DNA from: Octopus sinensis
Taxonomy: Eukaryota
Assembly (NCBI RefSeq): GCF_006345805.1
Contig: NW_021836150.1
Span: forward strand, 117,177 to 181,176
Length of the DNA: 64,000 bases
Reading direction: 5' to 3'
Shown: piece by piece, positions 1-64,000 of the stretch
Numbering within the stretch: the stretch's first letter is position 1
How the letters are laid out: every line of letters begins with the position of its first letter
The notes under the pieces: model-generated
Told to the model about the DNA's origin: nothing
The model's database searches: none
What the model saw: only the letters and a program-made list of their open reading frames with translations
Translations under genes and position numbers: made by a program

Positions 1-945
1 TAGCTACACAAAAATTAAATCTAATAAACATTAGGAATGAACTATATCCACTACAGCTTCAGAAGTTTAATTCAATAAACACCACAGTACAAAGAAATGT
101 ATAATTTATGAATGGATAGACGGAGGCATGGAAGTATGTGTGTTTGTGCATGTATTTACAGTTTAAAGTAGTCAACTATAAACTATTTGTATACTCAACT
201 AATTTTCAAATTTAGTTTTTCAAAGCTTCATCAATTATTTCTGTGCAACATAATAGTGTGTAATTCTGTAGATGTGGTAAAAACCAGTGGTTAATGCCAA
301 GCAACCAGGATATATTATTCAATTGTTTACTATAGTGTAAGAACCTTAAATTATATGAACAGTAGATGTATACATTCAACAAAAAGTGAGCATTTTATTA
401 GTTTGTTCTAAAAAAAAACAACATAGATTCCATAGTGTTTGGCAGCCACACATTTCTTTTTGAAATGACCTCAGATTTGAATTCATCTTTCTTTTTTTTC
501 TGCCCTTTAACAAAGTCTAGTAGCCTGAAGAAAATATATGGGAATGTCACAAGAGCATTGTCAATGGGTTTACCATTTTCGTTTTTGCCAAAAACAATTA
601 ATAAAATAGAAACTTGGCTTTTAAAACAGTTTTTGGAGTCATATTAAGAAGGAAAAAAAAAATGATTTTTGTTAAATATTTCAGGTAAGATATTTACTTA
701 TAAATATATTGTGTTGAAAGAAAAACCCAAAAGGGGTAAATACCATTACTGCAAAGGCATTAGAAAAAAAAAGAAAGAAAAAAAGTCTTTTTCACACAAC
801 AGTAGCAGAATTCTCATTAAATATGTATGGATATAAATGGACATGTAATTCAATTTGACTTTCTTCCAAGTTATAAAGATGAATCTAGGCTTGTAGGATA
901 CATTTAGTACACATTGCATGCCTGTATGTATGTGAGTGTGTGTGT

Positions 946-1240
946 GTGCATAGCTTAGTGGTTGAGGTGTTGCACTCACGATTGCAAGATCGTGCGTTCG
1001 ATTCCCAGACCAGGTGTTGCGTTGTGTTCATGAGCAAAGCACTTCATTTCACATTGCTCTGGGATCATTTCGACATCTGACATGTGACACCCAGTTGCAC
1101 CTGTACAGGTAATGTCAATTTGATGGAAGGAATGAGCTTATGTCTACACAAACATTTGATCACTATAAACAAATCATCTATGTGGTTGTTCAGTAAGAAA
1201 TTGTCGAACCCTCATACATCATCTAATGACAGGAGAATCC
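946..1240 (+). mobile_element. tRNA-derived SINE (family E)
   Basis: A-box-like TAGCTTAGTGG, anticodon-like stem TGCA-CTCACGAT-TGCA, B-box GTTCGATTCCC. A homologous copy lies on the minus strand at 31352-31645. Confidence 0.75.
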
Positions 1241-1261
1241 ATTGTTATATTATATTATATT

Positions 1262-1741
1262 ATCATCATCATCATCGTTTAACGTCCGTTCTCTATGCTA
1301 GCATGGGTTGGACGGTTCGAGTGGGGATCTGGGAAGCCAGAAGGCTGCACCAGGCTCCAGTCTGATCTGGCAGTGTTTCTACAGCTGGATGCCCTTCCTA
1401 ACGCCAACCACTCCGTGAGTGTAGTGGGTGCTTTTTACGTGCCACCTGCGCAGGAGTCAGTCCAGCGGTCCTGGCAACTGCCAGGTGCCAGTCATAGGAT
1501 TGGTTCAATTTCGATTCCGATTTCACTTGCCCCAACAGGTCTTCACAAGCAGAGTTTAGTGTCCAATGAAGGGAGGTTGGCATGGGTGCCTGTCGTCGGA
1601 TGATGTTCGATTTTGACTTCGCTTGCCTCAACAGGTCTTTGTGTGTCCAAGGGAGGAAAGACATGCATAAGTGGGCTGGACTCACTTGTCCTGCCAGGTC
1701 TTCTCACACAGACTCACTTGTCCTGCCGGGTCTTCTCATGC
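1262..1741 (-). mobile_element. RTE-tail retroposon (family A), long copy with (GAT)n tail
   Basis: Shares the GGTGGCACGTAAAAAGCACC...GTCCAACCCATGCTAGCATGG...(GAT)n end with the copies at 19720, 32819, 43407, 58025 and 63207. RTE origin is inferred. Confidence 0.8.
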
Positions 1742-1744
1742 AAT

Positions 1745-1746
<2 letters not shown>

Positions 1747-1792
<46 letters not shown>
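1747..1792. repeat. (AT)n microsatellite
   Basis: Direct reading. Confidence 0.95.
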
Positions 1793-1794
<2 letters not shown>

Positions 1795-2663
1795 CAGCAT
1801 CAGTAACAAGCAGAGGTGAGGAATAAACAAACTTTAGGTTAGTTAAAATATGTCTGTGATTATTTTAACATCTAAAGGCAAATGTACTGCAGTTACCATG
1901 GAGAAAGATTCTGTCTTAAAAGTGTAAAAATACCATATTGGCCCAATGTTTCCTTCTCATAGGTTCTCTAACATGCACTTTTCTAGAGCTGAAGGCTCTT
2001 CCTGTTGCCAATCCTTATCTATTTCTAAAAAAAGAAATATTTCTTCCGATCTTTTGTACAATAAGCAGCTCAAAGGCTGGTCATCTTTCTATGGAAGATT
2101 GCACAAAAAGCTGCTGCAATTATAAAAAGATGACTTCATTGATAATCAATGTGTAAATGTCAAGATGTAGGAAGAATAAACATAAGGCCTGTTCCATGCA
2201 AGCATGAAGAGGTGAGTGTTGAAATAATGACAATGTTGATGTATAGATAAATGCACACGCATATGAAAAGGTTACAACTATTTTGCCCAGAGTAATATTC
2301 AACATTCACCCTCAAATAGCCACCACCACCACCACCACTTCTACTTAACTAATTGAACACTCTCACTAATATTGCACTGCTAATGAAAGCTGATTAACAT
2401 TTTCATCCTTAATGTAAAACAGTTAATATTGACAGGAATTTACAGAGTGTTAAATGATTACAAGTGGAGGAAAGATTGTCATTGGATGAGTAGGATAGAA
2501 CTTTTAGGTAATTTTCTTCGCTTAAAATACTGATGTTCTAGAGAAAAGAATGAATGACCCTTAATTTAATTTTCTGTGTTTCGTGAGTCAAGAAATAAAA
2601 TCTTCAAGCCCCAAATTACAAATAAGTATCTATATTTGCAAATATATTCACCTGTTGTATATA

Positions 2664-3900
2664 TAGGGTCTTCTCATAAATATTGTGGTTCTTTCAATAG
2701 TACGAGCTAAAAGTTGGAGGGGCATGGGGCATTAATTTGCTATAAAAGCAGTAGGTAGTAATTTTACCTTGTACTAATTCATAGCGCAACTTTTGAAGAT
2801 TGCAGCTCAATTTTAATATTTACTTTTTCAAGTTACAAAGGACCATATTCAGCATATTTTGCTTTATGAGTTCAATAAAGGCAACAATGCAACAGAAAGC
2901 ACGAAGAATATTAATGCAATATATAGGGGATCGGACAGTAAGTATAAGCCAGTGTCTACTGTGGTTCTAGAAATTCTGAGCTGGAAACTACAGCCTAGAA
3001 GACAAGCCTCATCTTAGCAGATCTGTAGAGCTCAATGAGAATGTCCTGCAAACCCAGGTGGAACAAAATCCAATCGTAACTGTTGAAGAAATAGCAGAGA
3101 AGCTTGGAGTTGGTCATTCAACCATTCATCAACATCTGCGTGCCATTGGAAAAGTCAGTAAGTTGGGTCAATGGGTTCCTTACAAACTTTCCGAGTCTAA
3201 TCATATGCAGAGAGTGAATGTGTGCTCTTCTTTGCTGTCACCTCTCATGAATGAACCTTTTTTGGACTACATAAAGACTGGTGATGAGAAATTGGTTCTC
3301 TATAAAAATGTCAAGTGCTGAAGACAGTGGGTAGGGAAAGGAGAAACACTGGCACCCACGTAAGGTGTTATTATCTGTTTGGTAGGACATGAAAGTTTAT
3401 TCCATTTCAAACTTTTAAACCCAAACCAAACAATAACAAAGGAGATCTACTGTGAGTAGCTTGAGCGGCTTAAGTCAGCACTAGGAGGAAAATGACCATC
3501 TTTGGTTTGTAGATGAAAAGTGTTTTTCCATCAGGATAATGCTCAGCCACATACAACAAGGATGACATCCCATCAGTTTGAATGAGAAATGATGCCCACC
3601 CACTATATTTGCTGGACATTGCTCCATCTGATTATCATTTATTCTGCAGTCTTCAACATCATTTGGACAGGAAAAAATATGAATGTTGTAGACGAGGTCA
3701 AAACAGTACTGGAGGAATATTTTTTCATCGCGGACAAGTGAACTTTGGAAGAGGGGCATTGCAAGTCTAGCAGATAGATGGAAGAGTATTGTAGAAAAGG
3801 AAGGAGAGTATATTTTAGAATAATAAAGAACTTTGTTTATCTTAATTTTGAAAAATAAAAGAAGTATAAAAAAGACTGCATTATTTATGTTATGACCAAA
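2664..3900 (+). mobile_element. Full-length but decayed mariner (Tc1/mariner) DNA transposon
   Basis: About 1.24 kb with degenerate TIRs (TAGGGTCTTCTCATAAATATTG vs reverse complement TTTGGTCATAACATAAATAATG) and TA at both ends. Transposase motifs GQWVPYKL, TGDEK, DNAQPH and LDIAPSDYHLF are interrupted by stops and frameshifts. Confidence 0.92.
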
Positions 3901-6900
3901 TACATAATATCTAAAAGGGACAAATTAACCAAAATAGAGTTTCAGTCATCATTTAAAGATGAAGGTTTTTTTCCTCTCCTATTTATTAATGTTAAATGCT
4001 CAATCTCTGAATATTAGTGTAATTTTTGTAAATCTTATTTGCTTCAAAATCCTGGAAGTTATATGGTTAACTGATGCTACACATGGTTCACATATTTCTA
4101 TTGATGTAAAGCAGAAATATTAATGTTCCTCCATCTGAATTGCAGCCCTTCAGCTATCAATGCACTGTATAACCAATTGATTGTTTCATCACAGCTACAA
4201 GGGGTATTTTTTTCTGTCAAACATCAGTCACTGTGCCAAATCAATACATCTACTTCGTGTCCTTTTTGTTCTTATCTGTATCAGGCATTTAGTAAATCTC
4301 TTCACCTTCAAAAGTGCAACTTTCTGAAACTTCATTTTTTAATCAAAATATTTTTTTTGTTTATTTTCTATTCAAGTTAATTTCAAAAAATGTTTTCAAT
4401 TATTCTTATTGCAGTAATGCTGGGCAACTAATCCCTTTGTTGTATATGAAGAATAAAATACAAATTTAAAATTGCACAAAGCAACATTGAACCTTTGGTT
4501 AAGGTATTTTTTATTTTATATCCCCCAGTTGATTTTGTTCGGAAATAGTTTCCAAAAATGATTTCATAAGATCAGTTGTTATAAGGAAACAATAAATATA
4601 TAATATACTTCTATTGATTCCATGCAGTTTTATAATTACATGGAGTCAATTGCTTGACTTTTTGTAGTCAAAGTTATCCAATGAGAGAGATTAGCAGCGA
4701 CTTCAAAAGCTGCATGGAAGATGGGATTTGTAACATTAAAGTCTTATCTTTATTCAAGAGCTGAAATGAGTAACTGAATTGAAATAGCAACAAATCAGAA
4801 AAACATGTGTCATAGACTCAACTCACTGCAAAGTTATCTCTTTCTCAAAATCATTTGTCATTAGGAAAATATTATAAGTTACATAAGGAGAAACATAACT
4901 GTCTATAACAGCATGAAAATGTTCAAATTATTGAATCTACTACTAAAGCTAGCATGGGAAAATATATTTAAAATAAGAGATATTCTACCAAACAATCTGC
5001 AATATAAATTTGAAAGAAGATTTTTCTAAGAAATCTATTTCTCTGACATTATGTATTCAAGGCTTATTTCTCGATGTAATTTGTATGCCAAATATGCAAG
5101 TATATAAAGAAATTTATTATAAAAATGCATTTAATTTTTATTCCTCCTAAATTTGTAATTCCTCTTTACAAACCACAATTTCCATTTAATATTTCAATAA
5201 ACAGAATTCTAAAATAAATAATTGAATAGCTAAAACACACATATACTCACATCAGTATCTTAAATTGAATATTTACAAAGAACTGTATCTTTTTAGTATA
5301 TATAAGTTATTTCTTACAAACAAAATAACATGTGATTATGTAATATATGCAATAATAATAATGATAATAATATTTTTTACATTGTCAAAATGCCACACAT
5401 TTCAGAGAAGGACATAGTCGACTGAATGAAACGCAGTTCATACAGGCATTCATTTTATCAATCACAAATAGTAGAATGACAAAATTAGCTCTCATGTGAG
5501 TGGACTCAGAATGCTTAAAAAAGAGTAACCAAATGATGCAAGGTATTTTTTCCAGAGTTCTATAATGTTTACAACTCACTGCTCTTATAATAACAATAAG
5601 AATGGCTTATGACATTTGGACAGGGCAATTTCTGAATAGAAGATGGTTTATTTCAGCATTTGTACTTGAAAAGTACTTTTTGTCAACTCCAAAGGGTGAA
5701 AGCTGGTGCTGAGCTTGGCAAAATTAGAACATGGAACATTAAGAGGCATAAAATACTGTAAGGAATTTTCTTTCAGTGCTCAATAATGTTGGCCACTCTA
5801 CTTCTTATATAATATCCTGTAGAATGATGTCATTAATCCAGTCTTCTGAAATTACACAGGTTATAGAATACCTGGCAACAATCCAGATGCCAAGCACCCA
5901 TTCAAACTGAGTGTATTTAAATTTTTTACAATTTTTACAATGTTTAATTAAAAAAATCAGAACCTGTGTGCTATGGAAGGTCATACTTGCTCGTTGCCAA
6001 CTAATCTTTGCAGATATCTTAATCTCAGACTCTGCACATTCAGACCATCTTTGATGAGCTATTTGTAGCAGAGAGGCCAAGGCCTTCATTCTAAAGTGTA
6101 CTTGATTTTCTATAAAAATTGGAATAGCAACTTTTCTATTTTACCCAGATATTTTTCAAGATATATGCAACATCCAGACAATAGCAGATCTTGGAGGGCA
6201 AAACATGTTTATAAACTTCTAGCTGAACTTTCAATGAATAGTGTTTGGAATTCACAGATTGACTAATTCTATTTAGTAATGTCCGTTTGGAGGTCAAGTT
6301 AAACAAAGAGTGTATAAGATTTATTTTGCTTATGTATCAAACAGAAATGCATAAATGTACAAAATAACTATAGACATTTCAGAACAGCTTTGAAATTTTT
6401 CCTTGATTGATTTTTCAACCCTACAATATTTTCATTTTCTCTAATTTGATAATCATCAAGACTGAATTTTGTTAGGTTTGTTACTATGATACACCAAAAA
6501 TATAACTCACCCATAGTCATCCCTGACTGAACCAAGCTATGCAATATCCTGTCCAATTGCCTTATTCTTCATAATACTAATTTTAACCAATATAATTGAC
6601 AATATATTTGAATCAGTGCCTTTCACCAGAATCATTGATCACAATGCTTAGTTGGGTTGTTAACCTAAAATATTTAATTATTTCCCCACCCTTTCTCAAA
6701 ATCAAGACTTCGGTTGCTCTTCTATAAGTTACAGCATACAAGATTGAACCCAATATATTGGGTAATTCTTTAAAAGCTATGTAAGGAAAACCTATGAGGA
6801 ACGAAAGATTTTAGATTTTTTGCATTCTCTTTGATCTCTGAATGTACCTTATTGATTTGAATAAATCTATAACACAACTCCAAATCTCTAGCTGACATGA

Positions 6901-7609
6901 CAAATGTAGTTATTTCCCTGATTCAGAACACCAATGACCAGATGTACTTTAGTAAGTTGTAACTATGCCATCAGTTTCTTAGACATAATGCAGTTCTATC
7001 TATATTATCCAGTTTATTCCTAAGATGGTATAGTTTGAGTGAGAGAGAGAGAGAGAGAAGAAGAATGAGAAGGAGAGAATTAACTAATATTTCTAGCGAA
7101 CATGGTATCCCTTTAGGTTTGCCCCTGGCAGACACTAGTCCCCAAACACATTTACAAAATGGTCTCTGAAATATTCAGGAATGTAAATCCTGGAAATATT
7201 GGATTGTAAATGTGTCTTGAGTCATTACAGACCTTTTGGGAGCGTTGCTGTCTCTGTGAATTTTTACTGCGCTAAGCAAGTGAACAGTAGCACAACTAAT
7301 TATAACAACTTTAAACTCTAAACATACAACTTTCATGACTGACATCACATCAAAAACTAATTTTGCTGTTTTGCATCAAGCTTATTTTTTTCTCCTTTAT
7401 TTTAAGCTCACTACTACTAATTAATATAAATACTCCCAATGAAATAACCTTAATTTCACTAGTTACTACATCTTCAAAGATTTTCTATGTCAAGATGAAA
7501 ACACTAAGCTTTCATTATACAATCTAAATTCTCCAATCAGGAATTTTAGTCAAAGTACACCATCATGTCAAGCTGTGGCTAGCTAACTAATTCATTGTTT
7601 CTTGACCTT

Positions 7610-8450
7610 AATAATAATAATGATAAGCCTTTCTACTATAGGTACAAGGCCTGAAATTTGGGGCAGGGGGATAGTTGATTACCTCAACTCCAGTGCTCAG
7701 CAGATACTTATTTTATTGACCTCGAAAGTATAAAAGGCAAAATCAACCTCAGTAAATGATTTCAAATTTTGGCACAAGGCCAGCAATTTCAGGGGAGGGG
7801 TTTACTCGATTACAAAGACCCTAGCACTCAACTGGTACATATTTTATTGACCCTGAAAGAATGAAAGGCAAAGTCAGCCTCACCACAATTTGAATTCAGA
7901 AACTAAAGATGGACAAAATGCCACTAAGCACTTTGCACAGTATGCTAATGATTCTGCCAGCCATTGCCTTGATAATAATAATAATAATAATAATCCTGTC
8001 TACTATAAGTACAAGGCATGACCTTTTGAGGGGCAGGGCTAGTCAATTACATGTATCCTAGTATGCAACTGTTTCATATAGACCCAGAAATGATGAAGGT
8101 AAAGTTGACCCTCATGGAATTTGAACTCTGAACATAAAACTGGAAGAAATGCCACTAAGAATTTTGTGAAGCTAACATATTCTACCAGCTCACCACCTTG
8201 TTGTTGATGATTATGAGGATCATAATAATAATAATCCTTTCTACTATAGGCACAAAGCTTGAAATTTTGGTGGAGGGGATAATCGATTACATCAACCCTA
8301 GAGTGTAACTCATACTTATTTCATTGACTCTGGAAAAATGAAAGGCAAAGTCACCCTTGGTGGAATTTGAACTCAGAATGTAAAGATGGATTAAATGCTG
8401 CCAAGCATTTTGCCTGCTGTACTAATGATTCTGCCTATGGTGATGATGAT
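7610..8450 (-). mobile_element. Head-to-tail array of four family C tRNA-derived SINEs (Nin/Deu-like core) separated mainly by (AAT)n
   Basis: Four repeats of ...TTATTTTATTGACC..GAAAG.ATGAAAGGCAAAGTC..CCT...ATTTGAA.TCAGAA at about 7625-7752, 7757-7970, 7990-8199 and 8232-8437. Confidence 0.8.
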
Positions 8451-11400
8451 GATGATAATAATAAATAAGAAAAAGACAATTACAATAATTTACAAAAAAA
8501 AAAGGATCTAATTATTCCTAAATTTGTCTTACAATTGTTTTAATTATTATTACTGAAGTCAGGAGAACCATTACTCATTGTCTTCTTGGATCCAAATGAT
8601 GACCGGAAGAACATAAAGCTAATTTTGTCAAGCTGAAATTTTTCTTAAAGTTAAAGGTTATGGGGGTAAATGGGCATTCAATAAACTAAGGCTTTTGAAA
8701 TGAAAAATTAATGCTGAGTTAGGCACAAGAAGCTGGGAATTAGTTGTGGGATGGTAAGCAGCAATTGTAAAATTAAGGCTAAGTAAAAACCAAATTCAGG
8801 ATATAGTAGATGCAACAAAGCAATGATAAGAAACATAGTATATACCCACAGCTAGTGAGGATCCATCTAAACAATCATTTGACCTGCTAGAATTAGCAGC
8901 CAAATATTTTCAAATCATAACCCTAATCTCCTGGAAGAATACACTATACACACTTTGAACACAGGTTGGCTCAGTCTGGGCTGGTCTAGGTTCAACAACA
9001 ACAATCTCAATGAGGAAGAGGTCGATTAGGCAGACTGCCTTATTTTTGATAAAGTCTAAGATACCAGTAATAGATGTCAGCATGTTATGATAAATTTTTA
9101 CGAATATATTGATCTTGTAGAAAATCACCTGATCAAGGTGAAATATTTCTTGGTTTTGAAGTGATAAAAGATATTTTGTGACAGCCATGGATATAACCTA
9201 TCCCTCAAGCCTAAACCACTTCAAAAGTAAAATAAAATATGAATTATCAAGATAATCAAAGTTTTCCAGGCTATTAAGCTTATATTTTATGCTTTCATGT
9301 AGACAAAATTGCGACCTATCAGATCTTTGAGTCATCTTTGTTCAGACATATATAATCAAATACCTAAATAATTTAATCAACAATTTTATGTTAAAGATCA
9401 TGCACATTTCCAACATGTAAAGTATATCTTGTACAATTCTGGTTCAGGAACATATTCACATTCTGCAACAAATGTGTTAAATTGTCAGGACAGATTATGA
9501 TATGTATAGCATGTTGAACTGTGTTAAACATGAAACTCAGTCAAGTGTTATTCACAGCTGAGTTTTGTTCACATATCTGGTATTGTACTGTTGCTACACA
9601 GCAGACACAAACATATTAGTGCTAAAAAACGATGTCAATATGCTGATTGGCAAAGACTGTCTTACAACAAACTGTAATGACAAGGCTAAACCAAGCTACA
9701 ACTTCAGCTAGTTTGACCCTGAACACAAAAAAAAAAATTGCATACCATATCTAATCTAGTCCAGTCATGATTTCTTCTCCCAAGAATTGCTGCTGTCTGA
9801 AGTTCCTTCTCCAGCCTGTTTTCCAACTAGTACTGGTCTTTGGAATATAGACTGCACTGAGCTCAATCTCAGAGGAACTATTAATTTATGGTAATGTTCT
9901 TTATCCAACTTATGATAAAGGAATGAGAAATATACTCATAGAATTTAGTAGTTCTTGTGGCACAAGTAAAAGTTGATCCAAGTAAATGATCAAAAGCTAC
10001 AATTACTTGGAACCCATTACAAGGAATTTGTAATTGACTCACAATATTGCAAAGCAATGAAACAAATAGTTGTGACAAAGAGACTTAAAGCCAGAGGTAA
10101 ATATATGGCAATATGTTATTAGTATATATTATACTATTAGCAATTTCAATTTCATTGAACGGCTATCAGGACTCAAGCTCACCACTGACTAGCATTATAC
10201 TTAGCAATGTAATAAGATTAACATAAAGTATGTAGAATAAGGTACTGATAGCATAATGTAGATTTAAATAAAGATTTACATAAATTACATAGATTTAAAT
10301 AAAGATTTAGATAAAGTGCTTACATCATCATTGTAAAGAAAATAGTCTGAGTATCAAGTTAGTAGAACCAAACCAGAACTGAATAAAGAACACTTCTGAA
10401 AATTCCCATTTATTTAGTTTCTATTGACATGTTCACTATGGCCATTGTTAATGAGTGACATTGAATCTATCACTACTGATAGCCAACTAACATTATGCAG
10501 TGCTATCAATGACATTATATATTGTCACTGGCAAACTATTGCTACTGAAACTGAACATATTGTCATTAACAATCTATTGCAAATGGCAGTTCATTGCTAG
10601 AGTCTTTGAGTCTATTATCCTTAAATATCGATCTCAGTGGGAAGTCTATTGCTATTGGCACTGAGCCTAGTGATAGAGATAGTTCTTTGTCATCAAACAA
10701 GGAATCTTTAAGGTGGGAATATCAATATCTGGCATCTCCTAATGTTCTAAATATTGATTTTTAGCAGCGTCCTTTAGATACCTGGTAATAACAACTTTAA
10801 GAAGAAAATTCTGAAGATCTTATTAAAATTTTAACATCAGAGCAAGGTTATAGCAAATGCAAGACATGGAAATGAACGCAGGAAAGATTAACACATAATG
10901 AAAGCATGTTTAAAATAAAATCAAAATTAGTTTAAAAGCAAAAATGATTAAAACATATTTATAAGAATAATTATCTGAATTAATAGTAATTTATTATTGG
11001 GAAAACTATATCACAGAAATAACAATTATAATTTTTAATAAATGTTAGATCTTTCAAAATATGAGGCACATCTGACTACATGCACATCTGACAAAAAGTT
11101 TGCACTTTAAGCCACCATAATTATATAACCTGGTGAGGCAGCTGACTCAATCTCAATATGTGTCTATCTCTGGGAAAACCTTGAATGCAATACTTGCTAT
11201 TTACACTTCATCACAGACCAACCAGATGGCAGAATCAGTAGAGCAGTAGATAAAACACTTTGCAGTATTTAGTTATATTCCTTTACAAGCTGAACTCAAA
11301 TCTCACTGAAGTTACTTTGCTTTCATCTGTTGAGATGAAATAATTACTAAAGTCAATATAATTACCTGCTCTTACTTAAGAGTTTCCTGACCTTGTGTCA

Positions 11401-12827
11401 ATTTTAGAAACCATTAATAAACTTGCATCAACATATGTATGATTTCAGCAGTACATGTAGATTTTGAATACATTTATAAAAGGTATTTAGTATCAAGAGT
11501 TTGTGTAATACAAAGCCAAGTATTGTGGTCGATATTAAAAATATATTACACATGCACAAATGCTATGGGTCAAATGAGATATTACAAATAATCCCTTTTC
11601 ATTTTAAGTTATCTTAGAAAATGATTATGCTTTACTTTTGATCAAGTACAGGACAATACTGTTGCAAATTGTTTGCTTAGCTTATTAGTTGTCTCTGATA
11701 TATACATAATTGTCTACTTTTATTTAGACAAATTGATATTAAAATATTATCAGTAAATTGTTTCATAATACTGAAGCGATTTCTATGCTCTGGATCATTA
11801 GCTGTATCTTATTATTATTAGACACTATTATTGCTAACATAGCCATGATATTCTTATTATTATTTCAGTGAGCTATGAAGTATGCTGATAAACGAATTTC
11901 CATTTGTAATCACTTCACATATCATTAATACTCATGGGAAATATACGAAAGTCTGAAATTTCCTTTTCCTTTTACCCATTTTAACTATCTCATTTTCTTT
12001 CCACTTATAAAGTGAATATTTCATGCCCACATGAATAATAATAATAATTATTATAATTAAGTGTAGATTAGGGGTACAAGGCAAAAGTCTTTACAATCTC
12101 TTATTATTGCCATATTTAATGTATTTAACATTAAAAAAAAAATAATAAAACCAAGAAATATTTTTTTCATTTTCCAGGCAAATTTAACTTGAAACACATT
12201 TCCTTAGTAAAGAAAAGGTTTTTCCATCCTCACCCACGTAAATGACTGAACCTTTAAGTAAGAATGCAACACATTAGTCATTAATAAATATTGTTCATTT
12301 CTCACAGTGTGAGTATTCCTAGTCAATATAGTGCCTCATACTTTAATCTATTAACACTAAGTCAGTGTTTTTCTAGTGGAAGACATCTCATAATTATTAA
12401 CCTTTTTTAGTTTGGCACCACGTTATTGAGATAAAATAAGTTAAGATGAATACTATTACAGTATCACTACCATCATCATCATCATCACCAATAACAAACT
12501 AGAAGTCATTAAATGATAATTTGAAATGTTAAAAGCAACAACCAAATCTTATTTAAATCGCATCCTACCATCTAAAAAGGGAGGAAGGAGATATTGGACG
12601 TTGAAATTGCTGATATGTAAATAATAAGAGAGCCAAAAAATCAACATCAGCATGGTCTGAAATCCACAAAAATGATCCAGACCTCTTTCTTTTATATTGC
12701 TCCATTACTGTTTACTTTTCTGACTTCTGCTTCTGGCTATCTTTTTTCTTTACTTGACTTACTGCAACATACTGTCCCATTTTTTCACCCTTATTGGCGG
12801 AATGTAGTGCACCTAAATACTGTCCAT

Positions 12828-13183
12828 TATTAATACCTCTGCCTCAGGGAAGGTGGAGGTTTTGTTTTCAGTTGTATTTGTTTGTCTGAGGACAAGATAT
12901 CTCAAGAACCGCTAGAGGGATTTGGATGAAACTTTTAGAGATGTATGGCACAAACTGATAAGATTTAGGGATTGATTCAGTACCGGACAAGGATTCTGGA
13001 TTATTTTTCTGTTTTTTTTTACTTAATTTTTGAGAGCGGTCAGGTTCATTTTTAGTATTCTCGTTTGTGAGAGCAATTGAGTTTATTTCAGACATTCTCA
13101 TTTTAAAAATCATCTCTAGCTAATTATCAAGAGGACATTGGTATTGCTTTGGCGGAGGTTTGTGCTCTCTGAGTGCTCTTGTT
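12828..13183 (+). mobile_element. Helentron/DINE-1-like non-autonomous element
   Basis: 5' CCTCTGCC...GGTGGAGG short inverted repeat, subterminal GGCGGAGG (13151-13158), 3' hairpin GTGCTCTCTGAGTGC, T-rich ends. Confidence 0.6.
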
Positions 13184-16100
13184 ACATTATTATTATTATT
13201 GAAACTTTTAAAGCACTTTTTTAATATTTATTTACATCCTGTAGAGTAAAACAAGGCTGTAAACAGCAACAATTTATATCAATAATATTATTTAAAGCAT
13301 TAGAATGCAAATTTTCTTTACATTGAACAAGGAATATAAACAAAAAATTAATTTCAATTAATATTACAATATAATTAAACATACAATAATTTTGTTTCAG
13401 TTTTTATTGTTTTACTGTTAATTCAATTTACAGTTAGCAACATTATTTCCTCTTAAATAATTTATAACTGAGAAATAACAAGATCATTATTTTAGCTATT
13501 TATTATTTTTTCTACTCTTAGATGCAACATTCTTAATACATCCTAATACTAATGCAATTCAACAGAACTCATATTCCTAATTTATACATTATGCATGTTG
13601 ATACTGTATCACATTCTTTCCACCAAAGTGTATTTATTTAACATGTGACATAAAATAAAGCATGAAATACCTATTTTAAGTGCTCCAGCCTATGGAACTA
13701 TGAATATATAACATTGCACATAATTTTATTCCTACAGATTACTAAGGGAGAATACCATAGGCAATAGTCCCAAAGAAGATATAGACTAATTTTACCATTT
13801 AGAGAAACATGGTAACTTTGTAGCATACTTCATTGTAATAAGTTTGTCAATTCATACTTAAATGTTTATTTTTGCTTTTAAATCTACAGAACATAATCAT
13901 TCTATGAAATTCTGAGTTTAAAAAAGTATACTGAAATATTCAGCTTGGTCATTTTGAATATAGTAGAACCTTTCAAATAACTTATTTATCAAACTATAGT
14001 TCAGTTATCTAACACACCCTATATAGTTCAATGTACTACTATTTCTGCTTTTCCCTTGTCCAGCCAAACCAGAATAGGAATAATAAGGATTTGTTAATCA
14101 AGCATAAAATTTGATAATAAAGTAGCAGGAATTGGATCATTGTAATGTTCATAATTTTCACACAAAGTACATTAGGGCAATAAGTAATACTGTTTTAGTA
14201 AAAACTTAAACCTAAAAAAATAGATTTCCTTTCAAATGAACATATTTCTGTATCCTATGTCTACCACAATGGACCAAGTCTCATTTGGATTTATTGATTA
14301 TAACAAAATTAATATACATTATATAATTGTATATGTAGTTTATCATTTATATTTGCACTTAGTATATTACCTGTGTGGAGATTATATTTATATTACTTAC
14401 AGATACAATGAGTACGATAAGCAACTATTCATTTAACTTTCCTTCTGTTCTTCTCTAATTTCATCTTAAACAATCATAAAACATTTCACTATTTTTCTTT
14501 ATAGACATACTATTTTGCTATTTATTTACAATTATCAAATATGCATTTTATCATGAATACCAGATAATTGCACAAATGTTTTTGTTTTGTATGTTATTGT
14601 CATTGTTGATTTCTTTTTCATTGTTTTCTTCAAAGTAATTAATAATATATAATTTTTTTTTATTATGTTCTAAAATATTGTATAATTATTCCTATTCATT
14701 TATTTTTACCAAATCATTCTAAGACAAACACTCTCTCTTTCAACAAGAAAATTTTTAATAAAAGGCATTCAATTCCAAATTAGGTATTTCTGAGCACTTG
14801 AATCAAATGCATGTTAAGAAAAGAAAGAAAAATAAATTGAAAGTTAGCAATAAAACAGTATGTAAAAGAAAAGAATTATGGCATGATAAAGATAATTACT
14901 TTTATTATCTATTAATTATTCTTAGATAATTAATCCACATAATTTTCATGAGAGCTTTTACATTGGAGCTCTATTACAATGCTCTATTATTTTCTTATTT
15001 CTACCAAATGAAAGAAATATAACCATTAAACTGGAAGATCTTCTAAAACATTCTAACCTCGGTAAGAAAAGAATGAAAACATATCAATAGAAATCCAACT
15101 CGGGTTTTAAAATCTCTCATCTCAAAACTAAAGCCGAATGAAATATGAGCACTGGCACCAACAAAATCCAGATGTTCCATACTGTTCTCTGTTCAATAGT
15201 TCTATAGAAAGGTCTTGTTCCAACAATCATGTATTACATTTGTATACTATCCATCTCTGATCAATTTATTTTTCACACCGTAGAAAAGAAGAAATAAAAT
15301 AACCCAAGAGGAAATAACACAACATCCAATGAATGGGAGCTCTCTAGGATAAGACAGGTAAATGAGTCAATGAGACTGCTAATTCTTTATTGAAAAACTG
15401 GTAATAGTGTATGAGTTACATTAGAGGATAATGGTAGTGCTTTCTGGAATTACGCATTGTATGTTCCATGCTGATTTCAGAGAGTAAAATATATGAAGGG
15501 TACAACTTTGGGATGACATTGCTGCTAATTTCAAATAAGCACTGATAGAATACAGAAACTAAAGAAATAGATTTTTCAAGAGTTCATCAATGAGGGAAAT
15601 GCTTTCTTTTGTACACAGTGACTGTTTTAGACATCAAAATTAATGTATTGTGAAAAGTATAGATTAAAGTCTAATCAAGAACACTCTTAAACAGTTTACT
15701 ACAGGAAAGAAAACCAAATTTACTAGATGAACTTTTAACTTCTATCAAGAATGTTGTATCACACATTCAACGTACAGCAGGATAATAATAATGTCCTTGC
15801 AAATTGTTCTACTCAAGATACTGGCAAAAACCCTCAACAATATGCAACTCATGGCTTTACTCTGCTCCGAATGTTCTCTGCGTATGTCCATTTATATTGT
15901 GGCACAGTCTATTAGGAGCCAACCAATAGGGGTGTTCTACTTCCACACAACAGGGAAGAAGGTCACAAAATTGGAAGGAGGGAGGGTATCATTGAATAAA
16001 TCATCACTGGTACTGACTGCTATTTTATTTTATCAGCCAAGAAAAATTGAGAAAAAAAGTCACATTTAACATGATTTCAACTCAGAATGTGAAGGGATGT

Positions 16101-17276
16101 AAATGAATAACTACAAGGTGTTTGGGCAGGCATTTTAACCATCTTGTCAATCAGCAGCCTATTTCCCGGTTAAAATTTTGATGACTTAAGAAAATAGGTT
16201 CCTAAAAAGGTCATAACTGATTCTTTACATGGGAAACTTTAAACTGAAATTATTCTTTTTTACAATGTTAAGTTAACTTGGATAATTTCAGTTTGTAGTT
16301 GCCTAGAGTGCAGCAAGTGGGTCCAATATTATTTCCATGAAAGTCTTTGTTTTACTTCAATTTTGTTTAAAATTCATTAGGGGCTCACAGGTATAGCCAG
16401 AAATTCAAACTAAGTAAACTACGAAACAATGTCATACTGAGTATAACAACTCTTTGCTTTCATGGTTAAAAGATTTGTCCAAAATGCTGTGTTATGTTAA
16501 GGTATCAGCTACATAGAGTAAAATTAGGAAAACCAACATATTAGTTGGAGATTACAGAAATGAATGCAAATATTTGGAGATTATGGAAACTAATAGAATA
16601 TCAAATGCTTCTTTTTATTTGGCATCGATTTCTTTCTTTTATTTCTGAATCAAATTAAAAAGTTTAGTAGCATGATTTACCCTTGAAAATGTTATCAAAT
16701 GGTTAAAGAGAATGAAAAACTATAATTCTATGTATTATGAAAATTTCATGGAAAATGAATCAATGTGTCGGTGCACTATGAGATGAAGCAGAGGGCAAGA
16801 AATTGGTTCCAGTCGTTTATCAGAGTTATACAAGTATAAAAGTAATGGAAGACATTATTCATGGTAGTAAGTGTTAGTGTATATTTATAGGAGAACGAAT
16901 AAAGCTACACTGACTAAATAGATAAACAAGAAGGAAAACATGGTCATATGGTACAGAAATATTGAAAAATTTTACCAATAATTTGGTCAATAAATGTTAT
17001 TGTTAAGCGTTTGTGTACCTATAAGAAACAGAATGAAGATGTTCTGATGGGATGACAAACAAAAACTAAAGTAAATATGTAAAATATAAAGATAAAATTA
17101 TTTTAAAGTACTGAGCAACTTTTGGCTGAACCCAAAATAGAAATATATTTTAAAAACGTAGATTTGGTTCGTTTGCAGTGTAATTATTCAACAAATTTGT
17201 TGGGTCAGTTACAGCTATACATAAAGTGATAGCAGTATAATAATTATAAAATGAAAACACTTATATAAATACATAC

Positions 17277-17318
<42 letters not shown>

Positions 17319-18040
17319 TCCTCTAACGTCACCAAGTCACGAGCCATTGGTCATCCACCCATCAAATCATACTGAATTTTTACAGATGCAGTCTGTCTTT
17401 CCATCCTCTCATCTCCTGCTTCGCATACACTCTTGCAATTCCAACAAACTTCTACACACCTTGTGCCATGAGGCACTGCATCCCTACTATCTCTTTGCAG
17501 CTCATATTCATCATTCTCTCCATTTCCCACTAACTATAGTACCCATGCAGCAACTCTGCAAGAACCTGCTCTTTCCCCACTCTTCTCTCATAGTTTAACC
17601 TCTCATAAAGCTGCCTCCCTACTCAGGGCTTATTATCTTGCAAGCTGCCCGGTGACCTCAATAGTGCTGGTGGAACAGTAAAAGCACCAAGTACATGCTG
17701 TAAAGTGGTTATCATTAGGAGGGCATCAAGCCATAGAAACCATACCAAAGCAGACACTGGAGCATGATGCAGTTCTTGGACCCAACAGATCCTGTCAAAT
17801 CAACCAACCCATTCCAGTATGGAACATAGACAGTAAATGAAACTGAAACTCTGTGTGAGTGTGTATAAGGTTAGTAGAGTTAGAGGCTGGAATAACCATC
17901 TGAGGGATAAAAGCATCCGTTATACTACCGGTATAATTACCTATGTTAACCCCAGGCATACATATGCAAGCATATTATGCTCATAGATTATAGGTAATGA
18001 CAAAGATAAACATGAGTTTATCAGGAATCATATTTAAAGT

Positions 18041-18649
18041 AAACAGAAAATAGAGAAATATTGATCAACAACAATTGACTTACATCAATTATTATTTTTC
18101 AATTCAGTACGAATAGACAGTATCTTATCTAACAGCTGTTTCAATTTACAATGTTATATGGTATTGCCATTGATATTCTAATAATAATATTCATCATATT
18201 TGGTAATAAATCTGATCTGGGACATGGAGCGTCATCAGAGTGAAGAAAAATACATACATAAAAGATAGGAAAGAAGAGAATAGTCTCGAGAGGAAAAGGA
18301 ACGGCTTAATATGTTTAAATCATATCATTTACTCAATGTCCCAAAGTGACACATAAACAAAATGTTATGATTTAAACATATTAAGCCTTTCCTTTTCCTC
18401 TTGAGGCTCTTCTCTTCTTTCCTTTCTTTTATATATGTACTTTTCTTCACTCTGATGAAGTTCTGGGTTCCAGATCAGCTTCATTACCAAATATGATGAA
18501 TATTATTTTTAGAATATCAATGGCAATACCATATAACACTGGAAGCAGAAACAGCTGTTAGATGGGATACAGTCTATTTTTACTGAATTAAAAAATAATG
18601 ATTAATGTAAGTCAATTGTTGTTGATCAATATTTCTCCATTTTCTGTTT
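18041..18649. repeat. About 610-bp diverged fold-back (palindromic) element
   Basis: Left arm AAACAGAAAATAGAGAAATATTGATCAACAACAATTGAC... is the reverse complement of the right arm ending ...GTCAATTGTTGTTGATCAATATTTCTCCATTTTCTGTTT. Spacer about 30 nt near 18329-18360. Confidence 0.9.
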
Positions 18650-18676
18650 ATATATATATAATCTTTTATTTTATAT

Positions 18677-19055
18677 TTTTTACTTGTTTCAGTCATTAGA
18701 CTGCTGCCATACTGGGGTACCAGCTTGAAGAACTTTTAGCTGTATGAATCGATCCCAGCCCTTTTCCTCTTTTGTTAAACCTGATACTTATTCCATCGGT
18801 TTCTATTGTCAAAAGCTAAGTTATGGGGATGTGAACACACCAACACAGGTTCTCAAGCAGTGATGGAGGACAAACAGACAGACACACACATGCACACATA
18901 CACAACGATCTTCTTTTAGTTTCCGTCTACCAAATCCTCTCACAAGGCTTTTGCTGGCCCAAGGCTATAGTAGAAGACACTTGCCCAAGGTGCCATGCAG
19001 TGGGACTGAACCTGGAACCATTTGGTTGGGAAGCAAGCTTCTTACCATACAGTTA
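18677..19055 (-). mobile_element. tRNA-derived SINE (family B)
   Basis: Homologous to the copies at 28759, 33098, 43198, 54774 and 56852. Head contains GGTTCAGTCCC (B box) followed by GCACCTTGGGCAAGTG. Confidence 0.85.
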
Positions 19056-19625
19056 TGTGCATTTGTGTGCGTTCACATGTGTATATGCATGTGCACATCA
19101 TACACACAGTATTGTGCATACTGTTAGATACATGTCTGGTACTGTTGAATATAGTATTCCATGTAAAGCATCATTATCCAGTCTGGTTCCAGCATAGTGG
19201 TGTGGTTACTACTGTACTTAGTAATATGACTGGTTATGATATACAGAGCAAATGTAGAAGAAACAATGAGAAACAGAGATTAAATGCTCAAAAGTATTTG
19301 ATCTCTGTAACATAATGCAATAAAGTCTTCCTCTCTTGATCTGTTTTTGGTTCAGCGTCCAATTGCACATGGAACAACCAATGCAAAGGTTGCAAACGAT
19401 CACAACAGAGAAACATACAAAAGGATATAAAGGATATAAACTTGTGTTTAACAGAATTTCTCATATATATATATATATATATATGTAATTGGGTAAAGAG
19501 CTGAGGAGTGTGTGTATTACATAAATAATAACCACGTGTTCTTTTGTATATGTTAGTATTTAGTATATGTTCATTTGTTTATTTGCTACGTTTTTTTTAA
19601 CTATGTATGTATGTATGTATGTATG

Positions 19626-19670
<45 letters not shown>

Positions 19671-19719
19671 TATATATATATATAAAATGGAAAATTTGAC
19701 ATACCTATATATATATATA

Positions 19720-19774
19720 GAACCGTCCAACCCATGCTAGCATGGAGAACGGACGTTAAACGATGATGTTGATG
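19720..19774 (+). mobile_element. Strongly 5'-truncated family A tail
   Basis: GAACCGTCCAACCCATGCTAGCATGGAGAACGGACGTTAAACGATGATG matches the family A 3' end. Confidence 0.85.
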
Positions 19775-19827
19775 ATAGGTATGTCAAATTTTCCATTTTT
19801 TTGCCTTTTCATGACTATATATATATA

Positions 19828-19883
<56 letters not shown>

Positions 19884-19949
19884 CATATTCTGCATAAACA
19901 CACTACCTGTATGACATGAAAATTACAGAAAGCATTAGAGCTAAATCAA

Positions 19950-20095
19950 TTAATAGAATAATTAAGTTGTATAAGATGCAGTTTGGTTTTGGGTCAAGAA
20001 GTACTACTGATACATTCTTGCTAGTATGGCAACACAGAACACAAGTGGAGAATTTAGCTGAAAGTAAGCTACTATACATACCATTTATCAACTAG
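19950..20095 (+). mobile_element. Small RTE-like reverse transcriptase fragment
   Basis: Translates MQFGFGSRSTTDTFLLVWQ...KLLYIPFIN*, matching the QFGF...STTD...LY..FIDL RT motif. Confidence 0.65.
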
Positions 20096-21414
20096 GGGAA
20101 AAATTTTAAAACAGTCCTCCAATACAATGATACATGATAGAGAGATGTGGACCCCGAAGGAAGAGGACTTGTGAAGATTATAAAGAAATGAAATTGCCAT
20201 TCTCCAGTGGATGTATATTATGTATACTTTTAATTGTATTCTAATTTTCCTTACTCTTCCTATTTTATATAAAACCCCATATTAAGTATAACCTGTCTTT
20301 GTAATTTTCCCATCATATGACAGTTCTGTGGCAAATAAAAGAAACCACCTCCACCACTGCTGAATAGTGCTATAGTCTTGGTAACAAGGTTACAGATGTA
20401 TGGTGAAAGTCTTTTAACACTTTAGAATATATAATACTAAGACAAAATAAAACAAAAGTGAATATAACAGTATGTATGTATTTTAAATGGCTATCATGAT
20501 TATACTACAATGCCATTGTTTATTATTTTAGTTTTACAATAATTTTCCATTTAGCAGTCATAAGAATTATATGGCTCAGAATCATATTTAAAAAAGAAAA
20601 ATCAAAAAATGTAAATAAGAATCAAAATATTTGTAAAAAGTTTCATATAGAAATCGAAATATATTGAATTCATGAAATATTATATATAGGTGCCAACTTA
20701 TATTAGTCATCATATTTCGTTTTTAACTCCCCCATATTGTAAAAGTTATTTAATAAATCTTGTTTACATGGTATTGAGTTATTGGAATAAACTAGTCAGT
20801 TGTACTTCTTTTTCCCTCAATATTTAATAAATTTGAAATCATATAACTATGATTATTAAAGTGAAAATTACTATAAAAGTTAAATAACAAAGTAAATGTG
20901 TGTCTGTGTGTGACTGCGTAGTAATAGAAAAACACAATTGTTGAATTGCAGTAAAACTTTTAGCTATTTGAAAGTGAAAGGAATTAAACCCTGGTCAGGC
21001 CAACAAAGGTAGTCACAAAATGTGTCTCATACAGAAATATATTTTATTCTATGAAATCTGAAATTGGCCTTAGTTTAACTCTAAATAAGAACTGACTCAG
21101 ACTGTGACACCAGCATAGCCTATGCTAACATGGAAAATGAGTATAAAATGATGATGATAATGGTACATGTGGTTGTGTAGATGTATGTGTATGTACTTGT
21201 GTATGAATATGAAACTGCAAATTTGTCTGTGAACCAAAAAGAAAAAAAAAATAGCAAGTTAGTTATATATGACAGGTGAAACCTCCAACAATGCAAACAA
21301 TAAACATAAAAGTCAATTAAAAAGAAACATTCCAACTAGTCAGGCATGAGAAAATGTAGAATAGTGTGTCTGTAAGTCATACCTTCATGGAAAATATACA
21401 CAGAACTTTGGTGA

Positions 21415-22765
21415 TAAGATCAGGTATGAGGGGTGGGCATTCCCCACTGCAGTGCATTGTTGCAGCCACCATTTGTCAGTATTTACTTGGATCATGTGGG
21501 GCAACCCTCTGAGCAGTATCCCAGTCAATCCCAATCTCTGCAAGATATTTCCTCATCTGCTGTGACCATGCGGCATGTGGCTGACCAACAGGAGCTGTCA
21601 CTCCAGCAAGATCCACAAAAATAGAGAACATGACATACGGAATCCAACTTGGAAACCTGAACAAGATGACAAAACAATCTGAGCAGATGCTCCTGAATAA
21701 TACAAGTAAAAGGATAAATCTCTGAGTCAGTTGATGGCTGGATATGAAATCTGACCAAGATTAACCCATAATCTGGTGAAACATCCTGGCACCAAAGGAG
21801 TTCAAGCTCCTATGGGCCCAGGGAGTGTCCAAATCTTTCAACTATAGAGCAAAACAGAAGGACCAGAGACCTAAAGATCCAAACCTTTGTTCTCCTGCTC
21901 AAATATCAGCAGTATCAAATACTCTTGTTCAGTGAGTCCACAATTATACCAGCGTGCCCAAGTCATTTTAAGACTTTGGACTCACAGCTAATGCTGCTAA
22001 AGATAAAACTGCCAGATAAGTGGTCGACAACTTCTACATTCTCACCTACAATTGAGCCAGACCAGAAAGCCAATGAAAGAAACTCTAATGCGAAGTGATT
22101 CACCTCAGTCAAAATAGAGCATTCGTGAAAGCATCCAGAGACTCAACAAGAATAAATGCATCATCAACAAAATTCTGGTCAGTAACCCTAATTTTCCCAG
22201 TGAGTACTCCACAACTCAATTGAGCAATCATCTGGCAAAGAATCAAGTCCAAGTAGGCATTGAACATTGTAGGAGCCAAAACAACCCTGCCAGACCCCAG
22301 ATCTAACTGGGGAAAAAGTTAAATGTTGAACCTCCACTCCAAATTGCACTTACTGTTCTGGTATACAAGACCACTATTAGCCCAACTAGAAAGGGAGCTC
22401 CAGAACCCTCTAGAGCATATCCCTGTCTACTGAGTGAAATGCTTTGCACAGGTCAACAAAAGCTGCAAAAACTCTGCCTGCATTCAATGAGTACTCAGAG
22501 AGCAAGGACCCTGTCAGTAGTTGACTTCTTTTGCGTGAACCCTGACTAATCTGGAAGATGAAAGGCAACCAGATGATTTCATACTCAGTTTAAAATAACC
22601 TGGTAAATACCTTACTGGACACTGAGAGGCGTGTAACAACCCTGTAGTTGTTGCAGTCGTGGCAACCATCTTTACCTTTCAAGAGAGGAATATTTATGCC
22701 TCTCTCCACTCAGATCATATGATGTCACTGCTCTGAATTGAGTAGATCATCTGCCACAACTGTAA
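21415..22765 (-). mobile_element. Decayed RTE-clade LINE (RT domain to 3' end)
   Basis: Minus-strand motifs DCNNYR...SVSSKVF, QSGFTQKKSTTDRVLAL, AFVDLCKAFHSVD, WQG.VLAPTMFN, NFVDDAFIL, GQPHAAWSQQMRKYL, with multiple stops and frameshifts. Confidence 0.9.
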
Positions 22766-22934
22766 GATAATGATGATAAATTTATGTGAGCTATACATAC
22801 ACACATATTTATATACCTAAGCATACATTCCTTTACTGGTTTTATCCACTATGCCATTGTTATATTGAGGGAGTGTTATAACACTGCTGAAGCTTTTATC
22901 TTTTCTTTGTATTTTGGTAAATAATAGGAATTTG

Positions 22935-23620
22935 ATGTCGTTACTGATATTTGCATCTTATGCTGTGATGAATGCTTATTCTACTCAATAGATTTTTCAG
23001 GTGTTCATTGAATATGTAAACATCTTCATGTAGAAGCCTTATGTTTTTCAATATGACATTGAAGAGCTCATTTGAAAGTAATATTATTACTATATACAGT
23101 CCTAATTCAGAAAAAATGGTAAAAAGGTTTTGCATACTGCCATAGCACAGTCTGGTATTTTGTACAACTTTGAATGCCAAAGTTTGCTTCCAGGACTTTC
23201 CAATGTAAATTATTACTTCAAGAATAGAGACCTAATGCTTTCAAACTCTCCCAGTGAACTGTCTGTTTCATAATTAGTAATCTCTCTTTCAATGGACCGT
23301 TTGATTGTTTCCAGTTCAGTAAGAAGTGTCACATTATGAAAGACCAATAGCTGGAGTAAAAGTCCAGATGTCTAACAGATGTCTTCCACAAAATTAATTT
23401 TATCCCATCAGGATTTATCCCATTGTTGCCATATTAGTTAAGTGGAGAAATATGTATCATTATTCATTATAATCCCAATCCATACAGACATTCTGGTTGT
23501 GGGTTTGAAATTCAATTTCTCCTGGTCCTGTGTATTTTCAAATTGACAGTAAAATATTTGAAACTTTCCAGCAATGAATTGAATATATTTTCATCAGCTT
23601 CCCTTGATAGGGTGAAGGCA
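22935..23620 (-). mobile_element. Decayed CR1/L2-like LINE 3' fragment
   Basis: Degenerate similarity to the LE.IQ..FT..I...Y.ERL..L.LYSLE and LFN.L.KNIR C-terminal motifs. Confidence 0.55.
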
Positions 23621-26600
23621 TATAGCCAAGTAGTCAGGTAGTTGGATTCATGACTGTTAGATCATGGGTTCAGTTCTTGGACTTAGTGGTGTATTGTATT
23701 CTTGAGCAAGATGCTTCCTTTCATATTGTTCAGCTAAAAATGTCTACCAATTGTAGTGGATGAGTACAAGAGTACATTCCAGTCAGGAGAAATCATTTAC
23801 TCTTAACACTCTAAATGCCTCAGAAACATGGATAAATTCCAACCTCAAAAGCCTGTTAGCCTAAGACAGACAAAACAATTTTAAAATACCTCTGTAGGTT
23901 TTTCAGTATAATCGTGACATATGGTTACCTTTTATAGCTTTGTATCACACTGTAGTTAACTGATGATGTGTCTGAGATATACGTGCGATATTTAGAGAGG
24001 TTGAAAGTCAAACAATACTTATTACTTGAAATCTCAATGTCATCAATCTTTTTAATTCATTCAGCAATAATTTAAGAATTTGCTTCAGAAATTTGTTTTG
24101 AGCCCAAATACAACCAAAAGAGAAAATCTCTTTAAATTTTTAATTAACAAAGAACCTAAATAATCATGCACAGTTGCAACTTGCTTTGACCAAAATTTAA
24201 ATAAAAACAACACCCCATAAATATTCTTTGGAATCAGAACATGGAATCCGATGTCAATAAAAATATTTTTTTTAATAACAACTGGATTTATAAACTAACA
24301 GCTTTTATTTGTCTTCAATTCAATTTAGTTTAGCGAACACAATGAAGAATTTTTTTTTTCTTATTTGCTTCTTTTGAAATGGTTAAATTTTGTTTTTTAA
24401 ATTCATTTTGCTTGAAATGGAAATATTCATGAATTTAAGCCACTGCTGATGGTCCAAATAGAAACCTCTTGTCATAGAAAATGGCAATCAGATAAAGATA
24501 CATAGAAATAAAAAAAACCTTTCCAATGAATAAACTATGAAAGTCTAATCATAAAGCAATTGACATTCTACTTCAGTATGTTTGTTAATTTCATTAAGAA
24601 ATTTCTTAACAATGTAACACAACAGTAGCTGTTGCATCTAGCAATGAAGGAATTCCTTTCTCTTCGATTTAAAGTAAAGGATTTTTGTTAGTGCTTGCGG
24701 CTTATATAGTAATGTTATGTTTTATTCTATTTCCGTTATGGAAAGTGTGTTTCTGTAACAGATCATTATTAAGAAAGTTGTTGTTACTGAGAACAACCAT
24801 AACAACAACTTACCACACCCTAGAGCAGAATTTTCAAAAATATTTATATCTGCAAAGAATAATTTTGGAAAGATCAATATATTTTGGATAAATATATTGA
24901 TTTCTCAGCAATTAGGGGAAGTGTTATACACTTCCTACATAGCTTTAGAAAGTCAATGTTATTAATTTATTTTATTTATCTATTTACTGTTGATTGTATG
25001 ATGGTTAAGTTGGCTTTGATATTTCATGGAAGTTGCTTTTTACTTATCATCTAATACTGCAATTATTCTTAGAAAAACTGTCTCTTTTTATTGCAGGATA
25101 AAAGGCACTTGCTTTCTATTTCCTTTATTAATTTTTACCATCAAAGCGGTATTTTGTGTCTATACCTTTGTAAGAAGGATAATTGCAGCCATATAGTTAT
25201 GTGGATAGATTGCACTCAGTCACCGTATTATAGCGGTTTGTACTAAAACCTTCATAAAGAAAGCATGTACAAAGAAATACCAATATTTAAGGAGGAAAAA
25301 AAAACCAATTCCTATAATTCCATTCATGTCTGTACGAGAACATACAAAATTTATGGAAAACAAATCAGTTGTAAATAACTATATTCTAATTTGTCCTTAT
25401 TACATTCACTGACAGCTTCATTTTTACACAGGCACTGTAGTTATTTGATGACATATTGGCACTGCCAGCATCAGCAGTCATGAAATAGTTAAAGAATTAT
25501 ATTGCTTAAAATGTGATACAATGATTAAATAATAATTTCATAATTCTCTACACCAATAAAGATTTATCAATTAACCATGAAAGCTCAGATATAATGGAAA
25601 TGTGAGAAGACAATGTCAGTGATCATCTCTTTCTCAAGGTATTTGCGTAGTAAGTAATCAAATTCAAACAACTGATTCCATTTGCTTGGAAATTACATCC
25701 TTAAGAAATATTAACATAAACAATGATATTTTGATTAACAGAATTCTAACATTTATATAACATTCTCCTAATTTGTATAACATGGCTATGAATACACATC
25801 CAGTGGTAGCATGCAGAAGCAGTGCTTTTGTTATGACTAATTGCACTTGAAAGTCTATGTAACTGAAGTCACAATGATGATGATGAGCTAACAAGCGACC
25901 CTTTGTGTTGTCACTTGACTAGCAAGAAATAGCCAAATTTCACACACTATAAAGTATAGGATCTTGAAAAAGAAGACATTTGACAATATAGCCCAGGGTG
26001 TTAGGTGCTGGGAAAAAGAAAAAAAATGTGGGATCTGACTGGAATAATTTTGATCATAGGTCCACTCAGTCAACAACAACAACAACAACAAAAAACTACT
26101 CAGCTGCTCATGATATTGTACTGTAATGGATAATACATATAAGGTTATTTTTACACACATATATACACACAAACATGTTATTTTCTACACATTTATATGA
26201 AATATCTATGGCAACAATCTTAACCCTTAAGAGACAACAGGGCCGATCTACCAGCCAAAAAGTCCAATGATGACAAAGAATGTATTAGTTCATTCAATTT
26301 CTTACAAATAATGCCTCAGTAAAACTTCCATGTTTTGTAAATTCTGATGTAACTCTGGCCAATAAAATATAAACTATAATAGAAAAAAATGTAATAAAGC
26401 CATACGATGATGATACATTTACATGAATTCCACATAGGTGTGTAGGTCACAGAATTCATAAAACAGGGTTAGAGCATAAAGACTTCTAGCAGGAATCAAA
26501 CCCATTATAAAACTTTAAAATTCAGCCCAACAGTCTACCACAATATCTATTAGTGTGTTCTCATGTGAACTGCACTGTGAACTGTCTTGTGAAAGGATTA

Positions 26601-27026
26601 TTCTTAGCAAAAGAGACTGTGTCAGGATAGCTACGAACTATGACCATAGACACAATTCATTTTTAGTGACGTGAAACAGCAGCCAACTCTTCCCCTAACT
26701 TTGCACTATCATCTTATCAAAGAAACTACACACTATATAATATAGCTCTAAGATATTTGATGGCTGAAAAAAAGATGGTTTTATCTCAATTAACCAGTGT
26801 TTTAGTTATCTGTTTCTGTTAGCTTCAGTGGTTAGGGAGACTGGTTAAAAGTCATTTCAAAGCTAGGTTAGACGCAGTGTCACTTGTTAGAATAACTGAC
26901 GTTAGTTTCAGTAGAGTAATTGTGGGATTCAGATGTGTAGCTTGGGATTTTAATTTTTTTGTCATTTTCTGAGAAAATGCCTTCCAGAAAAAATACTTGT
27001 ACCGTTCAAATTGCAACTATTTAATT

Positions 27027-27193
27027 CACGGCTGCGCAGTTGGAGTCAGAAACAATTAATGGGTAGCTGGAGTTGGAGTCGATAAAATAGACCACAATCA
27101 CTTAATAACATAGAGGAGTAGGAGTTGGAGGTGCCAACAGTAAAGGAGTCGGAGTCAGAGTCAAAGTTTTTTTGTTTTGACTCCACAGCCCTG
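27027..27193. mobile_element. hAT-type MITE
   Basis: TIRs CACGGCTGCGCAGT / GACTCCACAGCCCTG, internal GGAGTC repeats, perfect 8-bp TSD ATTTAATT (27019-27026 and 27194-27201). Confidence 0.85.
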
Positions 27194-28042
27194 ATTTAAT
27201 TTGCAAACATAGGTAATGGCAATTCTTGGCAGATTTATAAGTTATTTTGCAAACAGTAGATATTAATATCAATAAACTATTGGTGGACGCAAACAAAATG
27301 AGCAAGCTTTATGCTATTGCGGGAAAAAAAACACAAGGAAAAAGGGAGGCAATTTGTAGGTTCCATCACAATATATGATCAGTGAATAGAGCATTAATAT
27401 ATAGCAGTAAATAAAAACTAATATTATTATCAAATCATTCAAGAAATGTAGAATTATTAATGAATTTGATTGTGTAGAAGACAATTATCCATAGGATGAT
27501 GTTGGTGAAGAAGTAGCAGAGATATACAACAGCAGGTGATAAAGAATAGCAATCATGAAAGTGGATCTGTAAAATGATGCATTTCACTCAGATGACTGTG
27601 AAAGTTTATTTGGTGCTGAAAATGAAGAACAGCATGGTTTTGCATGATTTTTGATGAACTTTTGAATTTGAAATGTATAAAATTTACCATGTAATTGTAA
27701 TTTAAAGCCATATTAAATTTCTACTTCAGTTTGATATGCATAAATTAAAGATACGAATTTAAATTCACTCCCTATCAATTTCATTTTAATATTTATAGTC
27801 TTAAACTGTGCTGAAGTGCCAAGCCAGAAATAAAATTTCTGTAATGATTTAGCCCTGCAATGAATGCATCCTTGACAAATGTAGTATTCAAATATGATGG
27901 AAACAAGCAAAACATCACATGCAAATATCTGTAAGAACTCTTGGGGGCCATATTTACTTAGTAAGACAAATATTTTGATGTGCATAATGGCTAATTATTG
28001 ATATTACTCTAATTCCTTATTTTTTTCTTTATTCATCTACAA

Positions 28043-28261
28043 CAGTGCTTTTCAAACTTTTTGCTGGAGCGGAACCCCAAGGAAACATTCCACTGGCTTG
28101 GGGAACCCCTGTGCAATAATTTAATAGTCTTATGCACACATATCTGCACAGGAAAATTAAAAATTACTGCCAACTTTAGCAGTTTTGTAACTTCTTGCAG
28201 AACCCCTGGACTGTACTGGTGGAACCCTAAGGTTCTGCGGAACCCTGGTTGAAAACCACTG
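28043..28261. mobile_element. hAT (Charlie-like) MITE
   Basis: TIRs CAGTGCTTTTCAA / TTGAAAACCACTG, perfect 8-bp TSD ATCTACAA (28035-28042 and 28262-28269). Confidence 0.9.
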
Positions 28262-28758
28262 ATCTACAATATCATTTATAGGTGTACAGTACTTGCGTCC
28301 TGGATTTCAGTCCTTTAAAAGTAACATCTGTGTAATAGTAAAACCCAGAAATATATACCCTACAAGTCTAGTATAAAAATGTGTGTATTGAGAGAGAAAG
28401 AGAGAAGGGGGACAGACAGACAAACAGGGAGAAAAAACAGGCATTATTAAAAACACAAATTTCCTGTACTACACTCCATCCAGTTGAAATCTAATTTGCA
28501 TTATTTTGTTATTAACTATTCAGTTGCTAATTAATCAGCTGAAGATTGAAAACAATTTAGTTGTTGATAGTTCAGTTATATCTACCATTTCCTTTCTCTA
28601 TTTCCTCTCACAAGAAATAATACACATCAACTGCTAAAAATTAGAGTTAGTATTAAAGTTTCATAATATACATCAACATTCTTATTTACTAGCTGTAAAA
28701 TGTTTCTCCTGAAGCCTTGTAGTTTACTATGATAGAAGAATATTCTTTCTTTCTTTCT

Positions 28759-29134
28759 TTAACTTGTTTCAGTCATTTGACTGCAGCCATGCTGGAGCAC
28801 CGCCTTTAGTCAAGCAAATCGACCCCGGGACTTATTCTTTGTAAGCCCAGTACTTATTCTATCGGTCTCTTTTGCCGAACCACTAAGTGACGGGGACGTA
28901 AGCCCACCAACATCGGTTGTCAAGCAATGCTAGGAGGACAAACACATACACACACATATATATATACATATATACGACAGGCTTCTTTCAGTTTCCATCT
29001 ACCAAATCCACTCACAAGGCATTGGTCGGCCCGGGGCTATAGCAGAAGACACTTGCCCAAGATGCCACGCAGTTGGACTAAACCTGGAACCATGTGGTTG
29101 GTTAGCAAGCTACTTACCACACAGCCACTCCTGT
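28759..29134 (-). mobile_element. tRNA-derived SINE (family B)
   Basis: Near full-length homologue of the other family B copies. Confidence 0.9.
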
Positions 29135-29347
29135 GCCAATATGTGAATAAAAATAGAAAGTTTATACAGAAAAATTTAGAATGTTTGATAGAAGATCTGC
29201 TAATTATTTCTTTTTACTGCATTTTTAACTAAAAAGTATATATTTATTGTTTTCATCACTTATGTGGCTTTATTAAGTTCTTTTGAGTAAAACTGAAAAT
29301 AGACAAAAAAATGAGAGAAACAAAGAAAGCAAAACAGATAGGGAGAG

Positions 29348-29387
<40 letters not shown>

Positions 29388-29428
29388 TGTGTGTGAGAGA
29401 AAGAAAAGTAGTAAAAATAATTACTTAC

Positions 29429-29557
29429 AGAAAACCGTAACTTTGATTACATGGCTGACTGCGTTAGCTACCCCGTTGTCTGCAACACACTCATAGAGGC
29501 CATTACAGTAACGGGAAATGTTGCGGATCATCAAAACTTCTCCAGTCATGCCTATCC
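29429..29557 (-). CDS. Internal exon, C-terminal half of an Ig domain of a lachesin/IgLON-like adhesion protein
   Basis: Acceptor tatgttgtgttccag, donor gtaagt, 129 nt, phase 1-1. Encodes (R)IGMTGEVLMIRNISRYCNGLYECVADNGVANAVSHVIKVTVF with the Ig E-F strand motif L.I.N......G.YEC.A.NG. Confidence 0.92.
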
Positions 29558-29611
29558 CTGGAACACAACATAGAAGACATGTATTCAGGCCCTCTCCAGT
29601 CATGCCTATTC
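29558..29611 (-). CDS. Possible in-frame 54-nt alternative 5' extension of the exon via a duplicated acceptor
   Basis: Second acceptor tatattgtattacag|GAATAGG lies 54 nt upstream. The reading IGMTGEGLNTCLLCCVPG has no stop. Usage is unverified. Confidence 0.35.
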
Positions 29612-30117
29612 CTGTAATACAATATACAACACTTAGTCAGAAACAGAATCACCACAAACATCGATACACAAGACGATAACAAAAAAAAAAAATAACGACA
29701 AGGAAGAAACTTAAGATCAATAGAACGATATCCCCAGAACAATGTGAAGAAACTATTTGCTTGAAAACCTAGGAATATTTCCTAACAGTACATACACATC
29801 GTAAAATATCTGATACAATAATATTGTTAGGTTAATGATTCTATGTTTATTAAAGGAGACAACGCTGTCAATTTTACAGTAAATATTGGTAACTGAAGTC
29901 TTACTAAAATAGTGTGAAATTTATAATATAAGATGCTTATATTGTATGCAATCTAACAGTGACAGTTGAAATATTACAGTTAATATTAATGATTTAAGTG
30001 TTGCTATTTGTGAATGCTGACGGAAAACCGTGGTGGATGAAGCTCCACATTTATTACATAGAAAATGATGAACTGATATATATATATATATATGCTTTTA
30101 TATACATATATATAAAA

Positions 30118-30304
30118 GCATGATGGATCACTAGCGACAACACATTCTTTATTTTCTCTCCTTGTTTCTCTCTGTGTTCCTTTCTGTGGAAGAGTGTAGG
30201 CTCGAAACATTAAAGACTTTTTCACTTCCCGAGCGTTAAACTAATACATCTGTTTGTTGTCTACACCACCTGTCTTCATCTTTTGTTTTTTTAGTGAATT
30301 CTTC

Positions 30305-30308
<4 letters not shown>
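30118..30308 (+). mobile_element. Short repeat between (AT)n tracts carrying a small hammerhead-like motif (Penelope-like-element associated)
   Basis: Contains the motif at 30180-30215. PLE assignment is inference. Confidence 0.45.
30180..30215 (+). ncRNA. Degenerate minimal hammerhead-like motif
   Basis: CTTT-CTGTGGA-A-GAGT(GTAG)GCTC-GAAAC-AT-T-AAAG: stem I CTTT/AAAG, stem II GAGT/GCTC. Core has U at position 6. Confidence 0.45.
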
Positions 30309-30383
<75 letters not shown>

Positions 30384-30400
30384 TAGATAGATAGATATAT
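30308..30400. repeat. (AT)n-(AGAT)n compound microsatellite
   Basis: Direct reading. Confidence 0.95.
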
Positions 30401-31313
30401 AAAGACATTGTTATTAAAAGAGCTTGTAAACACAGAAATGAACATTTATATAAGATCACTTATTGCTGCAATAATATGTGAACATTAAAAAAAAAAAAAA
30501 ACCCACATTGATTGTGATTTCTTATAGAATTAATCCATTTCAGTATTCATTGATAAATTGCTAACAGAACCTCACCTCATTAATATACAAGTGCCATGAA
30601 TCTAAGTTCTATTAACTACAAACTTGCTAATCTTTATCATCTAAGATCAATTTATTTCCACAAGATTCATTCCTATGCTGGTGCATTTCTCAAGATATTC
30701 ATCATGTGTCTGAAGGTCTGTGAAAATTAATTGAGTTTTATCTACTTATTGCTTCCAAAGGCATAAAAAAATGTAAGAAACAAACTCTACTTCTTTTGAT
30801 TATGACCTAAGCAATATTTGTATGATCATCTCTATTCCAAGTACAATAGTTAACCTACTAGTTTACAATCCAATTTTATAACCCTGGCTGGTTTTACCCT
30901 TTAAGAATTCCATTACATCACTACAGATTACTTCAGATAACGGCAATTCTGCATTATCACTACTATAGAATTAATACTTCAACAATCCTATTTTATCACC
31001 ATAGCTGACTTAACAAACCACTAAACTTATTTTATCTCTATATAGTTGGATTTAAAATCTATCAAACCTATTTTAAGACTTATTAATATTCTTAATTCAT
31101 GAAAATAGGAAACTACATTCTTAAAATCCTAACCTATTATTATAGTTGCATTTACAAATCTGACCATATACTCTCATCAAAGCCAACAGCTCAGTTAAAC
31201 GATTCCAGAATATGAAAGCAATGAAAACAAATTCAATTTGAAAGGCATATGATATTGGATATCATAATAATTATTCCTATATTGCAAAGACAATAAGATT
31301 GGATAGTTTAGAT

Positions 31314-31351
<38 letters not shown>

Positions 31352-31353
<2 letters not shown>

Positions 31354-31645
31354 ACTCTGCTGTTGAAGATGATGTATGAGCATTCAACTTTTGCCAAACG
31401 AACTGCACAAATGATTTGTTTATAATGGTCAAATGTCTGTGCAACACATTAACTTACTCTCCCCATCAAGTTGGTGTTGTTTGAACAGGTGCATGGTGTA
31501 CCACTCATCAGGAGTTGAAGTGATTGCAGAGCAATGTAAGATAAAATGTTTTGTTCAAGAACATAAAGCATCACCTTGTCTAGAAATTGAAATCACAATC
31601 TAGCAATCATGAGTGCAACATATTAAATACGAAGCCATGCACCCT
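31352..31645 (-). mobile_element. tRNA-derived SINE (family E)
   Basis: Reverse-complement homologue of 946-1240. Confidence 0.7.
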
Positions 31646-31739
31646 CACCATATATATATTAGTATTTGTTTTTATGTTCACTTATGATAAAAACAATTTT
31701 ACAATAATCTTAAGGGTGACTCCATGCCTTTGTAGAGTA

Positions 31740-32380
31740 AAAGTTTATTAATCTTTAACAATAGTATTGACAGTGACTTCGAAGTATCAGCCAGCTAAAC
31801 CTTCATTAGACTGTGATGCATTAAGTTAATCATGGGTTTATATAGCCTCTGCTGAGATAAATTTTTTTTGCAGATTTGTGGTGTTCGGTTGAATGGTGAT
31901 TAAACTTCAAATTAAGCTGTGATGGTAAGGTGTTGTTGAGAAAATTTTATTGATTAAATTTGAGTTTATGCCGTTCAGAATTTATTCATGTGCTTAGAAA
32001 TTTGTAAACAGGTGTGTATATTTAGATGTCTCAGCTTCAGGTCATGGATTAATTGGTAGTGGTTCACTAAAAAGAAGTGGGTAGGTAGAGGAAGTTTTTT
32101 GGTCAGTGGATGTGTCATAAGTTTGAATTATTATTGGTTTGATTGGATTTAATTCCTTGCTTTGGCAACGTAAAGGTCAAAGTTCTAAGTTTAGTTCAGC
32201 ACTTAAAAGTCTTAGTAATCTTGTAATGGAACGGCATAAACTCATCCACTGACCAAAAAACTTCCTCTACCTACCCACTTCTTTTTAGTGAACCACTACC
32301 AATTAATCCATGACCTGAAGCTGACACATCTAAATATACACACCTGCTTACAAATTTCTAAGCACATGAATAAATTCTGC
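31740..32380 (-). mobile_element. Possible Penelope-like element remnant with a 137-bp inverted duplication
   Basis: 31976-32113 is the near-perfect reverse complement of 32245-32380. Degenerate hammerhead-like motif at 31770-31814. Weak resemblance to a GIY-YIG C-terminus. Confidence 0.4.
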
Positions 32381-32687
32381 AAGCTACTTTTCCATATGCC
32401 ACTAATGTTATTCAGGAAAACATTCAGTCCTATAGGGCCTATATAGCTTGAGAGGAGTGTCATCTCATGTTCCATTTTCATGTTGCTAAGAGTTTGAATG
32501 GATATCAAATGATATCTTTCCAAATGCTCTGAGAGTTTCAAAATTTGGACTGGCCCCTTTTTATGAACCTTGAAAAATGAAAGACAAATGAAATCTTGGT
32601 GTGATTTGAACTTCAAGAACAGTGAGTTGGAATAAACACCATGAGGTAGTCTATCTAGCTTGCTACTAATATATGAATTAGTTTGTG

Positions 32688-32690
<3 letters not shown>

Positions 32691-32746
<56 letters not shown>
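32691..32746. repeat. (AG)n microsatellite
   Basis: Direct reading. Confidence 0.95.
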
Positions 32747-32751
<5 letters not shown>

Positions 32752-32818
32752 CACGTAAATTTATTTACTCATGCATATATTTACATAATAAAATAAAAAA
32801 AATATAAACATATATATA

Positions 32819-33050
32819 CATCATCATCATCATTTAACGTCCGCTTTCCATGCTAGCATGGGTTGGACGATTTGACTGAGGTCTGGCGAACCAGACTCCA
32901 ATCTGATCTGGCAGAGTTTCTACAGTTGGATGCCCTTCCAAATGCCAACCACTCCGATAGTGTAGTGGGTGCTTTTACATGCCAGTTTGGTGGTACTGGC
33001 AATGACCACATCCAAATGGTGCTTTTTACATACCACCTGCACAGGAGCCA
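32819..33050 (-). mobile_element. Family A RTE-tail retroposon
   Basis: Homology to the other family A copies, (CAT)n on the plus strand. Confidence 0.85.
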
Positions 33051-33097
33051 AAACATGTGTGTGTATATATATATTTATATAAATATATATACATATA

Positions 33098-33445
33098 CTC
33101 TTTTACTTGTTTCAGTCATTTGACTGCAGCCATGCCGGACTACTGCCTTTAGTCAAACAAATCAACTCCAGGACATATTCTTTGTAAGCCTAATACTTAT
33201 TCTATACGGGAATGCAAACACACCGACATCAGCTGTCAAGCGATGGTGGGGGGACAAACACACATACACATATATATCCAACAAGCTTCTTTCAGTTTCC
33301 GTCTACCAAATCCACACACAAGGCTTTGGTCAGCCTGATGCTATAGTGGAAGACAACTGTCCAACAAGGTGCCATGCAATGGAACTGAACCGGAACCATG
33401 TGGCTGGTAAGCAAGCTTCTTACTGCACAGCCACTCTTGCACCTA
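33098..33445 (-). mobile_element. tRNA-derived SINE (family B)
   Basis: Homology to the other family B copies, with an internal deletion. Confidence 0.85.
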
Positions 33446-34828
33446 TATATATATATTGAGAAGAAGTGGGGGACTGCACACATATGATTGCTCTCTCTCT
33501 CTCTCATATGTACATAGAGAAAAAAAGGAGAGAGAAGCCTTGAATATGTGAGACAAATAGCAATAATTTAGTTAAGTGGAAGAGAAACATATAAATGAAA
33601 AATAGATGAGAGAATGAGAGATGGTGGGGTTGAGATGGAGAGTCAGAAATTTATCAAACTTCAGTAAAATATTTAGTTTTCATAAATGTATTTTTTTCTC
33701 CCTTTATTACAGGATGAATTTGATTTTTATACCTTATCTTTTAATGCCAACGTATATGTATTATCATTGATTTTCAATAAACTTTGTATAAATGGGAAAA
33801 TTTTTTGAATATATAGTTCAGTGTTATTTTTGGCTTGTCTGGTCTAATAAATTCTATTGAATAGTAGAAGAGACATATAAAAGAAACAGCAATGTAATAA
33901 CCTTTTCACATAAGAATAAATATTACTAACCTAAAGAAAAGTAAAGAAAAATATACAGAAAATTTATTAACAAAAAACAAACAAACTATTAACTACCTAA
34001 CTTTAATAAAATTATGTTAAGATAAAATATTTACAAAAACAAATGTCATTAAAAATAAAAAAACTAATGAGGAAATATTTTTTAAAAATATACTTTAAAG
34101 ATCTTTAAATGAGGATTGTAAAAATATATTTAAGAAATTAGTCAATAACAAAAGAAGTGTAAATAGTGAAAAATGCTGGAGATATCTTAAATTGAATGTA
34201 ATAAATGAGATATGCCAAAGGTTTAGCAGGAAATTTTCTCCTTTGCAAGTTAAATATGGAAGAATTATTTTGATAAGAAGTGGGGAAAAAGAGGTGAAAA
34301 TAGAAAAAAAAAGAGAAAGCCTAAATCCTTTATTTTTCTGATGCCATCTATCTCCTTTTCCTCCAAATGTCTTTATTTCCTTTTCAATTCTTAAACATTT
34401 TTTTTTTAGCAGTTCCATTCTTTTAGCTTTGCAGATATTTCAGTGTTACTGACTACCACTGAGGTTGATGAAATCCCCTTCCTTGAAATTATTATACATA
34501 TTTTATGGAAATAAAATGTAAAATATAATAGATTTCTTGTACAACATTTTAAAATGTAGTTTTAGATTGATTTATGATAATAGTTGTGAGCAAAGAAAGA
34601 AAACCATCACCTACAAATCTATTTTTCTGTAAAAGCTTCACTAGTCACTACTACTATATGTGGAGCTTTTCTTTTATATACTTAGTAATAAACCACTTCT
34701 AAGATAACAATTTCTCCAACATGTAGACTGTGTGAATTTTTGCTAGTATAGCTTTGTGTTATATCAGAAGAAGATTAGTAAAGAAACAGCAGTTCATATT
34801 TTAGATAGGCTTTATTTATATCTTTTTA

Positions 34829-35216
34829 CTAGCAGTATCGCCCAGTGTTGCTCGGGTTTGCTTCAACCCTTTAGAATTGGAATTTTTGAACAGTAAAAAT
34901 TTTGCATTATGTAGCTTGTTATTCTCTTTAAATACATTTTTCTGGTTGAAATACACCGAAAAATGGCAACACAGAAGTAAAAAAATCATAAAAAATAGGG
35001 ATTTTCATAGAAAAAAAGCACCTTTTTGATGTAAATAATTTTTTGTCTTAACATGGTCCAATTTGATTTTTCTCTTACGGAAGGAAGAGCAAGCCTTCTT
35101 CTATCATACTCTCAATTTTGGTCAACTTGTACCACAGGGACTCGGAGGAGATAGTGTTAGTTGAAGGCTAACAAACCTGCCATACACAGACAACTTCAGC
35201 TTTATATATAGAGAGA
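34829..35216 (-). mobile_element. Non-autonomous Helitron
   Basis: Minus strand A|TC start, subterminal hairpin CCCGAGCAACACTGGG, CTAG|T end. Confidence 0.8.
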
Positions 35217-36303
35217 TTATGGAAGGGCATGGGGTGTAGTGAGTAGAAGATACTTCAATATACGATTGAAAATTTTGGGGTCTGTGTAAAGGTTAAAGCA
35301 AACTTGATACCAGTAGGATTTTAACATAATGAGATTAAATCAAATATTAATTTAAAACATTAGCAGAAGGCCTCACACTTTTGAGGAGAGATAGTCCATT
35401 GTATCAACTACAATACTTGATTGGTACTTTATTTTAGCAGTTTAGAGGATAGTTAGTACTGATGAACTTGTAGGCCCTCCCAGAATGATGCAATAGATAT
35501 TCAGCTAGTTCAGATGTAAGTCAATATTTTCAGGAAAAACATTGCTGAGAGAAAATTCTAAAGAGAATCGGTTTTGAGAGGAAGTGTCAAGGGCAGGATC
35601 TGGTAGTGATGATAATGAAAATAGAAACAAATGCATCTAGTGGGCTTGGTGGAAATGCTGCACAGTTATCAAGTTAGAGTAAGAGAAAAGTATGAACTAA
35701 AAGTTGAAAAGTTTGATGACATATATGAGACACTGGCTTTTTTCTTTTCTTTTTTTTGGGGGGGGGGCCCTATCAATACTAATCTGCCTGAAACTGTCCC
35801 TGTTTTTGATACAAAGCCTGTTTTAGAATGTTTATATTTAAATTAAAACATTCCATAATTTTATGTAAGACACTTTGTTAAATTATATTTTAAGCATGAA
35901 ATTAATAACAACAAAGTTATTTTCTAAATGCTACCAAACTCTTGATTATTTTAAAATTGAATTAAGAGTTATAGACAGTGCCATGTATTTCATTAAGAAT
36001 ATGGTCTTAAGTGAGTTGCCTTAGGGAAATACATAGATAAAATATCATGTAGTGACAGACAGCAACATCTATGCATTTTGTTATTATATATGAACACTAT
36101 GCTTTGTTATGCCATATTTCTGGAGTTTTATATTTACAATGGAATTGTTCAACGACAAATCATACTTCTATTCCATTACTAAAAGCCAACATATTTTTAT
36201 TTCTGCTTTTGAGAAAAATCTGAAATCCTTATAAATAAATCATTGGTTTGTATATGCACGTGAGAGCACATACACACACACACACTAAAGAGTAGAGCAG
36301 TAA

Positions 36304-36441
36304 TATAGTTGCATGCAGTTAAATTAGATGTATGGTCATAGAGTGACCAAAGGTTTTGCATCCATAATGTCTAACGCTTTACGTATGTGAAACCACTGGT
36401 CACTCTATGGCCAGACACATATCTAACTGCATATAACTATA
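36304..36441. repeat. Small fold-back element
   Basis: Arms TATAGTTGCATGCAGTTA...CATAGAGTGACCA and TGGTCACTCTATG...TAACTGCATATAACTATA. Confidence 0.8.
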
Positions 36442-36551
36442 TATATATATAATTGAAAAATAGGATCAAGTCTTTATAAGAATTTATCAAGTAGTTAGTG
36501 TGAAAAACCTCATAAGGGAAAAATCCATCAATTATTCCTCTTAAATATATG

Positions 36552-36727
36552 TATTTATATTAAGGGCATTACTATTCATAAATGCCTCATGCTAGGAGGG
36601 ACTCAAAGTCAAAACTAGCATAATAAATAAACATTGTACAACTTGTTTATTTATTATGGTAGTTTTGACTTTAAGAGTCCCTCCTAGCATGAGGTATTTA
36701 TGTATAGTAATGCCCTTAATATAAATA
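36552..36727. repeat. Near-perfect 176-bp palindrome
   Basis: TATATTAAGGGCATTACTAT...AAACA-TTGTACAA-...TGTTT...ATAGTAATGCCCTTAATATA, about 85-bp arms with few mismatches. Confidence 0.9.
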
Positions 36728-37303
36728 AATGAATATACACACACACACACACACCATGCCTAAGGTTCTTAACTTGGTGGTGTCATTAAGGGTGCAGATG
36801 TGACAAATAGCATGTCATACATATTTTTAAGCTTGGCAGAATCCACCCCTCTCCACCTTTGACCTTAGTAGGGTTTTTTCTAGCTGAGTTAGAAAAGAGA
36901 ATAGACCCAAGTATTTAACACATTTGTTATTAACTGTGAGAGGATGAAAATCAAGGATTTACACACAGTACCTGTTTTAACATCTCTGCTAATTGGCTAC
37001 TGATACATCCCCCCACACAGATACATATATAAATACACACATATATACATAAACGCACACACACACAATATTATACAGCTATATCTATTTGCAAATTCAG
37101 AGAAATATATACATTACAAACATAAATGAATAAACACACACATAATACATATAGACAAACATGTATTATACATATATAACAACTTAATGTGTAATCAGGA
37201 TATAGCAAAAAATTTAATTGTAAGGTAAATTATACAAAGATATAATATATATTGTAGATAATATTAAGTTATTAATACTTAAGAGACATCAAGAAAATCT
37301 TAC

Positions 37304-37453
37304 TTTCATTTTGCTTTTGGTCGCTTATAGACCTGCGATACCAGGTCACATTAGGATGCGGTGTTCCACTTACATTGCAGACAAGGCTTATTGTATCCCC
37401 CTCTTTTGCAGTTTTATCTCTACTTGACAAATCTGCGTTAAGTGTTGGCTGGA
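37304..37453 (-). CDS. Internal exon, N-terminal half of the same Ig domain
   Basis: Acceptor ttttaaatttcag, donor gtaaga, 150 nt, phase 1-1. Encodes QPTLNADLSSRDKTAKEGDTISLVCNVSGTPHPNVTWYRRSISDQKQNE (EG..ISLVC.VSG.P.P.VTW motif). Joins in frame (A+GG=Arg) to the 29557 exon. Confidence 0.93.
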
Positions 37454-37561
37454 CTGAAATTTAAAAAAAACCAAAAAAAAACATTAAAATACTGAAGAAA
37501 AAAAAAACAAAAAAAAGTAGCTTAAATTTTAGACAGCTGACCAAAGAATATAATTCCAAAT

Positions 37562-37700
37562 CCAACATCATTATCATTTTTGTTTAATGTCTACCTTCCA
37601 TGATAGCATGAGTTGGATGGTTTGACAGGAGCCAATCAGGTAGAAAACTACACCAGGCTATTTTATGGTTGGATGCCCTTCCTAACATCAACAACCCAGC
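37562..37700 (-). mobile_element. Degenerate family A copy
   Basis: CTTCCATGATAGCATGAGTTGGA...GGATGCCCTTCCTAAC. Confidence 0.6.
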
Positions 37701-38454
37701 AGAGTGGACTGAGTGGTTTCAAATCCAACAAAGCATATAAATTTGAATGCATCAGTTTACCTTAATGACAAATGACACAACTTGACCTTTAATTCTGAGT
37801 AACTTTTATTATTCATTTTTATTATATCAAATGAGACTGCTGTATGACAGTTGTCACTTCTAGAATTTTCTATGTATTTATCAGCCTATATTAAATATAC
37901 TTTGTTAATTTAAATAATAAAGGTGGAGTGACTAACAAATAAACTTTATTAACAAAGAAATATTGGAGAAAAACTTTTGTCAGCAGTGTGAAATAAAAAT
38001 TAAAACACTAATCTAAAATATTACTGCTATTGCAAAGTCTAAACTGAGTTACTGACACCACATTTTGAGAAGAATACATTTGATTTATTGCTGTAAAACA
38101 TGGGAATTCAAAGCGACATAAATCTCCACATTCAAAAATATGAAATGCTTTATTTTGTATGCCACCAAACAAATTATATATGTCGGTCCAGGTGTTATCA
38201 GCTGGGAATATTTGATAAGACTATACAAAATAGGATATAATAATCTATCTAAGAAGAGAGTGAGAATGAGCAAGAAAGAGAATGAACAATTGCAATGCGG
38301 CTTTCATTCAAATTTTTCATTTAAAATTCAAGTTTGAAAAAGTAATTTAAAGTATGAATGACAGTCACAAGATCTAATGGGGGAACACATTACATCATAA
38401 AGTAAATAAAAGATGAGAAATAGTATAATCTTGCATTGTCATGAATATATAAAC

Positions 38455-38684
38455 GAATACATATATATATATATATATACACACACACTCACAAATATAC
38501 ATAAACATATTTAGATCATCATCAACATCATTTACTGTATACATATACATAACTATATATGTGTGTGTGTGTGCATGTGTATACATATATGCACACATAT
38601 ATATACATATGTATATATACATATATATACATACATATATATACATATGTATATATACATATATATATACATACATATATATAC

Positions 38685-38715
<31 letters not shown>

Positions 38716-38719
38716 CATA

Positions 38720-38789
<70 letters not shown>

Positions 38790-38791
38790 CA

Positions 38792-38829
<38 letters not shown>

Positions 38830-38857
38830 CATATATACATATATATATATTTACATA

Positions 38858-38893
<36 letters not shown>

Positions 38894-38931
38894 CATATAT
38901 AATATATATATATATATATATAATACATACA

Positions 38932-39005
<74 letters not shown>

Positions 39006-39188
39006 CATACATATATATATACATACATACATATATATATATACATACATACATATACATATATATATATATACATACATACATATTATATATATATACA
39101 TATATATTATATATATACATACATATACATATATATATATATATACATACATACATACATATATATATATATATAAATATATATATAT

Positions 39189-39235
<47 letters not shown>

Positions 39236-39313
39236 CATAACATACATACATACATACATACATACATACTATATATATATATATATATTATATATATATA
39301 TATATATACATAC

Positions 39314-39344
<31 letters not shown>

Positions 39345-39360
39345 AATATATATATATATA

Positions 39361-39393
<33 letters not shown>

Positions 39394-39416
39394 TATATAT
39401 AATATATATATATATA

Positions 39417-39475
<59 letters not shown>

Positions 39476-39510
39476 TATATATACACACATACATGCACAT
39501 ACACTCAAAT
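38455..39510. repeat. About 1.05-kb compound (AT)n/(ACAT)n microsatellite
   Basis: Direct reading. It generates the YIYI/VYIC ORFs. Confidence 0.97.
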
Positions 39511-39958
39511 AAACAATTCAAGAGATTTGTGACATGATTAATTATATTTTAGCATCATAATAAAACATATATTTTTGACAGTTGATTGGGTTGCAATAAT
39601 ATATATCAGTAGTAGCAGTGAAGGGATTTTGGAGTCAGCTGAATAGCTCAAATTCAAATACGATAGAATTTCATTTTTGTACAGACTTTGTAGAAAATAT
39701 ATTGGAAAATATGCATGAAGAATATTGCCAAGGTTTAGGAATGGGAAAAATGTCCCAATAAAAACAAACTGCTGCCGATGGGCTGAGGTATTGCATCATA
39801 ATATAATGGACAGGATGGATGCCCTTTATTCCAAATCAGTTAAGAAAAAATGTTTCTTCTTATTGTTTATTATTTTTGTCATTAGTAGGTCAGGAGAAAG
39901 GGCTATGCCGTTAGACTTTGCACACTCAATGAGCTTGGTGAAATAGTTATAGTTAATA

Positions 39959-39992
<34 letters not shown>

Positions 39993-40084
39993 GAGTGTCT
40001 TGCTCTTGGTCTGGGAATCGAACATGCTACCTCATGATTGTGAGCCTGGCACTGTAACCACAGAGCCATGCACCTTTACTATGA

Positions 40085-40870
40085 TGATGTGTTGGAGATT
40101 TATAACAGGTAGATGTATGGTGGATAGTTGTGATAAAGCAGTGATAGGAATACCTCAGTTATGAAGATGGTTATAGTTTGCTACAGGTTGGATTTGTAGT
40201 GACAAAGAAGTGAAGCATGTCTGGAGTGTCAGTGCACTGTTTTGTATATGAGTAGGATATGAAACTAATAGGTGTAGTGAATTGAAGATTGTGAAAAATT
40301 CAATTTCGGTACTAGTGACATCAGTAGATGAAGGTGAGAGTCAAGAAGAGTTGATAGCATTGAAGTCACCAAGGGCAATTTGAGAGAAGTGACATGGATG
40401 TCATCACTGTATGCAAAGACATTCAAAAAGCTTTTCCAGAAAGCAGTTGAGGAAGCAAATGTATTTAGTAAAGTGGAGGGATATTTGAGAAAAAAGTATG
40501 GAAGTTTCCACAGCAAATATCCAGTTGAAAAAGATAAGTGGCAGAGAGATGGGGAGGATATAGACATGTAGACATCAACTTTCAGTGTGAGATTCAAACG
40601 TAACCTAGACAGTGCAGATGGACAGTGGGTAAACATTAAGAGTATTAGTATAATGTCTTAGAGAGGAACTAGGATATGTGATTTCTGTTTGAGCGAGAGG
40701 CTATGTGCAGGTTGGATGAGGGTCCAGGGACATAAGAGAAGAGGGAGAACTATGCAGTCGGTTTAGCTTTTACCTAGTGAAATGTGAAAAGTGTTGATGC
40801 ACTGAAATCTCTCAAAGTCGCCTATGAGCAAAAAGCAGTGATAAACAGGAGGGGTGGAGGAGATGATGAG
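40085..40870 (-). mobile_element. Decayed LINE apurinic endonuclease fragment (CR1/Jockey-like)
   Basis: Minus strand LGDFNA motif, followed by a PTH...LF.TNP-like segment. Confidence 0.6.
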
Positions 40871-41075
40871 GCTAACTCTCATTAAAAATACATAAAGGGC
40901 TGTTTAAGGTATGTGCAATAAAGCAGCATTAAACAACAATCTCATAAACACCTGTCTTTTTTTTTAAAAAAAAAGGATCTTTAGAAAAGAAAGGAGTGAT
41001 CATAGAAACACCATAAAATCAGACATGTTAGCAAGCACACACATATATTAATATATGTACATATGTACACACACA

Positions 41076-41106
<31 letters not shown>

Positions 41107-43197
41107 TATACATTCAAATAAAAAATTTTTATCTCAGCTATTTCACATAGTGATGGTAGTTGTTCTGTTGTACTGAATTATTTTATAGTTGTACCATGCT
41201 ATTTTATGCTCTTCTTCCAAATGTTTGACATTAATTTATTTCCACATCAGAGTTTTAATTAACTCGCTGAAAGATTTTGGTCAAGTGAGTTATTATACAC
41301 TGATTAATGTGCTTGAAGATCTGAGAAAAACCCAACTAACCTGTCACTCCCACTGCCAGCCAACTTCTCTGCAGAGAGAAAACAGGAAGTGTTTCTTTTC
41401 TATGTAGTTAAAATATTAGTTTTAAGGTCTAAAAGATCACAGAACTTACAACCCATTTTATTTTTTTCACAAATTTATTTTCTATAGTTCAAGTTTATTT
41501 TTTTAACTTCTAGAGATTGTACAGACAGTGAAATATCATGTTATAACTACTATATGTGTTTACTTGTGTTTCTATTGCATATCCTGTTGAAAAGTTGCTG
41601 AAGTTTTAATTCAGATTTTGGCCAAAAGAGTTACTCTACTAAACTAATCCACTTGTTTGAAGAGTTGAATCCAAGTTCTTTTCTTCCATTCATATCTAGT
41701 AGCTTAGTGTTTCCCATTAAGTAACATTATATCTACTATGTCTCATCCACCAAAACCCCTTGCTATTTACTTTGGTTCTTCCGATGAAGAACTGGTTTCT
41801 TTGGGAATTCTCTATCAACCGAGGAGGTCATATAAACAGCATGGAAAGCCCTCATCTCCTCCAACTAAATAGTAGTAATTCTCATACAGGTACAGCAAGT
41901 ATAAACTCTTTCAACATCTCCTTTCATTAGAAGCTTGACTTGCAAGAATCAACAGCTAAATCTCACTTAAATTGACCCCATCAGAGGATGGGCACAACAA
42001 AAAGAATTCTGATCATAGGTTTGTTCAATCAGAATAGATCTAGGCCAAGCCACTATCGCCATCACCACCATCACCACCTTGCATATTTCACATTACATTT
42101 TATTAAAGTCTAGAGAAAACGTTTCTGCTGTATGCAGAGAAATGAAATAAAACTTCCTATTTAGATATAAACATAAATTTTAACAATGAAACTATTCATC
42201 TATCAATGCCTATAGTTTGGTAAGTAGTATTGAGAATGGTATAATTGAAAAATAATTTGCTGTTTTGATATGCTATGATTTCTAGTATCCTACCTATTAA
42301 TGATATTTAACATGTATTACAATAGAGAAGGAAATGACTAAGATATTGTTGCAGTTGTTGAATTCTAAAATACCTCCTTTAAATTCACATACGCGGTACT
42401 TAGGAACATGTGTGTGCCTCTTAACAAATGCTAGAAAATTTGAAAATAGATGATTCTGATGTGAACTTTAATGATTATTTAAAAACAAATAAAATAATTG
42501 CTATGTTTCATACTTCTAAATGCAAATTTCACAAAAGGAAATACAGATTAGGTTCAAGATGAAAATCATAAATATGTGTGTGCATGTGTATTCGTATTAA
42601 TTATTCTTACACAGTATTTCATAAATATAACTTAAGGCAAAATAAGGCAGCATAACTGTCATTAGAAGCCAAATATTCCAATTGTTGTATACAAGACAAC
42701 TACGTTACAGTTACATCAAAGTGTTCCTGAATAACTTAAAATATTAAATTAGTATTTAGCACTTATAAACAATTCGATGGCTAAACTAAAAGTATCTACC
42801 TACTTTTGTACTATAAGGGTATTGCAAATAATTATAAAGTCGCTCAAACTACCAGCAAACACTCTGCTCAAACACTGTGTTTAACACAGATTTGCACACA
42901 CGCACACACACACAAAGTAATAGACATAAAAATTGCAGCCGAGACTGAAAAAAATTCCTTTTAGAAAAAATTTTTTTTAGAAATTTTAGAAATAATTTAT
43001 GAAAACAAAGTCGTAAAAAATAAAAACAAGGATGACTGAGTACCATAAAACAAATAGATAAGGTTGCTATAACTGAAAGTGAGAGTTAAACATTAATATG
43101 TTATTTGCTACGTTAATACTTTGTATGTATGTATGTAAGTATGTATATGTACATACATACATATATGTGTATATATATAAATATATATATATTACCC

Positions 43198-43567
43198 TTT
43201 TACTCTTTTACTTGTTTCAGTCATTTGACTGTGGCCATGCTGGAGCACCACCTTTAATCGAGCAACTCGACCCGGGACTTATTCTTTGTAAGCCAAGTAC
43301 TTATTCTATCGGTCTCTTTTGCCAAACCGCTAAGTGACGGGGACATAAACACACCAGCATCGGTTGTCAAGCAATGCTAGGGGGACAAACACAGACACAC
43401 ACGCGCATCATCATCATCGTCGTTTAACGTCCGTTCTCCATGCTAGCATGGGTTGGACGGTTCGACCGGGGTTCTGGGAAGCCAGAAGGCTGCACCAGGC
43501 TCCAGTCTAATCTGGCAATATTTCTACAGCTGGATGCCCTTCCTAACGCCAACCACTCCGTGAGCGC

Positions 43568-43598
<31 letters not shown>

Positions 43599-43763
43599 TA
43601 CGACGGGCTTCTTTCAGTTTCCGTCTACCAAATCCACTCACAAGGCTTTGGTCGGCCCGAGGCTATAGTAGAAGACCCTTGCCCAAGATGCCACGCAGTG
43701 GGACTAAACCCGGAACCATGTGGTTGGTAAGCAAGCTACTTACCACACAGCCACTCCTGCGCC
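43198..43763 (-). mobile_element. Family B SINE with a nested family A insertion (43407-43563)
   Basis: B sequence is interrupted in its internal microsatellite. The A insert is flanked by GCGCAT on both sides. Confidence 0.9.
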
Positions 43764-43824
43764 TATATATATATATATATATGCATGCATACATACAAAC
43801 ATAATGCACTGGTTATAGTTTTGC

Positions 43825-44175
43825 ATGGTACCTTTGAGAAGCGTCTTTTGCTATAGCTATGGGCCAACGAAAGCCTTGTGAGTGACTTTAGTAGATGGAA
43901 ATTGAAAGAAGCACATCATGTGTGTGTGTGAGTTTGTGTCACCTTGCCTTGACATCATGTGATAGTTGTAACTGATTATCATTGTAATACAGGCAGTGTC
44001 GTTCGTTTCCAATATTCAGCAAGAACATGTCTAGCCACTGGCAAGTATTACCTTGGTTGGAAACAGGTAAGAGTAGGTGACAGGTAGGGCATCCAGCTGT
44101 AGAAAATCTGCTTCAATAAACTCCAGCCAACCCTTGCAAGCATGGAAAAGGGATTCGATGATGATAATGATGAAG
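43825..44175 (+). mobile_element. Hybrid SINE with a B-type core, a distinct body and an A-like tail
   Basis: GCTATAGC..GGGCCAACGAAAGCCTTGTGAGTG (B core), then AGGGCATCCAGCTGTAGAAAA...GCATGGAAAA..(GAT)n (A tail). Confidence 0.6.
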
Positions 44176-44289
44176 ATTACACACACACACATATATATAT
44201 ATATATTTATATATATAGATACACTCGTGTATACACATACATATATATAGGATGGGGGTAGGAATGATTAGAAAGAGAAACCTGAAGAG

Positions 44290-44815
44290 GTTTTCTACTT
44301 TGTGTGGCATCATGAAAACAAAATCAAAGAAGAATATAATGATGAGGATAATCCTGTGGGATGCAATGATTCAGTGTGACCATCAGATTAGACATCGGAA
44401 ACTTGACATTGTTGTGAGGAACAGAAAAAGAAAAAAAACCTTGCATGATAATTGACATAGCATGTCCCGATGGCAACAGGATCAAAGAGAAAGAAGAAGA
44501 AAAACTGAATTACTATGACAATTTGAAGTGAGAAATATGCATGTTGTGGGCAATGAAGAGAGTGGACGTGATACCAGTAGTAATTGGCAAGCTTGGAAGT
44601 ATCAGCACTCAATTACTGACACGACTCAAAAAAGATTGGTACAAATGTAAAGATAAAACACCTACAAAAGTCATCATTGCTTGGAACTGCAAGAGTTTTA
44701 CACAGGATTCTTAAAGCATGATGAGTAAACAAGTGACACCTTCGGCTGATGGCTGTGGACAGCTGACACTTTCCATCATACCCAGCAAAATAAACTGAGA
44801 GTTTTAATCAAATAA
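44290..44815 (+). mobile_element. R4/Dong-like LINE 3' fragment (restriction-like endonuclease)
   Basis: ILWDAMIQCD..IRHRKLDIVV, then after a frameshift CMIIDIACP...EK...LK*EI..LW..K.V.VIPVVIG.LG and LLGTARVL. Ends at (TAA)-rich sequence. Confidence 0.82.
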
Positions 44816-45062
44816 TAAAAATAATAATGATAATCCTTTTATTATAGGCACAAAGCCTGAAATTTGGGGGAGGGGGATAGTTGATTACATCGACCCCAGT
44901 ACTCAACTGGTAATTAATTTATTGACCCTGAAAGGATGAAAGGTAAAGTTGACCTTAGCGCTATTTGAACTCAGAACGTAAAGACAGACGAACTGCCGCT
45001 AAGTATTTTGCCTGGCATGTTAACAATTCTGCCAAATAATAATAATGATAATATTAATAATG

Positions 45063-45116
<54 letters not shown>

Positions 45117-45600
45117 TTGGTTTCAAATTCTAGCAAAAGTCCAGCAATTTTGTGGGAGGGGTAAGTTGATTACATCAACCCTACCGTTCAACTGGTACTT
45201 ATTTTATTGATTCCAAAAGGATGAAAGGCAAAGCCGAAATTGGCTTTGAATTCAGAATGTAACATTGGATGAAATGCTGCTAAGCATTTTGCCTGTTATG
45301 CTAATCAGTTGCCAGTTCATTGCTTTCATAATAATAATAATAATAATAATAATAATCCTTTCTAAATTTCAGGCTTGAAATTTGGAGGAAGGGGGCTAGG
45401 TGATTTCATCAACCCCAGTGTTCTACTGGTACTTATTTCATCAACCCCAGTGTCTCACTGGTACTTATTTCATTGACCCCGAAAGAATGAAAGGCAAAAT
45501 CAACCTTGCAGTATTTGAACTCAGAACATAGAGATGAATGAAATACTGCAAAGCATTTTGCTCAGCTTGCTAATGATTCTGCCAGCTCACCACCTTAATC
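44815..45600 (-). mobile_element. Array of three family C SINEs in (AAT)n tracts
   Basis: Copies at about 44830-45035, 45115-45328 and 45355-45597. Long (AAT)n at 45038-45118. The third copy has an internal 32-bp tandem duplication. Confidence 0.85.
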
Positions 45601-45652
45601 ATAATAATAATAATGATACAGTTCTATACTTAAGAGATGAGGAATTATGTAC

Positions 45653-46140
45653 ATTATTTACATTATTTACAATTGATAGATATTTGTCCTCATCTTGTTT
45701 GTTCTAAAACCAAACTTTTCAGCTGATATACCCTCCAGCCTTCATCAGGTGTCTTGGGGAAATTTTGAACCTGGGTTCTCATTCCTAAAGTATTTTCCGA
45801 TGTTATTATTATTATTATTCAGGTCACTGCATGGAATTGAACTCGGAATCTTGGAGTTAGTAGGTAGTGCTCTTAACCACTATGCCATATGCCTGCGGGC
45901 ATATGGCGTTGTGGTTAAGAGTGCAGGCTACTAATCTCAAGATTCCGAGTTCGATTCCAGGCAGTGACCTGAATAATAATAATAACAACAACATCGACAA
46001 ATACTTTAGGAATGAGAACTCAGGTTCGAAATTTCCCCAAGACACCTGATGAAGGCTGGAGGGTATATCAGCCAAAATGTTGGGTTAACAACAAACAAGA
46101 TGAGGACGAATATCTGTCAATTGTAAATAATGTAAATAAT
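45653..46140. mobile_element. 488-bp head-to-head palindrome of tRNA-like head, (AAT)n and hammerhead-like motif
   Basis: Centre GCCATATGCC-TGCG-GGCATATGGC. Each arm has A box TGGCGTTGTGG and B box GAGTTCGATTCC, then GACAC-CTGATGA-A-GGCTG...CAGC(C/T)-(A/G)AAA. Confidence 0.85.
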
Positions 46141-46375
46141 AATGATCTGTTCTACTGTAGGCACAATGCCTGAAATTTGGGGGGTGGGGCTAATCGAATA
46201 CATCAAACACCAGTGCATAACTGGTACTTATTTCACTGACCCTGAAAGAATGAAAAGCAAAGTCGACCTTGTTGGAATTTGAATTCAGAACGTGAAGACA
46301 GATGAAATACTGCTAAGCACTTTACCTGGGATGCTAGTGATTCAGCCAGCTTGCCGCCGTAATAATAATGACGAT
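46140..46375 (-). mobile_element. Family C SINE
   Basis: Homology to the other family C copies. Confidence 0.85.
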
Positions 46376-47838
46376 GATGATGATGATAATAAACAGTAGC
46401 AACATAAAGTAAGGAGAAATGATTACATACATTATTTTGTTCAGTCTATTTTTCATATTTGATATCAATATTCTTTGAAAGAGTCCGCACTCTTTTGTCA
46501 AATATGTTGTTGTAATGTGAATCTATGAACCTGACTTGATAAACAGCAGTGGATTTCCTACTTTTGTGTTCATTTCCTATGCAAAAGAGGTCACCAATGT
46601 CACCAAAGTTACACTTCCTATATTCTTAACCTTAACAAGCAACAAGCTGCAAGTTAATACAAAAGCGACATAATCTATATGCACCACAAGTGCATCACGT
46701 AACCATTTAGTTAGATTCAAAGGTTGACTAAGTGCACTCTCATTGCCATGGTAAACCTGCAGGAAATGATAGCTGTATCAGTGTAACACCAGTTCAAAAA
46801 TAAAGCAGCAAGTATGAAACCTGAATACAAAAGCAACAACATTATTGACAATGGCTTGTAGATTAGTATATAAACGTTTTATACTTAACGCAGTACTTTA
46901 CTTCCTTCTAGCATTTGAATTTAAAAATTAGCTTGAATCAAACTATATAACAATGAATCTAACATCAAGGAACAAACATTTGCTTTAAGAAATCATACAT
47001 ATGTCTGAGTTTGTAAAACTTCAAGCTAATTCTAGCAGGGGAAAAGTATGCACTATGGGAGAAAAATCACAGGAGGTATCTGGATATCATGACAAAGCTA
47101 TCCCTCTTCAGAGATGATGATGTTGAAATACTGCAACCTTATTCATTCCCAGTTGTCTTTCCTTTCATGTTCTCTAAAGAGAATCTGGGGTGTAGTTGAA
47201 AAAAAGTGTGTTCCCAAAATATACTCCATTCTAATAGTTCAAGAGATCAATTTTGTCAGAAGTCTGTATTCTTGTGATCTATTTTAGTTCACAACAGTAA
47301 TATTGATTACAGTCAGTGCTACCTATAATAGTCAATAACATTGTTAATGTACTTTGGTCTCTTGAGGAATACTAGACTTAGGAGACTGGTGCAAGTAAGC
47401 ACATGATTGCTTTTGCTTTTACTTGAAAGATTGCTACTGGTTCAATTGAAGAATATTTTCACTCATTACAGAAGAGGGAGACAGAGGGAAAATACGATAA
47501 AATGAAACAAAAATGGAAAAGGGAATGTTAAAAATAAAGAAAGAACATTGTTAAGTTGTAGACTTTCAGCTGTCACAAACTAGAAACTGACATTCTTGTA
47601 AAGATAGCATGTCCTCATTTTGACTCAGATAAACAGCAGAATATCAAAACACATGTTTTCAAAATATGTTAAAAATGAGTGTTTTCTGGAGATGGATCAA
47701 ACAAACAATTGAGCGGAGATTTTATAGATCAAATATCAATACCATAAAAAAAAAACGAAAAAAACAAAAAACAAATAATTAAATAATCCAATGTAAGAGC
47801 TCCTAATAAGCCATTTGATTTGCTGAAATAGCAACTAA

Positions 47839-48232
47839 TCTTTATATATAAAAGTGAAATTGTGTGTCTGTCTCCTACGATTTAGATTCTTAACTACTCC
47901 CACATTTTGCGGTGCAGTTTAACCAAAAGCGGGTATCTTATAGTCGTGATTCATATCGAGCCCTTCTGGGTATTAGTGCGCATCTACGATGAGTCTACGA
48001 TTTAAAAAAAATTTACCATAATTTTTTTTCCATTTTTAATGCATTTTTTGCTATTATATAAGGGAAGTAACTCTCTAATAATGTATTATTAAATCTCAGA
48101 ACGTAAATAGCTACAGTAACACCCCCCTTTGTGGTTAGCCATATTGAGATGGCTATTATACTTTACATCTCTAAAAATGCTTATATAGTTATTTCCCTTA
48201 CAAACCCGAGCAACGCCAGGCGATACTGCTAG
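47839..48232 (+). mobile_element. Non-autonomous Helitron
   Basis: A|TCTTTATATATAAAAG start, hairpin CCCGAGCAACGCCAGG, end ...ACTGCTAG|T. Confidence 0.85.
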
Positions 48233-49311
48233 TTTTTTTTACAAAAATCACAGTTCATTTCTTTAAAACAGAAGGGCATATTGGAATATGTAGTCCTGGA
48301 TGTAATTTGTTGCACAATAAAAGGAGTTATCAAGTCTAACATATTATTGGTTAAAGCTTTTATTTGATTAAAGCTGAGTGGGCATTTTTTTCTATTTTGT
48401 GGTAGGGAAGACAACACCCAAAACTTGTTTTATTTTTATAGGGTGAAGGGGACTATTAAACTGATGAGTGGAACTTTGAGTTACCCTCAAATCAGACTGA
48501 GTTACCCTCAAACCTAACTGGAGTACTCCCAATAGTGAACTTTCTAAAGCAGTGGTTCTCAACCAAGGTTCATATGGCCCAGGGGAGGGTTCCAAATAAG
48601 ATTTTGCTGTTAAAATTTATGTGAAATAAATTGCTTATACTTTTACAATACACAAAATATTCTAAATTTTTTAAATACATTTCCTAATAATATTTAAGTA
48701 TAAGAATACAGTAGGATGGTTTTTTTTTCATACACATTGAATGACTATAGAGGTCCAGTTGAGTAAAATAGGAACCAAAGAGGACCATACGCAAAAATGG
48801 CACCCAGCAATCAGGTAGTGAATTAAACTGGGAGACAGATTAAGTCCATCATTTAAGGTATATGGTTAAACATAAATGTGAAAAAAATCATTCGAATATT
48901 AAAATAAAAATTCATTGATACTCATAGAAATAAAGTACAGATAATTCAGGCATTCATGGAACAGAAAATAAATGGGTTATACATAGAGTACCAAATGAAC
49001 CATTGAGAGGGTTTCTATAACTGTCTTTTGGGTCTCTAAAACTTAAAATGTAAGGCATAGCAATGTGACCAGACAGTGGCTTAATAAACAGGAATTATGT
49101 TTATGGAACCATTCAGGACAATTGCTTTTATTGGCCTACACTATATTGACCACTTTTTAAATACATATTGCCTGCAAGATACGCAACATTGCTTCTCCCA
49201 GATTTAAAATTTTAGAAATCTTTTTTCCTAAAGACAAATTAATACATTCATGACTTTCTGGTGAAACACATAGTTCTAGATCATTATTAGTTACATTTGA
49301 AAATTAGGCAT

Positions 49312-50009
49312 TTCTTTAGAAGCGCATCTCTCGAAGGAAATGATGCCTAATTTCTAAAAAAATTATGAAAATAGGAAATATATCCAAAATAAATGAAATA
49401 TGCAAAAAATTAGGAAGATTCAACTATTTAAAAATATTTTATACTAAAAAAATAAAACATAGAAAATGGGCACTCGCAAATATAAACAAACATATCGGAC
49501 GATGTATCAGATATTATTAATGATACGAGGGGCCCAACAATAACGTTTGCAAATTCTTGATAGGTTTTAATCAGATTTTTTACTGTGCACACTGGTTAGG
49601 GTTAGTGTTAGTTTTAGGGTTAGGGTTAGGTGGTGTGCACTCACTTTACCTTTGCCCATTTTATGATGTGATATTTCCTGTTCAGACACAAAATCTGACA
49701 TAATAGTATATATTAGTTATAAACTGACTTTTAGGAAATAAAAATTGGGAAACGATCTTCTTACAATTCGCAGACGATATTGTTTGGCCCCTTGTATCAT
49801 TAGTAATATCTGACTGGTAAAAGTAAGTTATCGTCCGACATGTTTTTTATATTCTTTTCCGCATTTTAGTTTTTAGTATAAAATATTTAAAAATAGATGA
49901 ATCTTCTGAAGTTTTTTTGCATGCTTCATTTATTTTAGATGTATTTCCCATTTTCATAACTTTTTAGCAAGTAAATATCATTTCCTTGGAGAGGTGTGCT
50001 TCTAAAGAA
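49312..50009. repeat. About 700-bp element with about 250-bp diverged inverted arms (MITE-like)
   Basis: TTCTTTAGAAGCGCATCTCTCGAAGGAAATGAT vs ATCATTTCCTTGGAGAGGTGTGCTTCTAAAGAA, with similarity continuing inwards. Confidence 0.75.
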
Positions 50010-53000
50010 GCGCCGAAAATTATAAGAAATAAAACAAATAATGTAATATTATATTTGATTGAGATAGTGATTGTTGTTGGTCAGCTCTGATTGAGCATAC
50101 CTATGATAAAAGTATTCTAGTCGCAATCACCCTGCTTATTATTTTCTGTGGTAGGTGAGATATCTAGGAGTGAATTATCTAATATGTGTCCTTTAATTTT
50201 AAAACTGAGTACTGATTATCTAAAAGTGATTGGTGTAGTTTTTTCTATCAGGTTGAGTGGTCTTATAAATGCTTCTATCAGGTTGAGTGGTCTTATAAAT
50301 GCTTCTTGATTGATTTGAGTGGTGGTTATAATATTTAGAGGTGTAATTGAAGATAATGCATACAGCTTCAGCTGACTAAAGATTGGAATATGTACAGTGT
50401 TTGATGGCTCAGCTGTGTTTTCCACATACCTGTATCAAGAAATTTACTACAATGGTGCCATGTAGAGTATTTGGTCATATTCTTGCAGAATAATCAATAA
50501 TACTTGTAAAATACCCCAACTGAAGAAGCCTTTATGTAGTCATCTGACTGGCAAGAAATTGCAGCCAAATACCCCCTCAGAATGGCTCAAACCATCTTAA
50601 ATAAAAGGAATGAATAACACTGCTCTAAATACATTATGTCAATGTATAATGTTGTCCTAAATACCTTATTCCTGCAAAAAAGTGAAGATGATCATAACTG
50701 GAAAACCTTTGATCATGGCTATCTTTGATCAGAGTTGACCTGGGGCTAAACAACATCACATAGATTCATCCACACCTGTGCTCTATGAAACAGATCTAAA
50801 GTCCTCTCTCCAATACATTATACACAGATTGCTTAGAATAATCTAAGCAGGGGTAGTAGTAGCAGCAGGTAACTGAATTGAAATTGATTCAAGAAATTCA
50901 TTAATATGATGGTAGAGTGAACAGAACAGTGTTCTGGTGAACAAATGAATTCATCAGAATTTGGTTTGGTTAAATAAAAATAATTTTGTAGATTTATCAA
51001 TATCTAGCTGTCATGATACAACTAGAAATATAAATCCAGATCATGAGAATAAATATGATGATGATAATAATATTGCTTTTGATGATATATTTAGCATCTG
51101 AAAAAATTATAGCTCAGAAAGAAATTCAAAATTTTACATCTTTAATTAAAATGTCAGCTGTTTTGGTAGAGAGCAGATATTGAAGAAGAAACTAACGAGA
51201 TTGATGAAGGGGAATTCTTTCAAGAAATCTGTAAAAATTTGCATCTGCTGTAAAACCTGATTAAAATAGTAGGGTATTTCTTTCATATTAAGAACTAATA
51301 TGTGATGTGATACAGGATAATTATTATCACCTTTACACATGCCACTGTGCTAATAACAGTATAATTGAAGTTCTTTGATTGAGTCCAGTATTTTCAACAT
51401 CAGAAATAACAATAACAGAGTTAAATATGGTGATTAGGGAAAATATTAGGAGTTAGTTAACATTGTTCTCAGACCGAGAAAGAAAGGAAGAGAACTCTAA
51501 AGTTTTTTGCTTCCTCACCTGTCATCAGCAGAAGTATAACCATCCCTGGTACACTAGCAAAATGAGTCACTCCAAAAATGTGCAAACTTTTGGAAGTTGG
51601 GGAAAATAAATAATTTTCTATTTAACTATTATGATGTTAATCAATTTTTCTTTATTATTTTTATTTAAAGTTTATTGTTTTTACTCAGAGTCACATTACA
51701 TGTGAAATGGGCATTGTTATCATAAACAAAAGATAAATGAAAAAAGATAAAGAACAGAACTAAAATTTTGGACTTAAAGAATGCATCACTTTTACTTTTG
51801 GCTGAAACTTCAATTATTGATGGAATATTTTTTTTCTTTCATTTTAGTTATAAAACCTGAAGAAAGAAGCCAAGTAAAGGTGAAAATAAGAAACTGCTAC
51901 AACGGAAACTGCTTGGAGCTTAGCCATAGCTTTTAGTCCTATGTACCTATTGTTTTTAACCTCTGACTAGAGCTAGAAGGCCAAGCATAAAAAAAGTTTG
52001 TGTGTGGGTGTTTATAGATATACATTCATACATATATATAAGACCTTATTGTATACAATGCTCAGATACACATTTGTGTATATGAGTGCTCACACACAAA
52101 CATCAAATACACTTATATGTGTTAATACAGATCTATACATAGGAATGTGTGTGTGAGTGTGCATGCAAACAATATAGAAAAGTGGACATAAAATGATGAT
52201 GATGTGTGTATATATATATATGTGTGTGTGTGTACTTGTGTGTGTGTCTGTGCATACATGTATGTAAGTATATGTATATACGACAATGGTAAAAAAATCT
52301 CATGTCCACTCAGATTACTAAGATATATATAAGTAAAGAAAGAAAAGGAAAAATAAGGGTTATGAGTTGTTTGTCTAAAACTGAAGGAATGCCAAATCAT
52401 CAGTTCTTGGCTGAAGCCTTTGGATTTTGGTTGGGATACTTTGATGTATTTCGGAAGAAACTAATTACCTGAAGGCCTTCTTCCAATCAGCATTAACTTT
52501 ATTCTTTATCTTGTTAAGTTCTTTGCATTTTGCATCGCATTTCTTTTTAAAGTTTGTTCTTTTTCAGTTTGTTACATTTTTGCTTATTTCATCTAGCTAG
52601 TTTTAGTAGTAGTATGGCAACAATGCATTGAAAATCCTGGACTTGTGACCCACAAGTCATAAGTTCTTAATCAGCTGTAGGCACCATACTTATCTAACTT
52701 CACTAAACATAGATACACTTGTGCTCTATGGGTGACCCTAAAAGCAGTTACAACTCTATGAAGACAAAAAAGTGTATGACATAATACATGATGTTTATAT
52801 ATTAATTATTATCTTGTAATTTAATCTGGAGGAAAAAGGTAGTTTCAAACCTTTCCATGCTTTCATAGAAAAGGTGATAGAAATAAGTGATTTGAGTTAA
52901 TATTCTTGGTGTTCAGCTCAGGTTCCTTATAAGAGAAAGCCTTGATGGAGAATTGGGTAAAAGGGAATTGTCTAGCATTTAGTGAGTCATGGTTGCAGTG

Positions 53001-53326
53001 ATAGGATATGAGGCTGCTGAAATTATAAGGTTTGGGATGAGAAATCAGTAATCTCTCAGAACAGAAAATATTGTAGAAGCAATCAAGGTAAGACATGACA
53101 GAAACAGCTTGATAATGAGGTAGTTAGCCTCTATTGAATAACGATCAGTTACATTTGCAGAGAGTTAGAAATTTAAAATGGAGTTGGGTTATAATTGATT
53201 AAATCAACTCCTAATACAATACTAGTCTGCATTCTATCACTGAAAATGGATGGAAAACAAAGATGATAGAATTTGAACACAGAAGCTAAAGGGATGTTAG
53301 TAAACACTGGAGAAGAATTGTAATTC

Positions 53327-53328
<2 letters not shown>

Positions 53329-53371
<43 letters not shown>
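53329..53371. repeat. (AT)n microsatellite
   Basis: Direct reading. Confidence 0.95.
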
Positions 53372-53374
<3 letters not shown>

Positions 53375-53639
53375 CCAGCAGCTAAGCCCGATTTCACCTG
53401 GTCGGTTTGGAAGATGTGGCTGTAAAATCTGCTCTGTGTAAGCATTCAACTTGTTTTGGCATGCATATGTTAAAAAACAATTTTAGAAGGACTTTTTTTC
53501 TGTCAAAACGCTAAAAATAACTGACCAAAAAAAAAAAAAAAAAACAACCAAGATTCAACTAAATCAAAAAATAAACCCAAATACTAAGCCGAACAAAGAT
53601 GAACCATCCCACTTCCACACACAAGCACATAAATATATT

Positions 53640-53850
53640 TATCTAATGTAGGCACAAAGCCTGAAATTAGGGGATGGAGGGGGGGCTTGTTTATTACATC
53701 AACCCCATTGCATAACTGGTACTTATTTTACCAACCCCCACAAGGATGAAAGGCAAAGTCAACCCCGGCAGCATTTGAACTCAGAACATAAAGGCAGATG
53801 AAATTCTGCTAAACATTTTGTTTGGCATAGTAACATTTCTGCCAGCTCAC
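53640..53850 (-). mobile_element. Family C SINE
   Basis: Homology to the other family C copies. Confidence 0.85.
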
Positions 53851-54773
53851 AATCTTACACATGTGCATTAATACTATATGTATACACTTTGAACTGCATA
53901 GTAAAGTGCTTTTTACTTTTACTATAATTTGTAGTCTAGGTCAATACCATATGTCACATCGTATTTAAAGTAATTTTTTTTTTTAATAATTTCTATATAT
54001 TTTTGGTGGTTTTCTGTATTATATTTTGATATGACTTTATTGAGACAGGTAGTCTTATTCCAGTATCACACAGTACTATAGACATGTGAATAGAACTTTG
54101 AAATATATGATACCATATTTGATAAGAACTTCCATTAAAACAGTTTCAGTGTTTCTATCTGTATATATAAATGCATGTACTGTACACACATATACATGCA
54201 CACACAGAACACTATAATGGTAATTATGGTCTACACAGGGACTGTAATACACAGAATGAAGAGTGTTCAAGACTACATAAGGACTATAATATAAATGACC
54301 AAAAGTTTTGCAAAATAAGCTTCAGGAAAGTAGAGGTCAAATCAACATAAATCAGAGATCAAATCAACTTCATATTCACCAAACAGTGAGATAGAGACAA
54401 ACAGCTGTGAATATTCAGTTTCTTCCTCCAGGAGAAGAATATTCTCTTCAACATAGGCTTAAGATTAATGACAAGGTTAAGAACTACAGAAACCTGTAGA
54501 CACAATTTGGAGAAGGAGCATATGGAAGCTGAAAATACTCCAGCCAGATGTAGGCCCATAGAAATACATAGTTACAGATATGTTGTGAAGAAAGATGCAA
54601 AAGTGACCTATTACACAGAAGACAAATGAAAGTGTCTACAAGACAATTTGCTGCATGTTACAAACCAAATGTGTGGATGGAGCGGGTTCCATCCCATCAT
54701 GAAGTGACCTGAAAGTGAAGAGACAAGCTACAAAATAATGCGAGTAGTAAGGAACAATGTAAGGTAACTAGAA

Positions 54774-55185
54774 GGCGCAGGAGTGGCTGTGTGGTAAGTA
54801 GCTTGTTTACCAACCACATGGTTCCGGGTTCAGTCCCACTGCATGGCACCTTGGGCAAGTGTCTTCTACTATAGCCTCGGGCCGACCAAAGCCTTGTGAG
54901 TGGTTTTGCTAGACGGAAACTGAAAGAAGCCCGTCGTATATATATGTATATATATATATATGCGTGTGTGTGTTTGTGTGTCTGTGTTTGTCCCCCTAGC
55001 ATTGCTTGACAACCGATGCTGGTGTGTTTATGTCCCCGTTACTTAGCGGTTCGGCAAAAGAGACCGATAGGATAAGTACTGGGCTTACAAAAGAATAAGT
55101 CCCTGGGTCGAGTTGCTTGATTAAAGGCGGTGCTAAAGCATGGCCACAGTCAAATGACTGAAAAGAGTAAAAGAGTAAAGAGAGA
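54774..55185 (+). mobile_element. Full-length family B SINE
   Basis: GGCGCAGGAGTGGCTGTGTGG (A box), GGTTCAGTCCC (B box), AAAGAGT-repeat tail. Confidence 0.9.
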
Positions 55186-55299
55186 AAGAGAAGGGCTCAT
55201 AGAAAATTTACATCAGATGAGTTTAGTAAAGAGAAAAATATAAAGTAAAAGATTTGCCAATGAACTGTGAAGGGAAGATATATGCAAGGCATTCTGAAT

Positions 55300-56640
55300 T
55301 ACAAAGCAATGTGTTGGTATGAATCAGGACATTGTAGGTGCAAAACATATATGAAATTACATAGGACAATTGCCTTCATAGATGTTGAGAAGAAATGCTA
55401 CTAAGAGTGAGAGGTGAAGAACAAGACGACTTGAAGTAGACCCAACATATGACTTAATACTGAAATTAGCAGCTATATGTTTGAAATGGGCATTAGGAAC
55501 ATAAAAGCTTGGAAAGCAGGTGTTCAATCTGGAATAGCCGTGGAGATGTTTAAAATATTTGCTGAAGTAGGACATGCACTAATCATTTGCTTATTCAACC
55601 AAATAATACAGTAAAGAGGCATTCCCAATAACCAGTGTAATAGTATTATTAGAAGCTGCTATATCTATATAAGCGATGCTTTGCAAAGAGGAAGTACGGA
55701 AAAATCAAACTGAACCATGCTGGTCCAGTTATAACATAAAGAGTTATAACACGTTTTGGAAGAAAATTAGTTGATATGTGATGCAATTAAAGTTTGTGTA
55801 AGGGAAGGATACCACTGCTTCTTTCTTTCCTAGTGAGACAGCCACAAATTTTCTCTGTAAAGATCAGACAATTAGTCCTAACTTGCCAGGCATACGGTGT
55901 ACTCAGTGTAAACCAAGGGTGAACAACAAATACAGTGAGACCCAAGCAAACTTGCAGAAATGACTTTGTAATTAGTGGTTACACAAGAGTAGTTAACAGC
56001 AAGAGCACATATAAAAATAAAGCCTTTCAAATGCTTAGATAGCTCTCTAGAAATAGTTGATAGTGTCTGTTAATATAAAAAACATAATTAGCAGGGAAAC
56101 AATGTGTTTTAGAAGCACAGATGCCAGAGTAAGAACAGGGTAGGAAAATTTCAAAGAAACAATACCTCTATTAGCTACAAATGTGATTTTCTCTCTCAAG
56201 GGAGGGTAGACAGTATGATGTGTTTGTATGGAGAGTAATACTGCACTGTAGAGAAACACTGGTATTGAATGAAGAAGTGTAAAGGAGTGAAATAAATGAA
56301 GCAGGTGTATATCACTAGTGTATAATGTTTGTGTGTGAGAATGATAGGTCAAGTGAGCTGTGAGAAAAATTGGGTATAAGAGCAATCAGTATGCAAGAAG
56401 GACAACTGATTTAGTATAGATACCTGATGCATGTGGAGGATGACATTTAGGTACAGGAGTGCTAAGCAACTTAAATCACAGGAGCAAAGGAAGACAGGCA
56501 AAGAACAGTGAAAGCTCACTGCAGGAAGTAAAGACTTACACAGGAGATAACAAAAGACCATAACAAGTGGCAAGAAGTTCTGCTATAGAAACAGCATACA
56601 ACTGATAGCAGCATGAAAGAACAGATAGGAAAGCTGGAAG
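55300..56640 (+). mobile_element. Heavily decayed, internally deleted RTE LINE
   Basis: Degenerate resemblance to K.GKA.G.SGI..EM.K, GK.TT, ARVR.G..KF.E..PLL and ELREKLGI segments. Confidence 0.6.
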
Positions 56641-56851
56641 AACAGAAGAAATACTCTAAAACAATAAAATTGAAAAGCACAATTCATCTCTCTCCCTCTA
56701 CACACACACACAGAGGTTTTGTCAGATTATGAGAATACTGTCACCTAAGAAAGTGAATACATAAAGAGAAGAATCGTATCAAAATTTAGAGTTAAGATTA
56801 ATGAGTTTAAGAATTCTTCAAGCAATATTAGTAGTTCTTATATGTATATAC

Positions 56852-57254
56852 TCTTTACTCTTTCACTTGATTCAGTCATGTGACTGTGGCCATGCTGGAG
56901 CACCGCCTTTAGTTGATCAAATCTACCCCAGGACTTATTCTTTGTAAGCCTAGTACTTATTTTATTGGTCTCTTTTTGCCAAACCGCTAAGTTACGGGGA
57001 CGTTACGGGGACGTATACATATCAGAATCGGTTGTCAAGCGATGTTGGGGGGACAAACACAGACACACAAACACGCACATACACATATATACGACGAGCT
57101 TCTTTCAGTTTCCATCTACCAAATCCACTCACAAGTCTTTGGTCGGCCCGAGGCTATAGTAGAAGACACTTACCCAAGGTGCCATGCAGTGGGCCTGAAC
57201 TCGGAACCATGTGGTTCGTAAGCAAGCTACTTACCACACAGCTACTCCTGCGCC
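56852..57254 (-). mobile_element. Family B SINE
   Basis: Homology to the other family B copies. Confidence 0.9.
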
Positions 57255-58024
57255 TATGTATATGTATATAAACGTAAGTGTACATATTACTATTTGCAAG
57301 AATGTATGCATTTATAAGTGAAAATGCATTGGCGTACATTTATTGGTAAGATCATGTACAGATGCCTGTTTATAGTAGTAAGAATATCTGCATGTTATGT
57401 GTGTAAATATGCACCCAGCGGTAAGGGATTACGTAGTTTATGTAGACTGCAAATTATTTTCTCGAAAAGCTAAGATGACTGATTGGAAATCCATTATGAG
57501 TGAGTATTCACTCCAGTCTGATAACTGAAGTAGTTAGAAATGACCAAAATACTTCCATGCATTTAATCTGGCTTATAGGTTCTAATTACAGTGTTTAGCT
57601 TTTAATAGGTGAGTTAGCTTACTGTCTTTTTGGCATCACTATGATTATCATCCAGTAATATTGGTAATATAACTCCCATTTTCTTGTATGGACTGAATAG
57701 TTTCTACTTATCGGCTATTCCATTAATTCTTGATAGTCTATTGCTATTTACATGCATATCATCATCATCATCATCATGTATCATTTGTTTAGTATTCATC
57801 TTTCAATAGTGACATGTTCGTACATATGCAAATTACAATATTTTTCTATATGCCTCAATCTTTAATCATCCTATTCATGAAACTCAGCATTCTGAGGCCC
57901 TATTTACGGAACATTCAGTTTTACTTGAATATACAAATTTATGAGAGAAAGAAATTAGAAATTTGAATTATATTCCTAAATGTGCTTATCATGAGTTGTT
58001 ACAGAAAAGATAATTATTTATTCG

Positions 58025-58243
58025 ATCGTGGCCGTCTGCCAGCCCCATCTGGCACCTGTGCCGGTGGCATGTAAAAAGCACCCACTACACTCACGGAGTG
58101 GTTGGCGTTAGGAAGGGCATCCAGCTGTAGAAACACTGCCAGATCAGACTGGGCTTGGTGCAGCCTTCTGGCTTCCCAGACCCCAGTGGAACCGTCCAAC
58201 CCATGCTAGCATGGAAAGCGGATGCTAAATGATGATGATGATA
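58025..58243 (+). mobile_element. Family A RTE-tail retroposon
   Basis: Homology to the other family A copies, (GAT)n tail. Confidence 0.88.
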
Positions 58244-61091
58244 AAAAAATATTAATACAGATATAATACACTTTTCTGATTTAACCTTGTCTTGTTTCTA
58301 AAATACTTATGAATGGGATGTTCTTTGCTGCAATCAGATACTTCAGCTTAAATTGAACTTATTCAGACATCTGAATTTACAAAGACACTTTACTGCACCA
58401 TAGAATCAACCACTATGATAATGAAGATGGTGACAGCATCTCTTATTTAATATTAGAGAAAAGGAAATGTGATGCTTCCATACCTTTCTTAAAATTACAA
58501 GATAATGTAGATAACATTGATTGTTTCAAAACATTATCTGCCTGCCTACCTACATACCTATCTATCTAGCTACACACAGATGCAAATATACAAAGGAAGA
58601 CAGGCAGACAGATACATATTTTGTATTAATAGCTCTGTTCAGAAGAAATAGGAGGAAAAAAAGTGACTTTCTGTTTACCTAGACATGAAATTGCATAACT
58701 AGTCCATATCTCATTGTATGCTAACTTCTTGATGCATAATTAATGATAGAATCAGAGTTGCAAGTTAGGTAAGCTAAGTCTTAAATATAATATATAATAA
58801 TTGTAATAGTAATAGTCTATGGCAACTGTCTTGAGAGACAGTGGAGTTTTGCCTCACTGATTAATTAAGATTCAGGTTGTACCCCAACAGCTGATGGGCA
58901 AGTGATTTCTCTATTCTTGTTGCCTCTTTCCCCAGTTGAATACAAGTGATACCTCTAAGGTGTGAACTTAGTCTCTTTGAAAGGCTTTCTTGAGTTACCC
59001 AGAAATCAAAAACATTTTTTGAGGCTCATTAATGAACTCCTGATTAGCATGTTTGGTACCAATTTGGTTGCAGGAATTAATAAAGTATAAAGGAATCTAC
59101 TCTTGGTTTATGATAAGGTTTACTACCTTACCCTTGTCTCACAAGGTGTAAGGCTTTTAGCTGGGTATCTAACCTGGGACAGTGTCTCATATATGGTACC
59201 CTCAGCAAAAGCCAGATAATCTCTGGACTTATTTCATGCAGGATTATCATGCATCAAAGAAGTGGCCGAGGTACTACCCACTCTTTTATAAAATAATTAG
59301 TGTATGTTAGTAACATTTTTGTGACATATTACAAGTACTTATTTCATGAAAGTTAAAATCAACTTAAGATTTGAATAACATTGTAGGGAGATAGCATGCT
59401 ACTGTTTCTGCCCTGTCTACTTAGCTGTCATTAATATTGGCAGTACTAATGATAAGAATAACAGCATTCTCATAATTAACTATAAGTCATTAGAAAGAGT
59501 GGGAGGACTATTTAAATTTATGGCATTCACTTTATATCAATCACTACAACTCCTAATTCTCAGTGGTACTAGTTCAAAAACAGCAATACCATAAATAGCA
59601 ATAAAAATATTCGTATAGCCATACAGTCAGTGATTGTAATCATGAATGCAAACACATGTACACACACACGACTGCATATATATATATATATATACATGTG
59701 TGTGTGCTTATATATGTCTTATGTATATATAAAACACACACAAGTACATATATACTGATTTTCTTTAGTTGGACAGTTTTGAAGCTGTCGTTCCAAAAGT
59801 TTGGGTTATAAGGGGTGTCTTAAAAATTAATTGATTCCATTAGCTGGTAAGTGATGACTGACACACACTTTAGCACTTCAAAATATGGAAATAAATTTTC
59901 ATTAGTCAATGATTTATTTACACCAAAGAAAAAAAAAATCCTTATTTAAATGTACTGAACCAAAATATCCTTTGAACAGTAGTAACATTTCAGAAAATTA
60001 TGCCTGCTTTCAAGTAAAGATTGTGCATAAAAGTGATGACATTCAGTTTGCTAATGACTGGATAACATCAACACAAGCAAAGTAGATACATTTCTTGAAG
60101 GATGTGTCACGTCAAAGAACAACATCCATTATACATGTTGTTTTGTATTAGTACATTAAAAAAACTCAAATATAGATACATCCAAAGTGATTTAAAAAAT
60201 GTTACCATCTGTTTACGGCTATTGTAAAGAAATAGTTCTCTGGTAAAGAGATTCTTCCTGTCAAAGGGTCTCCTTTAGACAATTGCAGTGTCTTTACATT
60301 TCTTTTCTGCTTTGCTTCCTTTTATTTTGATACAGGTAGTAGAAAAGGACACACAAAACAAGGTACACAGTTTATGATATTAGTTTAAAGCTAGAAAGAA
60401 GTTTGGGGCAGTGGCTCTTCTTCAAAGAAAAGCAGAGATGAAAATCAGAAATATAAGTAATGAAAAAACAGGAAGAGAAAAAATAATCCCATTGAACGAT
60501 ATTACAGAATTAGTCAAAGAGGTATGGACATGTGTGTGTGTGTATTTATGTTTGTATGGGGATGGTGTGAGTCCAAATAGGTGTGTTGGTGTGCATGCAT
60601 TGCTATATGGAATCAATGGTGAATGGAAGAAAGTGAAGAAATTAGATTTCACTAAAGAGAAGCTTAAAGGGAGACAATGGGTTGGAGTCAGTAGTTATTT
60701 GGTAAAGAGAAGTATATTTAAATGTGGATATAGAACTACAGAAACAGGCTTAATGTGTATGGTGTACACATTCATGTGCACATAGGGCTATGTGTATGTG
60801 TAGGGTAGTGTACATATGTATGTGGGTAATGGAGGGTGTATTCATAAATGTTGTCTGTATATGTTTTTGTAGGTTTCCTTGTATGTTCCTTGTATGTTCT
60901 GGAAGTGCACTGCAGTGAGTGTGTGCATCTGTAGTGCAATTTGCGTATGCTGTATTTGTTCAAATAGGTGTGTATGTGTGCATATGTGTAAGTGCATGTA
61001 GTGTGTTGCTGTGCAGCAATATAGTGGATGGAAATGAGGTGGCGTTTATATGTAGGGAACAGAAATGTAATAGTGTGTATTTATTGCTGTT

Positions 61092-61477
61092 GGAGGCGCA
61101 ATGGCCTAGTGGTTAGGGCAGCGGACTTGCGGTCGTAGGATTGCGGTTTCGATTCCCAGACCGGGCGTTGTGAGTTTTTATTGAGCGAAAACACCTAAAG
61201 CTCCACGAGGCTCCGGCAGGGGATGGTGGTGATCCCTGCTGTACTCTTTCACCACAACTTTCTCTCACTCTTTCTTCCTGTTTCTGTTGTACCTGTATTT
61301 CAAAGGGCCGGCCTTGTCACTCTCTGTGTCACGCTGAATATCCCCGAGAACTACGTTAAGGATACACGTGTCTGTGGAGTGCTCAGCCACTTACACGTTA
61401 ATTTCATGAGCAGGCTGTTCCGTTGGTCGGATCAACCGGAACCCTCATCGTCGTAACCGACGGAGTGCTTCCATTCC
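61092..61477 (+). mobile_element. Young tRNA(Arg-like)-derived SINE with 13-bp TSD
   Basis: A box TGGCCTAGTGG, B-box-like GTTTCGATTCCC, CCATT tail, TSD ATTTATTGCTGTT at 61079-61091 and 61478-61490. Resembles octopus OR-type SINEs (recalled, unverified). Confidence 0.88.
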
Positions 61478-61760
61478 ATTTATTGCTGTTATAAATGGAA
61501 CATCTTGGCATGTGTATCTGTGTTGTGTAGAAGTATGAATATAGATAGATATAGCAAGAGGAAATCGAAGCAGTTGTTTAGCCCATGTGAGGGAACTGTT
61601 TGAAAGGGAAAAATAAGTTTTACGGAGATGTACTCGCATAGCAAGTGATTTGATCTGAGATCGTGTGCTGGAACAAAAACAATTGCCGCGCGGAAGGTGT
61701 TTGTAAGCCATTTAAGAAACACACAAAAGCCGTTCGATTCACTTCAACATTTAAGTTTAA

Positions 61761-61811
61761 TTTGTCAAAATATTTTCGTCGCTTTAAGACTGCGACCTGT
61801 TCACTGACAAA
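61761..61811 (-). ncRNA. Minimal type I hammerhead ribozyme variant (G3:C8)
   Basis: UUUGUCA-GUGAACA-G-GUCGC(agucuuaaa)GCGAC-GAA-AAUAUU-U-UGACAAA: 7-bp stem I, 5-bp stem II, palindromic stem III. Confidence 0.65.
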
Positions 61812-61833
61812 AATCCGTGCTGCATCTTGGATT

Positions 61834-61883
61834 TTTGTCAGTGAACAGGTCGCGGATTTTAGCAACGAAAATATTTTGACAAA
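61834..61883 (+). ncRNA. Second hammerhead variant copy with one stem II mismatch
   Basis: Same motif, but stem II is GUCGC/GCAAC (CpG-type decay). Confidence 0.55.
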
Positions 61884-62039
61884 TTAAACTTAAATGTTGA
61901 AGTGAATCGAACGGCTTTTGTGTGTTTCTTAAATGGTTCGAAAAATAAGTTGTTAATGTTGTAAGCATGATAGGGGAAAATCATGGTTGTAGAGGAATAC
62001 AAATGACAGAGAAGTACCAAGAGGTACAGTTAATGTGTG

Positions 62040-62760
62040 GAAGCGACAATCTACAGATGTTCCACCTTGAAGGTATCCTGAACCAATCAATTCGTCTCCT
62101 TAAGTACCCGCACCTACATGCAGCAGGCCTCAACCAGATTTGTAACAAAAGGTTGTAGCAAAATATACAGTCAGCTTCAGAACAAAAGATAGTTGCACAG
62201 GTGAACTGATCTGTTATGTGGCAGAAGACATTGGGTCTTCTTTGGATGGTAGTATTTAGCATGAATGAATAAATGGATGGAAGCACTCCGTCTGAATAAA
62301 TATGGCTGTAGAAATAGGAATAGACAAAGAATTCAGACTGAAAGTGTGGAAAACAGGAGGAATTGCAGACCAGTAAGCTGAGATGAAGCATTCAGGTCAG
62401 AGATAAAAAGTAATGGGAGTCTAAATAGATGAGTTGGAGGTGCAGCTAGATGTTGAACTTGAAAGATAATATCAGTAGGAAAGAGAAATGAAATGAGAAG
62501 GCAATTGGTGGTGGGGCAGACATATGGTAACAAAGTCAGGTGTAATTTATAAAATATTGCAAGCATGGACTTAGGCATAATCTTCAAGAATAATCAACAG
62601 ACCAAGCATTAAGACAAGGCATCAAAATCAGAATTGTCGCTAATGGCTAAAGACGTGGAGGAATCAGTAGGGAATGGCAAATTTGGTGTGGTGCATAATT
62701 CCTGAAAAAATGGCTGGATGGTTATGACTTGAATGCCTTTGATGAGTCTAATCAATTAGG
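62040..62760 (-). mobile_element. Decayed CR1/Jockey-like RT 3' fragment
   Basis: Degenerate resemblance to D.SKAF...HPA, FISDL and C-terminal W..LP...F..FK segments. Confidence 0.45.
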
Positions 62761-63128
62761 GATAATTTAAGAAAATGCGTGAGCACTGCATGGAGAATTA
62801 AATAAATTAATTATTAGCTAGTTAGATGAAATGATATTGCAAATAACCATGATCACAAAATAGGAAGAAATATGTAAATGATTTTATTTCTAACTGATTG
62901 ATCAGAAAATGAAATTTATCTTCCAAGTCTGTTTAAATTATTTTGAAATTGATTGATTCTGTTCTCGCAATTTAATAAGTCTGTTATTGTAGGCGTACAA
63001 TAAATGTGAATACATTAGACAGTAAAATTCGAACCCAAAGAATTTATTGAAATGATTACAACTACTAAAACATTTTGTTTGATTATTACGAATTAATATT
63101 TACCCTAAAAGAAAACATTTCAATGTAT

Positions 63129-63193
63129 TAGTATAGTGGTAAGAATCCCCGCCTGTCACGCGGGAGACCGGGGTTCAATTCCCCGCCGGGGAG
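63129..63193 (+). pseudogene. 5'-truncated tRNA-Asp(GTC) retrocopy
   Basis: TAGTATAGTGGTAAGAATCCCCGCCTGTCACGCGGGAGACCGGGGTTCAATTCCCCGCCGGGGAG. The 5' acceptor strand (TCCTCG.) is replaced by flank, so the acceptor stem cannot form. No CCA. Confidence 0.9.
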
Positions 63194-63403
63194 GCTAACA
63201 AATTATCCGTGCCGGTGGCACGTAAAAAGCACCCACTACACTCATGGAGTGGTTGGCGTTAGGAAGGGCATCCAGCCGTAGAAACATTGCCAGATCAGAC
63301 TGGGCCTGGTGCAGCCTTCAGGCTTCCCAGACCCCAGTTGCACCGTCCAACCCATGCCAGCATGGAAAGCGGACGCTAAACGATGATGATGATGATGATG
63401 ATG
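63131..63403 (+). mobile_element. Chimeric retroposon: tRNA-Asp, 13-nt linker and family A tail
   Basis: The whole unit is flanked by TSD ATGTATTA (63123-63130 and 63404-63411). Confidence 0.85.
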
Positions 63404-64000
63404 ATGTATTATGTGTTATAAAGCTAATTTTAGTGACTATTATATTATTTTGTGAAGCATTATCTTCAGCATGATTCTAGAATTCGATTACCATGGCTTA
63501 TATATTTATATAATGTTCATATCTCTATATAAGAAGTTGTTTCTTCATTAAAGAATTATTCCAAAGTCTTTAACCTCTTCCAATAACAAATAAAAGGTAG
63601 ATTACAGGACTGAATTCCTTAGAAATGAATGAATGGTTGACTTATAGACTTACTGTGCCTATATTTAACCTTATATAATAATGCAACTAAAGAATGAAAT
63701 ACAGGAAGAAGGTGAAATTGAGATCAGAGTATGAAGGATATGATCAGCAATTGTTCACTAGCAGATAAATTATAGATTATATTTATTGAGGGTAGGGAAT
63801 AAGAGCAGGTCAAATCACTGCAGATGCAATAAATATAATTTTACAAGGTAAATAATTTACAAAGATGAGAATTTACATGTAATAATAGTTTAATAAGGAA
63901 CGCTTACGCAACTAAGATATAACTATACAAAACTGAAGACTCGGTGTAGTGCATATTGAAGTAATCTTTTAACTATGGAATGTTAAAGGGCACTTCAACT

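What the first reader, a model, noticed from the sequence alone, without database searches (positions are those of the whole stretch)
29539..29646. In-frame 54-bp tandem duplication of the splice acceptor of the Ig exon
Seen: intron end plus exon start is duplicated with period 54: tatattgtattacag|GAATAGGCATGACTGGAGAG upstream and tatgttgtgttccag|GGATAGGCATGACTGGAGAA downstream. Both AGs are intact, both give Arg at the junction (A+GA, A+GG), and the intervening 18 codons (IGMTGEGLNTCLLCCVPG) have no stop despite clear divergence. Inference: alternative acceptor choice could insert a loop with three Cys between the C and E strands of the Ig domain, altering adhesion specificity or disulfide/dimer chemistry.
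Basis: partly seen in the sequence, partly recalled or inferred. Interest (0 to 1): 0.7.

Follow-up and report, generated by a model that had tools for sequence, protein, structure and literature searches.

The report
Duplicated splice acceptor, octopus lachesin gene
A 54-base duplication of an intron-exon boundary in an octopus nerve-cell adhesion gene (lachesin/IgLON type) gives two in-frame splice acceptors; both products are already annotated in octopus and seen in cuttlefish RNA, so it is a real, ancient but ordinary kind of alternative splicing.

Summary
On the minus strand, the last ~29-31 nt of the intron plus the first 20 nt of the second half-exon of an Ig domain occur twice head to tail. 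The two AGs lie 54 nt apart, and both give Arg at the junction.

The two exons in the window match Octopus sinensis RefSeq 'lachesin-like' proteins exactly, and those models use the upstream acceptor (long form, +IGMTGEGLNTCLLCCVPG). O. bimaculoides RefSeq lists both forms, X1 (351 aa) and X2 (333 aa), which differ by exactly these 18 residues. Cuttlefish transcript assemblies (one run published as Sepia esculenta RNA-seq) contain both junctions and differ by exactly 54 nt. An intronless Argonauta paralogue carries a diverged copy of the insert and looks like a retrocopy of a long mRNA.

The unit therefore predates the octopus-cuttlefish split. It shows no synonymous change between the two (0/13 against 31/69 in the flanks). 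Structure models place the insert as a low-confidence loop between strand C and the D-E hairpin of Ig2.

The long form appears to be the commoner one, not a rare variant. The effect on adhesion or disulfide chemistry is untested. The isoforms are already in public annotation, so interest is modest.

The parts
37304..37453 (-). Exon A: first half of the Ig2 domain (QPTLNADLSS...SISDQKQNE + first base of the Arg codon). Acceptor is tttcag|TCCAGCC and donor is GAAA|gtaaga (GT at 37303-37302); phase 1 at both ends.
   Evidence: Sequence. Coordinates and translation. 100% tblastn match to O. sinensis XP_029657686.1 (P0288).
29612..37303 (-). Intron of about 7.7 kb that splits the Ig2 domain. Its 3' end carries the upstream acceptor.
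29592..29640 (-). Repeat copy 1: CTGACTAAGTGTTGTATATTGTATTACAG|GAATAGGCATGACTGGAGAG. It holds a consensus branch-point motif CTGAC (29640-29636, A at 29637, 26 nt from the 3' splice site), a weak T/G-rich tract (50% pyrimidine) and the upstream AG (29613-29612).
29558..29611 (-). The 54-nt alternative segment between the two acceptors. It encodes (R)IGMTGEGLNTCLLCCVP(G) and is included when the upstream AG is used.
   Evidence: Present in O. sinensis, O. vulgaris and O. bimaculoides X1 proteins and in cuttlefish long transcripts.
29538..29588 (-). Repeat copy 2: CTGAATACATGTCTTCTATGTTGTGTTCCAG|GGATAGGCATGACTGGAGAA. It holds a candidate branch point CTGAA (29588-29584), a better pyrimidine tract (70%) and the downstream AG (29559-29558). 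Its 'intron' part is coding in the long form.
29429..29557 (-). Constitutive part of exon B: second half of Ig2 (IGMTGEVLMIRNISRYCNGLYECVADNGVANAVSHVIKVTVF). Donor is TTTTCT|gtaagt (GT at 29428-29427), phase 1.
   Evidence: Pfam Ig_3/I-set match for exon A plus exon B.

Best explanation
The window holds the two exons that encode the second Ig domain of the Octopus sinensis 'lachesin-like' gene, or that of a very close relative. The protein is a three-Ig, apparently GPI-anchored neuronal adhesion molecule of the IgLON/DIP/lachesin group.

Before octopuses and cuttlefish diverged, a stretch of about 52-54 bp was duplicated in tandem. It spanned the branch point, the pyrimidine tract, the AG and the first ~20 nt of the second Ig2 exon. 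This left two complete acceptor units 54 nt apart, in frame, competing for the same donor at 37304. Splicing to the upstream AG (exon start 29611) yields a protein with an extra 18-residue loop carrying three cysteines. The loop sits between strand C and the D-E hairpin of Ig2. Splicing to the downstream AG (29557) yields the loop length seen in many, though not all, molluscan relatives.

Shown here: the duplication, both junctions in RNA of a cuttlefish, both isoforms annotated in O. bimaculoides, and extreme nucleotide conservation of the unit. Inferred: that both sites are used in the window's own species, that the choice is regulated, and that the loop changes binding or introduces an unpaired cysteine.
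For: Repeat anatomy and significance.

Identity of the gene: the window exons match P0288 and P0289 (O. sinensis XP_029657686.1 and XP_029657685.2) at 100%. Pfam gives Ig_3/I-set. The closest solved structures are DIP-alpha 6efy (7e-49) and OPCML 5uv6.

RNA evidence: cuttlefish contigs L002, L003, L007 and L008 are long and L006 is short. They join GAAC|GGGTAGG... or GAAC|GAATAGG... and are otherwise 99.7-100% identical. L006 comes from run SRR20545811, listed as Sepia esculenta larval RNA-seq in PMC10466719.

Age: the same unit (VGMTGDGLNTCVLCCVPG) occurs in cuttlefish and in a second decapodiform-like species. An intronless Argonauta paralogue (L004 2001-3209, 402 codons in one ORF) contains a diverged insert.

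Constraint: there are 0/13 synonymous differences in the unit against 31/69 in the flanking codons between octopus and cuttlefish, Fisher p = 0.001.

Structure: AlphaFold2 gives a D (ERIGMT)-turn-E (VLMI) hairpin at pLDDT >90 for the short form. In the long form the copy next to strand E keeps that hairpin, and residues 183-196 form a loop with pLDDT about 50-60.
Against: No RNA data for the window's own species were available, and O. sinensis RefSeq lists only long models. RefSeq isoforms are computed models whose supporting reads I could not inspect. The unit is not significantly more conserved than the rest of exon B (0/13 against 8/35), so part of the constraint may be a property of the whole exon. 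In the Argonauta retrocopy, which no longer needs the splice signals, 9 of the 18 insert residues and 2 of the 3 cysteines have changed. This argues that much of the conservation in the parent gene acts at the RNA level and not on the peptide. No genomic sequence from a decapodiform or Nautilus could be fetched, so the repeat structure outside Octopus is inferred from mRNA only.
Confidence: 0.85

Rival explanations
1. The upstream copy is an unused intronic decoy, its open reading frame is chance, and the downstream AG is the only real acceptor.
For: Being in frame and stop-free over 18 codons is expected by chance about one time in seven (my estimate from base composition). The Ig domain scores higher in Pfam without the insert. 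Many molluscan relatives, including the annotated Argonauta orthologue, have the short loop.
Against: Long-form proteins are annotated in three Octopus species and are assembled from cuttlefish RNA. The unit is 94% identical in nucleotides between octopus and cuttlefish. A retrocopy preserves the long form.
Confidence: 0.02
2. In the window's species the long form is constitutive. The downstream AG is now only an internal sequence, and alternative use persists only in other cephalopods.
For: Both O. sinensis RefSeq models and the O. vulgaris model are long. The upstream unit has the perfect branch-point motif CTGAC at -26 and is met first. Only long contigs were found in the second decapodiform-like species.
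Against: The downstream unit in the window keeps an intact CAG|G and the better pyrimidine tract (70% against 50%). The closely related O. bimaculoides has both isoforms annotated. Absence of a short model in an automatic annotation is weak evidence.
Confidence: 0.1
3. Both acceptors are used, but the 18-residue peptide has no specific function. The unit is conserved because it holds the splicing signals for the downstream site, and possibly RNA-editing-related structure. The loop is merely tolerated.
For: Synonymous sites are frozen (0/13), which protein-level selection alone does not explain. All of exon B is unusually conserved. The retrocopy lost 9 of 18 residues and 2 of 3 Cys. The loop is modelled at low confidence. 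Cuttlefish transcripts of this gene differ from each other only by A/G changes. A slower mutation rate near conserved editing sites is reported for coleoids (PMC8382921).
Against: The three amino-acid differences between octopus and cuttlefish are conservative (I/V, E/D, L/V) and all three Cys are kept. The retrocopy still keeps the C-V-P core. Cys-bearing alternative inserts recur at this junction in gastropod and bivalve relatives. No stable local RNA fold was found (z = -0.7).
Confidence: 0.25
4. The Cys-rich part of the unit descends from an ancestral molluscan micro-exon (gastropod SEFCPGT-type) that became fused to exon B, and not from duplicated intron sequence.
For: Gastropod isoforms insert ...SEFCPGTN before RIG..GEV at the same junction, which resembles ...LLCCVPG before IGMTGEV.
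Against: The part of the unit that encodes GLNTCLLCCVPG aligns with the real intron end upstream of copy 1 better than any of 241 controls or 5000 shuffles. It also lies in register with the duplicated exon start. The resemblance to FCPG covers only 3-4 residues.
Confidence: 0.08

Closest known systems
RefSeq isoforms of Octopus bimaculoides lachesin (XP_052822954.1 X1, 351 aa; XP_052822956.1 X2, 333 aa), plus O. sinensis XP_029657686.1/XP_029657685.2 and O. vulgaris CAI9720776.1
   Same: This is the same gene and the same event. X1 contains IGMTGEGLNTCLLCCVPG and X2 lacks it. The window's exons are 100% identical to the O. sinensis proteins.
   Different: The database entries are automatic models with no comment on the origin of the two sites. 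The tandem duplication, its age and the frozen synonymous sites are not annotated. Two literature searches found no paper on them: lachesin + octopus returned two unrelated papers, and the IgLON splicing search returned nothing on it.
Alternative 3' splice-site exons derived from constitutive exons (Koren, Lev-Maor & Ast 2007, PMC1876488)
   Same: One donor serves two competing acceptors more than 9 nt apart. The segment between the sites preserves the frame, and conservation around the alternative side is high.
   Different: That model creates the competing site by point mutation. Here the whole acceptor unit (branch point, tract, AG and exon start) was copied in tandem.
Tandem duplication of sequence containing a (proto-)splice site (Lehmann et al. 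2010, PMC2891723)
   Same: A short regional tandem duplication supplies a second splice signal next to the original.
   Different: The Drosophila cases duplicate coding sequence and turn one copy into a new intron. Here an intron-exon boundary was duplicated, and intron-derived sequence became optional coding sequence.
Mini-exon insert meA in Ig2 of the receptor phosphatase PTPdelta (PMC4423211)
   Same: A short alternatively spliced peptide forms a loop between two beta-strands of the second Ig domain of a neuronal surface receptor. In PTPdelta it sets ligand specificity. This is the best model for how the octopus loop might work.
   Different: It is a different protein family. meA is 3-9 residues produced from mini-exons, with no cysteines, and its function has been shown experimentally. 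None of that is shown here.
Other alternative inserts at the same intron of molluscan IgLON-like genes (Aplysia LSAMP X4/X5, Crassostrea OBCAM-homologue X1-X10, Mytilus LSAMP-like)
   Same: They sit at the same junction between ...KE and R/K-[IV]G..GE. Loop lengths range from 17 to 70 residues, and many inserts carry one Cys.
   Different: Those inserts show no repeat of the exon start, and apart from a short C-P-G resemblance to the gastropod insert (weighed under rivals) their sequences differ from the octopus unit. Their length patterns look like cassette exons, although I did not inspect any genomic sequence. Among the sequences examined, only the cephalopod lachesin orthologues and the Argonauta retrocopy carry the IGMTGE repeat.

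Membership tests
IgLON / DIP / lachesin ('Wirin') three-Ig GPI-anchored adhesion molecules | I-set-type Ig domain encoded by the window's exons | tested here: met
   Pfam Ig_3 1.2e-14 and I-set 2.6e-13 for exon A plus short exon B.
IgLON / DIP / lachesin ('Wirin') three-Ig GPI-anchored adhesion molecules | Signal peptide, three Ig domains and a C-terminal hydrophobic tail | tested here: met
   Seen in the full-length orthologue P0102. The AlphaFold2 model has helices at 2-14 and 420-437 and three beta-sandwich blocks. The O. vulgaris orthologue P0286 has the three Ig domains and the hydrophobic C-terminal tail, but its annotated N-terminus differs (sequence only). Only Ig2 lies inside the window.
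IgLON / DIP / lachesin ('Wirin') three-Ig GPI-anchored adhesion molecules | Closest solved relatives are DIPs and IgLONs over all three domains | tested here: met
   6efy DIP-alpha 7.2e-49 over residues 31-339; 5uv6 OPCML 4.5e-32.
IgLON / DIP / lachesin ('Wirin') three-Ig GPI-anchored adhesion molecules | GPI anchorage and homophilic or heterophilic binding through Ig1 | not testable with these tools
   This needs biochemistry.
Alternative 3' splice-site event | Two AG acceptors, each with its own tract, sharing one donor and preserving the frame | tested here: met
   AGs at 29613-29612 and 29559-29558, 54 nt apart. Both give Arg with the A at 37304.
Alternative 3' splice-site event | Both junctions present in RNA of one species | tested here: met
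   Cuttlefish contig L006 (short) against L007, L008 and L002 (long) differ by exactly the 54 nt. Both isoforms are annotated in O. bimaculoides.
Alternative 3' splice-site event | Both junctions used in the window's own species | tested here: inconclusive
   Only long models exist for O. sinensis, and no reads were available.
Splice site created by tandem duplication | Head-to-tail direct repeat spanning the intron-exon boundary, beyond chance | tested here: met
Splice site created by tandem duplication | Single-copy state in outgroups | tested here: met
   Among about 115 molluscan relatives, only the cephalopod lachesin orthologues and the Argonauta retrocopy repeat the IGM.GE motif. This rests on proteins only, and no Nautilus sequence was seen.
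NAGNAG tandem acceptors | Acceptors 3 nt apart | tested here: not met
   The spacing is 54 nt.
Tandemly duplicated alternative exons (Dscam-type mutually exclusive exons) | Each copy is a complete exon with its own donor, and one copy is chosen per mRNA | tested here: not met
   The upstream copy has no donor and runs straight into copy 2. The long mRNA contains both copies.

The most novel reading that the evidence does not exclude
The 54-nt unit is a regulated switch kept nearly unchanged since before octopuses and cuttlefish split (roughly 270 million years by my recollection of published estimates). It adds unpaired cysteine(s) to the Ig2 loop of a neuronal IgLON-like adhesion molecule. 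Cys-bearing alternative inserts at the very same junction in gastropod and bivalve relatives would then be the same functional device, reached independently. That would make it a general molluscan 'cysteine switch' controlling covalent pairing or partner choice of these receptors.
Probability: 0.15. Interest if true: 0.6.

Novelty: new member of a known kind. Interest (0 to 1): 0.35.

Why it matters
This is a clean, datable example of a short tandem duplication across an intron-exon boundary. The duplication turned intron sequence into optional coding sequence and created an alternative acceptor that has been kept across coleoid cephalopods. The gene belongs to the IgLON/DIP/lachesin group of neuronal wiring receptors. 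The affected loop is a site of splice variation in many molluscan relatives, so the two isoforms are reasonable candidates for differing in partner choice or oligomeric state. The practical value is modest, because the isoforms are already in RefSeq. What is added here is the origin, the age, the unusual conservation and a retrocopy that records the long mRNA.

Tried and rejected
- Tandem Repeats Finder did not report the repeat; the repeat finder and pairwise alignment did.
- The first word-indexed protein search, with the 92-aa domain, returned only one hit. That hit, P0001, is a 108-aa MetaClust entry identical to O. bimaculoides in this region and in the short form. I first read it as cDNA evidence. 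It is more likely an old gene model, so I do not count it as RNA evidence. No contig was on record for it.
- The single metagenome scan gave only an unrelated Ig locus at 29% identity.
- The exhaustive HMMER search was dominated by giant multi-Ig proteins but yielded the key orthologue P0102.
- Genomic loci of the Argonauta, O. bimaculoides and Acanthosepion pharaonis orthologues could not be fetched, because the genes span 116-265 kb. P0155 is not on record. The repeat could therefore not be compared at the DNA level outside the window.
- The pre-mRNA around the two acceptors shows no unusual fold (z = -0.70), so I dropped a structure-based switch.
- Searching with the Argonauta retrocopy found no orthologous retrogene in Octopus.
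- I considered NAGNAG acceptors and Dscam-type exon duplication and rejected both on anatomy.

Full report
**What is in the sequence**

The feature lies on the minus strand. An upstream exon (37453-37304) encodes the first half of an Ig domain and ends GAA A|gtaaga. About 7.7 kb downstream the intron ends in ...ctgactaagtgttgtatattgtattacag. The sequence that follows is GAATAGGCATGACTGGAGAGGGC CTGAATACATGTCTTCTATGTTGTGTTCCAG GGATAGGCATGACTGGAGAAGTTTTG..., and it runs on to a donor TTTTCT|gtaagt (exon end 29429).

The stretch tatattgtattacagGAATAGGCATGACTGGAGAG (29626-29592) recurs 54 nt later as tatgttgtgttccagGGATAGGCATGACTGGAGAA (29572-29538), 30/35 identical. The repeat finder gives 40 nt at 85% identity with spacing 54. 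With two 1-nt gaps the alignment reaches back to CTGAC/CTGAA. The shared 17-mer occurs nowhere else in the window, even with three mismatches, against 0.1 expected. The intron-derived halves alone are more alike than any of 241 T-rich CAG-ending controls or 5000 shuffles.

The duplicated unit is therefore a complete acceptor (candidate branch point, tract, AG) plus the first 20 nt of the exon. Both AGs are intact, both junction codons (A|GA, A|GG) are Arg, and the 54 nt are open only in the coding frame and one other frame.

**Which gene and which organism**

The two exons together form an Ig_3/I-set domain. An exhaustive profile search gave a 438-aa orthologue, P0102. Searching with it gave named relatives: lachesin in Octopus bimaculoides, lachesin-like in Argonauta hians, and LSAMP/OBCAM-like proteins across molluscs.

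The cluster look-up listed Octopus sinensis XP_029657686.1 and XP_029657685.2 and O. vulgaris CAI9720776.1. tblastn showed the two window exons to be 100% identical to the O. sinensis proteins and 98% identical to O. vulgaris. No other exon of the gene lies in the 64 kb.

The full-length orthologues have three Ig domains and a hydrophobic C-terminal tail, and the decapodiform ones also start with a signal peptide. Their closest solved relatives are Drosophila DIPs and vertebrate IgLONs. This is the 'Wirin' group of neuronal surface receptors reviewed in PMC10084454.

**Are both acceptors used?**

- Both O. sinensis models and the O. vulgaris model contain ...QNERIGMTGEGLNTCLLCCVPGIGMTGEVLMI..., so they use the upstream AG.
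- O. bimaculoides has isoform X1 (351 aa) with the 18 residues and X2 (333 aa) without them. An older annotation has the same pair at 287 and 269 aa.
- Independent of any annotation, Logan assemblies of sequencing runs hold 2-kb intronless contigs of the cuttlefish orthologue. The genomic gene spans more than 100 kb in Acanthosepion pharaonis, so these contigs are mRNA.
- L002, L003, L007 and L008 read GAAC|GGGTAGGCATGACTGGAGACGGCCTGAATACATGTGTTCTATGTTGTGTTCCAG GAATAGGG.... L006 reads GAAC|GAATAGGG.... Elsewhere L006 and L007 are 99.7-100% identical.
- L006 comes from SRR20545811, listed among the Sepia esculenta larval RNA-seq data of PMC10466719.
- Among the listed cluster members, long forms were seen on 18 contigs and short forms on 4. 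A second decapodiform-like species (run SRR27666068) gave 11 long contigs and no short ones. These counts are not quantitative, but they suggest the long form is not the minor one.
- The annotated Argonauta orthologue is short.

**A retrocopy records the long mRNA**

An Argonauta paralogue, P0156, is closest to Argonauta's own orthologue (60% identity). It is encoded by a single uninterrupted 1209-nt ORF inside another gene's intron (L004 2001-3209), whereas the parent gene spans 265 kb. It reads ...NEGIGMTEEDQDTPNQYCVPERGIAGEVLMIQ..., that is, a diverged 18-residue insert in the same register. This is best read as a retrocopy of a long-form mRNA. It is further evidence that the upstream acceptor was used in the octopod germ line. 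I did not find a poly(A) remnant or target-site duplications, so 'retrocopy' rests on the absence of introns.

**Age and constraint**

The unit is present in octopods and in two decapodiform-type species, so it predates their split. From memory that split is roughly 270 million years old; I could not retrieve the source.

Between the window and the cuttlefish mRNA, the 17 whole codons of the unit show three conservative replacements (I/V, E/D, L/V) and no synonymous change in 13 degenerate codons. The flanking codons show 31 changes in 69 (Fisher p = 0.001; p = 0.0005 against the second species). Exon A is 69% identical in nucleotides, the unit 94%, and the rest of exon B 89%. The whole of exon B is thus unusually constrained, and the unit is not significantly different from it (0/13 against 8/35).

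The upstream copy of GGC ATG ACT GGA is invariant in all three species, while the downstream copy varies at third positions. Frozen synonymous sites point to RNA-level function. Part of this is obvious, because the 3' 31 nt of the unit are the tract and branch region of the downstream acceptor. No stable local fold was detected.

In the retrocopy, which has no splicing to preserve, half of the insert and two of the three cysteines have changed while the neighbouring strands stay conserved. So much of the constraint in the parent gene is probably on splicing, not on the peptide. The C-V-P core survives in the retrocopy.

**The splice signals**

The upstream unit has the consensus branch motif CTGAC with its A 26 nt from the AG, but only 50% pyrimidines in its tract. 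The downstream unit has no strict yUnAy motif (best candidate CTGAA at -27/-26) but 70% pyrimidines and CCAG|G. Each unit is strong where the other is weak. That is the kind of balance expected for competing sites (inference).

**Where the insert sits in the protein**

- AlphaFold2 with an 80-sequence alignment models the short form (Argonauta P0154) with strand C at NVTWYRK. A D strand ERIGMT, a two-residue turn and the E strand VLMI follow, all at pLDDT above 90.
- In the long form (P0102) strand C and strand E are unchanged. The copy of IGMTGE next to strand E keeps the hairpin (VPGI is modelled as strand). ERV forms a short strand, and residues 183-196 (GMTGDGLNTCVLCC) form a loop at pLDDT about 50-60, below 50 at 188-191.
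More precisely, the insert lengthens the connection from strand C to the D-E hairpin.
- The models say nothing reliable about disulfides.

**Context in the family**

The same junction varies widely in other molluscan IgLON-like proteins. The loop from the strand-C tryptophan to strand E ranges from 17 to 70 residues. Gastropod isoforms differ by 8-residue inserts such as SEFCPGTN and SELCPGND (Aplysia X4 against X5). Oysters and mussels combine 23- and 25-residue inserts (Crassostrea isoforms X1-X10). Many of these inserts carry exactly one cysteine. Only the cephalopod lachesin orthologues repeat the exon start. The cephalopod solution appears to be an independent way of putting a variable, Cys-bearing loop at a site the family varies anyway.

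**Comparison with what is known**

- Mechanistically this is an alternative 3' splice-site event with the usual hallmarks described by Koren et al. (PMC1876488). These are a frame-preserving inter-site segment and high conservation when the sites are more than 9 nt apart. It differs in arising by duplication of the whole acceptor, not by a point mutation.
- Short tandem duplications that supply a splice signal are known from Drosophila intron gains (PMC2891723).
- The nearest functional analogue is the meA insert of PTPdelta. It is a spliced loop between two strands of Ig2 that sets ligand specificity (PMC4423211).
- The isoforms themselves are already public in RefSeq. Two literature searches found no paper describing them or their origin.

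**Verdict**

The long form is at least as prominent as the short one. The functional consequences are untested. This is a well-supported new example of a known kind of event, and interest is modest.

Noticed in passing
L004 2001-3209 (Argonauta hians BAAFZT010000015.1:822216-827424): An intronless 402-codon paralogue of the lachesin gene (GAB1600296.1) lies inside another gene's intron on the opposite strand. It carries a diverged long-form insert and is 60% identical to Argonauta's own orthologue. It is probably an expressed-type retrocopy that has kept its ORF. No orthologous copy was found in Octopus.
   Followed up: partly
Proteins P0157-P0269; same intron position as window 29612-37303: Across gastropod and bivalve IgLON-like genes this junction in Ig2 carries many different annotated alternative inserts of 8 to about 50 residues. 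Many have exactly one cysteine (SEFCPGT, DDHCLYT, PSCTYTF, EPCIYT). Another O. sinensis paralogue (P0164 against P0175) has an unrelated 27-residue insert at the same junction.
   Followed up: partly
L002/L003 against L006/L007/L008, codon 257 of the L007 CDS; cluster members P0283, P0285, P0278: Cuttlefish transcripts of this gene differ from one another only by A/G changes. These are GAC/GGC (D/G), and at the protein level K>R, I>V and N>S. This is the pattern expected from A-to-I RNA editing, which is common in coleoid neural mRNAs. It could also be polymorphism, or differences between Sepia species that fall in one 90% cluster.
   Followed up: partly
Proteins P0151, P0152, P0270, P0271, P0274, P0278, P0275, P0276: The decapodiform orthologue has several further splice variants. 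One is a 5-residue insert in Ig1 (NPNLM or EKKLM after ...SHK). Others are 9- to 18-residue variants just after the signal peptide (GKSMILQKN, VTGRSSSDDGEY...). There is also an alternative C-terminus ...HIERK that lacks the hydrophobic tail and may be a secreted form.
   Followed up: no
window 37540-37585 (minus strand), just upstream of exon A: P0001, a MetaClust entry that is O. bimaculoides-like, starts MEGDDNDVGFGIIFLV. This matches intron sequence here (..NDNDVGFGIIFF..) joined to exon A across an ~88-nt T-rich stretch starting g|gtcagc. In the window this frame has an upstream stop and no ATG, so it is probably a spurious first exon of an old gene model.
   Followed up: partly
window 28744-29137; also 54773-55189, 56851-57255, 33099-33436, 18785-19052, 43182-43401 and 43576-43779: A dispersed repeat family of about 400 bp (76-95% identity, both orientations) has one copy only ~290 bp downstream of exon B's donor. 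A second family of about 200 bp lies at 1245-1460, 58049-58266, 63211-63412, 32804-32984 and 43406-43564. Neither overlaps the duplicated acceptor.
   Followed up: no
window 29343-29387 and 30308-30401: A (GA)n microsatellite begins about 40 nt after exon B's donor, and a (TATA/ATAG)n array lies in the upstream intron. Both are ordinary low-complexity sequence.
   Followed up: no
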